DNA of 64,000 bases from an uncultured delta proteobacterium (GTDB lineage Bacteria > Desulfobacterota > Binatia > UBA9968): NCBI GenBank assembly GCA_963760795.1, contig CAVXEP010000025.1, forward strand, positions 96,001-160,000. Reading direction: 5' to 3'. This document shows positions 1 through 64,000 of this stretch, piece after piece; the first letter of the stretch is position 1; the number at the start of each line of letters is the position of its first letter. Both the position numbers and the translations under genes were made by a program. The notes beneath the pieces are model-generated. The model was not told where the DNA came from. It did not search any database and saw only the letters and a program-made list of their open reading frames with translations.

Positions 1-957
1 GTTCTTGAACAGCGTGATCTGTTTCGCATCCGTGCGACCGGGAATCACGCCATTGAGCAGCGCGCCGAGTTCTCCGACGCGCTCCCAGGTTAAGAAACCC
101 GCCTGCACCGGATCGTAAAGATCGCCCTGTTCATCTTGAATCGCTTGCTCCAGTGAATTGACGACGATCACATCGCTGCGCCGAACTGTCGCATCGTCCA
201 ATTCGCGCCGCTTCGCCGCCGCGATGCCGGCTTTGACCAATCCGACATTACCACCCATGATCGAGGTCACATGGGTTCCTGGCTGCAACCAGTCGCCATC
301 GAACACCGCCACGTTGGAATTGGTCGCAGTCAACACGACATCCGAATCCACGACCGCATGCTTGGCGCTGGTCACGGGTTCCAACTCGCATGGAACAATT
401 TTTTCCATCATGCGGCAGAAATCGCTGCGCGTTTTATCTGTGCGGCAGAAAACTTTAACCCGCTTAAACTGTCGGACTTTGGAAAATGCAAATAAGTGAT
501 ACTTCGCCTCGCCGCCGGCGCCGAGAATGCCGAGAGTCGCCGAGTCAGTGCGCGCTAAAGAGCGAGTGCCCACCGCGCTCGTAGCAGCCGTGCGCATAGG
601 TGTCGGCCGCTCAGCCTCAATCTCGGCCACACCGATTCTGCCGACGATAACGCCCATGAGCGAAGCGTCTCTCACATCGAACAACACAGTTACCGGTCCG
701 CCCATGCTGTGGTAGGTCTGCACGTCTTTGGAGACCGCCACATGTTCGGCATGGGCGAGTACGCCAATTCCACCAAGACTGGGCACCCCGCCGGGATGAA
801 CGCTGACGCGGACACCTTCCGGCGTCGTAATGCGTCGGCGCGGGGCGTTCAGTTCCGGGCTCCTGCCAAACTCGCGGAACCCCGACTCCACCGCATCGAT
901 CGCCTCATCCATGGTCAACAAGCCGGTTACATCTTCCGCACGAATCAAAAAAGCCAT
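1..957 (-). CDS. Ornithine cyclodeaminase / mu-crystallin family protein (3' end runs off the window)
   Basis: Not in the ORF track; translated by hand from ATG at 957 (GGAGG RBS): MAFLIRAEDVTGLLTMDEAIDAVE...MRTAATSAVGT...LGILGAGGEA...DVVLTATNS...LQPGTHVTSI...RRELDD...GRTDAKQITLFKN, matching OCD/mu-crystallin motifs. Confidence 0.88.
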   Translation of the reverse strand, partial: MAFLIRAEDVTGLLTMDEAIDAVESGFREFGRSPELNAPRRRITTPEGVRVSVHPGGVPSLGGIGVLAHAEHVAVSKDVQTYHSMGGPVTVLFDVRDASLMGVIVGRIGVAEIEAERPTPMRTAATSAVGTRSLARTDSATLGILGAGGEAKYHLFAFSKVRQFKRVKVFCRTDKTRSDFCRMMEKIVPCELEPVTSAKHAVVDSDVVLTATNSNVAVFDGDWLQPGTHVTSIMGGNVGLVKAGIAAAKRRELDDATVRRSDVIVVNSLEQAIQDEQGDLYDPVQAGFLTWERVGELGALLNGVIPGRTDAKQITLFKN

Positions 958-1022
958 CGACCTACCTCCAAATAAACAAAGCCCAGTGTTACTACATCAT
1001 TTATTCCGTTGACAATCTTCCG

Positions 1023-1051
1023 TTGACAAGAAAACCACGGATGCTTATCGT
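1023..1051 (+). promoter_or_regulatory. Putative sigma70 promoter for the solute-binding protein gene
   Basis: TTGACA(1023-1028)-17 nt-TATCGT(1046-1051). Confidence 0.5.
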
Positions 1052-1083
1052 CGGCCTAGTTCTGAGCTCGGGGAGATTCAACA

Positions 1084-2109
1084 ATGATAATTTCACGCCA
1101 ACTATATCGATTACACACTACGCCAATGCTCGTCGTGCTTTATCTAGCGTTGCGCCTGCCTGCGGCAGCGCAATCGATCGATATCGAAGCTGGGAAAAAA
1201 GAAGGCAAAGTTATCGTTTATGCTGCCGTGCCACCGCAAACAATGAAAGTAGTCAACGATCCCTTTGAAAAAAAGTACGGCATCAAGGTTGAGTACTGGC
1301 GCGCGTCTGCGACCGGCATCTTAGATCGGGCACTCAACGAATGGCGCGTCGGCACAGCGCCCTTCGATGTCGTCGAGGGTAACAAAGGGCCCCAATACAT
1401 TCTCAAGTCAGAAGGAGTTTTCGCCAAGTATCAGCCACCCTCGGCGGCCAAGTATTCCAAGCAGTTTCTCGAGAACGACCAACTTCTGACACCTTGGCGG
1501 TTCAACCCGATCAGCATTCTTTTCAATACCGGCATGGTACGCAAAGAGGACATCCCTAAAAGTATTCAAGAGCTGCTGCTGCCGAAATGGAAAGGTAAGA
1601 TTACCATTCCCGATCCGGCTCGCCACACGACAACGGCGCAGTTTCTCGCCGATCTCGATAAGTATGACGGCATCAAATGGCGCGAGTTCGCCAAAAGTTT
1701 AGCGCAACAACAACCTTTCTTGGTCGAATCCTTTGCGCCCATCGTAAACACAGTCGTCAAAGGTGAGGCGGCGCTTGGACTGACCTACCTGAAATATGTC
1801 GGCCAGTATAAAGGCCCCATCGATTACGCCCGTTTGAACAAGTATCTGGCCGATGTGAATTATTTGGGTCTGAGCCGCAAGGCGCCTCACGCCAACGCCG
1901 GCCGGATGTACATCGAATACATCTGCTCACTCGAGGGACAAAAAGCGATGGCAGAAACCGCTGAATTTGTCCTTTACCCGCAAGTAGCGCCAGGCTTTGC
2001 CGGCGCCGACCAAGTGCCACAGCGAACCATCTTCATGGAAGAACCGACCGCGGAAGAGTTGAAAAAGCTGCGCGACGAAATGCGCCAGATCTTTCTCGAC
2101 AACAAATAA
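1084..2109 (+). CDS. ABC transporter extracellular solute-binding protein (AfuA/Fe3+/thiamine-like fold)
   Basis: 341 aa; signal-like N-terminus; AGKKEGKVIVY, FEKKYGIKVEYWR, LLPKWKGKI, APHANAGRMYIEYICSLEGQ. Confidence 0.85.
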   Translation: MIISRQLYRLHTTPMLVVLYLALRLPAAAQSIDIEAGKKEGKVIVYAAVPPQTMKVVNDPFEKKYGIKVEYWRASATGILDRALNEWRVGTAPFDVVEGNKGPQYILKSEGVFAKYQPPSAAKYSKQFLENDQLLTPWRFNPISILFNTGMVRKEDIPKSIQELLLPKWKGKITIPDPARHTTTAQFLADLDKYDGIKWREFAKSLAQQQPFLVESFAPIVNTVVKGEAALGLTYLKYVGQYKGPIDYARLNKYLADVNYLGLSRKAPHANAGRMYIEYICSLEGQKAMAETAEFVLYPQVAPGFAGADQVPQRTIFMEEPTAEELKKLRDEMRQIFLDNK

Positions 2110-2488
2110 TCACAAGGTCGGTAGTTTGATACAAGCGCACCTAGGCCCAGCTTGGCAATCTGAGTTTCGATCGCGCATACGGCCGTTCGAGTCGCAGCGA
2201 CCAGCTCGCGCGGGTGAGATATCCGTACCCTGAACATAGGTGTGAAAGCGGCGATCTACCCAACGACTCTATCGAGAGAGTCGGGTAAACAATGGGGACA
2301 AGTTTGTCCAAGAAACCGTCCTTCGCATCGGCGGTACTGATCTTGTCAACGGGCGGACATCGAAACGCAGAGCAATGGCGCGCTGAACGCAGAGGGCGGG
2401 CACGACGGATGCGAAGAGCGCTAACAAACGGCAAGGGGGATGCTCCTTAGCGGCACGCCGCTTAGGCGCAACGGTAGCGAGCCAATCG

Positions 2489-2980
2489 CTAAAACTCGCC
2501 GCGAAAAATACCGCGCTGGCCGCGCGCTTCTTCGACTCCGACTTCCATGGCGCGAATCTTCGCGCCATGGAATTTGGCTTTCACTTGGCGGCGAATCAGC
2601 TTGGCGACATGCTCGGCCAATAATTCGGTGCTAGTGTTGGCCAGCGGCAAGAGAATCACATCGCTCTTCGGCAATATAATCTTTTGCGCTTTGTATCGAA
2701 TTTCGAACTCCTTGGCGCGCCTGCGTACGTCAAGGTTCGGGCTATTGCTTTGAATCATCGTGCGGTGATCGAGGGAATCGCAGATGCGCTTGACCAGTGG
2801 CTTGAAGGTGATGAAGTCCAACACCACACCGGCGCGATCGAGTTCTCCTTCCATCTTCACCGACACCTGATAGTTGTGCCCATGCAGGGGTTCGCGCTGG
2901 CCGTTGGCGAAAATCAGAAAATGCGCCGAGGCGAAATTGAAATAATCTTTAGCGACTTCGATGGTGAAGGTGCGTGACAT
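2489..2980 (-). CDS. 6-pyruvoyl-tetrahydropterin synthase family protein (PTPS-III-type signature)
   Basis: From MSRTFTIEV (ATG 2980): FASAHF, EPLHGHNYQV, LDF, LDH, STELLAEH; Glu rather than Cys ahead of HGH. Confidence 0.88.
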   Translation of the reverse strand: MSRTFTIEVAKDYFNFASAHFLIFANGQREPLHGHNYQVSVKMEGELDRAGVVLDFITFKPLVKRICDSLDHRTMIQSNSPNLDVRRRAKEFEIRYKAQKIILPKSDVILLPLANTSTELLAEHVAKLIRRQVKAKFHGAKIRAMEVGVEEARGQRGIFRGEF

Positions 2981-3115
2981 GGCCGCGAAGTTAACCAAAA
3001 GCGGCCACCCTTTCAAGCTGCGTCACTGGCGCTTCACTGTGTGTCACGATGGATTGGTAAGAGCTGGCAAATTTTTACTTGCAACTCAGCAACGGAAGAG
3101 TTAGGTGAGAAGACC

Positions 3116-3874
3116 ATGTTGCTCCCGGATGCGCTGGGCGTGACGCGCGGCGAGATGGTTTCGCTGATCGGCGCCGGCGGTAAGACGACAACTCTTTTTC
3201 GCCTCGCCAAAGAACTGCGCGACCAAGGTTGCAAGGTTCTGGTCACGACAACCACGAAGTTTATTAAACCGGTTAAGCCGCATATCGACCGGTTATTTCT
3301 CGTCGACGATGTCCAAGCTCTGCTCGACGTCTGCGCCGACCTTGCCGCGCCAACGATCATCTGCGCCGGCTGCGGCGTGAACCAAGAAGGCAAACTGCTC
3401 GGCATGCCAACTCAATGGCTCGATCGGTTAAACCTAGACGGCGCATTCGACGCGATCTTGGTCGAAGCCGATGGCGCGGCGTCGCGCTTATTAAAAATCC
3501 CGGTGGACGGTGAACCGGTGATACCGGAGAGTTGCCAAAGCACTGTCTGGATCGTCGCGATCAAAATACTTGGCAAACCCATCACCGACGAATGGGTGCA
3601 TCGCTCGGCACGGGCGCGCGAACTGCTCGGCTTGCCGGACGAAGCGCGGGTCAGCGAAGAAATCCTTCTACAGTTGCTCCAGCATAAAGATGGCTGCCTC
3701 AAAGGGATTCCGCCGGCCAGCCGGAAACTAGCCTTGATCAATCAAGCCGATAGCGCGGCCGAAATGGCGGCAGCCCGAGTGCTCGGAGCAAAACTACAAA
3801 AGCTAAATTTTGATAGAGTTGTCATCACCAGCTACGCCAGCGCCGAACCGATCATCCGCGGCGTAACCGATTAA
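3116..3874 (+). CDS. yqeC: Selenium-dependent molybdenum hydroxylase accessory protein YqeC
   Basis: SLIGAGGKTTTLFRLAKEL, VLVTTTTK, ILVEADGAASRLLKIP..EPVIP, LINQAD; followed by a MocA-like gene. Confidence 0.85.
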   Translation: MLLPDALGVTRGEMVSLIGAGGKTTTLFRLAKELRDQGCKVLVTTTTKFIKPVKPHIDRLFLVDDVQALLDVCADLAAPTIICAGCGVNQEGKLLGMPTQWLDRLNLDGAFDAILVEADGAASRLLKIPVDGEPVIPESCQSTVWIVAIKILGKPITDEWVHRSARARELLGLPDEARVSEEILLQLLQHKDGCLKGIPPASRKLALINQADSAAEMAAARVLGAKLQKLNFDRVVITSYASAEPIIRGVTD

Positions 3875-3895
3875 AACTAACTTTGACAAGCTAAC

Positions 3896-4483
3896 ATGAT
3901 TTCCGCTGTGATACTGGCGGCCGGCCGCGGCGAACGAATGGGGGAGCCGAAACTGTTCTTACCCCTCGGCGGCAAACCGGTGCTGCAATGGGTTTTGGAA
4001 AGCGCCCTCGCCGCCGATCTCGACGAGGTGATCTGCGTTAGCCGCGAGTTGGAATCGGCCAGGCGCCAGATCGATATCGTCGACGAACGATTGTTCTGGC
4101 TGCGCAACTACGCCGCCGACCGCGGTCAGAGTACCTCCGTGATCGCCGGACTGTGGGCGGCCAATGCCGCCTGCGATGGCGTGATGTTCTTATGCGGCGA
4201 CCAGCCGTTGGTACGGCCGGAGCTTATCGACGCGCTGATCGAAAAATTTGACGATACTTCGGCATGGATCGTCGCACCCAGTTTCAAGGGCGAAGTTCGC
4301 AACCCAATCTTGTTCCATCGCAAGCTGTTTCCCGAATTGCTCCAACTCACCGGCGACCGCGGCGGCCGGTTCCTCCTCGACAAGCACAAACGCAAGACCG
4401 TCTTAGTGGACTGGCCGGAGGAATTGTCATTTCTCGATATCGACGTCCGCGAAGATTACGAGCGGCTCAAGCAACTGGCTTAG
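3896..4483 (+). CDS. mocA: Molybdenum cofactor cytidylyltransferase (MocA/YgfJ family)
   Basis: VILAAGRGERMGEPKLFLP, GQSTSV, LCGDQP, RNPILF, LTGDRGGR, DIDVREDY. Confidence 0.85.
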   Translation: MISAVILAAGRGERMGEPKLFLPLGGKPVLQWVLESALAADLDEVICVSRELESARRQIDIVDERLFWLRNYAADRGQSTSVIAGLWAANAACDGVMFLCGDQPLVRPELIDALIEKFDDTSAWIVAPSFKGEVRNPILFHRKLFPELLQLTGDRGGRFLLDKHKRKTVLVDWPEELSFLDIDVREDYERLKQLA

Positions 4484-5583
4484 TCGCCGAGGTCTTGGCC
4501 CACCGCTTCCGAGATATGTTTGAGGCCATCCCGTTGGAGCAAACGCAGCAAGCCTTTGTTGATGCGCTTCACCGCCCCCGGCCCTTCGTAGATCCAGCCG
4601 GTATAAATCTGCACCGCATTGGCGCCGGCCTTGATCTTCTCGTAGGCATCGTAGGCGTCAAAGATGCCGCCGACACCGATAATCGGCAGCCGCCCGCGGG
4701 TGGTTCGATAGATATGCGAAATAAATTGCGTCACCATGGCCGTGATCGGCCGGCCGCTCAAACCGCCGGGCTCGGCGCCGTTGGGCGATTTCAGTCCCTC
4801 GCGTTTGAACGCCGTCGCGTTGGCGGCGACGATGCCGGTGAGCTTCACCTGCTCGACGACATCGATGATCTCGTCGACTTGGGCAAACTCCATATCCGGG
4901 GCGATTTTGACGAAAACCGCTTTCGGTTCAATCTTCGCCCGCGCCGCCAGTTGCATATTTTTCTGCTGCACCGCCGAGAGCAGTTCGCGCAACAGACTTT
5001 TTTCCTGCAAGTCGCGCAGGTTGGGCGTATTCGGCGAGCTTACGTTGAGCGTAAAGAAGTCGCCCTGCGCAAATAATTTCTCAAAGCAGGAAAGAAAATC
5101 CGCCACTGCATCTTTGGTCTCGACAATCTTGGTGCGGCCGATGTTCATGCCGAGGGGAATCTTCGGCCGCCCGCCGCGCGCGCGCAAGCGGTCGAGCTTG
5201 ATGGCGATCGCTTCGGCGCCTTCATTATTGAATCCCAAGCGATTAATTAAAGCTTCGTCTTTCGGCAATCGGTAAAGCCGCGGCTTGGGGTTACCGGGCT
5301 GAGCCTGGGCGGTGATCGCGCCCACTTCCATGAAGCCGAAACCGAAGGCGGATAGCATCTTGGGCGCCAGAGCGTTCTTGTCGAAACCGCCGGCGAGTCC
5401 CACCGGGTTGGCAAAAGTCAGCGGGCCGATCTTGACGACTAGCCGCTGGTCTTCGACTTTATAAAAATCTTCGATGGTACCGTAAAGCCACTCGTTGCCG
5501 GCGAGCATGTGCAAGACCGCCTCGTGGCTAATCTCGGGATCTTTACGAAATAAGATTGGCCGAATCAGCGATTTATAAAACAT
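4480..5583 (-). CDS. pyrD: Quinone-dependent dihydroorotate dehydrogenase (class 2)
   Basis: DPEISHE, NPVGLAGGFDKN, GNPKPRLYRL, INRLGFNNEG, NVSSPNTPNLRDLQ, KIAPD, GGLSG. Confidence 0.96.
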   Translation of the reverse strand: MFYKSLIRPILFRKDPEISHEAVLHMLAGNEWLYGTIEDFYKVEDQRLVVKIGPLTFANPVGLAGGFDKNALAPKMLSAFGFGFMEVGAITAQAQPGNPKPRLYRLPKDEALINRLGFNNEGAEAIAIKLDRLRARGGRPKIPLGMNIGRTKIVETKDAVADFLSCFEKLFAQGDFFTLNVSSPNTPNLRDLQEKSLLRELLSAVQQKNMQLAARAKIEPKAVFVKIAPDMEFAQVDEIIDVVEQVKLTGIVAANATAFKREGLKSPNGAEPGGLSGRPITAMVTQFISHIYRTTRGRLPIIGVGGIFDAYDAYEKIKAGANAVQIYTGWIYEGPGAVKRINKGLLRLLQRDGLKHISEAVGQDLGD

Positions 5584-5657
5584 GGACACCTGAACGATGT
5601 ATCGGAAAACTTTTATTACTTCCAGAGACTGCGCGAAGCGACTTTCGTGTCGCGGGC

Positions 5658-5694
5658 AAAAAAAGACAGGGAGAGTGCGAACGCTCCCCCTGTC
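5658..5694 (-). terminator. Intrinsic terminator after the NIPSNAP gene
   Basis: Minus strand GACAGGGGGAGCG-TT-CGCACTCTCCCTGTC followed by T7. Confidence 0.7.
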
Positions 5695-5753
5695 GTATGA
5701 CCGTGCCTCGCCTCAACGTGGCACTCACCGCAATTTACGAATTGACTCTCAGT

Positions 5754-6371
5754 TTATTTAAACGGTGCACAGGGCGCCGGAGTCATAATGGTATTTTCCT
5801 GCATCACCAGCAGCTCCCTGGTAGGCGGCGGCCAACCTTCAACGGTTTTCGACGCTTCGGCGCGCAGACGCTCGCGCTCGCCGGCGTCTTTGTAGGCCCA
5901 AACATGAATATATTGGTTCAGCGGCCCGATGATCGTCTGCCCGGCAAAAACTAGCGGCGATACTTTGGTGCGAGCGCCGATTACCTTGCTCCAGCGTTCA
6001 AAGACCGTCGGCATGGCGCCGGGTTGATAAGTGTAGGTGCGGAACTCATATAGCTCGCCGAGCTTTTTTTCCGGCAGCGGCGGCGAGTACGGCGCCAACT
6101 GGACGATCTTGTTTTCTTGCGTGACAATGAACTCTTGCGTCTTGGGCGGCCATTTGCCAGTCTTGCGCGCTTCGCCGCCGATGCGCTCGCGGTCTTCGAA
6201 GCTCTCGTAAGGCCAGACATGAGTCACCCTGTTCAGACCGCCCACTTCCGAGCAGAATAGTCCAAGCAGCTTGGAAAATTGCAGCCGCGCCGTTAGTCCC
6301 TCGGCGAAGCGTTCGACAAAGTTATTCGTCATCCCTGGTTTCAACACATAAGTTCTCATCTCAAGAAACAT
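5754..6371 (-). CDS. NIPSNAP family protein (two domains)
   Basis: Duplicated E.RTY..(K/Q)PG / LN...H.W.Y....RE..R / WPP motifs. Confidence 0.9.
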   Translation of the reverse strand: MFLEMRTYVLKPGMTNNFVERFAEGLTARLQFSKLLGLFCSEVGGLNRVTHVWPYESFEDRERIGGEARKTGKWPPKTQEFIVTQENKIVQLAPYSPPLPEKKLGELYEFRTYTYQPGAMPTVFERWSKVIGARTKVSPLVFAGQTIIGPLNQYIHVWAYKDAGERERLRAEASKTVEGWPPPTRELLVMQENTIMTPAPCAPFK

Positions 6372-6479
6372 AGCGCCACCTCCAATAATTAGTCCCTATT
6401 CTTTCCCACAAATGGTGGAAGTATTGCAACCGTCGCGTCGGCCGTTTTCATGGCATCACGAATCTGCTAAGAGGCTTAA

Positions 6480-7658
<1,179 letters not shown>

Positions 7659-7783
7659 TCCCATCACGGCTTGCGTAAGCACAAAATGTTGGGGTTGGGG
7701 CGCCACCGCGATAGTAAATCCAGCGACGCCGATTGGCGGCCGTCAAGCGATCGTTTCCCAGGAGAATTTGCCGGGAAAATGGC

Positions 7784-7812
7784 TTGCAGTTTGAAAAATT
7801 TCTCACTATAAG
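7784..7812 (+). promoter_or_regulatory. Putative sigma70 promoter of the coxS-M-G-like operon
   Basis: TTGCAG-17 nt-TATAGA about 70 nt upstream of the ATG. Confidence 0.45.
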
Positions 7813-7881
7813 AAGGCCCTAGTGGTTTTTTCCAGCCTGTGCTGAAAACTCCGCGCGACAGACTCTGAGAAAGGAACAGCG

Positions 7882-8349
7882 ATGAATAAGAAGATCAAAT
7901 TTCGCGTTAACGGCAAACGACATGAGGTTGAGGTCCCGACCAATCGAATGTTAATCGACTGTCTGCGTTACGATCTCGGGATGACCGGCACCAAGGAAGG
8001 TTGCAGCGTCGGCGTCTGCGGCGCCTGCACCGTGCTGATGGACGGCGACATGATCAGCTCCTGCCTAACTTTAGCAGTTATGGCGGACGGCCATGAACTC
8101 ACCACGGTTGAGGGTCTGGCAAAAAATGGCGAGCTCAACCCGGTGCAAAAGAGTTTCATCCAATATGGCGGTTTTCAATGCGGCATCTGCACCCCCGGCC
8201 AGGTGGTCGCGGCGACGGCTTTATTGAAAGAAAACCCCAAACCCAACGAAGACGAAATCAAAGACTGGATGATGGGCAACCTGTGCCGCTGCACCGGTTA
8301 TTACAAGATCATCGAATCGATCCAGAAAGCGCATCAATTCGCGAAATAA
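7882..8349 (+). CDS. Molybdenum hydroxylase small (2Fe-2S) subunit, CoxS/CutS/XdhC family
   Basis: GTKEGCSVGVCGACTV, SSCL, QCGICTPG, GNLCRCTGY. Confidence 0.93.
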   Translation: MNKKIKFRVNGKRHEVEVPTNRMLIDCLRYDLGMTGTKEGCSVGVCGACTVLMDGDMISSCLTLAVMADGHELTTVEGLAKNGELNPVQKSFIQYGGFQCGICTPGQVVAATALLKENPKPNEDEIKDWMMGNLCRCTGYYKIIESIQKAHQFAK

Positions 8350-8362
8350 TAAGGACACAGCC

Positions 8363-9304
8363 ATGATACCTTTTGAATATCGCACCCCGAAGAGTCTCAA
8401 AGAAGTCCATGCGACACTAAAAGAGTTTGGCAGCGACGCCAAGTTGCTCGCCGGCGGCACCGCCTTGGTGATCATGATGAAACAGCGCTTGGTCCGGCCC
8501 ACCTGCCTGGTCAGCCTGAGCTCGGTGCGCGGCTTGAACGGCATCGAAATAAAAGACGGCGGCTTGTCGATCGGCGGGCTGGCCTCCCATAGAGCAGTGG
8601 AAAGCTCGTCGCTAGTGCGCCGGCGCTTGCCGATGTTGGCCGAGACTTACCACCATGTCGCCACCCTGCGCATACGCAACATGGCCACCGTCGGCGGCGG
8701 CTTGGCCCATGCCGATCCCAACCAGGATCCCCCGCCCAGCCTGATCGCGCTTGGCGCCACAGTGAAAGCGACCTCGCCGTCCGGCAGCCGAGTGATTCCC
8801 CTCGACGAATTTTTCAAAGATTATTATGAGACCCTGCTCAATCCCGATGAGATCATTACCGAAGTGATGGTGCCGAAACAGGCGCCCAACACCGGCGCGG
8901 CCTATATTAAATTTTTGCCGCGCACGGCGGATGATTATGCCACCGTCTCGGCGGCGGCAGTGCTGACCCTCGACAAGACGATGAAAACCATCGCCGATGT
9001 GCGCATCGCGCTGGGTAGCGTCGGCGTGACGCCGATCCGGGCCACCGCAGCCGAAGCGGTGCTGCGCGGCCAACCGTTGAAGGCCGAAGCTTTTGCTGAA
9101 GCGGGAGAGAAGGCTAAACAAGCCGTCGACCCGGTCAGCGACTTCCGCGGCTCGGCAGCCTACAAGACCGATATGGCAGCGGTATTCGTCCGGCGCGCTC
9201 TGGAAAAAGCGCTCGCCGACATTCGCCAGCAGGCCAAAGCCAAAGCGGCACCGAAGCCGAAGCCGGCAACAAAGAAGGCCGTCAAGAAAGGTAAAAAACG
9301 TTGA
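8363..9304 (+). CDS. Molybdenum hydroxylase FAD-binding medium subunit, CoxM/CutM family
   Basis: AKLLAGGTAL, IRNMATVGGGLAHADP, DFRGSAAYK; Lys/Ala/Pro-rich C-terminal tail. Confidence 0.93.
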   Translation: MIPFEYRTPKSLKEVHATLKEFGSDAKLLAGGTALVIMMKQRLVRPTCLVSLSSVRGLNGIEIKDGGLSIGGLASHRAVESSSLVRRRLPMLAETYHHVATLRIRNMATVGGGLAHADPNQDPPPSLIALGATVKATSPSGSRVIPLDEFFKDYYETLLNPDEIITEVMVPKQAPNTGAAYIKFLPRTADDYATVSAAAVLTLDKTMKTIADVRIALGSVGVTPIRATAAEAVLRGQPLKAEAFAEAGEKAKQAVDPVSDFRGSAAYKTDMAAVFVRRALEKALADIRQQAKAKAAPKPKPATKKAVKKGKKR

Positions 9305-9753
9305 AATTTTCCCAGACAGCCCAGATCCCCGTGGCCCGTGAACCGCTTTGGGAATTCTTGATGGATGTGCCCAAGGTAGCCAAGTCGCTGCCTGGGGTCG
9401 ATTCGGTCAGCAAGATCGACGATACAACCTATGAAGGCGCGCTGACCGTGCGCGTCGGCCCGATCAAGTTGAACCTGCAAGGCAAGATTATCCTTGAAGA
9501 GCAAAACAAAACTGATTGGCGCGCCGCGCTACGTGCTGAAGCGAAAGACCGCATGGCAGCGGGCGCGGTTAACGGCAAAACCATCATGAACTTGAAAGAG
9601 ATCAGCGCTAATATGACCGAGCTGATCGTCGAAACCGACGTGAATATTCTCGGCAAGATCGGCGAGTTCGGCCAACCGATCATCCGCAAGAAAGCCGACG
9701 CGATGCTCAAAGAGTTCGTCGAGAATATCAAGAAACAATTAAGTGGGAAGTAA
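9301..9753 (+). CDS. CoxG/SRPBCC family protein
   Basis: LWEFLMDVPKVAKSLPG, VRVGPI, GKIGEFGQPII.KKAD; overlaps coxM stop by 4 nt. Confidence 0.85.
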   Translation: MKFSQTAQIPVAREPLWEFLMDVPKVAKSLPGVDSVSKIDDTTYEGALTVRVGPIKLNLQGKIILEEQNKTDWRAALRAEAKDRMAAGAVNGKTIMNLKEISANMTELIVETDVNILGKIGEFGQPIIRKKADAMLKEFVENIKKQLSGK

Positions 9754-10254
9754 CGGCTCGCCGCCCGCTTCGGTCTCTTCATCCTGATCTAAACTAGTTT
9801 CCGTCACCCGGCCGAGGACTCGATCGTAGCAGTCCTCGGCCAGTGTTTTGCGTCCCGCCGAATTATCCCGATAGCGAAAACATTCGACCTTGGGCTGGAT
9901 CGCTATCAGAACCTCGATGCCGCGCAGTTCTAACAGCTTCCAGAACTGCGAGGTGAAATTTAGTTCGCCATACCAAAGCAAATCGCGATTGGCCGGGCTA
10001 ACCGGCACATCATCTATCGATTTATACCCGATGGACGCGCCGCATCATGCGATAGGTGCCGACCACATCACTGCTTTTAATGTCACGGACGATCAAGTGG
10101 TTGCAAAACGGATCGAATTCATCGACATCCAAACCGGTTTCATAGGAACTCAGCAGCCCCTTGTTGAGTTCCAGGTTGAATACTTGGAAACGCAAGCGCT
10201 GCGCTTCGACTATATCGCGTGGTCGGTGGCGATTTTCACTTCAAAGTCAGCCAT
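9739..10254 (-). pseudogene. Chimeric relic: N-terminus of an OlsB-like GNAT N-acyltransferase joined to the C-terminus of an OlsA/PlsC-like acyltransferase
   Basis: ATG 10254 MADFEVKIATD, frameshift, IVEAQRLRFQVFNLELNKGL...GLDVDEFDPFCNHLIVRD...VVGTYRMM; from ~10038 another frame reads SIGYKSIDDVPVSPANRDLLWYGELNFTSQFWKLLELRGIEV...RKTLAEDCYDRV. Confidence 0.7.
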
Positions 10255-10314
10255 TCGCAGGGGATCCTAACATGTGGCCGGTCATCTGAAAATCAATGCG
10301 CCGCACTCCGATCT

Positions 10315-11077
10315 CTAACGATGGCGCCATTGTGGCGGTCGTTTCTGTAAAAAAGCCTGCACGCCTTCTTCGACGTCGGCGGTTTGTAGAAGTTCATCAC
10401 AGTAAATTTGTTCGGAGCGTTTGAGCGCCGCTGCAAAATCGCGCAAAGACAATTCGCGCAGTCCTTTGAGCGTCAGACGCATGACCGCGCCGCTTTTACT
10501 GAGCAGCTCGTCGACGAGATTTTGCAAGCCAACGTCCAGCTCGTCATCGGCAAACACCCGGTTGATAAAACCCATGGCCTGAGCCTCGCGGGCGCTGAAG
10601 CGCCGCCCGGTGAGAATCATCTCCGCCGCCCGGTGGTAGCCGATCAATGACGCAAAGCGCGCCAATGCCACCGGCGGATAGCAGCCAACAAGAATTTCCG
10701 GGGTCGCGAACGAACTTTCCTCCGAAGCGACGATAAAATCGCATACACTGGCGACTTCGCAGCCGCCGCCGAGACAGGCGCCGCGCACCGCGGCAATCGT
10801 CACTTGGGGCAAGCTCAATAGCCGGCGAATCACCCCGTGGACCACGTCGAGCATTTCGGGAACTTTGTCTTTGGTGTGATCCTTGATGTCCACGCCGGCG
10901 GAAAAGGCTTTCTGCCCTTGCCCCTGCAAGACCACGACGTCAATAGTAGGGGTCTGCCGCGCAGCGCTCGAGAATCTCGCCGAGCTCGCGCACCAATACG
11001 ATGTCGAGCACATTTAACGGCGGCCTGTCCCAAGTAACCGTTAGCAATCGGTCTTTTCTATTGATTTCTACACTCAT
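10315..11077 (-). CDS. Enoyl-CoA hydratase/isomerase (resembles cyclohexadienoyl-CoA hydratase Dch); frameshifted as sequenced
   Basis: MSVEINR...DRPPLNVLD in one frame, then TIDVVVLQGQGQKAFSAGVDIKDH...ACLGGGCE...PEI in the next; extra base in the G4 run at 10949-10952. Confidence 0.85.
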
Positions 11078-11166
11078 GGCAATTTCCTCATATGGAGACA
11101 TCCAACTGTTTGGCCTTATTAAACCGATGATCCTCCGGCTTACAAGGCGGCCGCCAAACAATAAGT

Positions 11167-11195
11167 TTGACAAACCCATGTGCAGCTCCTAAACT
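11167..11195 (+). promoter_or_regulatory. Putative sigma70 promoter of the OmpA-domain gene
   Basis: TTGACA-17 nt-TAAACT; AAGGAG RBS before ATG 11229. Confidence 0.6.
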
Positions 11196-11228
11196 AACGT
11201 TCTATCAGCCTCTTAAGGAGAGCGAAAC

Positions 11229-12002
11229 ATGAGTAAACGAACAGCCCAGTCAATGGCATTGGCACTACTAATCGGTATTGCCGCGCAGACCAGCTTCGCC
11301 GCGCCGGATGAATACGACGATAGCCAATCCCATCCGTTAAGAATTCTCGCCTACGCTTGGCATCCGGTGGGCTGGCTCGCCGAGTGGGCTTTCTTTCGAC
11401 CCTTTCACTATCTCGTCAGCGCAACTCCACAGCAGGAAAAGGTTTTTGGCCACAATCCCCATCCGCCGGTACTGGTTGAACCGCAGCCCTTGTATGACTT
11501 CGGCGTAGCCAAAAAAGTCCCGATGCAGACAGTGCACGTCGCGCCACCGGCGCCAGCGCCGGTGCCGATGCCGGAGCATGTGAAGATCGTCCAAGTTCCG
11601 GTGGAGAAGACCGTTATTCAAGTTCAGGAAAAGGTCGTCGAGAAGGTTATCGAGGTCGAACGTTTGGTTTTCACACCGGTCGCTTTCAATTTCGACTCGG
11701 GTCAATTGACCGATCTGGGCAAGGGTCAAGTTTACCTCGCCGCCCAGCGGCTCAAAGAGCGCGGCAACCTGACCATTGTCGTCGAAGGCCATGCCGATAA
11801 TCGCGGCGACGATGGCTACAATCAGAAACTTGGCTTGCGGCGCGCTCAGACGGTCATGACTGAACTGGCTGCACTCGGTATCGATCCGAGCCGGATGTCT
11901 ACGGCCAGCGTCGGCGAAGGCAAGCCGTTGATCGAGCAGGACACCGGGTGGGCGCGGGCGATCAACCGCCGCGTCGAATTTCAGGTAAAATCGGCGAAAT
12001 AG
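11229..12002 (+). CDS. Exported OmpA/Pal-like peptidoglycan-binding protein
   Basis: Signal peptide; Pro-rich and VEK-repeat linker; C-terminal FNFDS...VEGHADNRGDDGYNQKLGLRRA...NRRVEF. Confidence 0.9.
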   Translation: MSKRTAQSMALALLIGIAAQTSFAAPDEYDDSQSHPLRILAYAWHPVGWLAEWAFFRPFHYLVSATPQQEKVFGHNPHPPVLVEPQPLYDFGVAKKVPMQTVHVAPPAPAPVPMPEHVKIVQVPVEKTVIQVQEKVVEKVIEVERLVFTPVAFNFDSGQLTDLGKGQVYLAAQRLKERGNLTIVVEGHADNRGDDGYNQKLGLRRAQTVMTELAALGIDPSRMSTASVGEGKPLIEQDTGWARAINRRVEFQVKSAK

Positions 12003-12023
12003 CGTCGTCGTTCCATCGTAACT

Positions 12024-12058
12024 AAGCCCAGCCGTCTTATTCGGCTGGGCTTTTTTAT
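12024..12058 (+). terminator. Intrinsic terminator
   Basis: AAGCCCAGCCG-TCTTATT-CGGCTGGGCTT followed by a T-rich tract. Confidence 0.85.
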
Positions 12059-12096
12059 TGGCGCCGATCGGGTAGAGTAAGCAGCACAACCGGCAC

Positions 12097-12711
12097 ATGG
12101 TCTACACACCCCAGGACCGCTATTTCAAGAAAGCCAAACAGGACGGCTATCGCTCCCGCGCCGCCTACAAACTTGTCGAACTGCAACAGCGCTTTCGCAT
12201 GATCAATCCTGGCGACCGGGTCGTCGATCTGGGTGCGGCGCCAGGCGGCTGGTTGCAGGTCGCCGCCAAGCTCGTCGGTCCCAATGGCAAAGTCATCGGC
12301 GTCGATGTGCAAGCGATCCAGCCCTTTCAAGAGCGCAATATCGGGCTAATTCAGGGTGATATTTTGATCGGAGAAACTAAAACCAAGGTCAAAGAGCTAT
12401 TGGGTGGAACTGCGCACTGCGTGTTATCGGACATGGCGCCCAAACTCGGAGGTATTCGCGACGCCGACATGGCGCGCTCCTATGCCCTCAACCAGATGGC
12501 GCTCCAAATCGCCAAGGAGCTACTGCGCCCCGGCGGGGTGTTGGTGGTCAAGAGTTTTGTCAGCGAAGAGCTGCAAAGCTACACGGCCGAGCTGAAAAAT
12601 CATTTCGCCATGGTGCAACGCACCAAGCCGGAAGCGAGCCGCCCAGGTTCGTCCGAGTTTTACTTCTACGCCAAGGGTTATACCGCAATAACTAGCGCGG
12701 TCGTAACGTAG
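12097..12711 (+). CDS. rlmE: 23S rRNA Um2552 2'-O-methyltransferase RlmE/FtsJ
   Basis: GYRSRAAYKL, VVDLGAAPGGWLQ, VLSDMAP, KPEASR..SSE. Confidence 0.95.
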   Translation: MVYTPQDRYFKKAKQDGYRSRAAYKLVELQQRFRMINPGDRVVDLGAAPGGWLQVAAKLVGPNGKVIGVDVQAIQPFQERNIGLIQGDILIGETKTKVKELLGGTAHCVLSDMAPKLGGIRDADMARSYALNQMALQIAKELLRPGGVLVVKSFVSEELQSYTAELKNHFAMVQRTKPEASRPGSSEFYFYAKGYTAITSAVVT

Positions 12712-12714
12712 GTA

Positions 12715-13708
12715 ATGTCGGAAATCAGAAAAGACCCGCTCACCGGCCGCGGCGTAATCATCGCACCCTGAGCGAGCACAGCGGCCCAAACAGTTTGACC
12801 CGACCAGCACCGCGGAGTCAGCCCAACCCTGCCCATTTTGTCCTGGCAATGAACGCCAAACGCCACCGGAGTCCTGGGCGGATCGGCCAGCGGATTCGCC
12901 GCCCGATCGGCCCGGCTGGTCGATCCGCGTGGTACCGAACAAATACCCGGCCGTCACCGCTGATAATGGCGAAGCGGACGGCCAAAACACCGATCGGTTA
13001 GCCGGCGCTGGCATCCATGAGGTCATTATAGAAAATGCTGCTCATGTGGCCAACCTGGCTGCGCTGGACGAAGCACAGTTCAGCAAGATTTTTCGTGCCT
13101 ACCGCGGGCGCCTGCGCGCCGTACGCGAGGATCGCCGCTGGCGCTTCGCCTTGATCTTCAAAAACCAAGGCGAGCGCGCCGGCGCTACACTAGAACATGC
13201 GCATGCGCAACTGCTCGCTTTGCCATTCGTTCCCGCCGATGTGGAGAAGGAATTGGCCGGCGCCCGCGACTACCATCGGCGCAGCGCCAGCTGTTATTAC
13301 TGCGCGCTGATCGAACGCGAGCAGCAGGCACAAGTGCGTGTGGTCACGAGCAGTGCAGCATTCATCGCCCTCTGTCCCGCGGCGCCGCGTTTTGCCTTTG
13401 AAACCTGGATACTTCCGAGGGTTCATGCCGGCGCCTTCGAGCAGGCCGATGACTCGATTATCGCCGCTCTGGCGAAAATCTCGCTGCAGGTGATTGCCGC
13501 CTTGGACCGGCTGCATGCCAATCCGCCGTTCAATTATTTCATTCACTCGCTGCCGTTGGCTGACAGTGAGCGCGCCCATTATCATTGGCAGTTGCGCTTG
13601 CTACCGCAGTTTTCTCGAGCTGCCGGATTCGAATGGGGTTCGGGGATTCATATCAATCCCGTGGCGCCGGAAGCGGCGGCGCAGGTATTACGCGACGCGC
13701 TGATCTAA
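12715..13708 (+). CDS. galT: Galactose-1-phosphate uridylyltransferase family protein; frameshifted as sequenced
   Basis: MSEIRKDPLTGRGVIIAP, extra C at 12766-12768, then ERAQRP...CPFCPGNE..TPPE...RVVPNKYP, GIHEVIIE, FKNQGERAGATLEHAHAQ, AGFEWGSG. Confidence 0.85.
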
Positions 13709-14956
13709 GCCTTGAGCGGTCTCGCCGCCGCGCGCTTGCCGTTGCTGATACAACAGCACCGCGGCGGCAATCGCGCAAACCGCGCCGGCAATGGTAATCG
13801 CCCGCGGCGTACCGATCAGATGGGCGACACTGCCGATAAACAGCGTGCCGAAGGACCATAACCCCTTATCCATGAAAAACAGACTGAGCATGCGGCCGAG
13901 ATACTGCGGCGGCGTTTCCATTTGCACGATGGAGTTGGCGACGGCGCGAAAAGCGATATTGCTGGCGCCGACCAGAATGAGAAAGAACATGGACAGATAC
14001 ATCGAGCGGGAAAAGGAAAAAAGCATCAGCGAAACCGAGAACGCCAACACCGCCATGGCGACGAAATGAAGACGTCGGCGCAATCGGCCGAGGGAGGCGA
14101 TCCCTAGGCCGGCGAGGACCGCGCCGATGCCCGGCGCCGCGAGCAACAAACCGAACGTCGTCGGCCCGGCATGGAGCACGTCGGTGGCGAACACGGGTAA
14201 AAAACGCGCATAGGGCGTGCCGACCAGCGCGATGCCATAGGTCAGGAGAATCAGCGAGAACAGCCGCCGGTCGCTGCGGAGAAACCGATAGCCTTGAGAC
14301 ACTTCCTGCCAGAATGGAGTTTCGTCATTCACCTTGGCACTCCCTGCAGGAATTTCCATCACCACTAAGGTGACGATGATTGCGAAAAAACTGATGGCAT
14401 TGACCAGCAAGCAGCCGGCGATGCCGATCACGCCGATCAGCACACCACCCAAAGACGGGCCGATGATCTTCGCCAAGTTCGCCAGCGATGAATTGAGCGC
14501 GATGGCGTTCATCAAATCCGCGCGCGGGACGATGTTGTTGATCAGCGAATGACGCGCCGTCTGGTTGAGCGAATTGACCATGCCGAGGAACAGCACCAGC
14601 ACCAGCACATGCCAGAACTCGACCCAAGCGAATTGCACCAAGAACCAGAAAACCATCGCCTGCACCATGGCTAAGAATTGTGTGCACAACAGCAGCCGGC
14701 GTCGTTCGACACGGTCGACGATGGCGCCGCCGATGGCGCCTAAGAGTAAGCGCGGCAGCGCCTGGGCGAAGCCGACGACGCCGAGTAGAAACGGCGACTT
14801 GGTCATCTGCCAGACCAGCCAGCTTTGCGCCATCGCCTGGATGAAATCGCCGACATGGGACAGGCTGGTGCCGCAGAAGAGCAAGCGGAAGTTGTGATGT
14901 TTGAGCGAGCTAAGCGTGATTGCGAGTTGCGTCGACCCTCGTTGCCAGAGGGCCAT
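13688..14956 (-). CDS. MFS transporter (MFS_3/DHA3, EntS-like)
   Basis: About 12 hydrophobic segments; NFRLLF, GAIVDRVERRRLL, AIALNSS..NLAKIIGPSLGG. Confidence 0.88.
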   Translation of the reverse strand: MALWQRGSTQLAITLSSLKHHNFRLLFCGTSLSHVGDFIQAMAQSWLVWQMTKSPFLLGVVGFAQALPRLLLGAIGGAIVDRVERRRLLLCTQFLAMVQAMVFWFLVQFAWVEFWHVLVLVLFLGMVNSLNQTARHSLINNIVPRADLMNAIALNSSLANLAKIIGPSLGGVLIGVIGIAGCLLVNAISFFAIIVTLVVMEIPAGSAKVNDETPFWQEVSQGYRFLRSDRRLFSLILLTYGIALVGTPYARFLPVFATDVLHAGPTTFGLLLAAPGIGAVLAGLGIASLGRLRRRLHFVAMAVLAFSVSLMLFSFSRSMYLSMFFLILVGASNIAFRAVANSIVQMETPPQYLGRMLSLFFMDKGLWSFGTLFIGSVAHLIGTPRAITIAGAVCAIAAAVLLYQQRQARGGETAQGLDQRVA

Positions 14957-16785
14957 TATTCGACCGTGACGCTCTTGGCGAGATTGCGCGGTTGATCGAC
15001 ATCCTTACCGCCCAGCACAGCGATGTAATAGGCTAGCAATTGCAGCGGGATCGTCATCACGATGGGCGTAAGATAGTGTGAGGCTTTGGGCAGCGTCAAG
15101 ACCCGAAATGCGGGAATCTCCGCGGCGGTTTTGCTATCGTCGGTTAGGACGATGATTTTGCCGCCGCGCGACTCGACTTCTTTTAAATTACTAATGGTTT
15201 TGTCGAAGTAACGATCCCGCGGCGCCAGCACCACCACCGGCAGCTTTTCGTCGATCAAGGCGATCGGCCCATGCTTCATCTCGCCCGCCGGATAACCTTC
15301 GGCATGGATGTAGGAAATCTCTTTCAGTTTAAGCGCCCCCTCCAGTGCGATGGGATAATTGATGCCGCGGCCGAGATAGAGAAAGTCACGGCTGTGGAGC
15401 AGTTCGCGGGCCAACACTTTGACTTCAGCTTCGAGCTTCAAGGCTTCTTCGATCCAGGTCGGCAGATGCATCAGATCGCGCAGCAATTTACGCGCGTCGG
15501 CTGATTTGAGCTTGCCGTTCATCCGGCCAAGCGCGATGGCGAGCAGGTAGAGCGCGGTCAATTGGGTGGTAAACGCTTTGGTACTGGCGACACTGATCTC
15601 AGGGCCGGCGTGGGTATAAAGGACACCATGTGATTTGCGTGGGATGGATGAATCGATGACGTTGCAGATCGACAGAATTTTCGCTTTCTTGGCGCGGGCA
15701 ATATCGGTGGCCGCCAAGGTATCCGCGGTCTCGCCGGACTGGCTCACCATCAGCAAGATCGATTTAGGGTCCATCAACGGCGAGCGATAGCGAAACTCCG
15801 AACCGTAATCCACCTCGGCGGGAATGCCGGCGATCTCTTCAAGCAAAAACTTGCCGACCAGACAGGCATGCCAAGCAGTGCCGCAAGCGACCAAGTGTAT
15901 CCGTTTGATCTGTTTCACCGCGCTGGCTTTGAGCTTGATATCTTCCAGCGCCACATTGCCGTCTTTGAGTGCGATGCGGCCGCGAAAGGTATCGGCCAAA
16001 GCGCGCGGCTGGTCATGGATCTCCTTGAGCATGAAATGCGGGTAGCCGCCTTTTTGCGCCGCGATGGCATCCCAAGTGATCTGTTTCACCGGCCGCTTAA
16101 CCGGCTTCCCCTTGCCGTCAAATAGACGAAAGCCAGCGACGGTCACTTCACCGATCTCGCCGTCTTCGAGAAACGCCACTTTACGAGTGTAGTCGAGCAA
16201 GGCGGGAATATCGGAAGCGATAAACATCTCGCCATCGCCCGCGCCGATCACGATGGGCGTGGAATTTTTGGCGACGATCATGCGCGTCGGATCGCGCCGG
16301 TTGAGAAACAACAACGCATAAGAACCGTGAATTTCCCGCAGCGTGCGCTGCACCGCGGCGAGAAAATCGACGCCGCGGGCAACCTTCTCGGCGACCAGAT
16401 GGGCAACGATCTCGGAGTCGGTTTCCGAGCTAAAATGGGTGCCGCGCTTGATCAATTGCTGCTTCAACTCGAGATAATTCTCGATGATGCCGTTGTGCAC
16501 GACCACGATATCGCCGGCGCTGTGCGGGTGGGCATTGTTCTCCGACGGCCGGCCATGGGTTGCCCAACGGGTGTGGCCGATGCCGATCGTTCCGGTCATC
16601 GGCTGGCGCTCCAGCGTGGTGGCGAGATTATTGAGCTTGCCCTCAGCCCGGCGCACGGACACCCGGCTGTCATGGAGCACGGCGATGCCCGCCGAGTCAT
16701 AACCGCGGTATTCGAGCTTGCGTAAGCTTTTGAGAATCAGGGGTGCTGCGTCTCTTTTCCCAATGTAGCCGACGATGCCGCACAT
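14956..16785 (-). CDS. glmS: Glutamine--fructose-6-phosphate aminotransferase
   Basis: MCGIVGY, GHTRWATHG, SQSGETADT, VASTKAFT, DQPRNLAKSVTVE. Confidence 0.98.
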   Translation of the reverse strand: MCGIVGYIGKRDAAPLILKSLRKLEYRGYDSAGIAVLHDSRVSVRRAEGKLNNLATTLERQPMTGTIGIGHTRWATHGRPSENNAHPHSAGDIVVVHNGIIENYLELKQQLIKRGTHFSSETDSEIVAHLVAEKVARGVDFLAAVQRTLREIHGSYALLFLNRRDPTRMIVAKNSTPIVIGAGDGEMFIASDIPALLDYTRKVAFLEDGEIGEVTVAGFRLFDGKGKPVKRPVKQITWDAIAAQKGGYPHFMLKEIHDQPRALADTFRGRIALKDGNVALEDIKLKASAVKQIKRIHLVACGTAWHACLVGKFLLEEIAGIPAEVDYGSEFRYRSPLMDPKSILLMVSQSGETADTLAATDIARAKKAKILSICNVIDSSIPRKSHGVLYTHAGPEISVASTKAFTTQLTALYLLAIALGRMNGKLKSADARKLLRDLMHLPTWIEEALKLEAEVKVLARELLHSRDFLYLGRGINYPIALEGALKLKEISYIHAEGYPAGEMKHGPIALIDEKLPVVVLAPRDRYFDKTISNLKEVESRGGKIIVLTDDSKTAAEIPAFRVLTLPKASHYLTPIVMTIPLQLLAYYIAVLGGKDVDQPRNLAKSVTVE

Positions 16786-18179
16786 TATTTGGTTTTTCCT
16801 TTCATCTGCTGGCGCTTCTGCTCGGTCCAGCCCGCGCGGATTTTTTCTTCGCGCTGGTTGTAGACCAGCGCACCGGCCGGAACATTTTTGCGCACCGTAC
16901 TGGCGGTGGCGATATAGACATCGTCGCCGAGCGTGATCGGCGCCACCAGCGTGGTATCGCTGCCGACCTGAACGCGGTCGCCGATCTTGGTTTGGTATTT
17001 TTGAAAGCCGTCGTAGTTACAGGTGATCGTACCCGCGCCGATGTTGGAGTCCTGGCCGATGGTGACGTCGCCCAAATATGTTAAATGGTTCGCCTTGGTG
17101 CCGTCGCCGATATGCGCCGCCTTGGCCTCGACGAAATTGCCGATATGAACATTGCGACCGAGCTCAGTGCCCGGACGCAGTTGCGCAAACGGACCGACGA
17201 TCGCGCCGCCGCCGACCCGGCAAGCGGTGAGCATGACGGAGAACTTAAGCTGCACGTCGTCAGCGATCTCAACGTCGGTAAGAAATGCCGTGCCGTCGAT
17301 CTGGCAACGCTCACCGATAATAGTCTTGCCGCGCAATTGAGTGTTGGGACCGATCACGGTGTCTTTGCCGATGGTCACACCCGCGTCAATATAAGTCGTG
17401 TCCGGATCTTTTAACGTCACGCCAGCGAGCATCCACTGGCGATTAATGCTCTCACGCAAGCTCTTTTCCATAAAAGCGAGCTCCTCTCGCGTATTCACGC
17501 CCATCATCTCGCGGGCATCGGCCACTTGCACGGTTTCGATGGTTTTCCCCTGAGCTAATCCAATGGCGACAATATCCGGCAAATAATATTCACCTTGCCG
17601 ATTGTCGTTTTTAACTGCGCCCAGGGCAGCAAATAGAAACGCCGTAGACGCGACATAGACGCCGGCATTCACTTCATGAATCTGCCGTTGACCATCGCTG
17701 GCGTCTTTCTCTTCGACGATACCTGTGACTTTGCCGGAAGCATCGCGCAAGACCCGGCCGTAACCGTGGGGCCGGTCGAGCGCCGCCGTGAGCAATGTCA
17801 CCGCGGCTTGCCGGCCGCGATGCTGCGCAACCATGGCGCGCAACGTTTCTTCTTTGATCAACGGCACATCGCCGCTCAGAATCAGCACTTCACCGGCAAA
17901 GCCGTCAAAGACATCCTTGGCACAGAGTACGGCGTGGCCGGTTCCCAGCTGTTTTTCTTGAATCGCCCAAGCGACCGCAACACCATCATAAGCGTGGCGT
18001 ACCGCCTCGGCGCCATGACCGATGACAATCGCGACACGCGCCGGCAAAAGCCGCTGCGCCATGGCCAGAGCATGGAGAAAGAGCGGCCGTCCAGCAATCG
18101 GATGGAGCACCTTGGGCAGAGCGGATTTCATCCGCGTACCCTGTCCAGCCGCCAAAAGAATGACACCAAGTTCCTGCAT
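16785..18179 (-). CDS. glmU: Bifunctional UDP-GlcNAc pyrophosphorylase / GlcN-1-P acetyltransferase
   Basis: ILLAAGQGTRMKSALPKVLH, GTGHAV, GEYYLPD, hexapeptide repeats, GAGTITCNYDG. Confidence 0.97.
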   Translation of the reverse strand: MQELGVILLAAGQGTRMKSALPKVLHPIAGRPLFLHALAMAQRLLPARVAIVIGHGAEAVRHAYDGVAVAWAIQEKQLGTGHAVLCAKDVFDGFAGEVLILSGDVPLIKEETLRAMVAQHRGRQAAVTLLTAALDRPHGYGRVLRDASGKVTGIVEEKDASDGQRQIHEVNAGVYVASTAFLFAALGAVKNDNRQGEYYLPDIVAIGLAQGKTIETVQVADAREMMGVNTREELAFMEKSLRESINRQWMLAGVTLKDPDTTYIDAGVTIGKDTVIGPNTQLRGKTIIGERCQIDGTAFLTDVEIADDVQLKFSVMLTACRVGGGAIVGPFAQLRPGTELGRNVHIGNFVEAKAAHIGDGTKANHLTYLGDVTIGQDSNIGAGTITCNYDGFQKYQTKIGDRVQVGSDTTLVAPITLGDDVYIATASTVRKNVPAGALVYNQREEKIRAGWTEQKRQQMKGKTK

Positions 18180-18231
18180 ATTCCTCACAGCCAAATCACG
18201 AGCTTGAATTATAAGGTAACTAGCGAGTCAA

Positions 18232-19434
18232 TCAAAGCAGAGAATGTGGTTTGTTGGCGGCTTTCGGCAAGATCCACGACACCAAGCCACAGGCGAGCGC
18301 GCTGGCCGCCACGGCAATGGGCACCGGCATGAGCGCCGCCATACTGCCGATGCCGATGGCGCCGAGCGAACCGAAACCGCGGTCGAGGAAAAACAAACTC
18401 ATGGCGCGGCCCATCATATGATCGGGACATTCCTCTTGAATGATCGCCCGAGCGAGCACGCGATAGCTCATCTGCATGGAGCCGACAATTGCTAGAAGGA
18501 TGATCGAAAGAAAGTAAAAGGGTGACAGCGCGAATAGAAATATCGCGACGGCGTAAATTAAACTGGCGCCGACCAACAGACGGCGCATGTCGCGCAGCCG
18601 CGCGTGGGTCGAAAGAAAAAAGCTAATCAGCACCGCGCCGACGCCAGGTGCCGATACGAGCACACCGTAACCCGCCGGCCCCACATGCAAAACCTCCTGG
18701 GCGAAATAGGGCAGAAACTGCGCATAGGAAATGCCGAAAAAACCATTGGAGTAGGTCGTCAAGATGGTCGAAAACACTCGACGATTCTCACGCAGGTAAG
18801 AAATTCCCTCGATGATGTCTTTGAGCCAATCGCCTTTCGCCGGATTCGCCGGTTCGGCCGCCGATTGCATGCGCCACAGGGTAAATAACATGCCGACTAC
18901 GGTAAGGGCTTGGATTAAAATACAGGGCCCCGGGCCGATCACCGTCAAAAGCACCCCGCCGATCGAGGGCCCGATCACTTTAGTCAAGTTATGGGTCGCT
19001 GAGCTAAGCGCCAATGCGCTGACGACACCTTCCTGCGGCACCAGATTGACGATGACCACCTGTTGCGCCGCCGTGCTAAATGAACTGACGATCGCCATGA
19101 ACACGACCAAAACGACGATGTGCCAAAACCGCAGCTGGGCGGTGAAAATCAGCGCTGCAAAAATCAGGCTGTGAATTAAATTCGCGATGCGGCTTATCTT
19201 GAGCAGCTTTAGGCGATCCATGCGGTCGGCGACGACACCGCCGATGGGACCGAAAACAAAACGCGGCGCGAACTCGCAGAATCCCAAAAGACCCAGAGCG
19301 AAGGCCGACCGGGTGAGTTCCCAGGCAAGCCAATTTTGCACGACAAAATGAATATACTCGCCGGTCTCCGCCGGTAGGTAACCGATCGTAAACAGGCGAA
19401 AGTCGCGGTAACGCAGTGCCGGCGGTAATCTCAC
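18232..19434 (-). CDS. MFS transporter (MFS_3/DHA3-like)
   Basis: ALRYRDFRLF, GVVADRMDRLKLL, NLTKVIGPSIGG; paralogue of 13688-14956. Confidence 0.88.
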   Translation of the reverse strand: MRLPPALRYRDFRLFTIGYLPAETGEYIHFVVQNWLAWELTRSAFALGLLGFCEFAPRFVFGPIGGVVADRMDRLKLLKISRIANLIHSLIFAALIFTAQLRFWHIVVLVVFMAIVSSFSTAAQQVVIVNLVPQEGVVSALALSSATHNLTKVIGPSIGGVLLTVIGPGPCILIQALTVVGMLFTLWRMQSAAEPANPAKGDWLKDIIEGISYLRENRRVFSTILTTYSNGFFGISYAQFLPYFAQEVLHVGPAGYGVLVSAPGVGAVLISFFLSTHARLRDMRRLLVGASLIYAVAIFLFALSPFYFLSIILLAIVGSMQMSYRVLARAIIQEECPDHMMGRAMSLFFLDRGFGSLGAIGIGSMAALMPVPIAVAASALACGLVSWILPKAANKPHSLL

Positions 19435-19849
19435 GCTGTGAAGGGAATCCTTGAAGAAAACATGCAGTGAAAACTATATTCTCAGCTCGCCGCGAAGTCC
19501 ACTTGGGTTAGCCCAGATGTCGCAGTTCACACATCAGCGCCCGCGAGAGAGGCGCGATCCTGGAGTCGTGAAGCCAGCCAACGCTACGACGACAAAGTCG
19601 CTTTCCCGGCGTCGCTCACGGTTCTATAGAAATTATAGATTTATCGTGTGGCACCGCTGAACCTTATGCTCTCGGGGGCAGACACCCATTGGCTTTATAA
19701 CGGAAGGATTGCGCCGGTCTCGGCGACTCGAACCTGGACAGCGGACTCCAGTATATTCCTTGCGAGTTATCCTTGTCAGTGCCGCAGATTTCAATTACAA
19801 AATATTACGGGTCTGCTAATTCGTTGAACGCTATGCAGTCGGAGGTCTA

Positions 19850-20014
19850 TTGGAAAATCGACCGGCGGCGCCGCTTGCCCAGCAAGATTTAGAAAATAAC
19901 TGGTGGGACTACTGCCCGATTTGCAGTTCCAAGCTCAACAATCAAAAATGCAAATATGTCTGCCCCAACCCGAAATGCAATTTCTTCATGAGCTGCAGCG
20001 AATTCGATCGTTAG
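19850..20014 (+). CDS. Small Cys-rich zinc-finger protein (54 aa; resembles the HVO_2523-type family)
   Basis: Not in the ORF track. GGAGG RBS then TTG: MENRPAAPLAQQDLENNWWDYCPICSSKLNNQKCKYVCPNPKCNFFMSCSEFDR. Confidence 0.7.
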   Translation: MENRPAAPLAQQDLENNWWDYCPICSSKLNNQKCKYVCPNPKCNFFMSCSEFDR

Positions 20015-20073
20015 CGGCGTAGCGGCGCGAACCTCTGGCGCTCGTCGCCGCATTGCGGTAAAAGACAAAAACT

Positions 20074-20802
20074 ATGGCGAAAACCGCTGGCATCGTCATC
20101 ATCGGCAACGAGGTCCTGTCGGGCAAGACCCAGGACATCAACTCGCATTTTTTCTGCACCGAACTGCGCCAGTTGGGCGTCGAGGTCCAGAAGATCTCCA
20201 CCATCCAGGACGAAATCCCGCTGATCGGCAAGGAAGTCGCCGAATTTTCCCAACGCTTTGACTTCGTTTTTACCTCGGGCGGCATCGGCCCGACCCATGA
20301 CGATGTCACCATCGAAGGCATCGCCCATGGCTTCGGCGTCACTGTCGTGCGCCATCCCGACATCGAAGCGCGCATGCGCCGGCGCCTTGGCGCCGACTTG
20401 AACGAGGCGCGCCTGCGCATGGCCAACGTCCCAGAAGGCGCTAAGCTCTTATGCGCCGATGCGCCGTTTGCGCCCATCATACTGATGCGCAATGTCTATG
20501 TTTTTCCGGGTATCCCAAAGATTCTCCAGGAGCGCTTTCACAGCATCAAAGAACAGTTTCGCGAAGCGCCCTACTATCTCAAGAACGTTTACGTGCGCCA
20601 CGGCGAAGGTATTATCGCCACCATGCTCAACGATCTATTGGTCAAATATCCCGAGCTCATGTTGGGCTCCTATCCGGTGCTCGATCTCCCCGACTACAAA
20701 GTGAAAGTGACGCTGGAGTCGAAAGACCAGAAGTATTTGACCCAGGCGTTGGCAGCCTTCGTCGCCTCCCTGCCCAAAGACGGCGTCTACCGTATCGATT
20801 AG
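20074..20802 (+). CDS. CinA N-terminal / molybdopterin-binding-fold protein (COG1058, nucleotide pyrophosphatase-like)
   Basis: IIGNEVLSGKTQDINS, FTSGGIGPTHDDVT, RLRMANVP, FPGIP. Confidence 0.88.
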   Translation: MAKTAGIVIIGNEVLSGKTQDINSHFFCTELRQLGVEVQKISTIQDEIPLIGKEVAEFSQRFDFVFTSGGIGPTHDDVTIEGIAHGFGVTVVRHPDIEARMRRRLGADLNEARLRMANVPEGAKLLCADAPFAPIILMRNVYVFPGIPKILQERFHSIKEQFREAPYYLKNVYVRHGEGIIATMLNDLLVKYPELMLGSYPVLDLPDYKVKVTLESKDQKYLTQALAAFVASLPKDGVYRID

Positions 20803-20810
20803 CGACCAGC

Positions 20811-22250
20811 ATGGCGGAAAATCCTTCCTGGGGCGTGCTGCCGCCATTTAAGCGGGCGCCGCTACCGCCGATGCCGGGGATGCTCCGCGCCTTGGGACCC
20901 GGCGTGATTTTCATGGCGTTGGCCCAGGGCAGCGGCGAGCTGATATTCTGGCCTTACACTATTGCCAAGTACGGTCTAACGTTTTTGTTCTTGCTGATTC
21001 CCGCCTGTTTGCTGCAATTTCCCGTGATCTACGAGATCGGCCGCTACACCTTGCTCACCGGCGAGAGCATTTTTCAGGGCTTCATTCGGTTGAATCGAAC
21101 TTTCGCTTTTTTTCTCTGGATACTGATGACGCTATCGTTTCTTTGGTTCGGCGCCTTCGCCGCCGCCGGCGGCACATCGATCGCTGCTCTCACCGATTTC
21201 CCCAACGGCTGGAGCCGGCGCGAGCAGACGTTATTCTGGGCCTATGCCACCATGGCGCTATTTCTCATTGCGATCCTGCTCAGCAAGGTAATTTACCACC
21301 TGATCGAAACCTTCATGTGGGCTGTGGCGCTTTTCACCTTGATCGGGCTCATCTGGGCCAGCGCCAACGCTGAAGTGCTGCGCGCGCTGCCGGCATTCGT
21401 AAAAGGGTTGGTCATCCCCGAGTGGCCGATGCCGCGCCCTTGGGACTCAGCCGATGCAACGAAATTGCTAACCGCCATCACGTTCGCCGGGCTTGGCGGT
21501 TTTTGGACTCTCTTTTATTCATATTGGCTACGCGACAAAGGCGCAGGCATGGCCCACTACGCCGGACGACTCACCGGACCGATCACCGGCAAACCGGAAG
21601 CGATTCCGGAATCAGGCTCGCTGCCGGGCAACGACGAAGGGCTAGCCCATGTCAAGCGCTGGCACCGCTTCATGTTTTGGGACATCGGCATCGGCGTGAT
21701 CGGTAACATGATCACCACACTGCTCACCTGCCTGCTCGCCTACGCGCTACTATTTCCCAAAGGATTACTGCCCCAAGGCTACGAGATCGCCGTGGTGCAA
21801 AGCCGCTTCTTCGAAGTGAGCTGGGGCGGTTGGGGCAGGATATTATTTTTAATCGTCGCGGCGGCGTTTCTGTCCGACACCTGGCTCGCTACAGTGGACG
21901 CCGTCAGCCGCACCCATGCCGATTGCGTCTACGGCTTTTTTCCGCGCAGTCATCGCATCCCCTATCGCAAGTGGTATCTATTCTTTTTGCTGCTGCTCAC
22001 CTTGATCACCGGCGTCACCGTGCAGATGAACGAGCCCGGTACACTGATCTTGATTTCCGCGGTCATCGGATTCGTCGGCACGGTGATCTATTCAGTCGCG
22101 CTGATTTTTCTCAATCACGTCTACCTGCCGCGCCACCTGCCCAGTGCCGCCAAACCGGGGAAGCTGAATTTTTTTTTCATGCTCATCTCCTGCACCGCCT
22201 ATTTTGTCCTCGCGATGCTCTATCTCCTTACGGTGCTAAAAATCATCTGA
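20811..22250 (+). CDS. Nramp-like / APC superfamily membrane transporter
   Basis: From MAENPSW: ALGPGVIFMALAQGSGELIFWP, EIGRYTLLTGESIFQGF, YSYWLRDKGAGM; about 11 TM segments. Confidence 0.8.
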   Translation: MAENPSWGVLPPFKRAPLPPMPGMLRALGPGVIFMALAQGSGELIFWPYTIAKYGLTFLFLLIPACLLQFPVIYEIGRYTLLTGESIFQGFIRLNRTFAFFLWILMTLSFLWFGAFAAAGGTSIAALTDFPNGWSRREQTLFWAYATMALFLIAILLSKVIYHLIETFMWAVALFTLIGLIWASANAEVLRALPAFVKGLVIPEWPMPRPWDSADATKLLTAITFAGLGGFWTLFYSYWLRDKGAGMAHYAGRLTGPITGKPEAIPESGSLPGNDEGLAHVKRWHRFMFWDIGIGVIGNMITTLLTCLLAYALLFPKGLLPQGYEIAVVQSRFFEVSWGGWGRILFLIVAAAFLSDTWLATVDAVSRTHADCVYGFFPRSHRIPYRKWYLFFLLLLTLITGVTVQMNEPGTLILISAVIGFVGTVIYSVALIFLNHVYLPRHLPSAAKPGKLNFFFMLISCTAYFVLAMLYLLTVLKII

Positions 22251-22347
22251 TGGCCATGAATTTTGCTGTGCTATCTCCATTCTCAATTTAATGGCATTAC
22301 CGCCGCCAGGCTGGTACCATAGTCGAAATTTAGCTGGAGAAATCACC

Positions 22348-22998
22348 TTGACTGAAATCATGAATTGGATCATGGACTCCATCCGCGCCTACGGGGCTTG
22401 GAGCGTATTTGCCGGCGTTATTATCGAATCGGTAATCGTCCCCATCCCGTCGCCGCTGATCATCATGGGCGCGGGCTTTATTTTGATCAGCGCCGATCTG
22501 AAATTCTTCGAAGCCCTGATGCCGATCTTGTTGCAGATCGTCCTGCCGGGCGCCATCGCCTCGACAGTTGGCGCTTACATCGGCTACGCCATCGGCTACT
22601 ACGGCGGCAAGCCGATAGTCGACCGCTGGGAGAGGTTGTTGGGATTTAGTTGGAAAGATGTCGAATCCTTGGAAAAACGCTTTCGCGATGGCCAGGTGAA
22701 CACGACGATTTTTTTTCTCCGCGCGCTGCCGGTTTTCCCGCTTTCCGTGATTTCCGCGGCGGCGGGCCTACTGCGTCTGCCGCTAAATCACTTTAGCCTA
22801 TGGACTTTTTACGGCACGATTCCCCGCTGCCTGCTGCTTGGCTACCTCGGTTGGGGTCTGGGCGAAACCTATCAAGGCATCGCCAAAGGCATCGATAAAG
22901 CGGAAGGGATTGTTTCAGGAATTCTCGTCCTGGCCATTATGGGGGTTATCGTCTGGCTGCGCGCCCGCGTGCGCGGCAAGATTCTCGATAACGGCTGA
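22348..22998 (+). CDS. DedA family membrane protein
   Basis: IESVIVPIPSPLII..AGF, GAYIGYAIGYYGGKP, FFLRALP, ISAAAG; TTG start after GGAGA. Confidence 0.88.
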   Translation: MTEIMNWIMDSIRAYGAWSVFAGVIIESVIVPIPSPLIIMGAGFILISADLKFFEALMPILLQIVLPGAIASTVGAYIGYAIGYYGGKPIVDRWERLLGFSWKDVESLEKRFRDGQVNTTIFFLRALPVFPLSVISAAAGLLRLPLNHFSLWTFYGTIPRCLLLGYLGWGLGETYQGIAKGIDKAEGIVSGILVLAIMGVIVWLRARVRGKILDNG

Positions 22999-23023
22999 AC
23001 CGACGACCCTCGGGATAATCGCC

Positions 23024-23734
23024 CTAGAACCAGTGTTGCTCCGAGCCGATTTCCCAGCCGAGCAAAAGTCCGAACGCGACACTGGCGAAGCCCGCAACCA
23101 CGCGTATCCAACGGTTCACCGCCGAGAAGCGTTGCGCCGTGAGAATAAACGGCAAGCTGATGATGCCGCTCAAAAGCAACATCCCACCAACGGAACCGAG
23201 ACCGAAAATCGCGATATAAGCGAGGCCGGCCAATGGCGAGGTGATCGTGCCGAGCACGAGCAACATCAACGCCGCGCTGCCGGCCAGGCCATGCACCATG
23301 CCGACGAAAAACGGCCGGCGCATCGCTTTGAAAGGATGGTTGTGGCCATGGTCCTGCTGCGGCTTTTCGTGGACGTGAAAATGAGTGTGGGTTTCAGGAT
23401 TATGCGTATGGGTGTGCAAATGAACTTGCGCCGGGCCAAAGGTGCGACGCAGGACGTTCAGTCCGAGCACCACCAGCATAATCGCCACGAGAAACTCTAA
23501 ACCGGCCGCAACTGGCTGGGAAATCGTCAGCCGCAGACCGATCACCAGCAGGCCGACGAGAAACAACGTCGTGGTGTGGCCCAAGCCCCAAAAGGCGCCA
23601 ATCAACGACGCCCACTTGAAGTTCTTATGCTCGCTGACGATCGTCGACACCGCGATCAAATGATCCGGATCGAGTGCGTGCTGAATGCCCAGCACGAGTC
23701 CCAAACCGAAGGCGGCAAATAGCGAAGTTTCCAT
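23024..23734 (-). CDS. High-affinity Ni/Co transporter-like protein (UreH/HupN/NiCoT-related)
   Basis: LGIQHALDPDHLIAV, WGLGHT, His-rich loop HLHTHTH...HTHFHVH, GMVHGLAGSAAL. Confidence 0.85.
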   Translation of the reverse strand: METSLFAAFGLGLVLGIQHALDPDHLIAVSTIVSEHKNFKWASLIGAFWGLGHTTTLFLVGLLVIGLRLTISQPVAAGLEFLVAIMLVVLGLNVLRRTFGPAQVHLHTHTHNPETHTHFHVHEKPQQDHGHNHPFKAMRRPFFVGMVHGLAGSAALMLLVLGTITSPLAGLAYIAIFGLGSVGGMLLLSGIISLPFILTAQRFSAVNRWIRVVAGFASVAFGLLLGWEIGSEQHWF

Positions 23735-23820
23735 GATGTGGAAAATGGACAGAGACACGAGACAGAGAGCACAGCCTCCCCCCACCCCTCGATCTGACTC
23801 TCTATTATTATTTCAATTCT

Positions 23821-24249
23821 CTATCTCTGCAGAGGTTGGCCGGTCTGCGTGCCGATCCACACTTCACCGCCTTCGAAAACTTCTTTCTTCCAAATCGGCA
23901 CGGTCTTTTTGATCTCTTCAATGGCGAAGCGGCTGGCGGCAAACGCCGCCTCCCGGTGCGCCGACGACACGGCGATGATCACGCTCGCCTCGCCGATCTG
24001 CACCGGACCCAATCGGTGGACGATCGCCATGCGGCGGATCTGCCATTTTTGTGCCGCCTCGGCGCCGATGCGCGCCAGTTCTTTCTCCGCCATCTCAGGA
24101 TAGGCTTCGTAGTCCAGCGCGATCACGTTTCGCCCTTCGTTGTTGTTGCGCGTAGTGCCGATAAACGTCGCGATGGCGCCAGCCTCGGCATCGGTGACAT
24201 ACTGCACCAGTTCGTTTAGGTCGATGGAAAAGTTTTGTACACGAAACAT
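23821..24249 (-). CDS. moaE: Molybdopterin synthase catalytic subunit
   Basis: GAIATFIGTTR, LDYEAYPEMAE, HRLG, SSAHR, KKTVPIWKKE. Confidence 0.95.
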   Translation of the reverse strand: MFRVQNFSIDLNELVQYVTDAEAGAIATFIGTTRNNNEGRNVIALDYEAYPEMAEKELARIGAEAAQKWQIRRMAIVHRLGPVQIGEASVIIAVSSAHREAAFAASRFAIEEIKKTVPIWKKEVFEGGEVWIGTQTGQPLQR

Positions 24250-24255
24250 AAAATC

Positions 24256-24501
24256 TCAGCCTCCACTCACCGGCGGGAGAAATACCACTTCGTCGCCGTC
24301 GCGGAGTTTCTCGTCTAAGTGGACGTAATTCTGGTTAACGGCATAGAGCAGCCGAATCCCCGGCACATCGAGCTTGGGATAGGTTTTTTGTAACCCGTGC
24401 CAGAGCTCGCCCACAGTGGCGCCTTCGCTGAGTTCCTGAATAACTTCCGCGGTTCCGGCGCGCTCGCGCAGGATGGCGAACAACTTAACGCGAACTTTCA
24501 T
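24256..24501 (-). CDS. moaD: Molybdopterin synthase sulfur carrier subunit
   Basis: VKLFAILRE, AVNQNY, C-terminal DGDEVVFLPPVSGG. Confidence 0.95.
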   Translation of the reverse strand: MKVRVKLFAILRERAGTAEVIQELSEGATVGELWHGLQKTYPKLDVPGIRLLYAVNQNYVHLDEKLRDGDEVVFLPPVSGG

Positions 24502-25004
24502 TTTCCTTGGAGCTGCGAAACCATGTGGCCAATTTCCGGCAGGATCAATTTCTCCATCGCCAAGGTCACCGCGCCTTTCGAGCCCGGCAGCGAGATCAAG
24601 ACTTTGCCGCGCGCCGTGCCGGCGGCGGCCCGGCTCATGACCGCCGCCGAACCGATGTCTAAATAACTCAGATAGCGAAAGATCTCGCCGAAGCCGTCGA
24701 GCTTTTTGTCGAGAAAGCGGCTGACGACCTCGTAAGTGCCGTCACGCGGTGCGATGCCGGTGCCGCCATTGATAATTACCGCTTCGACATCGGCGCTGCC
24801 CAGCGCCTCGTCGAGCAACGCTGCGATCTCCACCGGCTCGTCTTTGACAATGCGGTAGCCGGCGGCGTGATGGCCTTCAGCGCTGAGAAATTGCTTGATG
24901 GTTTGGCCGCTGGTGTCGGTGCTTTCATCGCGCGTATCGCTTACCGTGATGACGAAACAGCGCACGCTTTTTTGGGCTTTTTCTTTATGCTCGTGGACCG
25001 CCAT
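24498..25004 (-). CDS. moaB: Molybdopterin adenylyltransferase MoaB/MogA family
   Basis: ITVSDTR...DTSG, NGGTGIAPRDGT, GFGEIFR, SRAAAG, SLPGS. Confidence 0.92.
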   Translation of the reverse strand: MAVHEHKEKAQKSVRCFVITVSDTRDESTDTSGQTIKQFLSAEGHHAAGYRIVKDEPVEIAALLDEALGSADVEAVIINGGTGIAPRDGTYEVVSRFLDKKLDGFGEIFRYLSYLDIGSAAVMSRAAAGTARGKVLISLPGSKGAVTLAMEKLILPEIGHMVSQLQGK

Positions 25005-25075
25005 GGGCGCCTCGCAGGGAAATTTCACTGGCGACTATAACAACCGACCCTGATGAATTCAAACCAGCGAATTTT

Positions 25076-26197
25076 CTACTGTTTTGCCGGCTTTACCGGC
25101 GCGGGACAGATTTTTTTGATGTCTTCCCAGGAATAATCCGGCAGCAGTTTCTGTGAACGAGCGACGCTCGCGGCGATCATGCTTTTGAGCCGCGCGATGC
25201 GCATCTCGGTGTGCGGGTGGGTCGAAACATAGGACAGCGCCGTTGCCATTTGACCCTCCTCTTTGCGCACTGCTTCGAAGAAAGAGATCATACCGGCGGG
25301 ATCGATTTGCCCAGCCAAGAGCATTTTCAAGCCGGCCTCATCGGCTTCCAGCTCATGCTCGCGGCTAAAACGCATCTGCGCCACCATCTGCGCCGCCTCG
25401 ACACCGAAGGAAACCATGCCGCTGGCATCGCCCAACACCGCGGCGACCAAAAAACTTGTGGAAGCATATTCGAGAAGTGAGCGTGTCACATGGCGTTTGA
25501 GAATATGTTGCAGCTCATGAGCCAACACACCGGCTAGCTCTTCGGCATTCTCGGTGCGATCCAACAAGCCGCGAAAAATGACGATATGGCCGCCTGGGGC
25601 GGCCAAGGCGTTGAACATCGGTTGGTTGACCACATGTATTTTGATGCGGTACTTAGTCTCGCCCTCGGTCGCGAGCATGGCACCGACCATGTTTTCGATT
25701 CTTGCCAGCCGTACCGGATCGCTGCAGCGTTGCTCCGCCGGCGCGACATACTCCAGCATGCTCTGGCCGAGCTGCTCTTCCCACGACACCGGCACCCAGG
25801 GCGCGGCGATTTTCGCGAGCATCGGGATGCCCCAAAAATAGCTTCCGATAACCAGCGCGATCGACGCGCAAGCGGCAATGATGGTCAATTGGAATCGTTG
25901 AAAACGCTTGGCCGGGTTATGGAAACCACCGGCGCGGCTGGGCATGAGCTGGTGCAACGACGTGAGAAAGCTGTCGTCGTCAATCAACAAGACTTCGGCC
26001 GGTTCGCCGCCGTGCTCCAGCCGGACTTGCTCGCCGGCATAGGCGCCCTGGGTTTGCCGGATCGCCGCGTAGGGCCAAATAAGCATGGCGCCGTCGTCAA
26101 GATCAATGCGCAGATTGCTCGGCTCGAGATGAATCCTGGCGTTGCGCCGGATGGCGCTTTGCCCGTCGAAATAATAGCCAAACCATTGCAGTTGCAT
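25076..26197 (-). CDS. M48 family zinc metallopeptidase
   Basis: YFDGQSA N-domain, TM anchor, NALAAPGG, ELAGVLAHELQH, FSREHELEAD, STHP. Confidence 0.9.
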   Translation of the reverse strand: MQLQWFGYYFDGQSAIRRNARIHLEPSNLRIDLDDGAMLIWPYAAIRQTQGAYAGEQVRLEHGGEPAEVLLIDDDSFLTSLHQLMPSRAGGFHNPAKRFQRFQLTIIAACASIALVIGSYFWGIPMLAKIAAPWVPVSWEEQLGQSMLEYVAPAEQRCSDPVRLARIENMVGAMLATEGETKYRIKIHVVNQPMFNALAAPGGHIVIFRGLLDRTENAEELAGVLAHELQHILKRHVTRSLLEYASTSFLVAAVLGDASGMVSFGVEAAQMVAQMRFSREHELEADEAGLKMLLAGQIDPAGMISFFEAVRKEEGQMATALSYVSTHPHTEMRIARLKSMIAASVARSQKLLPDYSWEDIKKICPAPVKPAKQ

Positions 26198-26218
26198 CGT
26201 TGCGGCGCGCGAACCTGC

Positions 26219-27202
26219 TCAGCCGAGATCGAAGTCGAGATCGAGAAAACCGGAAAGTCCCTCACCGGTCGCCGTTGCCGTCTGAATTTCTTGCATGACG
26301 CCGGCGAATTCGAGAGTCCCAACCATCGTCATATGGCTGGCATAGTAACGCATGTTGCGCACGGTAATCCATGACCAGCCGAGACCCAAGGTCAGAATGA
26401 AGAGAATCGCATTGCCGAACCATAAAGCGAACACGCCGCCGCCGCTGACCGTCGAACGCAAGCGCGCCGCCTGGAACGACGTATGCTCGGCATAGTAACG
26501 CTGTACCCGCGCCCAGTACCAAAACCAGCAGAGAAAAAACGTCGGCAGGGTCAGGATCATATGCAAAACAAAAGTCAAAAAGAGATCGCGGCCACGGCCG
26601 TCGAAAGCGAATTTCTGATTGCCGAAGAAGGAATTCCCGACCATGAAAGTCTGCCGCAGGGTCTGCCAGAACGGATAGTAAAATCCCAAACTCACCACCG
26701 CCAGCAACCAACCTTTGATATAGATCGCCATGAAGTCGCGCACGCCGCCGCGAAACGAAAAACGCACGCCGCGCCAAGAGAGACGGCTCAACCGGTAGCG
26801 CCGGGCATTGACCATGGCGACGGGAATGAAGATACCGACGACGATGTAAATAAGTATCTGCAAGACATCGAACAGATCGGACTCCATGCCGACGATGACC
26901 TGTAAGACCGCCAAGACGAACAGCGGTATGCCAAAAAGCACCATCGCCTTCGTCCAGCCGATAAACAACTCCTGGCCGGTGCCGTGATAGGCGAAGCGAT
27001 CGCCGCCAAATTCGGTCTGGCTCGCCAGGTAGCGGCGCACTTTGACCCGGCCCCAAAAAGAATAAATGCCGAATGTAATCAAGCTCAAGAACAGATTGAC
27101 GATCTGGATGCCGAATAGCGACCCGCCGCGGCCATGAAAGTGAATCGGGTAGGTCGAATGTACCGCCGTATCCAATGTCTGAGTGTCCAAGTCCATTGCC
27201 AT
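26219..27202 (-). CDS. yjgN: YjgN/DUF898 family inner-membrane protein
   Basis: FHGRGGSLFGIQIVNLFLSLITFGIYSFW, RFAYHGTGQELF, SWRGVRFSF; conserved pairing with the M48 peptidase. Confidence 0.85.
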   Translation of the reverse strand: MAMDLDTQTLDTAVHSTYPIHFHGRGGSLFGIQIVNLFLSLITFGIYSFWGRVKVRRYLASQTEFGGDRFAYHGTGQELFIGWTKAMVLFGIPLFVLAVLQVIVGMESDLFDVLQILIYIVVGIFIPVAMVNARRYRLSRLSWRGVRFSFRGGVRDFMAIYIKGWLLAVVSLGFYYPFWQTLRQTFMVGNSFFGNQKFAFDGRGRDLFLTFVLHMILTLPTFFLCWFWYWARVQRYYAEHTSFQAARLRSTVSGGGVFALWFGNAILFILTLGLGWSWITVRNMRYYASHMTMVGTLEFAGVMQEIQTATATGEGLSGFLDLDFDLG

Positions 27203-27287
27203 TACCGAGCTGCCCCTTCCGCCGCGCGCACCCAAGGAAGAGGATACACCATCCTCAAGGGCGCCGCCGATCCATTCTCTGCATGGC

Positions 27288-29939
27288 TTAGCGCATGAGT
27301 CCCAAGTAGCGCCAATAGGGAATCGCCGCAACCAGCGCGATCAGATAGGCCGCGGCATAGAACAAATGGATACGCTTCATGTCCTGATAGCTAAAGCCCT
27401 TGCCGTCGGTGGTCGCGTAGGCCAGCGAATGCCAGTCGACCTGGAACGGGAAAAACCACACTTCCGACGCGACCAGAACGATCATGATCATGATCCAAGG
27501 ATTGATCTGCAGTTCGGCTGCTAAGGGCAATAGTGCGATGGCCAACGTCACGACGGTCAGGAAACTGGTAAATACCAGCCTGACCGCATAGGTGATCAGG
27601 GCAATGACGATAAACGCCAGCGCCGGCGTGGCGCTAAAGGGCACGACCAGCGGTGCGAACAGCCCGACCAGCCATCGATCGATCTTCGCGTCGGTGAGCA
27701 GCGTGGGAATGCTCAGCGTCGCGCCCATGTAGATGAGCATTTCCCAATCGATGCTCTTCTTCAGCATGCCCCAGCCGAGCACGCCGGTGTTGATCAACAG
27801 GCAAAGGGCTAGAAGCGCCACCCAGGCGCCGTCGATTTTGTGCGTCGACCCGGTCAGCCAGCCGGTCACGGTGGCGCACAATACGGCCAGAGTAATCCAT
27901 TCATACTTCGACAGCGGCCCAAGGATCTCCAGCTGGGTCTGCACCATCTTGTACGAAACCTGCGACTGCGACTCCGGTTGATACAACAGCATGGTGGCGC
28001 CGACGATGATCACGGTAACGATCAACGTCGGCGGCAAGGCCGCCAAAAACCAGTAGCCCCAAGTGAATTGCCCACGGACTTCCGGGGCCAGTAACCCCCA
28101 GGCAATCAAACTGGTAGTCGAACCGGTCAAGAATAAAAAACCCAACTGACCTAGACCTAAGAAACTTGCGACGAATAGCCCAGTGGACGCGCGCGACGGA
28201 TTCTTGTAACCCAAACTTTCGGACAGATTGAGCAGCATCTGGCTGATGATCGCGGTGCGCGCACTCTGCTGCGGGATCAACGCCATGACTACGATACCCA
28301 TGATGCCCAGCGCGAAAATTTGCCAGTTATATTTGAGCGGAAAGTAGCGCACCAATTGGAGTGAAAAACGGTAGAACAAACCCGTGCTGGTGATCGCCGC
28401 GCCGAGACCGAGTACGCCCAGGGTCATGAACCAGGTCGAGCTGGCGAAGCCGCCTAGGACAACTTCGGGCTTGGCCAGACCGGTGAGGATAAATCCCAAA
28501 GCAAAAATCAACGCAACGCCGTAGTCCGGCAAGATGCGAAACACCCAGAAGACCAAGGTGAAGAGCAAAATGGCCAACTGCTTGGTGGCGCTCGGCGACA
28601 GTCCAATATCGGGGGTAAAAAACCACAGGTAGCCCCACAGGCCGACACCAAGTACGCCGCCCATCCAAGAACCGATCGCGAACTTATCACGGCTACCGGC
28701 AATCTCAGAAAACCATTTTCCCCGCGGCAGTGGCGACCGCTCACTGCCGGCAAGACCCGCTCCACTACGGACTGGCTCGACCTCGCTAGCGGCACCGCCG
28801 GATATGGCCCCCTCTTGTTGCGCCGCCAGATTCAACGCGTTGCGCAGGTACGTCAGCGCCTGGCCATGGTTATTATTTGCAACCATGCCGTCGGTATCGC
28901 TGTAGTAACGCGCCAGTTTGGCCGCGCCAACCACCGCTTCGCGCCGCGCCAGAGCCTCTTTCAAACCGCGAAGCGCCGCCGCCTCATCACCCAATCGGCG
29001 TAGCGCGTCTACCTGAAGGTGAACCAGCGCCAAGTCTCGATAAAAAGTATCGGCGGGAATATTGCCAATGGAATTCTTGACGAACACCGGCGAGCTTGCC
29101 AACAACTGATCCTTGTGGGCGATCAACAGACGGCCGGCGTTGGCCCAATCTTTCGCCGCCATGCGCTGGTTCAGCGCCGCTGGCCAATCGCCCGACGCTT
29201 CGTAGCGCGCCGCGTAGTCGGCTTGGAGTCGCAGCACATTCTCTGCGCCTTCGCTTTCAAGCAATTTTGCCGTCAAGAACTCGCGAAAGAAACCATGCAG
29301 TTCGAAATGATTGTCGACCCGACGGATCAGCGGGAGCTGGCTCGCTTCCAGCGCCGCGATATAGCCGCTCGCCGCATCGGTTTGAAACAGCGCGCCGACA
29401 GCGGCCGGATCGAGGCTGGTTAACAGCGCCGCGCGGCGGTAGAACTGCTGCGCTTCCGGCGGCTGTTTGCGGTAAAATTCGTCCGCCAGGGAATCGAAAG
29501 CTTGGCGTCCTTGAGAATATTGCCGGTCCTTCTCCGAGAGCCGCTGGCTCAGCACCGCACAGAAGTGCAGCAGCCAGGTGGCATGCTTGGCGATCAAATC
29601 GTCCCAAGACTCGCGGCTGAGTTTCCACAGCAGACAATCCTTGACCGTGATCACGGTAGCCGAACGCGGCGCCGATGAGAGCAACGCCATCTCGCCAAAA
29701 TACTCCTGCGGACCGAGCACGGCGATGGTCTCCGAGCGGCCGCCGCCGCTGTCCACTTGAACATGCACCGCGCCGGACTGAATCAGATAGAGCGCGTCGC
29801 CCTTATCGCCTTGCGCAAAGATTTTCTCCCCGCCGGAAAACTCCACTTCGACCAGATGGCCCATGATCTTGGCGACATCTTCACGCGACAGGCCGGCGAA
29901 CAGTGGGATGCTTCTAATGGTATCGGCTAAATCGGCCAT
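27288..29939 (-). CDS. Cyclic-nucleotide-binding domain + helical/TPR region + SLC13/DASS anion permease fusion
   Basis: N-terminal IPLFAGLS...IFAQGDKGDALYLI.SG.V...FGEMALL..APRSATV; middle FELHGFFREFL; C-terminal multi-TM region with GGFASSTW, IPQQSAR, FLTGS, IDWEML. Confidence 0.85.
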   Translation of the reverse strand: MADLADTIRSIPLFAGLSREDVAKIMGHLVEVEFSGGEKIFAQGDKGDALYLIQSGAVHVQVDSGGGRSETIAVLGPQEYFGEMALLSSAPRSATVITVKDCLLWKLSRESWDDLIAKHATWLLHFCAVLSQRLSEKDRQYSQGRQAFDSLADEFYRKQPPEAQQFYRRAALLTSLDPAAVGALFQTDAASGYIAALEASQLPLIRRVDNHFELHGFFREFLTAKLLESEGAENVLRLQADYAARYEASGDWPAALNQRMAAKDWANAGRLLIAHKDQLLASSPVFVKNSIGNIPADTFYRDLALVHLQVDALRRLGDEAAALRGLKEALARREAVVGAAKLARYYSDTDGMVANNNHGQALTYLRNALNLAAQQEGAISGGAASEVEPVRSGAGLAGSERSPLPRGKWFSEIAGSRDKFAIGSWMGGVLGVGLWGYLWFFTPDIGLSPSATKQLAILLFTLVFWVFRILPDYGVALIFALGFILTGLAKPEVVLGGFASSTWFMTLGVLGLGAAITSTGLFYRFSLQLVRYFPLKYNWQIFALGIMGIVVMALIPQQSARTAIISQMLLNLSESLGYKNPSRASTGLFVASFLGLGQLGFLFLTGSTTSLIAWGLLAPEVRGQFTWGYWFLAALPPTLIVTVIIVGATMLLYQPESQSQVSYKMVQTQLEILGPLSKYEWITLAVLCATVTGWLTGSTHKIDGAWVALLALCLLINTGVLGWGMLKKSIDWEMLIYMGATLSIPTLLTDAKIDRWLVGLFAPLVVPFSATPALAFIVIALITYAVRLVFTSFLTVVTLAIALLPLAAELQINPWIMIMIVLVASEVWFFPFQVDWHSLAYATTDGKGFSYQDMKRIHLFYAAAYLIALVAAIPYWRYLGLMR

Positions 29940-30140
29940 CGGTAGTTTGCTGTCGAAAGCGCCGCTTCATCGCTGCTTAAGCTCGACGGCATCCAGTAAG
30001 ACAACAGCGACGGCAGTGCGATTCATAATCTTTCCCAATAAAGCGCGCAACCGAATCGCTCACAGGAGCGGTAATTTTCCGATATTCGCGGCAGCCGCCT
30101 GATTGAACTCATCCGTGCCGACCTCTAGGATGGGAGTGAC

Positions 30141-31301
30141 ATGAACAGTGAGCCGTTTTCTCTTTACATTCATATACCGTACTGCATCAGCAAGTGTCCG
30201 TACTGCGACTTTAATTCCCATGTCGTGGCGCAGATCCCGGAAGCCGGTTATACCGATGCGCTGCTGCGCGAACTGGAATATTTCGGCGAAGAAAGCGGCT
30301 GGCGCGGCCGCACCTTACAGAGCATCTTCTTCGGCGGCGGCACGCCGTCGACATTCCAACCGACCAGCATCGGCAAACTCCTGGCCTGGGTCGCCGCGAC
30401 CTTTCCCATCGCCAACGACTGCGAAATCACCATGGAGGCCAATCCTGGAACCGTCGACGCCGCTCATTTCGCCGGCTACCGCGACGCCGGGGTCAATCGC
30501 ATCAGCGTCGGCGTGCAGTCGTTTCAACCGAAACTGTTAAAGTTCTTGGGCCGCGTCCATTCGGCTGACGAAGCCGAGAAAGCTTTGAACATCGTCAAAC
30601 AGTCCGGCTTTGACAATTTCAGTTTCGATCTGATTTACGCCAATCCTGGGCAAGCCCTGGCCGATCTCGAAGCCGATCTCGACACCGCTCTGGAATTTAA
30701 TCCGCCGCACCTGTCGGCTTACAATCTCACTTTCGAAGAAGGCACGCCTTTCCATCATGAATACTGCGCCGGCCGAATGGCTAATCTGGACGAAGACATA
30801 GAGATCGCCATGGCCGAGATGATCGATGCAAAACTCGGCGCCGCCGGCTTGAAACGCTACGAGATCTCCAACTATGCACGTCGGTGGTTTCACTCGCGCC
30901 ATAATGTGAATTATTGGCATAGCGGCGATTATCTCGGCCTCGGCGCCGGCGCCCACAGCTATCGCCGCAATGACGACGGTGTAACCGGACGACGCTGGAA
31001 CAATGAGAAAAGCCCGGCCAAATACATGACTCAGATTGACGACACCCGCCAAGCCGTTGCCGAACGAGAGTCCATCGACGCTCACAAAGCGGCGGCCGAG
31101 TTCATGTTCCTGGGCTTGCGTATGACCGAAGGCATCCGCGCCGACGCTTTCCGTCAACGTTTCGGCCAAACAGCGCGGCAATTTTATCCGCAGATCGATA
31201 CCTGGATCGAAGGTGAACTCTTAATGGAGCAAGGCGAATTTCTCCGCTTCACCGCCAAAGGGCTCATGCTCGCAAACTCGATCTTCGTGCATTTTATGTA
31301 G
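30141..31301 (+). CDS. hemW: Radical SAM heme chaperone HemW
   Basis: LYIHIPYCISKCPYCDFNS, FFGGGTPS, EANP, YEISNY, HNVNYW, YLGLGAGAH. Confidence 0.93.
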   Translation: MNSEPFSLYIHIPYCISKCPYCDFNSHVVAQIPEAGYTDALLRELEYFGEESGWRGRTLQSIFFGGGTPSTFQPTSIGKLLAWVAATFPIANDCEITMEANPGTVDAAHFAGYRDAGVNRISVGVQSFQPKLLKFLGRVHSADEAEKALNIVKQSGFDNFSFDLIYANPGQALADLEADLDTALEFNPPHLSAYNLTFEEGTPFHHEYCAGRMANLDEDIEIAMAEMIDAKLGAAGLKRYEISNYARRWFHSRHNVNYWHSGDYLGLGAGAHSYRRNDDGVTGRRWNNEKSPAKYMTQIDDTRQAVAERESIDAHKAAAEFMFLGLRMTEGIRADAFRQRFGQTARQFYPQIDTWIEGELLMEQGEFLRFTAKGLMLANSIFVHFM

Positions 31302-31359
31302 TCGCCATGTTAGAGAAGAGTTCATTCGCGACCACTTCGAGCAATCTTGGAGGATAGAT

Positions 31360-32535
31360 ATGGCAGCTAATCCGTTAGACAATCTGCGCGTCGACCATAT
31401 CGGCAGCATGGTGCGGCCGGCGCAGCTCAAAGAGATCTTTGCCCGCTTCGACCGCGGTCAAGCATCCAAAGATGCATTGACCCAAGCGCAAGACCAGGCG
31501 ATCCGCGACGTCATCGCGCAGCAGGAAAGTCACGGCTATCCCGTCGTCACCGACGGCGAGTTTCGCCGCCATAGCTTTCAAGAGAGCTTTTCCGAATGCG
31601 TCACCGGCTTCGACGTGCCGAAAAATATCGCTCTCTACTACGAGAAACGCGACTTGAACGAAACTCCGCTGGAGCGCGCGGAGCAAAACTTTGACGAAGC
31701 CGGCCCCGCGATCGTCACTCGGCGAGGCGCCGCGCAAAGATTACAGGTGGTGCGCAACCTGCCGCTTGAAGAATACCGCTATGCCCAGAGCGTCTCCAAC
31801 GTCCCGGCCAAAGTCACGATCCTCGGCCCTGATCGCATCGCCCAGCGCTTCAAATGGGAAGCGTCGTTGAATCTCTACAAAGGCCTCGACGACTTCGTCG
31901 AGCATATCGTTGCCATCGAACGGCAAATGATCGCCGAGCTCGTGAAAGCCGGCTGCAAGTACATCCAGATCGACGCCCCCGGCTACACCGCCTATGTCGA
32001 TAAAGTTTCGCTGGAGAGAATGCGTTCTCGTGGCGAGGAGCCGGAACGAAATTTCCAACGCTCCATCGAGGCCGACAACGCGCTGATCGAAGGTTTTCCC
32101 GGCGTGACTTTCGGAATTCATATCTGCCGCGGTAACGCCCGTACCATCGATCCGCAAACCGGCAAGCTCGTCCCCCAATGGCACCGCGAAGGCTCCTACG
32201 ACGCCATCGCCGAGAAACTCTTCAACACGCTCAGACATCAAAGACTGCTTTTGGAATACGACAGCGACCGCGCCGGCGGCTTCGAACCGCTGCGCCTAGT
32301 TCCCAAAGACAAAATCGTCGTCCTAGGATTGGTCTCGACCAAGAACTCCGACATGGAAACCGTCGACGATCTGAAACGCCGCATCGATAAAGCGACTCAA
32401 TACCTGGCAATCGACCAACTCGCGTTAAGCCCGCAATGCGGCTTCGGCGGCATCGACTCGAAAGTTTTGAGCGAAGATGAGATGTGGAAGAAGCTGGATA
32501 CGATCGTCGAGACGGCAAAGCAAGTGTGGAGTTAA
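31360..32535 (+). CDS. Cobalamin-independent methionine synthase II (MetE C-terminal-like) family protein
   Basis: DHIGSMVRP, TDGEFRR, YIQIDAP, Zn ligands HICRGN / LEYD / LSPQCGF. Confidence 0.88.
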   Translation: MAANPLDNLRVDHIGSMVRPAQLKEIFARFDRGQASKDALTQAQDQAIRDVIAQQESHGYPVVTDGEFRRHSFQESFSECVTGFDVPKNIALYYEKRDLNETPLERAEQNFDEAGPAIVTRRGAAQRLQVVRNLPLEEYRYAQSVSNVPAKVTILGPDRIAQRFKWEASLNLYKGLDDFVEHIVAIERQMIAELVKAGCKYIQIDAPGYTAYVDKVSLERMRSRGEEPERNFQRSIEADNALIEGFPGVTFGIHICRGNARTIDPQTGKLVPQWHREGSYDAIAEKLFNTLRHQRLLLEYDSDRAGGFEPLRLVPKDKIVVLGLVSTKNSDMETVDDLKRRIDKATQYLAIDQLALSPQCGFGGIDSKVLSEDEMWKKLDTIVETAKQVWS

Positions 32536-32560
32536 CCGAGACTAAAAATACTCTATGACG

Positions 32561-32845
32561 CTAACTGTCCGGCCTGACGCTACTCAGCCACTCCTCGTGC
32601 ACATCGACCCAGATCGTGTCCGTATCGTGGCAGGTCGATAGCTCGCTTAAATCGAATTTGACGGTGTAAAGCGGATTGTGAATGCCGCGGTGATCGCGGA
32701 TGTTTTCCAGGATGCCATGGACTAGGCCGATGACGCCGCGCTTGCCGCGAATGTAACGTGGCGTGCGCGGGTTGCCGGCTGGGTTTTCATTGGCGACCAT
32801 GACGGCGTCGCCGATTTTATATCTGCTAATGGTATCGCTCATCAC
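32561..32845 (-). CDS. Stand-alone nitrile hydratase beta-subunit C-terminal SH3-like domain (ScnA-like)
   Basis: 94 aa: YKIGDAVMV...PAGNPRTPRYIRGKRGVI..VHG...PLYTVKF...EL...IWVDVHEEWL. Confidence 0.85.
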   Translation of the reverse strand: MMSDTISRYKIGDAVMVANENPAGNPRTPRYIRGKRGVIGLVHGILENIRDHRGIHNPLYTVKFDLSELSTCHDTDTIWVDVHEEWLSSVRPDS

Positions 32846-32850
32846 CGTTC

Positions 32851-33925
32851 TCAGTCAGGCCGGACGCGCGGCATTTCCGGCTCGACATGGGCTGCTTCTC
32901 TGGCGCGCAATTGCGAAGGCTCCAACGCATAGCCCGCGCCGATCAAACTATCGACCGTGACCAGCTTGGCCAATTCTGGTTCCGACATGCCCTCGGTGCC
33001 AGCAGGACGTTGAGGCAAGACGAAGTAACGCACGTCGGAGGTGCTATCCCAAACCCGCAGTTCTTTATCACTGCGGAAACTCAAGCTGAAACATGTCCTT
33101 CACGCAGGCGCGCGGGTTTTGCACGATGTTGGCGCGGTAGCTTTCGTGCTTGTACCACCACGGAGTGTCACCGAGGATGTCGTAAGGATAACAGGAGCAT
33201 AGCGTGCAGACGATAACGTTGTGCGTCTTTTCGGTATTTTCGACAACGACCAATTTGCCAACCTTGCCCTGATGCACGCCCATTTCTCTGAGCGCCTCGC
33301 GGCCGGTATCGAGCAACGCCTGTTTGAACTCCGGGTCGGTCCAAGCCTTGGCGACGATAACGCCGCCGGCCCAGGGCCGTTCTTCGTGTAATTGCTTCCA
33401 GCGCTGTGCTAAGTCTTCGCGCGTCGCCCAGCCGCGCTTGATCAACGCTTGGACGAATACTTCCAGCAACTCCTGATAGTCGTTTAGATCTTGCTCCAGG
33501 TTCACCATTCGCTCTTCGAGGGTGCCATGGTGTTCTTTCTTCTTGATCTTGAAAAACTCGTCGTAGTCGCCGCGCTCTTTGCGGTTGTCCTCGGTGACCA
33601 TGTCCATGCCTTCGACGGTGCGCGCTGAAACCAAGGCGATGCCTTTGACATACTCATCGAGCCATTCTTCCAAATAGCGCACCCGCGCTTCGACGTTTTT
33701 CCCCTGGGGCTTGGCCATCTTGAAGAAATGATCTTTCTTTTTAAGCGTCGAGCGCACTTTGAGCAGGTCGTAAAACGTCACGACGTTACGCCGGAGTAAA
33801 TAGAAAATCCGCGGCTCGAAGCGCTTGGCCCGGTAATACTCCAGATCCTCTTCGACCGCTTTGATATGCGCCATGTAGTCGTGCATATGACCCTCGAAGG
33901 GTCTATGCCCATGTTTTCCTGACAT
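32851..33925 (-). CDS. Cobalt-type nitrile hydratase alpha / thiocyanate hydrolase gamma family subunit with long N-terminal extension; frameshifted as sequenced
   Basis: IVAKAWTDPEFKQALL, VVENT..THNVIVCTLCSCYP in 33068-33925; WDSTSDVRYFVLPQRPAGTEGMSE.ELAKLVT.DSLIG in 32851-33084; one extra base near 33075-33092, about 357 aa when corrected. Confidence 0.9.
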
Positions 33926-33951
33926 CGAAACTTCCTCCGAGTTGCTGCGCT

Positions 33952-35670
33952 TCAGTGGGTATCAAAAATTTCCTGGTATTCTTTCAATTTCGCTTTGGTC
34001 GCGTCGGTTTCCGCGTCGGTCGGTTTGGCCGCATCCGCCGCCGGCGGTAAACAACCCAACTTCAACAAGCACGCCATTAACAACAGCCGCGCCTTGGTCG
34101 CGGTCAAATTGCTGCCGGCAATCGCCAGCGGATCGCGCGTGGCATCGACAAAACCGCCGGCGTTGCCGCGGCCGACTTTGACCACCGGCATGCCGCTGTA
34201 GGTCGCGCGCTTTAACGCCGCGTCCACCGAGTTGCTCATGGCGCCAAAAGGAGCTGAGCCTTCGGCAACGAAGCCGGCAAGCGGCGAGATGCGCAGATTG
34301 TTTTCAATGCGCGCGAGAATATCGACTTCGCTGCTGGCGTCGCCGGAGGTGTCCTCAGGCAAGTAGCGCGCATGCTTGACGATGGTAACTTTCGGAATCG
34401 CCGGCGCCAATAAATTACCCGCGGCATCCTTGATCGGCACCGCGATGATTCCGATCGTTGAACGTTGAACCGTTGAACCTTGGACACTGCGCGGCAACTG
34501 GCGCAGATTCACCAGCGATCGATGGGTATGCCGCTTGATCGGTTTGAAAGAAAACTGCGGCGCGCCGGGATGGCCCATCCTGCCGATGATACCGCCATGG
34601 CCGCCGGTAGCGATGTAGCCGCCGGGACGGGCATCGGCTTTTTGCACATCGCGCGCGGTGAATATCTGCTCGTCGAGAATCGCTACCGCGCCGATATCGT
34701 CATGGCCGTTGTCATCGGCCCAAATCTTCGACGTGATGTAATTCACCGAATCGACGATATTGCGGTCGCCGTCATTGCCGATGGCGCCATGCGGACGCTG
34801 CGAGGAATTACCAACGATAGGCACTGTGGTGTCGATCAACAGATTGAGCCAGTACGTCGTCTCTTCGACAAACGGGCTGCCTTCGAGCCAGATGGCACCT
34901 AAATAGCTTCCACCGCGCAAAGCTTGTTGAACGACGTTGGTCAACCGTGCCAGCGCTGCCATGGGGGGTTCTTTTCGTAGATAACCGGGACGGTAGGGAA
35001 AGAAATCACTGCCACGAATCTCGGGCGGAATGTCGCCAGTGCCGATATCGGTGCGTTCGCTCTCACGGCGACCTGTCGCGTAACCGCCTGACGGCAGTGC
35101 GCGGTAAAAGTCGAATGCAGCTTTGGCTGTAAGCAAACACCCCACGCCTTCGTCGGAGATACCCAATCGGTCGATCTCTTCAAACAAGCGCGAGCCGTCG
35201 GGAAAGAACGGCACGCGCACCCGTTCGGCAGTAATATTTTTTTCCGTGCCGTCCATCTCCCATGGCTTTCCGTTAGCTTGGCGCGCCATGTAGGGCAGCG
35301 GGTAGAGACCGTCTTCAGGTTCGAGCGTAATCTCGTAAACCGGCTTGTCGCCGGGACCGGTGCGTTCCTTGTGAAAATTACCGGCTGCGTCGAGATAGCC
35401 GTCCGGTGGCGCATAGAGCTCGGCATGGTCTCTCTCGAGCGGGTGGGCGCTGAATTGCTCGACATAAACCGTCACCGGCGCAGCCAAGCGCTGCGCGCGC
35501 AGCACGTCGAAACGCATCGGCGAGCCGTCTTTGTTGGCGCGAACAGGCACGCCGTACTTTTCGCGCGCCTTGTTGCTGGTTACCAACGGCTCGCTGTTTT
35601 GAATCGTCGCCGTCGGTCCGGAAAAAACCGCGATGCGCGGTTTCGCGTCGCTGCCTGTGTCAGCCATCAT
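33952..35670 (-). CDS. Large asparaginase/glutaminase-fold protein with divergent catalytic motifs
   Basis: RIAVFSGPTATIQN, EGSPFVEETTYWLNLL, PIVGNSSQRPH...DGDRNIVDSV, IFTARDVQK, GMPVVKVGRG, AGSNLTATKARLLLM, YQEIFDTH. Confidence 0.75.
   Translation of the reverse strand: MMADTGSDAKPRIAVFSGPTATIQNSEPLVTSNKAREKYGVPVRANKDGSPMRFDVLRAQRLAAPVTVYVEQFSAHPLERDHAELYAPPDGYLDAAGNFHKERTGPGDKPVYEITLEPEDGLYPLPYMARQANGKPWEMDGTEKNITAERVRVPFFPDGSRLFEEIDRLGISDEGVGCLLTAKAAFDFYRALPSGGYATGRRESERTDIGTGDIPPEIRGSDFFPYRPGYLRKEPPMAALARLTNVVQQALRGGSYLGAIWLEGSPFVEETTYWLNLLIDTTVPIVGNSSQRPHGAIGNDGDRNIVDSVNYITSKIWADDNGHDDIGAVAILDEQIFTARDVQKADARPGGYIATGGHGGIIGRMGHPGAPQFSFKPIKRHTHRSLVNLRQLPRSVQGSTVQRSTIGIIAVPIKDAAGNLLAPAIPKVTIVKHARYLPEDTSGDASSEVDILARIENNLRISPLAGFVAEGSAPFGAMSNSVDAALKRATYSGMPVVKVGRGNAGGFVDATRDPLAIAGSNLTATKARLLLMACLLKLGCLPPAADAAKPTDAETDATKAKLKEYQEIFDTH
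34456..34485. repeat. Short TTGAAC-core tandem repeat inside a coding sequence
   Basis: cgttgaa-cgttgaac-cgttgaac-cttggac, read as VQGSTVQRST on the minus strand. Confidence 0.55.
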
Positions 35671-35707
35671 GACCTCGCTAAAATAGAATGAGCGAAATCA
35701 ACTGATC

Positions 35708-36286
35708 TCATTTAAGCGCAAATGGCAGCTGCTTAGGTCCGTAGCCCTGCCAATATTTGTTGGTTGCCGGGTCGTAGCGTCCCTGGAGAAAACCGCCGGC
35801 CTTTTCGGCGCGGACGATGATCGCTACAGTCCGTTCGTCGCCGCTCTCCTCGGCGTGAATCGCATAGGGCGGCACCAAGTCGATCTTGCCTGCACTCACT
35901 TTGACGTTCACCGACTTGCGCACCTCGGCGTAGTCTGGCTTCGACCGATCATCGACCCGTTCATAACGCTCAATGGATTCGGAACCGTCGAGCACGCCGT
36001 AAAGCGTCCAGTTATGCGCATGATCGTGGATCGCCGTGCGTGTATGCGGCGCCTTGATCAAGCCGTTGATGACGAATTTGTAGTCGGGATCCTCATAGAA
36101 AAGCAAATTCTCGGCGCGCTCACCGCCCTGAGAGCAATCGGGCCACTGCTTCGACTGTTCTTTCACCGCCGGGTCGGCAATCAGCTCCTCAAGGAGAGGG
36201 GTCATTTTCTCCCAGCGTTTTGCCGGATCGGTTTCCTCGGCGTGAAGCATGCGCGCGGACGCGATAAACTTTTGCACTGCAGACAT
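35708..36286 (-). CDS. Cysteine dioxygenase-like cupin metalloenzyme
   Basis: LLFYEDPDYKFVIN, TAIHDHAHNWTLYGVLDGSE.IERYERVDD, PYAIHAE (three-His cupin); AAGGAGG RBS. Confidence 0.78.
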   Translation of the reverse strand: MSAVQKFIASARMLHAEETDPAKRWEKMTPLLEELIADPAVKEQSKQWPDCSQGGERAENLLFYEDPDYKFVINGLIKAPHTRTAIHDHAHNWTLYGVLDGSESIERYERVDDRSKPDYAEVRKSVNVKVSAGKIDLVPPYAIHAEESGDERTVAIIVRAEKAGGFLQGRYDPATNKYWQGYGPKQLPFALK

Positions 36287-36391
36287 GGAACCTCCTTCAG
36301 CATAATGGCTGTTTTTGTGAACTAGCGAATTATTAGTCCGATGAGATACTGCTCGTCAAGCTGGGCTGAAAGATTACAAATTCCAAATTCC

Positions 36392-36433
36392 AAAAAAAAA
36401 GCTCCGACAGCGATCACGCTAGCGGAGCCTTTT
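36392..36433 (-). terminator. Intrinsic terminator after ahcY
   Basis: Minus strand GGCTCCGCTAGCG-TGAT-CGCTGTCGGAGC followed by T9. Confidence 0.8.
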
Positions 36434-36454
36434 GAACGGGATAGCAAATCGAGC

Positions 36455-37741
<1,287 letters not shown>

Positions 37742-37789
37742 TCAGTTAGTCGAAATGAATGGTTTAGCCAAACAATTGTTGGTAAAATA

Positions 37790-37812
37790 CAGGGTGCGCG
37801 TCGCGCACCCTG
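37790..37812. repeat. REP-like perfect palindrome in the metK-ahcY intergenic region
   Basis: CAGGGTGCGCG-T-CGCGCACCCTG. Confidence 0.6.
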
Positions 37813-37870
37813 CTCGCATATTGTAATCTTGAGTACGAAAAATGACGGCAGAGCGCCAGGCGTGCGGTCG

Positions 37871-39049
37871 CTAGACCCGCCCAGCCGCTTTCTTGAGATC
37901 GGCCGCGCGATCGGTTTTTTCCCAGGTAAACATACCCTCTTCCGGAGCCCGGCCAAAGTGGCCGTAGGCTGCCGTGGCGCGATAGATCGGCCGCTTTAGA
38001 TCGAGAGTTTGAATGATGCCCTTGGGGCTTAGATCAAAACTTTCTTGAACGATTTTGGCGATCTTGTCCTCTGGAATCGTCGCCGTGCCGAAGGTATCGA
38101 CGAGCACCGAAACCGGTTGCGCCACACCGATGACATAAGCCAGCTGTACTTCGCAGCGTTGGGCGAGCTCCGCGGCAACGATGTTCTTAGCGACGTAGCG
38201 CGCCATGTAAGCCGCGCTGCGATCGACCTTCGACGGGTCTTTGCCCGAGAATGCGCCGCCGCCATGGCGGCCCATGCCGCCATAGGTGTCGACGATAATT
38301 TTGCGGCCGGTCAGACCGCAATCCCCTTGCGGGCCCCCGACAACAAATCGGCCCGTCGGGTTGACGTGAAAAATCGTGTCTTTGTCCAAATACTCAGCAG
38401 GGATCACGGCTTTGATGACGCCGTCGATGATGGTTTCGCGCAGTTTAGCGTACTCGACATCGGCGCTATGCTGCGTTGAGATCACGACGTTTTTAACTTT
38501 GACCGGTTTGCCGTCGCGATACTCGACCGTGACCTGGGATTTGCTGTCGGGGCGGAGAAAATAAGCTTCGCCGCCTTTACGAACCTTGGCGAGATAATGA
38601 ACTAGGCTATGCGCCATCTGAATCGGGAACGGCATCAGTTCCGGCGTTTCGTCGCAGGCGTAGCCAAACATCATGCCTTGATCGCCGGCGCCTTGTTCCT
38701 TGTGCAAACCTTGGCCTTCGGTGACCCCCTGAGAAATATCCGGCGACTGTTGCTCAATGGCGGTGAGAATCGCGCAGGTGTTGCCGTCGAAACCCATCGA
38801 TGAATCCGTGTAACCGATGTCGCGCACGACATCGCGCACGATGTCGACATATGGAACCTTGGTCCTACTGGTGATTTCGCCAGCAACAACGACCATCCCA
38901 GTTTTAGCTAAGCTCTCGCAGGCAACACGGCTATCGGGGTCCCCGGCCAGGTGAGCGTCGAGTATGGCATCGGATACTTGATCGCATAACTTATCCGGAT
39001 GCCCTTCCGAAACGGACTCCGAAGTGAATAAGAAATTTTTGCCGGCCAT
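37871..39049 (-). CDS. metK: S-adenosylmethionine synthetase
   Basis: [49 protein letters not shown]. Confidence 0.98.
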
Positions 39050-39126
39050 CAGGAAGACCTCCAACGATCTATAAATAGAAAATTACAATCTGGTGATAAT
39101 ATCGGATCGAGGGTGTCGAATCAACC

Positions 39127-39402
39127 TTATTCGCTCTCGTTGAAGCGAGCGTCGATGAGCTTTTCGAGCGCTTTTACCGCCTTTTCGGCATCTTCGCCGG
39201 TGGCCTCGATCTGAATCTTGCTGCCCTGCGGAACTCCCAAGGACATCACCCCCAAAATGCTCCGGCCATCGGTGGTTTGGCCGTCAGCGGAAAAACTGAT
39301 CTGTGCGGAAAACTTGTTGACGGTCTGCACCAGCAGCGCGGCCGCGCGCGCGTGCACTCCCAACTTATTCTTGATTTCGATCTTCTTTACGACTTTGCTC
39401 AT
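39127..39402 (-). CDS. ptsH: HPr/NPr phosphocarrier protein
   Basis: IKNKLGVHARAAA, DGRSILGVMSLG, GEDAE. Confidence 0.92.
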   Translation of the reverse strand: MSKVVKKIEIKNKLGVHARAAALLVQTVNKFSAQISFSADGQTTDGRSILGVMSLGVPQGSKIQIEATGEDAEKAVKALEKLIDARFNESE

Positions 39403-39406
39403 AAAC

Positions 39407-40273
39407 TTATTTGTCGATGTCCCGATGCTTGACATGCACGCGCAAACTACCTCCACCGAAGCGCTTTTGCAGCTCTTCGACCAAGGCGACGGAACGGTGG
39501 CGGCCACCGGTGCAACCGAGCCCTAGCGTCAAGCTGCTTTTGCCCTCACGTTCGTAGAGCGGCAAAGTAAACTCCAAGAGCGCGTAAAGACGATCGAGAA
39601 AGGCGCGGGTTTCGGCATTGCCCAGAACATACTCCTCGACTTCCCGGTCGAGGCCGCTCTTGCCGCGCAACTCGTTGACGAAATAAGGATTGGGCAGGAA
39701 GCGCACGTCGAGGATCACATCGGTGTCGTGGGGAATCCCGAACTTGTATCCGAAAGAAGTTAGAAACAGCGTCATGCGGCGCGCCGATGGGGCATCGCAA
39801 AACTGCTGCTCCATCTCGCGCTTGAGCTCATGCACATTGAAGTCGCTGGTATCGATCACCTTGTCGGCCAAAGCACGGATCGACTCCAAGGCTATGCGCT
39901 CCCGCGCAATACCGTCCTGGACGGAACCGCCGGCGGCCGAGGGATGAGGCCGCCGGGTTTCACTGAAACGTCGCAACAACACGTCATCGGACGCGTCAAA
40001 AAACAGCACTTGAACATGATGGCCGCCGCCGCGCACATCCGTCAGCACCTCCGGCAACTTACGCAGAAATTGACTGCCGCGCACATCGACGCCCAAGGCG
40101 ATGCGCATGATATCTTCTTGGTAACCTTGGCAAAGCTCGACGAATTTCGGGATCAGCGGCGCCGGCAGATTATCGATGCAAAAAAAACCGTTGTCTTCGA
40201 GGGCGCGAATCGCAAAGCTCTTACCGGAACCGGAAAGACCGGTGATAATAAAGATGTCTAAGCCGTTGGCCAT
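39407..40273 (-). CDS. rapZ: RNase adapter / P-loop protein RapZ
   Basis: TGLSGSGKS, IDNLP, RRFSETRRPHP, SFGYKFG, DVRFLPNP, GCTGGRHRSV. Confidence 0.95.
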   Translation of the reverse strand: MANGLDIFIITGLSGSGKSFAIRALEDNGFFCIDNLPAPLIPKFVELCQGYQEDIMRIALGVDVRGSQFLRKLPEVLTDVRGGGHHVQVLFFDASDDVLLRRFSETRRPHPSAAGGSVQDGIARERIALESIRALADKVIDTSDFNVHELKREMEQQFCDAPSARRMTLFLTSFGYKFGIPHDTDVILDVRFLPNPYFVNELRGKSGLDREVEEYVLGNAETRAFLDRLYALLEFTLPLYEREGKSSLTLGLGCTGGRHRSVALVEELQKRFGGGSLRVHVKHRDIDK

Positions 40274-40288
40274 ACCATAACTGGACGA

Positions 40289-40750
40289 TTAAAATTTGTC
40301 GTCTGCCGCGCTAATCAGTTGAAACAGCTCCTGTTTGGTGCTGCCCGCCATTAAATGTTGACGAAAGGATTCGTCCTTCAACAATCGGGAAATGCGCGCC
40401 AGCGCTTTTAAGTGATCGGTGGCGGCGTTCTCCGGTGCGATCAGGACAAAAAACAGGTGAGTTGGGCCGCCATCGAGAGAATTGAAGTCGACGCCCGCCG
40501 GGCTGCGCGCAAACAGACCGTAGATCTTATCTAGGCCAGGCAGTTTGCCGTGGGGTATCGCCACGCCGTCACCGATCGCCGTCGAACTGATCCGTTCCCG
40601 TTCCTTAAGCACGGCGAGAACTTGTTCTTGCTCTAAGTTCTGGTGCTCGGCGGCTAACCCTGCCGCGAGTTCTTCCAACACCGAGCTTTTGTCGCGGTTG
40701 ACAAGTGCGGGTATGACGGTGTGAACGCTGACAAAATCGATAATCTTCAC
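40289..40750 (-). CDS. ptsN: PTS IIA(Ntr)-like protein
   Basis: GTG start; ERERISSTAIGDGVAIPHGK, VDFNSLDG, HLKALARISR. Confidence 0.9.
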   Translation of the reverse strand: MKIIDFVSVHTVIPALVNRDKSSVLEELAAGLAAEHQNLEQEQVLAVLKERERISSTAIGDGVAIPHGKLPGLDKIYGLFARSPAGVDFNSLDGGPTHLFFVLIAPENAATDHLKALARISRLLKDESFRQHLMAGSTKQELFQLISAADDKF

Positions 40751-40872
40751 AAACTTTCCTTTTGCCGCTAAGCCGCGACGGCTCTGATTATTTTCCAGCC
40801 AGAGTCGGCGTGGCTTGACAAAACCCAACAACGATTTGAATACCGGTCATCGCCCGCACAACTCCGAACCGG

Positions 40873-42348
40873 CTACTTGCGGATAAAATGGCGCCGCTTG
40901 GACGACGGCAGGACGCCCATGGCTTCGCGGTACTTAGCTACGGTGCGGCGGGCGATTTCGATGGAATCGTCGGACAGCATCACGGCGATATGCTGGTCGC
41001 TGTAGGGCTTGCGAGGATCTTCGCCGGCAACGATCGCGCGAATTTTTTCCTTGACGCTCTCACTGGCAACATCGTCGCCGCCGCGGCTCATCAAGCCGCT
41101 CTGAAAGAAAAATTTGAGCTCGAACAAGCCCTGGGGCGTATGCACGTATTTGTTCGCCGTCGCCCGGCTCACCGTTGATTCGTGCATGGAAATATCGTCG
41201 GCGACCTGGCGCAACACCATGGGTTTCAAATGGCTCACCCCATGATCGAGAAACTCTTCCTGAAATTTGAAAATGCTCTGGGTGACCTTCATCAGCGTCG
41301 CCTGGCGCTGTTGAATGCTCTTAATCAGCCAGGTCGCCGCCCGAACTTTTTCCTGCAGGTACTGCCGGGCCTGCTCTTCCTCGGCTCCCTCCTGTCCGGC
41401 CATGCGGCGATACAGCGAGCTCACGCGCAGCCGCGGCACGCCGTCGTCGTTCAGATAAATCACCCATTCGCCGCTGATTTTCTCGACGAAAACATCGGGC
41501 AGCACGGTGCGCACATCGTCTTGCTCGAAACCGCGGGACGGTTTCGGTTCCAGCGAAGCGATTAAGTGCGCCGCGTCGGCGATCTCATCGACGGTGACGC
41601 CGAGATCCTTAGCGAGCTTTTCATAGCGCTTCGACTCGAGATAATTCAAGTAGCCGTCGGCAATGCGCGCCGCCAGGCTATCCTTGAGCTTTAGGTTTTC
41701 CAGCTGCACCAGAAGACACTCGCGCAGGTCCCGCGCGGCCACCCCCACCGGATCGAAAAACTGGATGCGCTTGAGCACCGCTTCCGCTTCCGCGGGGGTA
41801 CATTCCACGGCACTGCAAACTTCATCGAGGGTCAGAGCCAGATAACCGTTCTCACTTATATTCTGGATGATGTAGAAGCCGATGTTCGATTCCCGTTCGC
41901 TGATCTTCGACAAACGCAACTGCCAAATCAGATGATCTTCCAGGGAAGTCTTCTTAGTTAGGCTATTTTCCCACGACGGCGGCGAGTCGCCGTCGTCGGA
42001 CATCGCCTCGGCGGTGAGCGAGCTATGCACGCCGTTGGAATGGCTATCGATATACTCTTGCCAATCCAAGGTGCCGATCTTGTCCACCGTGTTGGGCTCG
42101 CGCGGCGCCACCAATTCGGCGAACTCTTCGGTCGGTTCGCTCTTGGTTTCGGCGCGCGGCGGCTCGGCGACTTCGGGTTCGTCCGTGGCGCCCTCTTCGA
42201 GAGCTGGGTTTTCTTGCAGCTCTTTTAGAACCATTTCTTCGAGCTCGACGCGGGACAACTGCAATAACTTGATCGCCTGCTGTAACTGCGGCGTCATCAC
42301 CAGCGTCTGAGCCAGCTTTTGAACTTGGTGTAAATTTAGACCTGCCAT
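40873..42348 (-). CDS. rpoN: RNA polymerase sigma-54 factor
   Basis: MTPQLQQAIKLLQLS, DPVGVAARDLRECL, MHESTVSRAT, RpoN box ARRTVAKYRE. Confidence 0.98.
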   Translation of the reverse strand: MAGLNLHQVQKLAQTLVMTPQLQQAIKLLQLSRVELEEMVLKELQENPALEEGATDEPEVAEPPRAETKSEPTEEFAELVAPREPNTVDKIGTLDWQEYIDSHSNGVHSSLTAEAMSDDGDSPPSWENSLTKKTSLEDHLIWQLRLSKISERESNIGFYIIQNISENGYLALTLDEVCSAVECTPAEAEAVLKRIQFFDPVGVAARDLRECLLVQLENLKLKDSLAARIADGYLNYLESKRYEKLAKDLGVTVDEIADAAHLIASLEPKPSRGFEQDDVRTVLPDVFVEKISGEWVIYLNDDGVPRLRVSSLYRRMAGQEGAEEEQARQYLQEKVRAATWLIKSIQQRQATLMKVTQSIFKFQEEFLDHGVSHLKPMVLRQVADDISMHESTVSRATANKYVHTPQGLFELKFFFQSGLMSRGGDDVASESVKEKIRAIVAGEDPRKPYSDQHIAVMLSDDSIEIARRTVAKYREAMGVLPSSKRRHFIRK

Positions 42349-42350
42349 GA

Positions 42351-43073
42351 TTAGAACTTAAAGCCTTCTCCCAAATAGAATTTTCGTGCTTTCGGGCTGG
42401 CGGCAATGAATTGCGGCGTGCCCTCCTCCAAAATCGTCCCTTGGTTGACGATGTAAGCCCGGTCGCAGATACCCAAGGTCTCTCTGACGTTATGATCGGT
42501 AATTAATATGCCGATTCCGCTGGTAACTAGGTTGCGGACGATTTTTTGGATCTCCGCCACGGCGATCGGATCGATGCCGGTAAAGGGTTCGTCGAGCAAG
42601 AGAAAAAATGGCGAGAGCACCAACGCTCTGGCAATCTCGACGCGCCGCCGTTCGCCACCGGATAAGGTAAACGCCTTGTGGGTCGCGAGATGACTCACGC
42701 CGAGCATCTTCATAAGCGCGCCGGCCCGTTCTTTTTGGTCGGCACCGTTCAAATCGAGAGTTTGCAGAATCGCCAGCAGATTCTGTTCGACCGTCAGACG
42801 GCGAAATACCGAAGATTCCTGCGGCAGATAGCTGATCCCGGCGCGGGCGCGCTGGTAGATCGGTGCTTCGGTAAGATCGTCGTCGTTTAGCAAAACCTTT
42901 CCTTCATCGGGCTGAATTAAACCAACCATCATATGAAACGTAGTTGTCTTACCGGCGCCGTTGGGGCCTAACAAGCCGACCACTTCGCCGCCTTGGACCG
43001 CCAAGCTGACTCCATCGACTACCCGCCGGCCACTGTACACTTTGGCAACCGACACTGCCTTGAGGACACTCAT
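42351..43073 (-). CDS. lptB: LPS export ABC ATPase LptB
   Basis: [50 protein letters not shown]. Confidence 0.96.
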
Positions 43074-43624
43074 TTCGACTTGGCATCCCCCTGCTCCCGG
43101 CTCTTCAACTCCTCAGGGAAAATGGTTGCAGAAACTCTGGTCTTGCCGTCACCTTCGACTAAGGCGCGATCCTGTTCGATGAAGTAGACCACCTTCGCTC
43201 CACTGACCTGATTATTGCCTTGGCGCATCACTGGATTACCGGTAAGAGTGACTGTCTTGGCTTTCTCGTCGAAAACCGCCCGATCGCCGGTGGCAACGCG
43301 CGCGCCCTGGGTTGCATTGACCTTGCCATCCAAGACAATCTGTTTCATCTGTTTCATCTCAGGGTCATAATAAGCAGTCAGCGTGTCACTGCGCATGGTC
43401 ATATCGGACTGCACGGCAACGACCCGGCCTTTGTAAACGATCGTGTTCTTCGCCTGATCGACTTCCATCCAGTCGGCGGTGATGTAGATCGGGTCCTTTT
43501 TATTGAACTCGAAGGCGTTGACGGTCTTTTTCTCCTCCGCTGCCGCAGCCTCGGCTCGCATGGCAGGAAAGGAAACCGCCAAGGAAACTCCCAATACGAT
43601 CGCCGAGAGGATTTTCTGCGTCAT
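43070..43624 (-). CDS. lptA: LPS transport periplasmic protein LptA
   Basis: Signal peptide; [21 protein letters not shown]...QGNNQVSG; lies between lptC and lptB. Confidence 0.9.
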
Positions 43625-43625
43625 G

Positions 43626-44252
43626 TCATCCCCCGACCCTTGGTCTGTTCGCGGCCTGGGATTTTTTGTTGGCGAGTTTTTCCGGCTCGATCTTGGTCTT
43701 GACATCACGCACCATGCGAATCTTCTTCCCCTCTAATTCCACTTCCATGCTCGCTCCCTCAATTGAAATGCCTTCGCCGATGACCTGGGTTCGGCTTGGT
43801 AACGAGATCTGCTCCTTGGCGGGTAGATAGTTGGCTGCGTCCGAAGTCAGGACATAACCCTTCATAGCGACCCGGACACCGCCCTTGAGTTCCAACCGTT
43901 CGAGCTCCTTCTCGTTCAGGAAAACATGAGCCACTTCAGCCGAAGTTTCCGCCGCCTCATCCTTCTTATCGTAATACAGGAACCGTGGACGCGTGATTAC
44001 AGCTTCCCGCTTGTCCTTCTGGTAACTCGCCTCGTCGCCGAAAAGCTCCCATACCTTGCGGCCGTTCTCGATCTTGGCGCGATGAAAATCCTTGATCTGC
44101 AACACGGTATCTGGCAAGGCATCGAGGACAGCGACAGGATTTTTTACGTCAACTTTCATCATCTTCTGCACGACCTCGGCGACCTTGAAAGCCACCCCGC
44201 CGAGAGAAAGAAGAATCACCGAAAGTAAGATAGCCCGTCTGGTTTTGCGCAT
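43626..44252 (-). CDS. lptC: LPS export protein LptC
   Basis: N-terminal TM anchor; GRKVWEL, beta-jellyroll-like pattern; synteny. Confidence 0.85.
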   Translation of the reverse strand: MRKTRRAILLSVILLSLGGVAFKVAEVVQKMMKVDVKNPVAVLDALPDTVLQIKDFHRAKIENGRKVWELFGDEASYQKDKREAVITRPRFLYYDKKDEAAETSAEVAHVFLNEKELERLELKGGVRVAMKGYVLTSDAANYLPAKEQISLPSRTQVIGEGISIEGASMEVELEGKKIRMVRDVKTKIEPEKLANKKSQAANRPRVGG

Positions 44253-44276
44253 AATCAGTTCAGCAAAGTAGATGCA

Positions 44277-44305
44277 AAAATACCACTCTTACGAATTCCT
44301 GTAAA
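44277..44305 (-). promoter_or_regulatory. Putative sigma70 promoter of lptC-lptA-lptB-rpoN
   Basis: Minus strand TTTACA-17 nt-TATTTT with extended -10 TG. Confidence 0.55.
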
Positions 44306-44309
44306 GGAA

Positions 44310-44326
44310 TAGGCACGATATTTGCT
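44310..44326 (+). promoter_or_regulatory. Sigma54 (-24/-12) binding site, inverted relative to the rpoN operon
   Basis: TAGGCACGATATTTGCT = GG-N10-GC, close to consensus TGGCACG-N4-TTGC. Confidence 0.7.
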
Positions 44327-44365
44327 TTGCAAAGAGGTAAACTGCTGGAGTAATTAAGGATTTGC

Positions 44366-44893
44366 TTAAAGAGGCAGTAAGTCCGACCATTTATTCTGGG
44401 CTTTAAGGATCAACTCGGCGACGTCGCGTACGGCACCCATGCCGCCCCTAGCCACGGTAACGTAGTCAGCAAGCGGCTTGAGTTCTGCCGAACCATCGCC
44501 AACCACTACCGCCAACCCCACCCGCCGCAGCACCGGTAAATCGATGATGTCGTCGCCAACATAGGCAATTTGTGCGTCGGTCAGGCGGCGCTTCTTTTTG
44601 ATCCGTTCATAGACCCGCAGCTTGTCCTGCACACCTTGGAATAACAGCGTGACCCGCAGATCGTTAGCGCGGTGGCGGACGACGCGAGACGATCGTCCGG
44701 TGATAAAACCTACCTCGATACCGCTACGTTTCAACAATGAGATTCCCAGACCGTCGCGGACGTGAAAATGTTTGGTCTCGACACCGCGGTCGTCGATGAT
44801 GATGCGCCCGTCGGTGAGCACACCATCGACGTCCAACAGCAGCAGGCGAATGTTCGCCGCCTTTCGGCGCAGCGAGGCTGGTTTGGTTTTCAC
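44366..44893 (-). CDS. kdsC: KDO 8-phosphate phosphatase
   Basis: LLLDVDGVLTDG, FHVRDGLG, ITGR, YVGDDIIDLP, GG.GAVR. Confidence 0.95.
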   Translation of the reverse strand: MKTKPASLRRKAANIRLLLLDVDGVLTDGRIIIDDRGVETKHFHVRDGLGISLLKRSGIEVGFITGRSSRVVRHRANDLRVTLLFQGVQDKLRVYERIKKKRRLTDAQIAYVGDDIIDLPVLRRVGLAVVVGDGSAELKPLADYVTVARGGMGAVRDVAELILKAQNKWSDLLPL

Positions 44894-44902
44894 TGCGAGA
44901 CG

Positions 44903-45874
44903 CTAAAGGCCGGCTTTGACCAAATCGTGCAAGTGAACGATGCCGACCGGATTCTTGGTCTCATGTTCAAGCACGAATAAAGAAGTTATCGAAAATTTTT
45001 CCATGACCGCGACCGCCTCGCTCGCCAAAGTGTCGGCGGGAATAGTTTTGGGATTATGCGTCATTAAATCTCTCGCCGGCAGGGAGAGAATCTGCCCCTT
45101 GTTCTCCAACCCTCGCCGTAAATCACCGTCGGTCAGAATACCGACGAGCTGATGGTTTTCGTTGGTTACTCCGGTGACGCCGAGGCGCTTCGCGGTGATC
45201 TCGAACAGCGCTTCCTTTACACTGGTGGTCTCACGAACCAAAGGCAATCGCGCGCCGCGGAACATCAAATCTTCAACCCGCAAGAGCAGCTTGCGGCCGA
45301 GGATACCGCCGGGATGGCGCATGGCGAAGTCCGCTTGATTGAAGCCTTTCTGCTCGAGTAAAACCACCGCGAGGGCGTCGCCCATGGCCATGGCGACCGT
45401 GGTGCTGGTGGTCGGCGCCAGGCCGAGGGGACCGGCCTCCTCCTTGACGCTAACGTTAAGCACCAGTTCACCCGCTTGCGCGAGAGTCGACTCCGGATTG
45501 CCGGTGATCACGATCAGCTTAAGGCCATGATGTTTGAAATGGGGCAGTAGCTTGAGAATTTCATCGGTCTCGCCGCTATTGGAAACCGCAACCACGATAT
45601 CGTCCGGCATCACCATACCGAGATCGCCGTGCACAGCGTCGCCGGAATGGAGATAAAATGCCGGCGTGCCGGTGCTCGACAAGGTCGCGGCGATTTTGGC
45701 GCAGATCAGGCCCGATTTGCCGACGCCGGTCACCACCACCTTACCCTTGCAGCCTTGCATCAGCTCGACCGCGCGGACGAAATTTTCATCCAGGTGGTCG
45801 ATGACGGACAACAGCCCTTGGGCCTCCATCCGCAAAACCTCGGCGGCACGACTGAGAACGGTTTGCTTGTTCAC
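44903..45874 (-). CDS. kdsD: Arabinose-5-phosphate isomerase (KpsF/GutQ, SIS + CBS)
   Basis: VTGVGKSG, STGTPA, HGDLGM, SNSGET, LAPTTST, HPGG.LG, TDGDLRR. Confidence 0.95.
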   Translation of the reverse strand: MNKQTVLSRAAEVLRMEAQGLLSVIDHLDENFVRAVELMQGCKGKVVVTGVGKSGLICAKIAATLSSTGTPAFYLHSGDAVHGDLGMVMPDDIVVAVSNSGETDEILKLLPHFKHHGLKLIVITGNPESTLAQAGELVLNVSVKEEAGPLGLAPTTSTTVAMAMGDALAVVLLEQKGFNQADFAMRHPGGILGRKLLLRVEDLMFRGARLPLVRETTSVKEALFEITAKRLGVTGVTNENHQLVGILTDGDLRRGLENKGQILSLPARDLMTHNPKTIPADTLASEAVAVMEKFSITSLFVLEHETKNPVGIVHLHDLVKAGL

Positions 45875-45878
45875 GGTA

Positions 45879-46706
45879 TCAAAGCCCTTTGACCAGAGCG
45901 TCGATCTCCTTGACCTTGCGGAGCAGGGCTTCAAAGTTTTCCAGCGCCAAAGAATTGGGCCCATCGCTCAACGCTTGGTCAGGGTTCTCATGCACTTCCA
46001 TGAATAGAGCATCGATGCCGGTGGCGACTCCGGCGCGCGCCAGGGCCGGAATATACTTGCGCTCACCGCCGGAAGCATTGCCCAAACCGCCCGGCAGCTG
46101 CAAACTATGAGTCGCGTCAAAGACCACGGGATAGCCCATTTCGCGCATTACCACGAGGGAGCGCATATCGGATACTAAATTATTATAGCCAAATGACGCG
46201 CCGCGCTCGGTGACGAGGATCTGCTGATTACCGGTGGAGAGAATCTTGTCGATGACGTTGCGCATGTCCCAGGGCGCGAGGAATTGCCCCTTCTTGACGT
46301 TGACGACTCTGCCGGACTGGGCCACCGCGGCAACGAAATCGGTCTGGCGGCACAGGAACGCCGGGATTTGCAGAATGTCGGCAACCTCTTTGACCGCCGC
46401 CACTTGAGCGCTTTCATGCACATCGGTGAGCACCGGCACGCCAATCTTTGCTTTGACTTCGGCAAGAATCGCCAAGCCCTGATCGAGACCGAGCCCGCGA
46501 AACGAATCGGCCGAGCTGCGATTAGCCTTGTCGTAGGACGCCTTGAAAATATACGGCACGCCGACGCGGTCGGCGCGTTCTTTGAGCGCCGCAGCGTGGC
46601 GCAGTGCCGATTCCTTGCTTTCGATAACGCAAGGCCCAGCAATCACCGCCAGCGGTCCGTCAGCGCCGATCGCTACGTTACCGATCTTAATCAATCTCGT
46701 GGGCAT
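45879..46706 (-). CDS. kdsA: KDO 8-phosphate synthase
   Basis: IAGPCVIES, KASYDKANRSS, QIPAFLCRQTD, NVKKGQF, FDATHS, SDGPN. Confidence 0.97.
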   Translation of the reverse strand: MPTRLIKIGNVAIGADGPLAVIAGPCVIESKESALRHAAALKERADRVGVPYIFKASYDKANRSSADSFRGLGLDQGLAILAEVKAKIGVPVLTDVHESAQVAAVKEVADILQIPAFLCRQTDFVAAVAQSGRVVNVKKGQFLAPWDMRNVIDKILSTGNQQILVTERGASFGYNNLVSDMRSLVVMREMGYPVVFDATHSLQLPGGLGNASGGERKYIPALARAGVATGIDALFMEVHENPDQALSDGPNSLALENFEALLRKVKEIDALVKGL

Positions 46707-46726
46707 CAGGTCTTAACGGTCCCCAA

Positions 46727-48382
<1,656 letters not shown>

Positions 48383-49157
48383 TCAGTTCGAACGTCGCTT
48401 CAAATAACTCTCCGCCCGCAGGAGATCGGCTGGTGTATCCACCTCCACCGACCGCTCGTCGACCTGCGCGACGTAAATACTATAGCCGTTTTCCAAGGCG
48501 CGTAACTGTTCCAAACTTTCAATTTGCTCCAACGCGGTCGGCCGCAGCCGGGCGAATTTCAATAGGAAATCCCGCCGATAAACATATAGGCCGAGATGAC
48601 GATAGCCCCAAAGTCGGCGCTGATTCCGCCCAGCAATCTTTTTGCCGTTGGGATCAATGCCGTCATTGCGCCGGAAAGGTATTGGCGCCCGGGTAAAAAA
48701 CAACGCCAACCTGGCCCTGTCTGTGAGCACTTTCACGATATTCGGATTGCGCCATTCGGACTCATGGTAAATCGCCGTGCATACCGTGCCCATCGGGATA
48801 TCGCGATTGCGCCGCAACGGCTGCACCGCCTGACCAATCGTTTTGGCGCTAATAAACGGCAAATCGCCCTGGACGTTCACCAGCAGTTCGGCCTTGATCT
48901 TGCGCGCCACCTCGGCCAAACGGTCGGTGCCGCTGTTATGACCGGCTGAGGTCATCACAACTTCGCCGCCGAATCCTTTCACCACCGCTTCAATGCGCCG
49001 ATCGTCGGTGGCGACGATCACCCGGTCCAGCACTTTAGCCTTTGCCGCGTTCTCGTAGACATGTTGAATCATCGGCCGGCCGCCGATTTGAGCTAAGGGC
49101 TTAGCCCGGCAGCCGGGTCGATCCAAAGCGCGCCGGGATAATCGCCACAACGCTCAT
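48383..49157 (-). CDS. kdsB: 3-deoxy-manno-octulosonate cytidylyltransferase; frameshifted near the 5' end as sequenced
   Basis: ATG 49157 MSVVAIIPARFGSTRLPG, extra base near 49103, then KPLAQIGGRPMIQHV, VATDD, SGTDR, NVQGD, LEQLRALENG. Confidence 0.93.
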
Positions 49158-49222
49158 GGACTCACGATTTCGCGGATGCAGTGATCAATCGATTGAATGG
49201 TTAGTGCTGGCATGGCGTCGCC

Positions 49223-49266
49223 AAAAACAAAAAACCGCAATGGCTTTCCCGGAAAGCGCATTACGG
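49223..49266 (-). terminator. Intrinsic terminator/attenuator in the kdsB-pyrG leader
   Basis: Minus strand CCGTAATG-C-GCTTTC-CGG-GAAAGC-CATTGCGG then TTTTTTGTTTTT; no minus-strand gene ends upstream of it. Confidence 0.75.
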
Positions 49267-49272
49267 AATTCG

Positions 49273-49301
49273 ATAATACGCTGGCAGGTAAAAGCTGTCA
49301 A
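49273..49301 (-). promoter_or_regulatory. Near-consensus sigma70 promoter of the kdsB-pyrG-kdsA operon
   Basis: TTGACA(49301-49296)-17 nt-TATTAT(49278-49273). Confidence 0.8.
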
Positions 49302-49434
49302 CGCGAATCGCGCAATCAAGCGCACGCTGACGAAGAAATTTAACCGCGCGAAAGAGTCGATCCATCGGCGCTTGACTGATCGAGGCACAGTCGTGATAGG
49401 AATGAGGTAAGATCTGCAGAATAGGAAATTGCTC

Positions 49435-50361
49435 ATGGCAGAACTAATCAAAATCAAAGCGGGCTTCGCCACCGTCGGCCAAGGCGCAGGGCCGATGATG
49501 GTCACCTGGAAAGCCGGATTGTTTCGCAAGCATGGCCTCGATGTCGACCGGCCGCCGGTGATGGGCGGCGCCAAGGGTGTGGTACGCGGCTTGATGTCGG
49601 GAGATATCCAGTTTGGCAACCTGGCGGCGCCGGCGCCGCTGCGAGCCAATCTCAAGGGCGAAGCCGATGTGGTTTTCCTCACCGGCGGCATCAATCAGCA
49701 ATTTCTAGTCGGACGCCCAGGCATCAATAGCCGAGAAGAACTGTCCGGCAAGAAAATCGGCACGGTCAATGACGGCGGCATCGGCGATGCGCTGGTGAAG
49801 TTCGTCGTCGCCAAACTCGACGCCGCCGGCGTCAAAGGCCTGCAAGAAGTGACCATCGGCCATGGCGCCGAGGCAGAAATGGCGGCTTTGCTCAGCGGCA
49901 CGGTCGATGTCGTCGTCGGCACACCGCCGGAATGCATCGACGCCATCCGCCATGGCTGCAAGTATTTGATCGACTTTGCCGAATACGGGCTTAACTATGC
50001 CCTGGGCGGCATCGCCGGACGGCGCGATTATATCGAGAAAAATCCCGAGATCACCGGTCAGTTCGTCAAAGCCTATGTCGAAGGCATGCATCGTTACCGC
50101 ACCGACCGGGAATTCACCGTCGATGTCCAGGCCGACTACAGCGGCATCGCCGACCGGACGATTGCTGAAGAAACCTACGACCTCACCCAACCCGGCATGC
50201 CGCGCGCTCCCTACCCGGTGGTCGCCTCACTGCAAACCCTGCTCGATTTCATGGCCAAGGAGTTACCCGAAGCCCGCGGCGCCGACGCCAGGAAATTCGT
50301 CGACGACCGCTTTATCCGGGAACTGGAAGACAACGGCTTCATCGCTTCTTTAGGGAGGTAA
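49435..50361 (+). CDS. ABC transporter substrate-binding protein (SsuA/NMT1/THI5-like)
   Basis: GLFRKHGLDV, LMSGDIQF, LSGKKIG, ALLSGTVD, FVKAYVEG, KFVDDRFIRELE; no obvious signal peptide. Confidence 0.82.
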   Translation: MAELIKIKAGFATVGQGAGPMMVTWKAGLFRKHGLDVDRPPVMGGAKGVVRGLMSGDIQFGNLAAPAPLRANLKGEADVVFLTGGINQQFLVGRPGINSREELSGKKIGTVNDGGIGDALVKFVVAKLDAAGVKGLQEVTIGHGAEAEMAALLSGTVDVVVGTPPECIDAIRHGCKYLIDFAEYGLNYALGGIAGRRDYIEKNPEITGQFVKAYVEGMHRYRTDREFTVDVQADYSGIADRTIAEETYDLTQPGMPRAPYPVVASLQTLLDFMAKELPEARGADARKFVDDRFIRELEDNGFIASLGR

Positions 50362-50367
50362 TTCCAG

Positions 50368-51372
50368 ATGGCCAAGCTCGGCTCAAGCTTCGTTATTTTG
50401 TTGTGGCTGGCGCTCTCCGCAGCAAACGTCAGCGCCGCAACCAACGATAGCTTGATCGACGCCGCCAAGCGCGAGGGCGAGCTGGTCTACTACGCGTCGA
50501 TGAACCTCGCCGAAGCCAACGCGATCATCGGTGAATTCGAGAAGCGTTATCCATTCATTAAAGTAAGACTGCACCGCACCGGCAGCGAAAAGCTACTGAC
50601 CCGAGTCTTGACCGAGTACCGCGCCAAAAAAATCTTCGCCGACATCATTCAGACCGTCGAGTTCAGCATGCATATTTTCAATCGCAGCGGCGTCCTGGCG
50701 CGCTACCTGCCGCAATCGAACGCTTTGTACTCGAAAGACTTCAAGGAAGAAGGTTTTTGGACGACCGTCTATTACAACGCCTACGTGACCGCCTACAACA
50801 CCCGCCTGGTGCCGGCGCGCCAGTTGGCGAAATCCTATGACGACCTGCTCGATAGTAAATGGAAGGGCAAGCTCTTGATGGAGGGCACCAAGGCCGATTG
50901 GTTCGCCGGCATGTTGCAAATTCTTGGACCGGAGCGCGGGCTCAAATACATGCGCGAACTCGCCAAACAACAGCCGAGCCCGCGCGAAGGCCATGAGCTC
51001 TTGGCGCAGTTGGTCGTCGCCGGCGAAGGCGTCTACGATATCAATATTCCCGTGTCATCGGTGGAGCGCATGAAGGAACGCGGCGCGCCCATCGACTGGA
51101 CTGCGCTGGGCCCGGTGCCGGCGATCATGGTCGGCGCCGGCATTGCGACTGGCGCGCCCCATCCCAACGCGGCCAAGTTATTTTTAGAATTCGTCCTGTC
51201 GCGCGAGGGGCAGAAGCTCATGGGGACCCCCGGCCGCCATATCGCCCGCGGCGACCTCGCCAACGAGCAGGCAGCGATGCTTAAAGATTTGAAAATCGTC
51301 CCGGTCAATCCGGCGCTGGCGGAAAAACTCGACGAGTACGCCAAGCAGATGCGCGGGATTTTTGGCGGGTAG
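50368..51372 (+). CDS. ABC transporter extracellular solute-binding protein (AfuA-like)
   Basis: Signal peptide; AAKREGELVYY, FEKRYP, DLLDSKWKGK, APHPNAAKLFLEFVLSREGQ. Confidence 0.88.
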   Translation: MAKLGSSFVILLWLALSAANVSAATNDSLIDAAKREGELVYYASMNLAEANAIIGEFEKRYPFIKVRLHRTGSEKLLTRVLTEYRAKKIFADIIQTVEFSMHIFNRSGVLARYLPQSNALYSKDFKEEGFWTTVYYNAYVTAYNTRLVPARQLAKSYDDLLDSKWKGKLLMEGTKADWFAGMLQILGPERGLKYMRELAKQQPSPREGHELLAQLVVAGEGVYDINIPVSSVERMKERGAPIDWTALGPVPAIMVGAGIATGAPHPNAAKLFLEFVLSREGQKLMGTPGRHIARGDLANEQAAMLKDLKIVPVNPALAEKLDEYAKQMRGIFGG

Positions 51373-51414
51373 CTGAATCATCAAGCCAATTCTAAACCGG
51401 CGAAGGAGAAAATC

Positions 51415-52187
51415 ATGCGTTTCATGTTTTTAAACCACTCGGCGCAGCATCACTCCGCCGAGCTCGAAGTCCATATCGCCAAGCTGCTCAAAAGCTACGC
51501 CTCGCCCGACACCACTTTTGAGCTCGCCTACCCGAAGATCTCGGCAGCGGCGCCGTGTTGAGACTGCTCGAAGAGCGCAAAGCGCTCTCCGGCCTGCATC
51601 ATATTTTGGAAACCCCGGCGCTGGTGAAGAAAGCCATCGAAGCCGAGCGCCAAGGTTTCGACGCGGTGATCCAGAGCAATACCTTCGACCCCGGCGTCGA
51701 GGCGAGCCGGCTGGCGGTGCGCATCCCGGTGATCGGCCTGTTGCGCGCGTCGCTGCACTTCGCCGCCAGCATTTGCGACCGCTTCGGTCTCATCGTGCCG
51801 CTGGAAACCCATATGCCGCACACCATGCGCATGGTGCAGACCTATGGCATGACGCCGTTCGTCAGCGGTATCCGCACCGTCGGCCTCTACGACACCGGCG
51901 ATCTATCCGGTTATCACGATGTCGTCATCGAACGCACTTTGGCGGTCGGCAAAGAACTGGTAGCCCAAGGCGCCCAGGCGATTATTCCTTTGGGCGGCAA
52001 GATCTATCCCTACGTGGTCACGCCGGAAGAATTGGAACCCCATCTCGGCGTGCCGGTGATCAACACCAAAGCGGTGGGCGTGAGCTACGCCGAACTCATG
52101 GCGCGCAACAATATTAAGCACAGCATCAAAGCCTATCCCTGCCCGACGGGCCTCGACCCCGATGCGGTATCCGCGCGTTCGAAGTAG
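51415..52187 (+). CDS. Asp/Glu/hydantoin racemase family protein; frameshifted as sequenced
   Basis: ATG 51415 after GGAGA: MRFMFLN...YASPDTTFELAYP, one C missing at 51531-51533, then EDLGSGAVLRLL...AERQGFDAVIQSNTFDPGVEASRLAVRIPVIG...GAQAIIPLGG...GVPVIN. Confidence 0.8.
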
Positions 52188-52268
52188 CCACGTCGTCGCC
52201 GAGTTGCAATGGCTTAGAGCAATCATTATGAGATTAAGTTGAAATTCACTAGAGGAGATCCGTAGGCA

Positions 52269-53363
52269 ATGATTATCGATGGCGACGGACATTTTTTTGA
52301 AACCGAAGAGATCTTCGACAAGTATATGGAGCCGGCTTTGCGCAATTTCCGGCCGCGCCTGTTGGGCGATGAACAAGGCCACAACTTTTGGGTGGTCGAC
52401 GGCCAGACTTCTTACAAACGGCCGACCATCAAAGGCGCCGGCGCGCCGGGAACCGCCGCCCCTCCGGGAAAAGCCTTACAGTCGGCGCGCCGCGCCTCGC
52501 CGGGCAGCCAGACGCTGAACAATCTAAAGGAGCGTTTGGACGATCTCGATCGCGAAAAAATCGACTTGCAGTTCATCTATCCAAGCTTTTTGCTCCATGC
52601 CAATGCCTGGCCCGACGGCATTTTAGGTAACGGTATTTGCCGTGCCTATAACACGTGGCTCAACGAAGCGTGCAACCAAGCACCCGACCGTTTGCAGGCG
52701 GTCGGCGTGGTGTCGTTGCTCGATCCCCAGGGCGCGGCCAAAGAAATCACCCGGCTGAGCGACATGGGCGTCAAAGCGGTCATGATCAACGGCACCGCCG
52801 GCGCCAGGCGTTTGGATCATCCCGACCATGATGTCTTCTTCGCCGAGTGCGACCGCGTCAAGATGCCCATCGCCGTGCACTTCAGTTTGCAGTTTCCCTT
52901 CGTCGACACATTGTTCGAGCACCACTTTCCCAACCGCGTGCTCGCCGGCATCTTTCCGATCATGGCCGGCTTGACCAGCGTGTTGTGCTCCGGCCTCTTG
53001 GATCGCTACAAAAATTTAAAATTCGCCTTTCTCGAAGGCGGCATCAGCTGGGTGCCGGCCCATGTCGAGCGCATGGACGATCATTTTGACAACCCGCGCT
53101 ACGGCGCCAAGGATCTCATCAGCCATCCGCCCAGCGAGTATTTGAAAACCGGCAGGATTTTCTTCGGCTGCGAGGGCAACGAAGCAACGCTGGCGAAGAT
53201 CGTCGGCGAAGTCGGCGACGATCTATTCATGTTTTCCTCCGACTATCCCCATGCCGACCGCACCGAAGGCACGGCGACCATTCTCAAGGATCGCAGCGAT
53301 ATCGCCGCGCCGGTGCGCAAGAAACTCTTGGAAGACAACGCGCGGCAATTTTACGGCGTGTAA
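52269..53363 (+). CDS. Amidohydrolase_2 family (TIM-barrel metal-dependent hydrolase/decarboxylase)
   Basis: IIDGDGHF, RLDDLDRE.ID.QFIYPS, CRAYNTWL, PIAVH, FLEGGISW, FSSDYPHAD. Confidence 0.9.
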   Translation: MIIDGDGHFFETEEIFDKYMEPALRNFRPRLLGDEQGHNFWVVDGQTSYKRPTIKGAGAPGTAAPPGKALQSARRASPGSQTLNNLKERLDDLDREKIDLQFIYPSFLLHANAWPDGILGNGICRAYNTWLNEACNQAPDRLQAVGVVSLLDPQGAAKEITRLSDMGVKAVMINGTAGARRLDHPDHDVFFAECDRVKMPIAVHFSLQFPFVDTLFEHHFPNRVLAGIFPIMAGLTSVLCSGLLDRYKNLKFAFLEGGISWVPAHVERMDDHFDNPRYGAKDLISHPPSEYLKTGRIFFGCEGNEATLAKIVGEVGDDLFMFSSDYPHADRTEGTATILKDRSDIAAPVRKKLLEDNARQFYGV

Positions 53364-53409
53364 ATCGGCGATCGAGAAGCGCGACTTTCGACCCATTGGA
53401 CGACGTAGC

Positions 53410-53446
53410 AAAGGGGTAATCGACGACTGTCGATTACCCCTTTTTT
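53410..53446 (+). terminator. Intrinsic terminator after the amidohydrolase gene
   Basis: AAAGGGGTAATCGAC-GACT-GTCGATTACCCC followed by T6. Confidence 0.88.
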
Positions 53447-53588
53447 GCGTCCAACGCGATCATCGCGATAAATTTCGCTTCACCGCCCGCTCCCTGGCCT
53501 AGCTTGATTTATCCTCTGCCAATACGATAAAATTTTCCCGCGTGAGTGAGGTAAACCCAGGTTTGAGGTGTTGAAAGGAGGAGTGGAG

Positions 53589-53771
53589 ATGGATCTGCCG
53601 AAATGTCAGAAATGCAATAATGGGGTGTTAATACCGCTGTCGGACTACGGGCAAGAGGGCGCCTCAGTGATGTACAAAGCCTGGGCTTGTACCAACCCCG
53701 ACTGCGGTTTTTCCTTGCGCGTCGATAAAGGCGAGGTTACCTACGGCAAGAAGATCGAGCACAAACACTAG
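53589..53771 (+). CDS. Small zinc-ribbon protein (60 aa)
   Basis: Strong RBS AGGAGGAG; MDLPKCQKCNNGVLIPLSDYG...YKAWACTNPDCGF (CxxC...CxxxxC). Confidence 0.75.
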   Translation: MDLPKCQKCNNGVLIPLSDYGQEGASVMYKAWACTNPDCGFSLRVDKGEVTYGKKIEHKH

Positions 53772-53862
53772 ATTCGCCTCGTCTAGTTCACCCGTTTTGA
53801 AGTGAGCTAAAGAACTTGTGGGCGTTCGCTGCCCGCAAAACCCCGCGCCAAAGGACACCGTT

Positions 53863-54519
53863 TCAAGCCGGCATGCTCTGATTGAAGCTCTGAATCGCCC
53901 GGCCAAACAGCTCACAACCGCTTTTCAATGCGGCCAGACATTTCTGCTGCGACTCGGCATCGGTGGCGTAGCGTTTGAGAATCTCCGGCGCGATCCATTC
54001 ATGGCCTGCTTCTTCGGCGAGCAAAACATCACGGTAGATCGCTGCGGTGGTCGGATCGATGGCGCCAACCCGCTCGATGAACGACTTCGAGGTCCGCGGA
54101 AAAAACTCTTCGTGGCCGAACTGCACGCTGGCGATCAGCTCGCATAACGAACCCAAGCCGGCATGAAAGTCCCACAGCTGCTTTAACTCGGCCAACGGAC
54201 TGTTCCATAAGCTATCAGGGTCGCCCTTGAGATCGCTAATGCGCTGGCGCAGGATCGAGGTATGTTTCAATTCGTTGACGACATACTCGGACATCGGCTG
54301 TTGCAGGTCGAGGTCGGGGATCTTGCTCACCCACGGCGCGGTAACTTCGGCAGCTTTCCGCTCCATGACCACGCCGAACTGCAAGCGCCGCAGCACGATC
54401 GCCGGGGTCAATGGCTTCTCCGCGCCGTAGCTTTTGCGCTCGGCATTCATCTTTTCCCAGAAGGCCTCACGAGTAGCGATCAATTGCTGCAAAAACTCAT
54501 CGGGCTGTAGCGCTTCCAT
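53863..54519 (-). CDS. Ferritin-like di-iron carboxylate protein
   Basis: GGAGGA RBS; helical protein with E (MERKAA), ExxH (NELKH), E (HEEF), ExxH (EEAGH). Confidence 0.72.
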   Translation of the reverse strand: MEALQPDEFLQQLIATREAFWEKMNAERKSYGAEKPLTPAIVLRRLQFGVVMERKAAEVTAPWVSKIPDLDLQQPMSEYVVNELKHTSILRQRISDLKGDPDSLWNSPLAELKQLWDFHAGLGSLCELIASVQFGHEEFFPRTSKSFIERVGAIDPTTAAIYRDVLLAEEAGHEWIAPEILKRYATDAESQQKCLAALKSGCELFGRAIQSFNQSMPA

Positions 54520-54645
54520 AATTCCTCCGTCGGTGGACGTTGCAGTGATTGACTCCGCCAATCATTTAGGTTTTAACAATACAAGAAATCAGGCCCTAGT
54601 GAAAGCTGCTCGATCTAGCCTAACCGCCCAAAATTTAAGACTTTA

Positions 54646-55389
54646 ATGGACTCCGGCCAAGCCAAAATCTACGTCGACGATCTTTACGATCAAGTGCATC
54701 GCCACTGGCAAAAGCGGATTCACAACGGCGAGTTCATGACGCGCCTGCGTGACGGCACGCTGCCGCTGCCCTGTCTGCGGCGCTTTTTCAAAGACTGGGG
54801 GCTGTTTTCCATCGAGGTGGTCGCCCTCAACGCGGTGTCGTACTACGTTCATCTGCCCTTCTTCGTGGAAAATTTCGATTTGCTGGCACCGCTTTGCGAC
54901 AAGGTCGCCGAAGAACTGATCTCACCCAAGCCGCCCGGCCATATCTTGATCCTGCTGGAAACCGCCAACGCATTGGGCTTAAGCAAAGAAGAACTGTTCG
55001 AGCAACCGGCATCGGCGCCGGGGCGCGCCATCAGCGATTACTGCCGGCGGATATTTCAAGATGGCTCGATCATCGAGCTGTGGGGCGCCCATGTATACGA
55101 AGAGACCCTCGGCCACTGGTCGCAGCAATGGAGCCAAGCGCTGGTCGGTCATTACGGCATGAGCAAACGCCAAGCAATTTATTTCAACGCCCACGCCGAA
55201 GCCGACTTGGTCCAGCACGACGATCACATGGGCCACGGGCCGCTAAATCGCATGATCCTCCAGCGCATATTGGAGCAGGGCAAGACCGCCAAAAAATTAG
55301 GCTACGATCCCAAATACTGCGCCTTCACCATGGTCGATCTTCATGCGCTGATGGAACAGCACGCCTTGGACAATCCCTACCCGGCGTAA
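54646..55389 (+). CDS. Heme-oxygenase-like di-iron oxidase (PqqC/TenA/CADD-like)
   Basis: F...LRDGTLP, AEEL...PPGH, ALGLS, VYEE, HYG, YFNAHAEAD...H. Confidence 0.75.
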   Translation: MDSGQAKIYVDDLYDQVHRHWQKRIHNGEFMTRLRDGTLPLPCLRRFFKDWGLFSIEVVALNAVSYYVHLPFFVENFDLLAPLCDKVAEELISPKPPGHILILLETANALGLSKEELFEQPASAPGRAISDYCRRIFQDGSIIELWGAHVYEETLGHWSQQWSQALVGHYGMSKRQAIYFNAHAEADLVQHDDHMGHGPLNRMILQRILEQGKTAKKLGYDPKYCAFTMVDLHALMEQHALDNPYPA

Positions 55390-55441
55390 GCGTCAATCCC
55401 TGGCGCAGTGGCAATTTCGCTCTGCGTTATTTGTTTCAGCT

Positions 55442-56398
55442 ATGATCGGACCAGGTGCCTTGATGCGCTCGCGAATTTTTTTCTCACTCTGTCTCCTCGT
55501 GACCATTTCAATCGCGGCAAACGCCCCGGCGCAGTTGCCCGGCAAATGGACCACCCGCGCGCCTATGCCCTCGGCGCGCACCGAGGTTGCGGCGGTGGAA
55601 ATCAGTGGCAAGATTTACGTCATTGGGGGTTACGATAAAGGCAGCCATCTGGTCGAGGAATACGACCCGGCAACCGATAACTGGCGCGGCCGCGCTGCTC
55701 TGCCAAAACCGCTGCATCATATCGGCGCCGCCGCCCTCAACGGCAAGATCTATGTTATCGGCGGCTATATTTCCGGCACCGGTTCGGTGGATACCGTCTA
55801 TGAATACAACCCGGCCAAAGATCAGTGGACGACCAAGAAGCCGCTGCCAACGCCGCGTGGCGCGCTCGCCGTCGGCATTATCTCGGGGAAAATCTACGCC
55901 GTCGGCGGGGTCGCTAAGAACGGCCGCAACACACCCGCCAACGAGTCCTACGATCCGCTCCAAGACCGTTGGACCAAACACGCACCGATGATCACACAGA
56001 GAGACCACCACGCCATCGGCGTCGTCGACGGCAAACTCCACGCCATCGCCGGCCGCATCGCCGGCAATCATGATCGAAGCGTCGGTGATAACGAGGAATA
56101 CGACCCAGTGAGTAACCGCTGGCGCGCCAGAGCGCCGATCCCATCCGTGCGTAGCGGCATTGCCGCAGCAACCCTCGGCGGAAAAATTTTCGTCTTCGGC
56201 GGCGAAAACGACCGCCGCAACCGCGCCAACGTGGAGTCCTACGATCCGGTAAATAATCAGTGGCAAAGCTGGACGCCCATGCCCACCGCCCGTCACGGCT
56301 ACGGCGTCGCCGTCATCGGCAACTCTATCTACGTCATCTCTGGCGGCCCGCAACCGGGAGCAACGTTTTCGTCAGCGAATGAAGCGTTCACCCCGTAA
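55442..56398 (+). CDS. Secreted Kelch-repeat beta-propeller protein
   Basis: Signal peptide plus six repeats of W...P.P..R....A....GKIYV.GG......E.YDP. Confidence 0.92.
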   Translation: MIGPGALMRSRIFFSLCLLVTISIAANAPAQLPGKWTTRAPMPSARTEVAAVEISGKIYVIGGYDKGSHLVEEYDPATDNWRGRAALPKPLHHIGAAALNGKIYVIGGYISGTGSVDTVYEYNPAKDQWTTKKPLPTPRGALAVGIISGKIYAVGGVAKNGRNTPANESYDPLQDRWTKHAPMITQRDHHAIGVVDGKLHAIAGRIAGNHDRSVGDNEEYDPVSNRWRARAPIPSVRSGIAAATLGGKIFVFGGENDRRNRANVESYDPVNNQWQSWTPMPTARHGYGVAVIGNSIYVISGGPQPGATFSSANEAFTP

Positions 56399-57350
56399 AG
56401 AATTGACAAATACTATCTGACAACCAGTCAAGGCTGCCGGGAAAACTGCCCGACACAAACCCCACGTGTCCACCACAGTTAGGAAAGTCCAAAGTTACTG
56501 AATCGGAAACCTCATCGTCACGCGGCAGCGCCGACGCCGGCAGGAACGGATCGTTTTGCGCGTTGATCATCAGCGTCCGGACGCGAATATTTTTTAGCCA
56601 GGGCTTGCTGCTCGCTCTGGCCCAGTAATCGTCGGCGTCTTTGAAGCCGTGGATCGGCGCGGTGTAGATATCGTCGAACTGGCGGAAGGTCGAGCAAGCG
56701 TGCATCGCCGCAGGATCGATGTCGAGCCCGTGGTGAGAAATCTTCGCCAGCACTTTCCCCTTCAGGGAGCGGAGAAAACGTCGCGTGTAGATCGCTCGCC
56801 GGTAGCCAAAATCCAACAGCGCCGCCGCGGCATGCAAATCCACCGGCGCCGACACCGCCACCGCGCCTTTGACGATGGCGGCAGCCGCATCGGCCTGTTC
56901 ACCCAACCATTTGAGCAGCATATTGCCGCCAAGCGATACGCCGACGACATAGATTTCGCAGTCGGGATTTTCGCGCTTGAGCCGGCGCAAGATCCAGTCG
57001 ATCTCGGCGCCATCGCCGGAGTGATAGGCGCGCGGCAGCTTATTAATCTCGCCGCCGCATCCGCGAAAGTGCGGCACGACGCCGCGCCAACTCATATGCT
57101 GTGCGCTGCCCATCAAACTCAGCGCGTAGTGGCTGCGCGAACCGCCTTCGAGGCCGTGAAACAACACGAGCAACTTATTCGCTGCAGCAGCGCCCGGCGT
57201 CCAATCGAGGTCGATGAAGTCGCCGTCCGGCGTCACCCATCGTTCGCGCCGATACTGCACCCGCCATCGCCGCGCGAGCTTGCGCGCGTAAATAGTCTGC
57301 AAGTTCCCACCCGGCAGCCACCACGGCGGCGCATATGTGGAATGGATCAA
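56388..57350 (-). CDS. Alpha/beta hydrolase, YheT family
   Basis: WWLPGGNLQT, TPDGDFIDLDW, FHGLEG, YHSG, GVSLGG, FDDIYTAP.HGF, GGHVGF. Confidence 0.9.
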   Translation of the reverse strand: MIHSTYAPPWWLPGGNLQTIYARKLARRWRVQYRRERWVTPDGDFIDLDWTPGAAAANKLLVLFHGLEGGSRSHYALSLMGSAQHMSWRGVVPHFRGCGGEINKLPRAYHSGDGAEIDWILRRLKRENPDCEIYVVGVSLGGNMLLKWLGEQADAAAAIVKGAVAVSAPVDLHAAAALLDFGYRRAIYTRRFLRSLKGKVLAKISHHGLDIDPAAMHACSTFRQFDDIYTAPIHGFKDADDYWARASSKPWLKNIRVRTLMINAQNDPFLPASALPRDDEVSDSVTLDFPNCGGHVGFVSGSFPGSLDWLSDSICQFFTG

Positions 57351-57393
57351 ACTATCCCGCTTTCTGCTCCGCGCTTCCGATGTCTATCCGGAC

Positions 57394-57430
57394 GATTTGA
57401 ACGTTTTGAACGACTTGAACGTTTGGAACG
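57394..57430. repeat. Four degenerate 9-bp tandem repeats (GnTTGAAC-type)
   Basis: gatttgaac-gttttgaac-gacttgaac-gtttggaac between putA and the hydrolase gene. Confidence 0.75.
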
Positions 57431-57432
57431 AG

Positions 57433-60363
57433 CTATTTCTTCCCTCGCTCCGGCGGCACGAAGCCATGGCGCAAAGTATTTTCCGAGATCGTCCGCGGTT
57501 CGAGAAACTGCAAGAGATAATCCGGGCCGCCGGCTTTGGAGCCGATGCCCGAGAGTTTCAAGCCGCCGAAGGGTTGCCGTTCAACCACCGCGCCGGTGAT
57601 GCCGCGGTTGATGTATAGATTGCCGACGCGAAACTCTTTGCGCGCCTGCTCGATATGCGCCGGCGAGCGCGAAAAGATACCGCCGGTCAGAGCAAATTGC
57701 GAGTCGTTGGCGATGGCCAACGCCTGGGCGAAATCTTTCGCCTGGATGACCGCCAACACCGGGCCGAAAATTTCTTCCTGGGCGATGCGGCTGCGCGGAT
57801 CGACATCACGAAAGATCGCCGGACCGACGAAGTAGCCGTCCTGGGGCGCGGCCATTTCGAGTACGCACTTCGCTTCTTGCTTGCCGATCTCGATGTATTC
57901 GGCGATGCGCCGTTGCGCCGCGCCATCGATCACCGGTCCAATCGAATTGCGCGGATCTTCGGACGCACCGATCTTGAGACTCTGCACCGCGTCCACTAGC
58001 CGCGCCAAAAAGCGCTCGTGTATTTCTTCTAGTAGAATCAGCCGCGACGCGGCGGAGCATTTTTGCCCCTGATATCCGAAAGCGGAATCGATAACATGTC
58101 CCACGGCTTCGTCCAGGTCGGCGTCACTATCGACAATGACGGCGTTCTTGCCGCCCATCTCACAGACGACACGCTTCACATGGGCTTGCCCCGGCCGCTG
58201 CGTGTAAGCTTCGCGAAGAATTTCCAAACCGACTTCGCGCGAGCCGGTGAAAGCGATCAAGTGAATCCTCGCCGAGCGGACTAAATGCGCGCCGATCTCG
58301 CCGCCGCCCTGGAGCAACTGGCAAGCGCCATCGGGCACGCCGGCGTTGAACAGAATATCGGACAGCTGCACCGCCATCAGCGGCGACTGTTCGGCGGGCT
58401 TCATCAGCACGCAGTTTCCGCTGACCAGTGCCGCCGCAGTCATACCGGCGAGAATCGCCAGAGGAAAATTCCACGGCGCGATCACCGCGGCGATGCCGCG
58501 TGGCTCGTAGAAATATGTGTTGGTTTCGCTGGGCAGCTGCTGGGTCTCGCGCGGTTGGGCGAGACGCAACATCTCGTAAGCGTAATAATCGAGATAATCG
58601 ATCGCTTCGCAGACATCGGCGTCGGCCTCCCGCTAGCCCTTGCCGACTTCGATAATCTCCCATGCGGCGAGCTCCCAACGCTGCTCGCGCATGAGCTCCG
58701 CCGCGCGAAAAAGCATCTCGGCGCGCTCGCGCGCCGGCGTATCGCGCCACTGAGGGAAAAAGCGCTCGGCTTTATCGATCGCCTTGTCCGCTTCCGCGAT
58801 CGTGGTTTTGCGCACCCAGCGAATGATTTCGTTGGCATTGGCGGGATTCACCGACTTAAGCCAAATCTCCTCGTCGCGCTCGCGCGGTTTTCTCATTTCG
58901 CCGCGCACTTCGCCGAGCGCGGCGGCAAAGCGCTCGCGATTCTCCGCGGACGAAAAATCTATCGGCGCTTGGTTACGAAACTCCCTCCGAGGCGCGGATG
59001 GCGCGAAGATCTGGGGCACCGGCTTTGCCGGCACCGGCGCTTTGATCAGACTTTCAACAGCTTTTTTCTCGGCGTAGGTTTGACGCAAAAAAGAAGTGTT
59101 CGAGGTGTTCTCCATCAAGCGCCGAATCAGATAAGAAATGCCCGGCAGCAACTCGCCCACCGGCAGATAGACGCGCACGCGCTGGCCATTCTGCACGATC
59201 GCCTGGCGCACCGGCTCGGCCATGCCGTAGAGCATCTGCATCTCGTAACCGTTGGCCGGCACGCCGATCTCTTTCGCCGCGACGATGGCGTGGGCCAGGC
59301 TGCGCAGATTGTGACTGCCGAAGGCGGCGTCGATGACGTCATGGCCTTCGAGCAGCAGGCGGCTCAGATGCTCGTAATTCGCGTCGGTCTCCGCCTTGTC
59401 CAAAAACACCGGGATCGGCCAGTTCTTTTGCTTCGCCCAAGCGATCTCGCTGTCCCAATAAGCGCCTTTGACCAAGCGCACGCCGACCCGGCGCTGCTGG
59501 CGCCGCGCCCAGCGAATCAGTGCACTGACATCCTCTGCCGCATCTTTAAGATAAGCCTGCAACGCGATCGCCGCGTAGGGCTGCTGATGGAATTCGTCTT
59601 CTTCCAAGACGCCGCGAAATATCTCCAGGGTCAATTCGCGGAAACCGTTCTGCTCCATGTCGACGGTCACCGCCGCGCCCAGCGCCGACGCTTGGCGAAA
59701 TAACTCGCGCAGCCGTTGGCGGACGATGGCGTCGGTATTCGGATCGAGCGGGTCGAAGCGCGCGCATAAGGATGAAAGCTTTACCGAAAGATTGACCTGG
59801 GGGATTTTGCCGTTCGGCGATTGATCGATCTGCGCGCACTCGGACCACTTGGCGCTCGCCGCCACGAGCCGGCGCATGAGCTCGAGATAGCGCTTTTGCA
59901 TCGCCGCCGCTTCGCCGTCGCTCACCGTCGCCTCGCCGACGACATCGATGGTAAACGCGGCGGGCTCCTTGCGCAGACTCGACAGCACCGAGGTCAAATG
60001 ATTGCCGCTTTCCTCGGCGATGAAGCGGCGCGCGAGCTGGATGACGTTGCGCCGGACGATGGGCGCAACGAGAGTACCGGCATGAAGCGCCTGGGCGAGA
60101 ATCGCCAAGCCGCTCAGCGCATGGTCGACCCGGGAAAAATATTCTTCGAGATGACGGCCGATCTCCGACGACGATTCGAGGCTCGGCAACACGTCGACAA
60201 AACGGAATAGCGCCACCCGCAGGGACTCATCGTCCAACGACCAGTCGATCATCCGGCCGAGCAAGTCCTGGGCGTCGAACAACGACGGTTTATGCTGCGC
60301 CGCTCGTTGATAAAGCGCGCGTGCCAGTTTCTGGGTCTCTTGTTCGGTGCTCACGTTAGCCAT
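57433..60363 (-). CDS. putA: Bifunctional proline dehydrogenase / P5C dehydrogenase PutA; one in-frame TAG as sequenced
   Basis: LFRFVDVLP, SVKLS, VDME, VRLVKGAYWD, GSHNLRS, YLIRRLMENTSN; EVGKG*READADVCEAID (TAG at 58633-58635, same frame); PWNFP, FTGS, EMGGKNA, GQKCSA, EEIFGP. Confidence 0.93.
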
Positions 60364-60455
60364 ATTCGGTGCGTTCAAATGTATCACAAAGCGATCTTGA
60401 ACCGACATGAAAAGCGTTGTCACAGCAGCGCGACCCTGTTACGCTGGGCGCACCG

Positions 60456-62142
60456 ATGACAACTGATTCAATCACCGGCGCTGAAGCCGCGGTGGACAAT
60501 GCTCAAGCTGCACGGCGTCGAATTTATTTTCGGCCTGTGCGGCGACACCAGCTTGCCGTTCTACGACGCCTTGGCGCGCCTGCCCCACGGCATGCGCCAT
60601 ATTCTCGCCCGCGACGAGCGCTCCGCCGCTTACATGGCCGACGGCTACGCGCGCGTGTCCGGCAAAGTCGGCGTGTGCGAAGGACCGAGCGGCGGCGGCG
60701 TCACTTATATCTTGCCCGGCTTGGCGGAAGCCAACGAATCTTCCGTGCCGCTCTTGTGCATCAATAGCGACATCTCGGTGGGCGCGCGCGGTCATTACAC
60801 GCTGACCGAACTGGATCAGGGCGCGCTCATGCGGCCGGTGACCAAATGGAACACCGTGGTCGATGGCGCCGAAGATCTGCCCCAAGCATTTCGCCAAGCA
60901 TTCAAGCAAATCACTACGGCGCGGCCCGGCGCGGCCCATATCGCTCTGCCCTTCGACGTACAAAATGGCTTAGTGGCGCGTTCGGAAGTTTACGGCGATG
61001 CGAGCTTCGGCAGTTGTCCGGCGCAACGGATCGCGCCCGCGGCGAACTCGGTAGAAGCCGCCGCGCGGTTGCTAACTCAAGCGCGCAATCCGGTGTTTAT
61101 CTGCGGCGGCGGAGTCGTGATCTCGCAAGCCGAGCCCGAGCTTGTCGAACTCGCCGAGCGGCTCTCGGCGCCGGTGGCGACGACCATCAGCGGCAAATGC
61201 TCGATTGACGAACAACATCCGCTCGCCGTCGGCGTGGTCGGCTCCAACGGCGGCACGCCTGAAACACGCGCGATCGTCGATCAAGCCGATCTGATCATTT
61301 TCATCGGCTGCCGCGCCGGCTCGGTGACCACCGAACGTTGGCGCCATCCAACCAAGGGAAGCACCAAAGTCATTCATCTCGATGTCGATGTCGCGGTTCC
61401 CGGCACCAATTATCCGACAGACGCGACGCTGGTCGGCGATGCCAAGCTCGGGCTAAAAATGTTGAATGATGCGCTGGCGGCCACCCGCCGGCCGCTTGAT
61501 GCCGCGCGAGTGGAGGCAGCGAAAGAACAAAAGTTCGCAAAATTTCAGGCGCTCGCGGAATCGAACGACTCGCCGGTCAAACCGGAGCGCGTGGTCGCCG
61601 AACTGACGCGCGCACTCGAACCGGACGCCATCGTCGTCGCCGATGCCGGCACGCCTTGTCCGTATTTCTCCGCCTACTTTCCGGTCCGCGGCAACGGCAG
61701 AAAATTCATTTCCAACCGAGCCCACGGCGCTCTCGGCTATTCGATGGCGGCCGCCATGGGCGCGCACTTCGCGCAGCCGAAAGTGAAATGCGTTTCGGTC
61801 ATGGGTGACGGCAGCTTCGGCTTTACCTGCGGCGAGCTGGAGACCGCCGCGCGCTACCGGCTGCCGGTGACATTTATTGTAATTGCCAACGCAAGCTACG
61901 GCTGGATCAAGGCGGGACAACGCTCGGGTTACGGCCAACGTTACTTCGCGGTCGACTTCGCCGTCACCGATCACGCCGCCGTCGCCGCCGCCTTCGGCGT
62001 CAAAAGCTGGCGCGTCACCGAACCGAGTGAATTGGCGAAAGCACTGAAAGAAGCGTTAGCACACGACGGACCGAGTCTCGTAGATATTGTCTGCCAGCCG
62101 CTGCACGAAGCCAATGCGCCGGTGTCGGAGTGGATCGCGTGA
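60456..62142 (+). CDS. Thiamine-pyrophosphate-binding enzyme (acetolactate synthase large-subunit-like); frameshifted near the 5' end as sequenced
   Basis: MTTDSITGAEAAV, extra G at ~60495, then TMLKLHGVEFIFGLCG, RDERSAAYMADGYARVSGKVGV, GDGSFG..N ThDP motif. Confidence 0.88.
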
Positions 62143-62242
62143 GGAGATGGCGTGAGGCGAAAGGCTTGAGGCGCGAGTGAAGATTGGCAATTTACCGCGA
62201 CTCTACTCCTTCGACCTCGCGCTCACGTCTCACGCCTAACTC
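62137..62242. repeat. Inverted arrays of degenerate heptamers (GCGTGAG / CTCACGC)
   Basis: gcgtgag...gcgtgag-gcgaaag-gcttgag-gcgcgag then ctcgcg-ctcacgt-ctcacgc-ctaactc, between convergent genes. Confidence 0.65.
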
Positions 62243-62710
62243 TTAATTCTTCAGCCGCACTCTCGTTCCCAGATTCGCGCAGTCCTCATCGGTCATCAGA
62301 CCAGCAGCGCGAATGCCGTGGGCGGCGAGTTCTTCGTCGCGCTCCTGGGTGTCGCCGGTGACGCCGACGGCACCGATGACATCTCCCGCTTGATCGCGGA
62401 TCAACATGCCGCCGCCCTCGGCAAAAATCTGATCGTCCGAGGCGCGCATGAGATACTGCATGAACAGCGGCCGCTCTTCGGTGCGCATGCGCACCAGCGA
62501 TGACGAGCGCCCAAGCGCCAGCGCCGCGTACGCTTTGCCGTAGGCCATCTCGAAACGCATCATCGCCGAGTCGTCTTCTTTCTGAAAGGCTTTGACCTTG
62601 GCGCCGGGCTCGACGACGATCACGCTCATCGGCCGGCAAGCTAGCTCACGGCCGCGCGCGAGGATCGCTTCGATAATGCGATTGGCTTGCGCCAACGTGA
62701 TCATGCTCAT
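62243..62710 (-). CDS. GlcG/HbpS family heme-binding protein
   Basis: ITLAQA..II.A, FEMAYGKAYAALALG, GGGMLIRD..G.VIGAVGVTG...DE. Confidence 0.88.
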   Translation of the reverse strand: MSMITLAQANRIIEAILARGRELACRPMSVIVVEPGAKVKAFQKEDDSAMMRFEMAYGKAYAALALGRSSSLVRMRTEERPLFMQYLMRASDDQIFAEGGGMLIRDQAGDVIGAVGVTGDTQERDEELAAHGIRAAGLMTDEDCANLGTRVRLKN

Positions 62711-62804
62711 AGGACCTCCTCTGCGATCTTGGTGCAGTTGTCAGCGAAATCGTCGGGGCGACCGGCGGTCGCCCTTCCCCGATTAAGCGGCAAGAATTAA
62801 CGAC

Positions 62805-63659
62805 TCAGCGAAACAGCACCGCCGCCAGCTCCGAACGATACTGGTCGGTCAATGGATCGTCCGAGCCCAGCACTTCGAAGATTTGGATCATCGCCTTGCG
62901 CGCGCCGTCGTCTTTGAACTTGCGGTCGGCCTTGACGACTTGGAGAAACTCGCTGAGCGCTTCGTCGTATTTCTCGACGCCGGCCAGCGTCTGTGCGAGA
63001 TCGAAACGCGCCTCGATATTGTTCGGATCCGCGGCGATTTTTTCCCTAAGAACCGCCTCGTTTTGCGCGCCGCCCGCCTGAAGATTGAGACGAGCGATCA
63101 TGCGCTCGGCTTCTTTGCGCTCGTCGGCGACGAGCGAAATCCTGTCGAGATATTCCCGCGCCGCGGCGTTATCGCCGCCGGTCATGGCCATGCGAGCCAT
63201 GCCCAACAGCGCCTGGCCATGATTGGCATCGGCGGCCAAGATCGCTTCATAGGCGGATTTGGCTTCGGCCATTTGTCCCTCGGCTTCAAGGGCCATGGCC
63301 GCTTGCGCTTGCTGATCGCCGGCTGTGGGCAAAAACTTGGTGAGAAACTCGCGCAGCATCGGCTCGGGCAAGGCACCGGTGAACTCCGAGGCCAGATCGC
63401 CGTCGCGAAATAGTTTCACCGCGGGAATGCCCTGGATGTTGAACATGCCCGCCAGGTTGGGGTTTTCGTCGACATTGAGTTTAGCCAGAACAAAGCCGCC
63501 GGCGTATTCGTCGGCCAACTTTTCTAATACCGGCCCCAGGGTTTTGCACGGGCCGCACCACTCGGCCCAGAAGTCGACCAACACCGGCACTTCGCTCGAG
63601 CGCTCCAGCACCGCCGCCTCAAAATTTTCCTCGTTAACGTCGATGGTCCACTGGTTCAT
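62805..63659 (-). CDS. cnoX: Thioredoxin-TPR chaperedoxin (CnoX/YbbN)
   Basis: PVLVDFWAEWCGPCK, GIPAVK, FTGALPE, TPRs, C-terminal YRSELAAVLF. Confidence 0.9.
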   Translation of the reverse strand: MNQWTIDVNEENFEAAVLERSSEVPVLVDFWAEWCGPCKTLGPVLEKLADEYAGGFVLAKLNVDENPNLAGMFNIQGIPAVKLFRDGDLASEFTGALPEPMLREFLTKFLPTAGDQQAQAAMALEAEGQMAEAKSAYEAILAADANHGQALLGMARMAMTGGDNAAAREYLDRISLVADERKEAERMIARLNLQAGGAQNEAVLREKIAADPNNIEARFDLAQTLAGVEKYDEALSEFLQVVKADRKFKDDGARKAMIQIFEVLGSDDPLTDQYRSELAAVLFR

Positions 63660-63696
63660 TTTTTTTCACTCGCTTCATTGGAACGTTTGGAACAAA

Positions 63697-63942
63697 CTAT
63701 TTGGCGATAATCGCCTTGGCGAAGTTGCGCACCTTGGCCGCAGCCGGGCGCATCGCGTAAACCACCGCTTCGGTGATCTCGTCCTCCGACGCGCCGCACT
63801 CGCGGGCTCTTTTCAAATGCAGCGTGGCGCCCTCTTCGTGGCCGATCGAGATACAGACCGCGAAGAAAATCAGCTGCGCGGTTTTCGCATCGAGCGAACC
63901 CTCTTTGTACTTCACGTTGAAAAATTCTTTATCGATGGTCAT
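63697..63942 (-). CDS. Small carboxymuconolactone decarboxylase (CMD/AhpD-like) protein
   Basis: GSLDAKTAQLI..AV, HLKRARECGASEDEITEAV; AAGGAG RBS. Confidence 0.8.
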   Translation of the reverse strand: MTIDKEFFNVKYKEGSLDAKTAQLIFFAVCISIGHEEGATLHLKRARECGASEDEITEAVVYAMRPAAAKVRNFAKAIIAK

Positions 63943-63951
63943 ATTTACTCC

Positions 63952-64000
63952 TTATGATTTTCTCGCCAAACCGTTGAAACAAACCCAGGTGGGCAGGTTT
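63952..64000 (-). CDS. 3' end of an unidentified gene entering the window
   Basis: Open frame NLPTWVCFNGLARKS* ending 9 nt before the CMD gene start; too short to identify. Confidence 0.35.
   Translation of the reverse strand, partial: NLPTWVCFNGLARKS

Follow-up and report, generated by a model that had tools for sequence, protein, structure and literature searches.

Nitrile hydratases (NHases) are industrial catalysts whose beta subunit is held essential to the mechanism, and the ordinary enzymes are said to need an arginine and a tyrosine supplied by the beta N-terminal domain. In the cobalt-type enzymes (Pseudonocardia thermophila 1IRE, Bacillus RAPc8 2DPP) the alpha catalytic domain carries a CTLCSCY claw, the C-terminal SH3 domain of beta sets a conserved arginine against the claw loop, and a beta N-terminal domain is accompanied by an adjacent activator. 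Beta is also known to be encoded in pieces: in thiocyanate hydrolase (ScnABC; 2DD4), a member of the same superfamily, the two beta halves are both retained, each as a subunit of its own, and toyocamycin nitrile hydratase ToyJKL, an NHase of three genes in which beta is likewise split, has both halves encoded and is not known to have an extended alpha. The locus described here has the claw and the beta C-terminal domain in common with the cobalt-type enzymes, whereas neither a beta N-terminal domain nor an activator was found nearby; unlike ToyJKL and thiocyanate hydrolase it encodes only the C-half of beta, and unlike ToyJKL its alpha is not of the ordinary form.

The window, by which we mean the whole stretch of 64,000 nucleotides analysed from an uncultured delta proteobacterium, holds four co-oriented genes on its minus strand which ORF calling placed exactly as the initial annotation had described them, with intergenic gaps of 37, 26 and 5 bp. 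A cupin of the thiol-dioxygenase superfamily (192 aa, 36286-35708) comes first, followed by an asparaginase-fold protein (572 aa, 35670-33952), possibly an amidohydrolase; both are lineage-specific neighbours of the two genes that follow, an extended NHase alpha subunit (32851..33925) and a gene for a 94-aa beta C-terminal SH3-like domain (32845-32561). As assembled, alpha was called in two frames, 33925-33068 (285 aa) and 33084-32851 (77 aa); it measures 357 aa if one extra base at 33074 is ignored.

Both pieces of alpha match Pfam NHase_alpha (PF02979; E 1.6e-40 and 3e-17), and the gene aligns to solved cobalt-type alpha chains with PDB E-values of 1e-52 to 1e-56 and about 42-49% identity. 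The previously noted CTLCSCY motif, which we take to be the mark of the cobalt type, could be read directly at 33188..33208 on the minus strand, and C240, C243, S244, C245 and Y246 were invariant among 35 extended-alpha sequences. All four extended alphas that were scored fell below the TIGR01323 equivalog cut-off of 249.85 bits (204.2 for the window, 211.5, 209.6 and 206.2 for the others), and in a tree of catalytic domains a branch (100/100) separated 17 extended alphas from 9 canonical or split-beta alphas, the only comparators included. The extended alphas thus form a separate clade. Judged from sequence, the enzyme belongs to an uncharacterised branch of the cobalt-type NHase family, with a metal and a reaction that we infer. 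Identity with thiocyanate hydrolase was considered and rejected: the gamma chain of 2DD4 does match alpha (E 2.5e-34 to 7.8e-34), but the same four extended alphas reached only 141-164 bits with TIGR03887 (thiocyanate hydrolase gamma; cut-off 291), and only the beta C-half is encoded.

Ahead of the catalytic domain the window's alpha carries an N-terminal extension of about 140 aa (33458..33925, minus strand), which begins with a His-rich HMHD..H segment and continues in helices. The alphas of the described cobalt-type enzymes have no such domain. Pfam returned no credible family for it, only sub-threshold matches at chance level, and its profile found nothing in the PDB better than E 0.2. Nor could homology to beta-N or activator be detected, hhalign giving a probability of 0.5% against 13 such sequences. 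The extension was present in only 103 clusters among 1.84 billion representatives. AlphaFold2 (AF2) predicted helices in alpha at residues 17-45, 51-60, 78-100, 105-117 and 136-163, with an overall pLDDT of 71.9 and values below 50 for residues 101-127. Across 35 sequences sharing 40-90% identity, D27, Y30, K34, R35, R45, L85, E86, R115, E117, G119, Y121 and F125 of the extension were invariant.

The small gene downstream had been described as an SH3 domain and the sole beta-like gene of the locus, and Pfam NHase_beta_C (PF02211, E 2.4e-15) bears this out. In solved beta chains the part that its product aligns with is residues ~130-227, and of TIGR03888 it covers only positions 132-225. It had also been credited with retaining the arginine of an R-x-P-R-Y motif. 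The motif is indeed present as R-T-P-R-Y; among 25 sequences, however, the invariant arginine is the first one (R27, in NPR27TP), the P-R-Y arginine at position 30 varies, and the other invariant elements are DHR and LYTV.F. We take R27 to be the published active-site arginine of beta, on the basis of the alignment register with solved beta chains. Profile searches of the genome's contigs upheld the earlier statement that no beta-N, activator or amidase-signature gene lies nearby. In this genome, whose completeness is 88.9%, NHase_beta_N (PF21006, E<=1) gave no match on the window's contig and two matches elsewhere, both flanking a canonical NHase on contig C16; no activator adjoins alpha and beta-C, the genome's only activator-like match lying on C16 beside the canonical enzyme; and the 18 Amidase (PF01425) matches all lie on other contigs.

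A complex of alpha with beta-C was modelled and gave an ipSAE of 0.85, against 0.00 for the best control; the mark applied is one that 58 of 80 solved complexes attain, as do 2 of 110 mismatched pairs. The runs agreed in at least 79% of contacts, the partner pLDDT was at least 78, and beta R27-P29 was predicted to contact alpha T241-L242 in the claw loop. Because like complexes have been solved, this modelled pass shows likeness to known NHases. The N-terminal domain of alpha was not seen in a confident interface with beta-C in the model.

The pair formed by the extended alpha and the beta C-half is the real unit, the two genes occurring together in every lineage examined. Among 36 close loci, 32 have the two genes side by side, and in the remaining four the contig ends before beta is reached. 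The 15 more divergent loci of the order include 13 in which beta-C follows an uninterrupted alpha, the other two being truncated copies, and all five high-GC metagenome loci having downstream sequence show the adjacent pair with neither cupin nor asparaginase-like gene. The extended alpha is present in 74 of 123 genomes of the order. Split-beta NHase loci from the same genomes and from Hyphomicrobiales (L078-L082, L045-L047) resemble the window's pair in having small separate genes, beta-C next to alpha and His-rich alpha N-termini, but in them a beta-N gene, 102-170 aa long, stands immediately upstream of beta-C, and their alphas, which have the usual length, do not group with the extended clade. 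Members of that clade bear the source names Binatia, Nitrososphaerales and Verrucomicrobiae among metagenome-assembled genomes (MAGs). Taxon labels of MAGs may be wrong, and some of the close loci are titled Chloroflexota, Udaeobacter or Eisenbacteria.

The reading we favour, and hold to be rather probable, is that the functional unit is a two-gene enzyme made of a cobalt-type alpha with a helical N-terminal domain and a beta C-half, of which the neighbouring genes are not fixed parts. In such an enzyme the alpha catalytic domain retains the Cys-Thr-Leu-Cys-Ser-Cys metal claw, and the beta C-half would rest on the claw loop and give the sole invariant arginine, R27. The N-terminal domain may replace the missing beta N-half and close the pocket, perhaps giving a second arginine (R35, R45 or R115) and a tyrosine (Y30 or Y121); its position over the active site is pure inference. 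Hydration of a nitrile, or of a close analogue, to the amide would be the most likely reaction, with a substrate range unlike that of ordinary NHases. In the window's lineage the pair stands in an operon-like row with two further genes, those of the cupin and the asparaginase-fold protein, and hydrolysis of the resulting amide may fall to the asparaginase-fold protein. It might also be that, lacking beta-N, the enzyme catalyses something else or depends on a partner encoded elsewhere.

The initial annotation had instead taken the four genes as one system, in which the cupin oxidises the cysteine ligands of alpha or acts on a sulfur substrate and the asparaginase-fold protein serves as the amidase, for example from beta-cyanoalanine to Asn to Asp. 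We regard this as unlikely, and the beta-cyanoalanine pathway itself as a guess. Linkage does speak for it: 29 of the 36 close loci contain all four genes, and contig ends interrupt the remaining seven; alpha adjoins the asparaginase-like gene in 51 of the 74 alpha-positive genomes of the order, an adjacency that could reflect a tighter functional tie; and the association outlives rearrangement, as in the orders asparaginase-alpha-beta-cupin (G409/G410) and alpha-beta-cupin (G492) and in a cupin next to alpha without the asparaginase-like gene (G455). When the neighbourhood was surveyed across the 123 genomes, however, conservation as one system did not hold, alpha, the asparaginase-like gene (92 matches less two weak partial ones) and the cupin occurring in 74, 90 and 113 genomes respectively with presence uncorrelated. 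Of the 74 alpha-positive genomes, 56 carry the asparaginase-like gene and 18 lack it; of the 49 alpha-negative genomes, 34 carry it; and in G406-G408 it lies far from alpha. Family f113 has the cupin in 28 of 28 genomes and the asparaginase-like gene in 24, with alpha in none; the 15 divergent loci hold the asparaginase-like gene in two cases and the cupin in three; and the high-GC metagenome loci, with neither, weigh against the scheme as well. Adjacency of the two genes to alpha is confined to certain sublineages, where the gene order varies and the position is usually downstream of metK-ahcY. They are optional companions, not fixed parts of the enzyme.

The properties of the cupin bear on the same question. 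It matched nothing in NCBIfam and no Pfam family even at E<=10, CDO_I included, yet the proposed likeness to thiol dioxygenases is borne out by its best solved relative, mercaptosuccinate dioxygenase (8vni, E 5.4e-8), and by matches to 3-mercaptopropionate and cysteine dioxygenases in the PDB (E 3e-4 to 2e-3). H87, H89, H91 and H144 are invariant among 19 cupin sequences, and H87, H89 and H144 align to the metal histidines of the solved enzymes, which predicts a three-His iron site. The Ser-His-Tyr triad of thiol dioxygenases, named in PMC10966181, is lost, the corresponding positions of 6xb9 reading A-I-I-V-R in the cupin. Its many invariant arginines, as would be expected if the substrate were a small acid, speak against the four-part scheme. 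In genus g272 the cupin forms a metK-ahcY-cupin trio on another contig than alpha and beta, and in Salipiger a cupin of 44% identity is found by itself next to TRAP transporters. The occurrence of the cupin in genomes without alpha, the alpha/beta-C loci without cupin and the separation in g272 argue against a dedicated maturase of the alpha cysteines.

As for the asparaginase-fold protein, Pfam PF00710 (the asparaginase N-domain) covers residues 239-347 only (E 4.3e-11), Asparaginase_C stays below its cut-off and TIGR00520 gives 57.3 bits against a cut-off of 314.3. Its core aligns to 2wlt (E 2.4e-11), and it shares with type II L-asparaginases and glutaminase-asparaginases the N-terminal Thr motif (GPTATI) and the Lys of VQK, but about 170 extra residues separate the first Thr motif from the core, and their GTDT reads GSPF here, so that Thr-Asp of the second triad becomes Ser-Pro. 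The triad positions (Thr-Tyr-Glu and Thr-Asp-Lys) are those we presume from the numbering of the E. coli enzyme. T20/T22, S265, P266 and K344 are invariant among 24 asparaginase-like sequences. Homologues of 51-54% identity occur on Rhizobium, Agrobacterium and Burkholderia replicons, that of R. tumorigenes between a formamidase-family gene and urease genes, and the long-form family elsewhere neighbours formamidase/urease or monooxygenase genes; the company of amide and urea catabolic genes favours the four-part scheme. An amidase role is no more than plausible for the window's lineage, as the Ser-Pro in the second triad counts against it.

A less probable alternative, to which we give only a small chance, sees the block downstream of metK-ahcY as a variable one that deals with a sulfur by-product or one from the SAM cycle; its alternative or additive modules would be the cupin, the asparaginase-fold protein, the NHase pair and a 292-aa protein that belongs to no known family. 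The arrangements are suggestive: besides the g272 trio, metK-ahcY is followed by the 292-aa and asparaginase-like genes in G440, which has no alpha, by 292aa-alpha-beta-cupin in G492, by asparaginase-alpha-beta-cupin in G410 and by cupin-asparaginase-alpha-beta in the window, where a MetE-like gene lies convergent downstream of beta-C, as it does in most close loci. All these genomes are nevertheless kin within one order, and the shared synteny may reflect inheritance; in f113 the cupin and asparaginase-like genes lie away from metK-ahcY; and six close loci (L013, L017, L018, L021, L022 and L024) show neither metK nor ahcY in the available sequence upstream of the cupin. The block is moreover set apart from ahcY by the intrinsic terminator that had been said to insulate ahcY from the four genes downstream, and which is real (36392..36429, minus strand): a hairpin at 36429-36401 followed by U9, with -28.2 kcal/mol and a z-score of -3.66, only 1 of 200 shuffles being as stable. 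A consensus scan did not pick it up, the outer stem apparently enclosing more than the 8-base loop limit.

That alpha is a pseudogene in a decaying cluster, as its stop after residue 285 with the remainder in another frame could suggest, is hardly credible, since the extra base at 33074 is absent from the contigs of four of four runs from three studies (X1, X2, X5 and X6), both pieces share 84-95% identity with homologues that are uninterrupted, and the same assembly splits several amidase genes into abutting frames, which suggests indel errors. Across this position homologues read QLEFPRDKELRVWD or QLELPSDKELRVWD, and all 120 alpha homologues among the matches listed were uninterrupted at 337-395 aa, 103 of them having the very 357 aa that are obtained for the window when the base is removed. 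The frameshift is an error or a private lesion of the assembly and not a property of the gene; the dead gene that the initial annotation had allowed for is contradicted.

With the two-gene enzyme as the preferred reading, there is a natural clade that functions, or at any rate is maintained by strong purifying selection, with half a beta and a new alpha domain. It allows one to ask which contacts of beta the enzyme really requires, and its substrate range is probably a new one. The lineages that carry it are abundant and uncultured ones of soil: Binatia, MAGs labelled Nitrososphaerales and high-GC bacteria. Pipelines label the extended alpha "nitrile hydratase subunit alpha", and nitrile turnover inferred from such labels rests on an uncharacterised enzyme. 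A far-reaching conjecture, with a slim chance of being right, is that this would be an NHase in which the beta N-domain, with the arginine and tyrosine thought necessary, has given way to a helical domain, unrelated to beta-N, at the head of alpha. The Binatia enzyme, placed downstream of metK-ahcY, might join with a thiol dioxygenase and a long asparaginase-type amidohydrolase in turning cyano-amino acids that arise from cyanide and cysteine or homocysteine (beta-cyanoalanine, gamma-cyano-alpha-aminobutyrate) back into Asp or Glu and ammonia, and in ammonia-oxidising archaea of soil the same enzyme might make nitriles available as a source of nitrogen. As a guess, cobalt could be supplied through the gene at 23024-23785, 9 kb from the cluster, which matches NicO with 31.2 bits against a cut-off of 27.7.

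The gene row consists of five open reading frames on the reverse strand of the window, beginning with a 192-aa thiol-dioxygenase-like cupin (36286-35708) and continuing with a 572-aa asparaginase-fold protein (35670-33952), a nitrile hydratase (NHase) alpha gene split over two frames (33925-33068 and 33084-32851) and a 94-aa beta-C-type protein (32845-32561), with spacers of 37, 26 and 5 bp. Searches of Pfam and NCBIfam assigned both alpha pieces to NHase_alpha, the 94-aa protein to NHase_beta_C and only residues 239-347 of the 572-aa protein to the asparaginase N-domain; neither assigned a family to the cupin. The CTLCSCY motif of alpha is read at 33208-33188 on the same strand. The spacer between ahcY and the cupin gene gave no terminator in a promoter and terminator consensus scan, a result that was overruled by direct folding, which revealed a strong intrinsic terminator 3' of ahcY (hairpin followed by U9, -28.2 kcal/mol, z -3.66). 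Amidase-signature matches number 18 in the window's genome and none lies on the window's contig, nor does any of the genome's beta-N matches. The reading frames, the domain matches, the terminator and a contig free of amidase-signature and beta-N genes thus bear out the initial annotation in its description of the row, its gaps, motif and terminator, and the missing beta-N and amidase.

It had been allowed that the frameshift in alpha might be real and the gene dead. Homologues read without interruption across the break (QLEFPRDKELRVWD or QLELPSDKELRVWD), and all 120 of those listed are uninterrupted at 337-395 aa, 103 of them being 357 aa long. The base at 33074 is missing from the aligned contigs of four out of four sequencing runs from three studies, and the source sample may be among these runs. 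In the window's genome, several genes with the amidase signature are likewise split into two abutting frames (C31:81277-82576, C26:4881-6099, C29:540967-542185 and C33:35392-36664), which suggests that indel errors are frequent in this assembly. The break in alpha is an assembly error or a private lesion, and the gene family is therefore alive.

All four genes were found in 29 of 36 close loci (75-98% alpha identity); contig ends cut the other seven, where no different gene replaces any of the four. Since these loci come from close kin, more distant ones were examined. Thirteen of 15 divergent loci fetched carry an uninterrupted extended alpha, that is with its N-terminal extension of about 140 residues, followed by a beta-C gene, and the remaining two (L070 and L073) hold truncated copies. 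The asparaginase-like gene is present in only two of the 15 and the cupin in three, and where such neighbours occur their order is changed, to asparaginase-alpha-beta-cupin or to 292-aa gene-alpha-beta-cupin. A metagenome scan queried with a 48%-identical high-GC member yielded seven loci; beta-C directly follows alpha in all five with downstream sequence, and no cupin, asparaginase-like gene, metK or ahcY was detected in the available flanks of these five, up to 9 kb. Because the pair is kept in divergent and metagenome loci while its neighbours are mostly absent, the conserved unit is the alpha and beta-C pair, and the four-gene system proposed in the initial annotation finds only partial support. 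The sequences show a distinct, conserved and uninterrupted two-gene enzyme of the NHase family without a beta N-half.

A few loci depart from this layout. The truncated copies (L070:7739-8255 and L073:7858-8412) may be decayed paralogues or artefacts of assembly; in each, part of the alpha extension is joined directly to part of beta-C, with no catalytic domain. Genus g272 has about 350 bp of repetitive, non-coding-looking sequence between alpha and beta-C (L061:9045-9392) as compared to 5-30 bp elsewhere, and in genome G493 an in-frame stop lies inside the beta-C gene (L065:9177-9449).

The catalytic domain of alpha spans approximately residues 157-337 and shares about 42-49% identity with solved cobalt-type alphas. 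The four extended alphas tested all scored 204-212 bits against the NCBIfam nitrile_alph equivalog, below its cut-off of 249.85, and extended alphas fell well below the cut-off of the thiocyanate hydrolase gamma model. In a catalytic-domain tree, a 100/100 branch separated 17 extended alphas from nine ordinary or split-beta alphas, a small comparator set drawn entirely from loci gathered in this analysis. The N-terminal extension has a near-invariant HMHD..H start and 12 invariant residues in 35 sequences, and is predicted to be helical. A beta-N origin of the extension was rejected, as hhalign gave a probability of 0.5% against a 13-sequence profile of beta-N and activator proteins and the TIGR03888 and PF21006 models leave the extension untouched. 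Searches with the extension returned chance coiled-coil matches only in Pfam at E ≤ 10 and a best E of 0.2 by profile against the PDB; a fold search with the predicted alpha model matched the alpha domain and gave nothing for the extension.

Searched against 1.84 billion representatives, the extension retrieved just 103 clusters; some of these are complete proteins, 332-352 aa long and 35-50% identical. Some extension-bearing proteins have source names of Nitrososphaerales and Verrucomicrobiae MAGs, the Nitrososphaerales-labelled ones being known from protein alone, and some alpha homologues carry the precomputed label PF27793. Within the window's order the extension occurs in 74 of 123 genomes, distributed over three families as 68/89 (f1), 5/5 (f112) and 0/28 (f113). 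A sample drawn evenly over the phylum gave two of 401 genomes, the window's own and one weak match (E 7.5e-4); this says that the extension is rare outside the order, without being proof of its absence. A plasmid search gave no match to the extension.

The beta C-half is marked by invariant NPR27TP, DHR and LYTV.F. The initial annotation had singled out the arginine of P-R-Y, which proved variable across the family; the invariant residue is R27, which the alignment register equates with the beta arginine described in the literature as set against the oxidised cysteines. Modelling of the alpha-SH3 complex, as had been proposed, placed beta residues 27-29 against alpha 241-242 with an ipSAE of 0.85 (best control 0.00), the mark applied being one that 58 of 80 solved complexes attain, as do 2 of 110 mismatched pairs. 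At least 79% of contacts are common to the model runs, with partner pLDDT of at least 78, and the N-terminal domain of alpha makes no confident contact in the model. Like complexes have already been solved, so the predicted interface expresses likeness to known NHases and does not prove that the two proteins bind.

The alpha core and beta C-half resemble those of cobalt-type NHases, from which the window's enzyme differs in having no full beta, no adjacent activator and a score below the equivalog cut-off. Thiocyanate hydrolase, ToyJKL and the split-beta loci gathered here (L078-L082 and L045-L047) all keep a beta-N gene, unlike the window's pair. The window's genome also encodes a canonical NHase, in which alpha is accompanied by a full-length beta of 220 aa and by an activator-like homologue of beta-N (G000:C16:114197-115768; L003, L006 and L008). 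A second, split-beta NHase (L078-L082, e.g. L078:1002-2234) is found in the genomes behind the close extended-alpha loci L009, L011, L029, L034 and L037; its beta-N measures 102-103 aa and its beta-C 100-101 aa, and its alpha is of ordinary length and begins with a His-rich stretch. A PEP carboxykinase-like gene stands immediately upstream of this second NHase, and a conserved gene of about 160 aa comes after it. Hyphomicrobiales MAGs carry another split-beta type (L045:6046-7597, L046:6115-7570, L047:69-1521), in which beta-N has 144-170 aa and beta-C about 109 aa; the alpha, whose long N-terminus is rich in His and Asp, shares 44-48% identity with the core of the window's alpha. The searchable literature held no description of the extended alpha and beta-C architecture, nothing on nitrile hydratase in Binatia or Binatota, and no nitrile hydratase linked with an asparaginase and a cupin or with a thiol dioxygenase. 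One report notes nthA in two AOA lineages, without characterisation there (PMC12625717), and another describes ordinary NHase alpha and beta in Hikarchaeia (PMC13753752).

The long asparaginase-like gene occurs in 90 of the 123 genomes of the order (92 matches minus two weak partial ones to ordinary asparaginases), in 56/74 alpha-positive versus 34/49 alpha-negative genomes, and is therefore not enriched with alpha. By coordinates in the 74 genomes it is adjacent to alpha in 51, absent in 18, elsewhere in three (G406-G408) and on other contigs in two. Of the 123 genomes, 113 carry the cupin, frequently more than once, and they include 28/28 genomes of f113, the family without the extended alpha. 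These order-wide tallies take in four unpublished genomes (G457, G460, G479 and G498), on which alone no claim rests. Genus g272 has a metK-ahcY-cupin trio on a contig different from that of alpha and beta, and genome G440, with neither alpha nor cupin, has the row metK-ahcY-292aa-asparaginase-PrpD-like. Outside the order, Rhizobium, Agrobacterium, Neorhizobium and Burkholderia replicons carry long asparaginase-like genes 51-54% identical to that of the window, placed beside flavin monooxygenases in A. vitis and next to formamidase-family and urease genes in R. tumorigenes; the cupin has a 44% identical counterpart in Salipiger that stands by itself. These contexts fit an asparaginase-like protein acting as a general amide- or nitrogen-releasing hydrolase and a cupin acting as a small-molecule thiol dioxygenase. 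Some Binatia have recruited both genes to the side of the NHase pair, of which they are not integral parts. The asparaginase-fold protein, for which AF2 gave a low-confidence model (pLDDT 39.1), keeps the first Thr motif and the Lys, has Ser-Pro in place of Thr-Asp and contains an insert of about 170 aa. The cupin keeps three His and has lost the Ser-His-Tyr triad; its distribution makes a small thiol acid a likelier substrate than the NHase's own cysteines.

By the rule linking the alpha motif to cobalt, the enzyme would bind this metal. The two-gene enzyme would hydrate a nitrile or a close analogue, the new alpha domain taking the structural, perhaps catalytic, place of beta-N, and for the window's lineage the asparaginase-fold protein is a candidate hydrolase of the resulting amide. 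The recurrent placement of these genes downstream of metK-ahcY hints, as a guess, at a link to sulfur amino-acid or cyanide chemistry.

Several other genes were also recorded. On R. tumorigenes pRt932 a long asparaginase-domain gene is flanked by an acetamidase/formamidase-family gene and a complete urease cluster (L085:8051-15732), and two amidase genes and an ABC transporter lie upstream; the row resembles an uncharacterised pathway for organic nitrogen. In several genera of the order, a protein of about 290 aa without a Pfam family, starting ...EDVGNIV.LEH.NV..PDQ..., repeatedly neighbours the NHase pair, ahcY or the asparaginase-like gene (L075:4649-5527, L094:5776-6663, L090:3331-4188, L099:58-765). 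In the window, a NicO-family Ni/Co transporter gene (23024-23785, reverse strand; 31.2 bits, cut-off 27.7) lies 9 kb from the cluster, and 27288-29939 (reverse) encodes an 883-aa fusion of a cyclic-nucleotide-binding domain and a Na/sulfate-symporter-type transporter. Convergent to the cluster, a 391-aa MetE-like protein (31360-32535, forward) matches cobalamin-independent methionine synthase only over the end of the catalytic domain, and its gene is kept at the same place in most close loci.

What the first reader, a model, noticed from the sequence alone, without database searches (positions are those of the whole stretch)
49158..49301. Possible CTP-sensing switch: pyrC-type TCCG start region fused to an intrinsic terminator ahead of kdsB-pyrG
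Seen: TTGACA-17-TATTAT, followed by C1 G2 A3 A4 T5 T6 C7 C8 G9. C7-C8-G9 (49266-49264) are the first bases of a 14-bp hairpin whose 3' arm ends CGG directly before U6-G-U5, about 65 nt upstream of the kdsB ATG. Established: at enteric pyrC, T6-C7-C8-G9 start-site selection senses CTP/GTP (C7 at high CTP, G9 at low) and controls a translation-blocking hairpin; Bacillus pyrG uses CTP-sensitive reiterative transcription to control a leader terminator. Inference: a hybrid in which C7 starts complete the terminator base and stop transcription, while G9 starts lose two G:C pairs and read through into CTP synthase and the CTP-consuming KdsB. Caveat: a 12-bp stem would remain, so the effect could be partial; a constitutive ~40-nt sRNA is an alternative.
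Basis: partly seen in the sequence, partly recalled or inferred. Interest (0 to 1): 0.8.

Follow-up and report, generated by a model that had tools for sequence, protein, structure and literature searches.

The report
Conserved promoter-terminator switch before kdsB-pyrG
A near-perfect promoter whose transcripts begin at the foot of a strong terminator hairpin sits ahead of the Kdo/CTP-synthase operon in two families of uncultured soil bacteria, and it may sense CTP through the choice of start nucleotide, though that is untested.

Summary
On the minus strand, TTGACA-17-TATTAT is followed 6 nt later by a 14-bp hairpin (-17.1 kcal/mol, z -4.6), then U6-G-U5. The kdsB ATG lies 65 nt further on, followed by pyrG, kdsA, kdsD, kdsC and lptC.

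The element is real and under strong selection. It occurs once per genome, always upstream of kdsB on the same strand. I collected 47 distinct versions from two families. It was not found in the third family of the order or in 16 other families of the class.

The promoter hexamers, A3, A4, T6-C7-C8-G9, both stem arms and the U tract are almost invariant. The spacer, the loop and the flanks vary freely. Stem changes are G:U-tolerant and compensatory, so the hairpin acts as RNA. The stem foot is at position 7 after the -10 box in 47 of 47, the same TCCG register as E. coli pyrC.

No upstream RNA is available to form an antiterminator, and Rfam has no match. A G9 start costs 4.0 kcal/mol and leaves two unpaired G before the U tract.

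I conclude that this is a promoter-proximal attenuator. Start-site (CTP/GTP) sensing is the most economical sensor, but it is inferred, and the read data did not resolve the start site.

The parts
49296..49301 (-). -35 hexamer TTGACA
   Evidence: TTGAC is invariant in 47 of 47 versions and the final A is at least 90% conserved.
49273..49278 (-). -10 hexamer TATTAT, 17-nt spacer
   Evidence: The T, A and final T are invariant in 47 of 47 versions. The spacer is 17 nt in 44 and 18 nt in 3, and its sequence is not conserved.
49264..49272 (-). Start region C1 G2 A3 A4 T5 T6 C7 C8 G9; the predicted start sites are C7 (49266), C8 (49265) and G9 (49264)
   Evidence: A3 is present in 47 of 47 versions, A4 in 45, T6 in 44, and C7, C8 and G9 in 47. 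The register is the same as TCCG in E. coli pyrC. The start sites are inferred, not mapped.
49235..49266 (-). Terminator hairpin: 5' arm 49266-49252 (bulged C at 49258), loop 49251-49249, 3' arm 49248-49235
   Evidence: The hairpin folds at -17.1 kcal/mol with z -4.64. Over 47 versions, 96.2% of cells are paired, against 38.6-47.9% when the partners are slid. Five pairs carry compensatory changes, and the one-sided changes are G:U-tolerant.
49223..49234 (-). U tract T6-G-T5
   Evidence: In 47 versions a run of 6-8 U (first base C in some) is interrupted by A in 35, G in 9 or C in 3, then followed by 1-6 more U.
49158..49222 (-). Variable 65-nt leader between the terminator and the kdsB ATG
   Evidence: The sequence is not conserved beyond close relatives. 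The length is mostly 57-68 nt. No promoter-like site is found in it.
48383..49157 (-). kdsB (CMP-Kdo synthetase), split in this assembly by one extra base near 49105
   Evidence: NCBIfam matches start at profile position 18 for the ORF 48383-49150. The ATG frame gives MSVVAIIPARFGSTRLPG followed by a stop. The extra base is absent from the contigs of 3 of 3 runs that cover the place.
46727..48379 (-). pyrG (CTP synthase)
   Evidence: NF003792 matches at E 1e-259. pyrG lies directly downstream of kdsB in 46 of 46 loci with room downstream.
43626..46706 (-). kdsA, kdsD (start uncertain), kdsC and lptC, the rest of the operon
   Evidence: NCBIfam matches.

Best explanation
This is a promoter-proximal transcription attenuator for the kdsB-pyrG-kdsA-kdsD-kdsC-lptC operon.

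A near-consensus sigma-70-type promoter fires into an RNA whose first nucleotides are the foot of a strong intrinsic terminator. Most transcripts should therefore end as an RNA of about 40-45 nt. The operon is expressed only by read-through.

No RNA lies upstream of the hairpin, so no classical antiterminator can form. The simplest way to set the gate is the 5' end itself.

- Starts at C7 or C8 are favoured when CTP is plentiful. They complete the C-C-G:C-G-G clamp that abuts the U tract, and transcription terminates.
- Starts at G9 are favoured when CTP is low relative to GTP. They lose two G:C pairs and leave two unpaired G between the stem and the U tract. Termination weakens, and more CTP synthase and CTP-using KdsB are made.

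Shown here: the anatomy, the RNA-level structure, the strict linkage to kdsB-pyrG and the invariant register.

Inferred: the start sites, their sensitivity to nucleotide levels, and the effect on termination.

I put about 0.8 on 'cis-acting leader attenuator' and about 0.35 on the full start-site mechanism.
For: 1. Anatomy.

2. Copy number and linkage:
- There is one copy in the genome, by exact pattern and by covariance model at E up to 10.
- All 13 of 13 covariance-model hits in the class sample lie upstream of kdsB on the same strand.
- In the public scan, 20 of 21 contigs have kdsB downstream. The other locus is cut short.

3. Distribution: family f1 10 of 10 genomes, f2 2 of 2, f3 0 of 9, and no hit in any of the 16 other families sampled.

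4. Conservation pattern over 47 distinct versions:
- The hexamers, A3, A4, T6-C7-C8-G9, the stem and the U tract are fixed.
- The spacer, the loop and the flanks are free.

5. RNA structure:
- 96.2% of cells are paired.
- Pair 4 is U:G in 37 and U:A in 10. Pair 5 is G:U in 26, G:C in 13 and A:U in 8.
- The upper stem is replaced by unrelated complementary sequence in L072, L073, L075, L101 and L102.

6. The stem foot is at position 7 after the -10 box in 47 of 47.

7. E. coli pyrC has TCCG at the same distance from its -10 box. At pyrC and pyrD, starts with two extra C occur at a high CTP/GTP ratio and complete a 5' hairpin (passages of PMC6524683).

8. A G9 start costs 4.0 kcal/mol in all 47 versions (mean -16.6 to -12.6) and leaves 2 unpaired nt before the U tract. 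In 26 of 47 the two pairs above the clamp are both G:U wobbles.

9. No other promoter-like site lies between the terminator and kdsB, so essential genes depend on read-through.

10. Precedent: Bacillus pyrG is controlled by a leader terminator and by CTP-dependent changes at the transcript's 5' end (passages of PMC7039003).

11. pyrG follows kdsB in 46 of 46 loci with room downstream.
Against: - No 5'-end or 3'-end data exist. The laid runs were contigs, which cannot show starts.
- One contig from an RNA library (X15, 49221-49385) covers DNA upstream of the predicted start. This means either DNA carry-over or another transcript.
- A 12-bp hairpin of -12.6 kcal/mol on average survives a G9 start, so the effect could be small.
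- The start-site idea does not explain why pairs 4-8 of the stem are conserved in sequence.
- The sister family (genus g3) has a covarying 5' hairpin that also begins at position 7. It starts with G and has no U tract. A 5'-terminal hairpin may therefore matter for this operon for a reason unrelated to CTP.
- Why Kdo and LPS genes should rise when CTP falls is less obvious than for pyrG.
- The bottom three pairs are invariant, so they give no covariation evidence either way.
Confidence: 0.35

Rival explanations
1. The element is an attenuator, but the sensor is something other than start-site choice. One option is UTP-dependent elongation speed through the long U tract: fast passage at high UTP gives read-through and more conversion of UTP to CTP. 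Other options are a protein or chaperone that melts the stem, abortive transcripts identical to the 5' arm competing for the 3' arm, or no signal at all, which would be a fixed leak from a strong promoter.
For: The anatomy and the cis linkage are the same as in the best explanation. The U tract is unusually long and is conserved. The sequence conservation of the lower stem would fit recognition by a factor. Abortive transcripts acting on a terminator have a precedent in phage T7; I saw only the search listing and abstract of PMC2952870. That termination depends on elongation rate is recalled knowledge, not a tool result.
Against: None of these options explains why T6-C7-C8-G9 and the 6-nt distance to the -10 box are fixed in 47 of 47 versions. 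No candidate factor was identified. A fixed leak could be obtained more simply with a weaker promoter.
Confidence: 0.25
2. The product is the point: the element makes an abundant hairpin RNA of about 45 nt that acts in trans as a small RNA or a decoy. kdsB expression by leak-through would be secondary.
For: A strong promoter plus a strong terminator forms a complete transcription unit. The stem is conserved in sequence, not only in structure.
Against: Apart from the U tail, the RNA is hairpin throughout, and the only single-stranded internal part, the loop, is not conserved, so there is no seed region. It is always immediately upstream of kdsB on the same strand while the upstream neighbours differ. 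There is no Rfam match. No other promoter for the essential operon was seen.
Confidence: 0.12
3. The hairpin is chiefly a 5'-terminal stabiliser that protects the operon mRNA from 5'-end-dependent decay, and termination at the U tract is minor.
For: In the sister genus g3 the kdsB-pyrG leader also begins, at position 7 after the -10 box, with a covarying hairpin. Seven of its 15 pairs show compensatory change, and it has no U tract. A contig from an RNA library (X17, 49071-49246) runs from kdsB across the U tract into the 3' arm. This is only a weak hint, because it extends 23 nt beyond the tract, under the tool's 31-nt rule.
Against: The U tract is conserved in all 47 versions, and in 44 it has the purine interruption. 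Sections 6-7 of bioRxiv 10.64898/2026.05.29.728758 associate that interruption with strong termination. A stabiliser does not need a U tract.
Confidence: 0.12
4. The element is a pyrBI-like attenuator coupled to a leader peptide. An ORF starting at the AUG inside the 5' arm (49261) runs through the terminator, and its translation prevents hairpin formation or couples into kdsB.
For: In the window the ORF is 35 codons long and ends in ATGA at the kdsB start. In 28 of 44 versions it stays open to within 4 nt of the kdsB ATG or beyond. In genus g2 a +1 change in the loop and a -1 change in the U tract keep the downstream frame.
Against: Openness is close to chance: 65% observed against about 55% in shuffles, with a cluster-level P of about 0.07. 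There is no Shine-Dalgarno sequence. The AUG is only 3-5 nt from the 5' end and is buried in a -17 kcal/mol stem. There is no room for a ribosome to load before the 3' arm is made. The peptide is not conserved beyond the part fixed by the hairpin. Stops appear early in L032, L033, L052 and L072.
Confidence: 0.06
5. The inverted repeat is a DNA operator for a dimeric repressor that sits just downstream of the promoter.
For: It is a near-perfect palindrome at +1 to +32 with conserved arm sequence.
Against: In 37 of 47 versions pair 4 is T:G, and in 26 of 47 pair 5 is G:T. These pair as RNA but break the DNA palindrome. Arms 14 bp long with a 3-nt centre, followed by a conserved T tract, are the form of a terminator.
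Confidence: 0.03

Closest known systems
Enteric pyrC/pyrD nucleotide-sensitive start-site switching (E. coli, Salmonella)
   Same: The tetranucleotide T6-C7-C8-G9 is the same and sits at the same distance from the -10 box. The two 5'-terminal C are needed to complete a hairpin at the transcript's 5' end (mechanism from passages of PMC6524683).
   Different: At pyrC the hairpin hides the ribosome-binding site and controls translation. Here the hairpin lies 65 nt or more from the kdsB start and is a canonical terminator with a U tract, so the output would be transcription read-through. The genes controlled are different, and the start sites here are not mapped.
Bacillus subtilis pyrG attenuator (CTP-sensitive reiterative transcription)
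   Same: A leader terminator stands ahead of CTP synthase with no upstream alternative structure. The decision is encoded in the transcript's 5' end and is set by CTP at initiation (passages of PMC7039003).
   Different: Bacillus uses a GGGC start and adds extra G residues that pair with the pyrimidine-rich 5' arm. Here the start is CCG with no run of three identical bases, so the proposed change is a shortened 5' end rather than a lengthened one. pyrG is the second gene, after kdsB.
Canonical intrinsic terminators and leader attenuators such as E. coli pyrBI
   Same: A G+C-footed hairpin is followed by a U tract interrupted by a purine. Sections 6-7 of bioRxiv 10.64898/2026.05.29.728758 tie that feature to strong termination.
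   Different: The stem foot is the first transcribed base. There is no convincing leader peptide and no pause region ahead of the hairpin. The last stem bases are C-G-G rather than the G-C preferred in that study.

Membership tests
pyrC/pyrD-type start-site switch | Cluster of pyrimidine and purine start sites (T6-C7-C8-G9) at positions 6-9 after the -10 box | tested here: met
   CGAAT-TCCG follows TATTAT. C7, C8 and G9 are present in 47 of 47 versions and T6 in 44 of 47. E. coli pyrC has 5 nt and then TCCG after TATCCT.
pyrC/pyrD-type start-site switch | The start site moves with the CTP/GTP ratio | not testable with these tools
   The runs were available only as contigs, which cannot show 5' ends.
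pyrC/pyrD-type start-site switch | The two 5'-terminal C complete a hairpin that G-started transcripts cannot complete | tested here: met
   C7:G and C8:G are the bottom pairs in 47 of 47 versions. A G9 start loses 4.0 kcal/mol and leaves 2 unpaired nt.
pyrC/pyrD-type start-site switch | The hairpin sequesters the Shine-Dalgarno sequence of the regulated gene (translational control) | tested here: not met
   The hairpin ends 77 nt before the kdsB ATG and is followed by a U tract.
Bacillus pyrG-type reiterative attenuator | Intrinsic terminator in the leader of a transcript that encodes CTP synthase | tested here: met
   pyrG is directly downstream of kdsB in 46 of 46 loci with room.
Bacillus pyrG-type reiterative attenuator | Initially transcribed run of three G followed by C (GGGC) | tested here: not met
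   The start region is CCG (CCCG in 3 of 47 versions). GGGCTC does occur in 7 of 12 leaders of the sister genus g3.
Intrinsic terminator | Stable G+C-footed hairpin immediately followed by a U-rich tract | tested here: met
   The hairpin folds at -17.1 kcal/mol and is followed by U6-G-U5. The feature is conserved in 47 of 47 versions. Actual termination was not measured.
pyrBI-type leader-peptide attenuation | Translated leader ORF that spans the attenuator | tested here: inconclusive
   An ORF is present (35 codons), but its openness is close to the shuffle expectation (65% against about 55%, P about 0.07). No Shine-Dalgarno sequence is present.
Any Rfam family | Covariance-model match | tested here: not met
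   A cmscan of 48000-50500 at E up to 10 gave 5 chance-level hits, none over the element.
Trans-acting small RNA | Conserved single-stranded seed region | tested here: not met
   The only unpaired internal part is the 3-nt loop, which varies.

The most novel reading that the evidence does not exclude
The transcript's first nucleotide directly gates an intrinsic terminator, which would be a purely polymerase-based CTP sensor.

- C-started RNAs close the terminator's foot and stop.
- G-started RNAs cannot close it and read through into CTP synthase.
- The long U tract may add UTP sensitivity, so that the operon would respond to the UTP/CTP balance without any protein, ribosome or ligand-binding RNA.

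I found no description of start-site control of a terminator. That rests on two full-text searches and on Rfam. Much of the older pyrimidine-regulation literature was not held.
Probability: 0.3. Interest if true: 0.8.

Novelty: new variant of a known kind. Interest (0 to 1): 0.6.

Why it matters
If the mechanism is right, it joins two textbook principles into a new and minimal one. The principles are nucleotide-sensitive start-site choice and leader termination. Gene control would be set by which base the polymerase starts with and read out as termination.

It would be the first regulatory device proposed for CTP synthase and Kdo activation in this large, uncultured group of soil and peat bacteria.

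The whole element is under 100 bp. It uses consensus promoter and terminator parts that E. coli polymerase should recognise, so it can be tested directly in vitro.

Even if the sensor turns out to be different, the element is a well-defined, strongly conserved cis-regulatory RNA that is absent from Rfam.

Tried and rejected
**Rfam.** Nothing was found over the element.

**Sequencing runs.** All 24 listed runs are kept as contigs. I laid 3 RNA-library runs and 1 DNA run, and they gave no 5' or 3' ends.
- The RNA-library contig X17 (49071-49246) crosses the U tract by only 23 nt, under the tool's 31-nt rule.
- X16 stops at 49161.
- X15 has a contig at 49221-49385 that covers the promoter and the DNA upstream of it. 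This is DNA carry-over or another transcript.
- I draw no conclusion on expression, start or termination from these.

**Leader peptide.** The ORF from the AUG at 49261 looked striking at first: 27-36 codons, often ending 1-4 nt before the kdsB ATG. Shuffles show that an open frame of this length is expected about 55% of the time, against 65% observed. My single-linkage clustering lumped 43 of 51 sequences into one cluster, so the cluster-level P of about 0.07 is weak. The stop near the ATG may simply reflect TGA-rich spacers after the Shine-Dalgarno-like GGAG or GAG.

**Second promoter in the 65-nt leader.** None was found by the scan or by eye in relatives.

**Other copies or similar devices in the genome.** None was found.

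**Earlier findings of this scan.** Nothing was returned.

**Papers not held.** The primary pyrC papers and the 2008 and 2011 reviews were not held. The pyrC details therefore rest on one review's passages and on the E. coli sequence itself.

**Limits.** Supplementary files were not consulted. The taxonomic identity of the lineage was not resolved; I have only the depositors' labels.

Full report
**1. The observation**

On the minus strand the window reads TTGACA (49301-49296), a 17-nt spacer, TATTAT (49278-49273) and CGAATT. A hairpin then follows. Its 5' arm is 49266-49252, its loop is 49251-49249, and its 3' arm is 49248-49235. One C is bulged. After the hairpin comes T6-G-T5 (49234-49223), and 65 nt later the kdsB ATG at 49157.

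The promoter scan scores the site 11 of 12, the best in 10 kb. The 32-nt hairpin folds at -17.1 kcal/mol. Its z-score is -4.64, and 0 of 200 shuffles fold as well.

The downstream ORFs are kdsB, pyrG, kdsA, kdsD, kdsC and lptC. The gene on the other side starts at about 49429 on the plus strand, so the hairpin is not the terminator of an upstream gene. On the plus strand it has no T tract.

Rfam has nothing here.

**2. The element is real, single-copy and tied to kdsB**

An exact pattern search finds one copy in the 6.58-Mb genome. So does a covariance model at E up to 10.

Of 907 terminator-like sites genome-wide, only two have a promoter-like site placed so that the -10 box ends 4-9 nt before the stem. 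This is the only one at 11 of 12.

A DNA search of 41 related genomes found the region in 22. In the more distant congeners the match begins at the promoter and runs into kdsB. The DNA upstream of the -35 box is not alignable.

A pattern scan of one genome per species found 21 contigs, all from uncultured MAGs. The depositors label them delta proteobacterium, Syntrophobacter or Syntrophobacteraceae, Candidatus Binatia and a few others. Twenty of the 21 have kdsB just downstream, and the other locus is cut short.

I then searched for kdsB in 61 genomes of the order and read the upstream DNA of the 30 best loci. All 29 loci with enough upstream sequence have the element.

With the covariance model, a sample of 151 genomes of the class gave these results:
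- family f1: 10 of 10 genomes;
- family f2: 2 of 2;
- family f3: 0 of 9;
- 16 other families: no hit in any.

All 13 hits, counting the window's own genome, lie upstream of kdsB on the same strand. These counts describe sampled genomes, so they do not prove absence elsewhere.

pyrG follows kdsB directly in 46 of 46 loci with room downstream.

One row of the alignments (L016, from G004) comes from an unpublished genome. No claim depends on it.

**3. What is conserved**

The alignment holds 47 distinct versions (A1).

Fixed features:
- A3 is invariant, A4 is present in 45 of 47, and T6 in 44 of 47.
- C7, C8, G9 and T10 are invariant.
- Both stem arms are nearly invariant.
- The U tract is conserved. 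In 44 of 47 it is 6-8 U interrupted by a purine and followed by more U.

Free features: the spacer, which is 17 nt in 44 and 18 nt in 3, the loop, and both flanks.

This pattern marks a working sigma-70-type promoter feeding a working terminator.

The stem behaves as RNA. Overall, 96.2% of cells are paired, against 38.6-47.9% when the partners are slid. Pair 4 is U:G in 37 and U:A in 10. Pair 5 is G:U in 26, G:C in 13 and A:U in 8. Five pairs carry double changes.

In the most distant members (L072, L073, L075, L101, L102) the upper stem is replaced by unrelated complementary sequence, while the foot is kept. The G:U pairs would be mismatches on the other strand or in duplex DNA. That argues against a DNA operator and against function on the plus strand.

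The distance from the -10 box to the stem foot is 6 nt in all 47. The first base of the stem is therefore the canonical +1 position.

**4. How it most likely works**

No conserved or predicted promoter lies between the terminator and kdsB. The essential genes of the operon must therefore be expressed by read-through, so this is a leader attenuator.

The transcript has no sequence ahead of the hairpin, which rules out a classical antiterminator. The 5' end, the polymerase, or a factor acting on the stem remain as possible sensors.

The start region is T6-C7-C8-G9. E. coli pyrC has the same four bases at the same distance from its -10 box (the assignment of that -10 box is recalled). At pyrC and pyrD, a high CTP/GTP ratio gives transcripts with two extra 5' C residues that complete a hairpin. 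A low ratio gives G-started transcripts that cannot complete it (passages of PMC6524683).

Here those two C residues are the two bottom pairs of the terminator. A G9 start costs exactly 4.0 kcal/mol in all 47 versions, taking the mean from -16.6 to -12.6. It also leaves two unpaired G between the stem and the U tract. In 26 of 47 versions the two pairs just above the C-C-G clamp are both wobbles, so the clamp carries much of the lower stem's stability.

It is established knowledge that termination is sensitive to the stem reaching the U tract. A recent preprint stresses the bases at the junction of stem and hybrid and a purine-interrupted U tract (sections 6-7 of bioRxiv 10.64898/2026.05.29.728758). 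That G9 transcripts actually read through is my inference.

The regulatory logic fits pyrG: low CTP would give more CTP synthase. Bacillus pyrG is a precedent for a leader terminator controlled by CTP through the transcript's 5' end (passages of PMC7039003).

**5. What speaks against it, and the rivals**

- There are no end-mapping data. All runs were contigs, and one RNA-library contig covers DNA upstream of the predicted start.
- A 12-bp stem remains after a G9 start.
- Start-site sensing does not explain the sequence conservation of pairs 4-8.
- The sister genus g3 also carries kdsB-pyrG (7 of 7 checked). It has its own conserved promoter, and its covarying hairpin also begins at position 7 after the -10 box. 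That hairpin starts with G and has no U tract.

A 5'-terminal hairpin may therefore be the ancestral feature, with termination added in families f1 and f2.

The rivals are these:
- an attenuator with another sensor, such as UTP-dependent passage of the U tract, a factor, or abortive transcripts, or with a fixed leak;
- a 45-nt RNA that acts in trans, which is unlikely because it has no conserved single-stranded part;
- a stabilising 5' hairpin;
- a leader peptide;
- a DNA operator.

The leader ORF starts at the AUG at 49261 and runs 35 codons, ending in ATGA at kdsB. It stays open to near the kdsB start in many versions. Shuffles show that this is close to chance.

**6. Comparison and novelty**

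By sequence and register the element works like the pyrC start region. By position and gene it works like the Bacillus pyrG attenuator. It is a member of neither family:
- the hairpin does not cover a ribosome-binding site;
- the start has no GGGC run.

Two full-text searches found nothing on a kdsB-pyrG leader terminator or on start-site control of a terminator. Much of the older pyrimidine literature is not in the library.

I rate the element as a new variant of a known kind.

**7. Verdict**

| Question | Verdict or score |
|---|---|
| Observation | confirmed |
| Cis-acting leader attenuator | about 0.8 |
| Start-site (CTP/GTP) sensing | about 0.35 |
| Interest | 0.6 |

Noticed in passing
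window 49098-49157 (minus strand), extra base near 49105: kdsB is frameshifted in this assembly. The ATG frame gives MSVVAIIPARFGSTRLPG followed by a stop, and the rest of the protein continues in the +1 frame. The extra base lies in a short G run. It is left out in the contigs of all 3 runs that cover the place, 2 from RNA libraries and 1 from DNA, and in relatives. It is probably an assembly error or a strain-specific lesion, not programmed frameshifting.
   Followed up: partly
window 49183: A second single extra base, in the leader, is absent from 2 of 2 run contigs that cover it and from the closest relatives. It changes the frame of the putative leader ORF.
   Followed up: partly
L004 (G003), kdsB codons about 17-20: A second long-contig genome has a one-base insertion in an A run within 5 nt of the window's frameshift. 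Two independent indels at the same spot could be a systematic sequencing error at a modified motif.
   Followed up: no
L089-L100 (genus g3, family f3), upstream of kdsB: The sister genus has a different conserved leader: TTGACA-17-TATGAT followed by a covarying hairpin that also begins at position 7 after the -10 box and has no U tract. In 7 of 12 leaders the start region reads GGGCTC, the same six bases as the Bacillus subtilis pyrG initially transcribed region quoted in PMC7039003.
   Followed up: partly
window 49154-49261 (minus strand): An ORF of 35 codons starts at an AUG inside the 5' arm, runs through the terminator, and ends in ATGA overlapping the kdsB start. Similar ORFs of 27-36 codons occur in many relatives, but their openness is near chance.
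   Followed up: yes
L075 (G027) and L052 (G048), between terminator and kdsB: Two genomes carry insertions in the leader, leaving about 290 and 200 nt between the U tract and the kdsB ATG instead of about 60. The one in L075 contains a short sequence repeated twice.
   Followed up: no
A1 columns 1-10 (window 49302-49311, minus strand): A partly conserved A/T-rich block with a TC-C core lies directly upstream of the -35 box (consensus roughly AAATTCTCA). It could be an UP-like element or a factor site.
   Followed up: no
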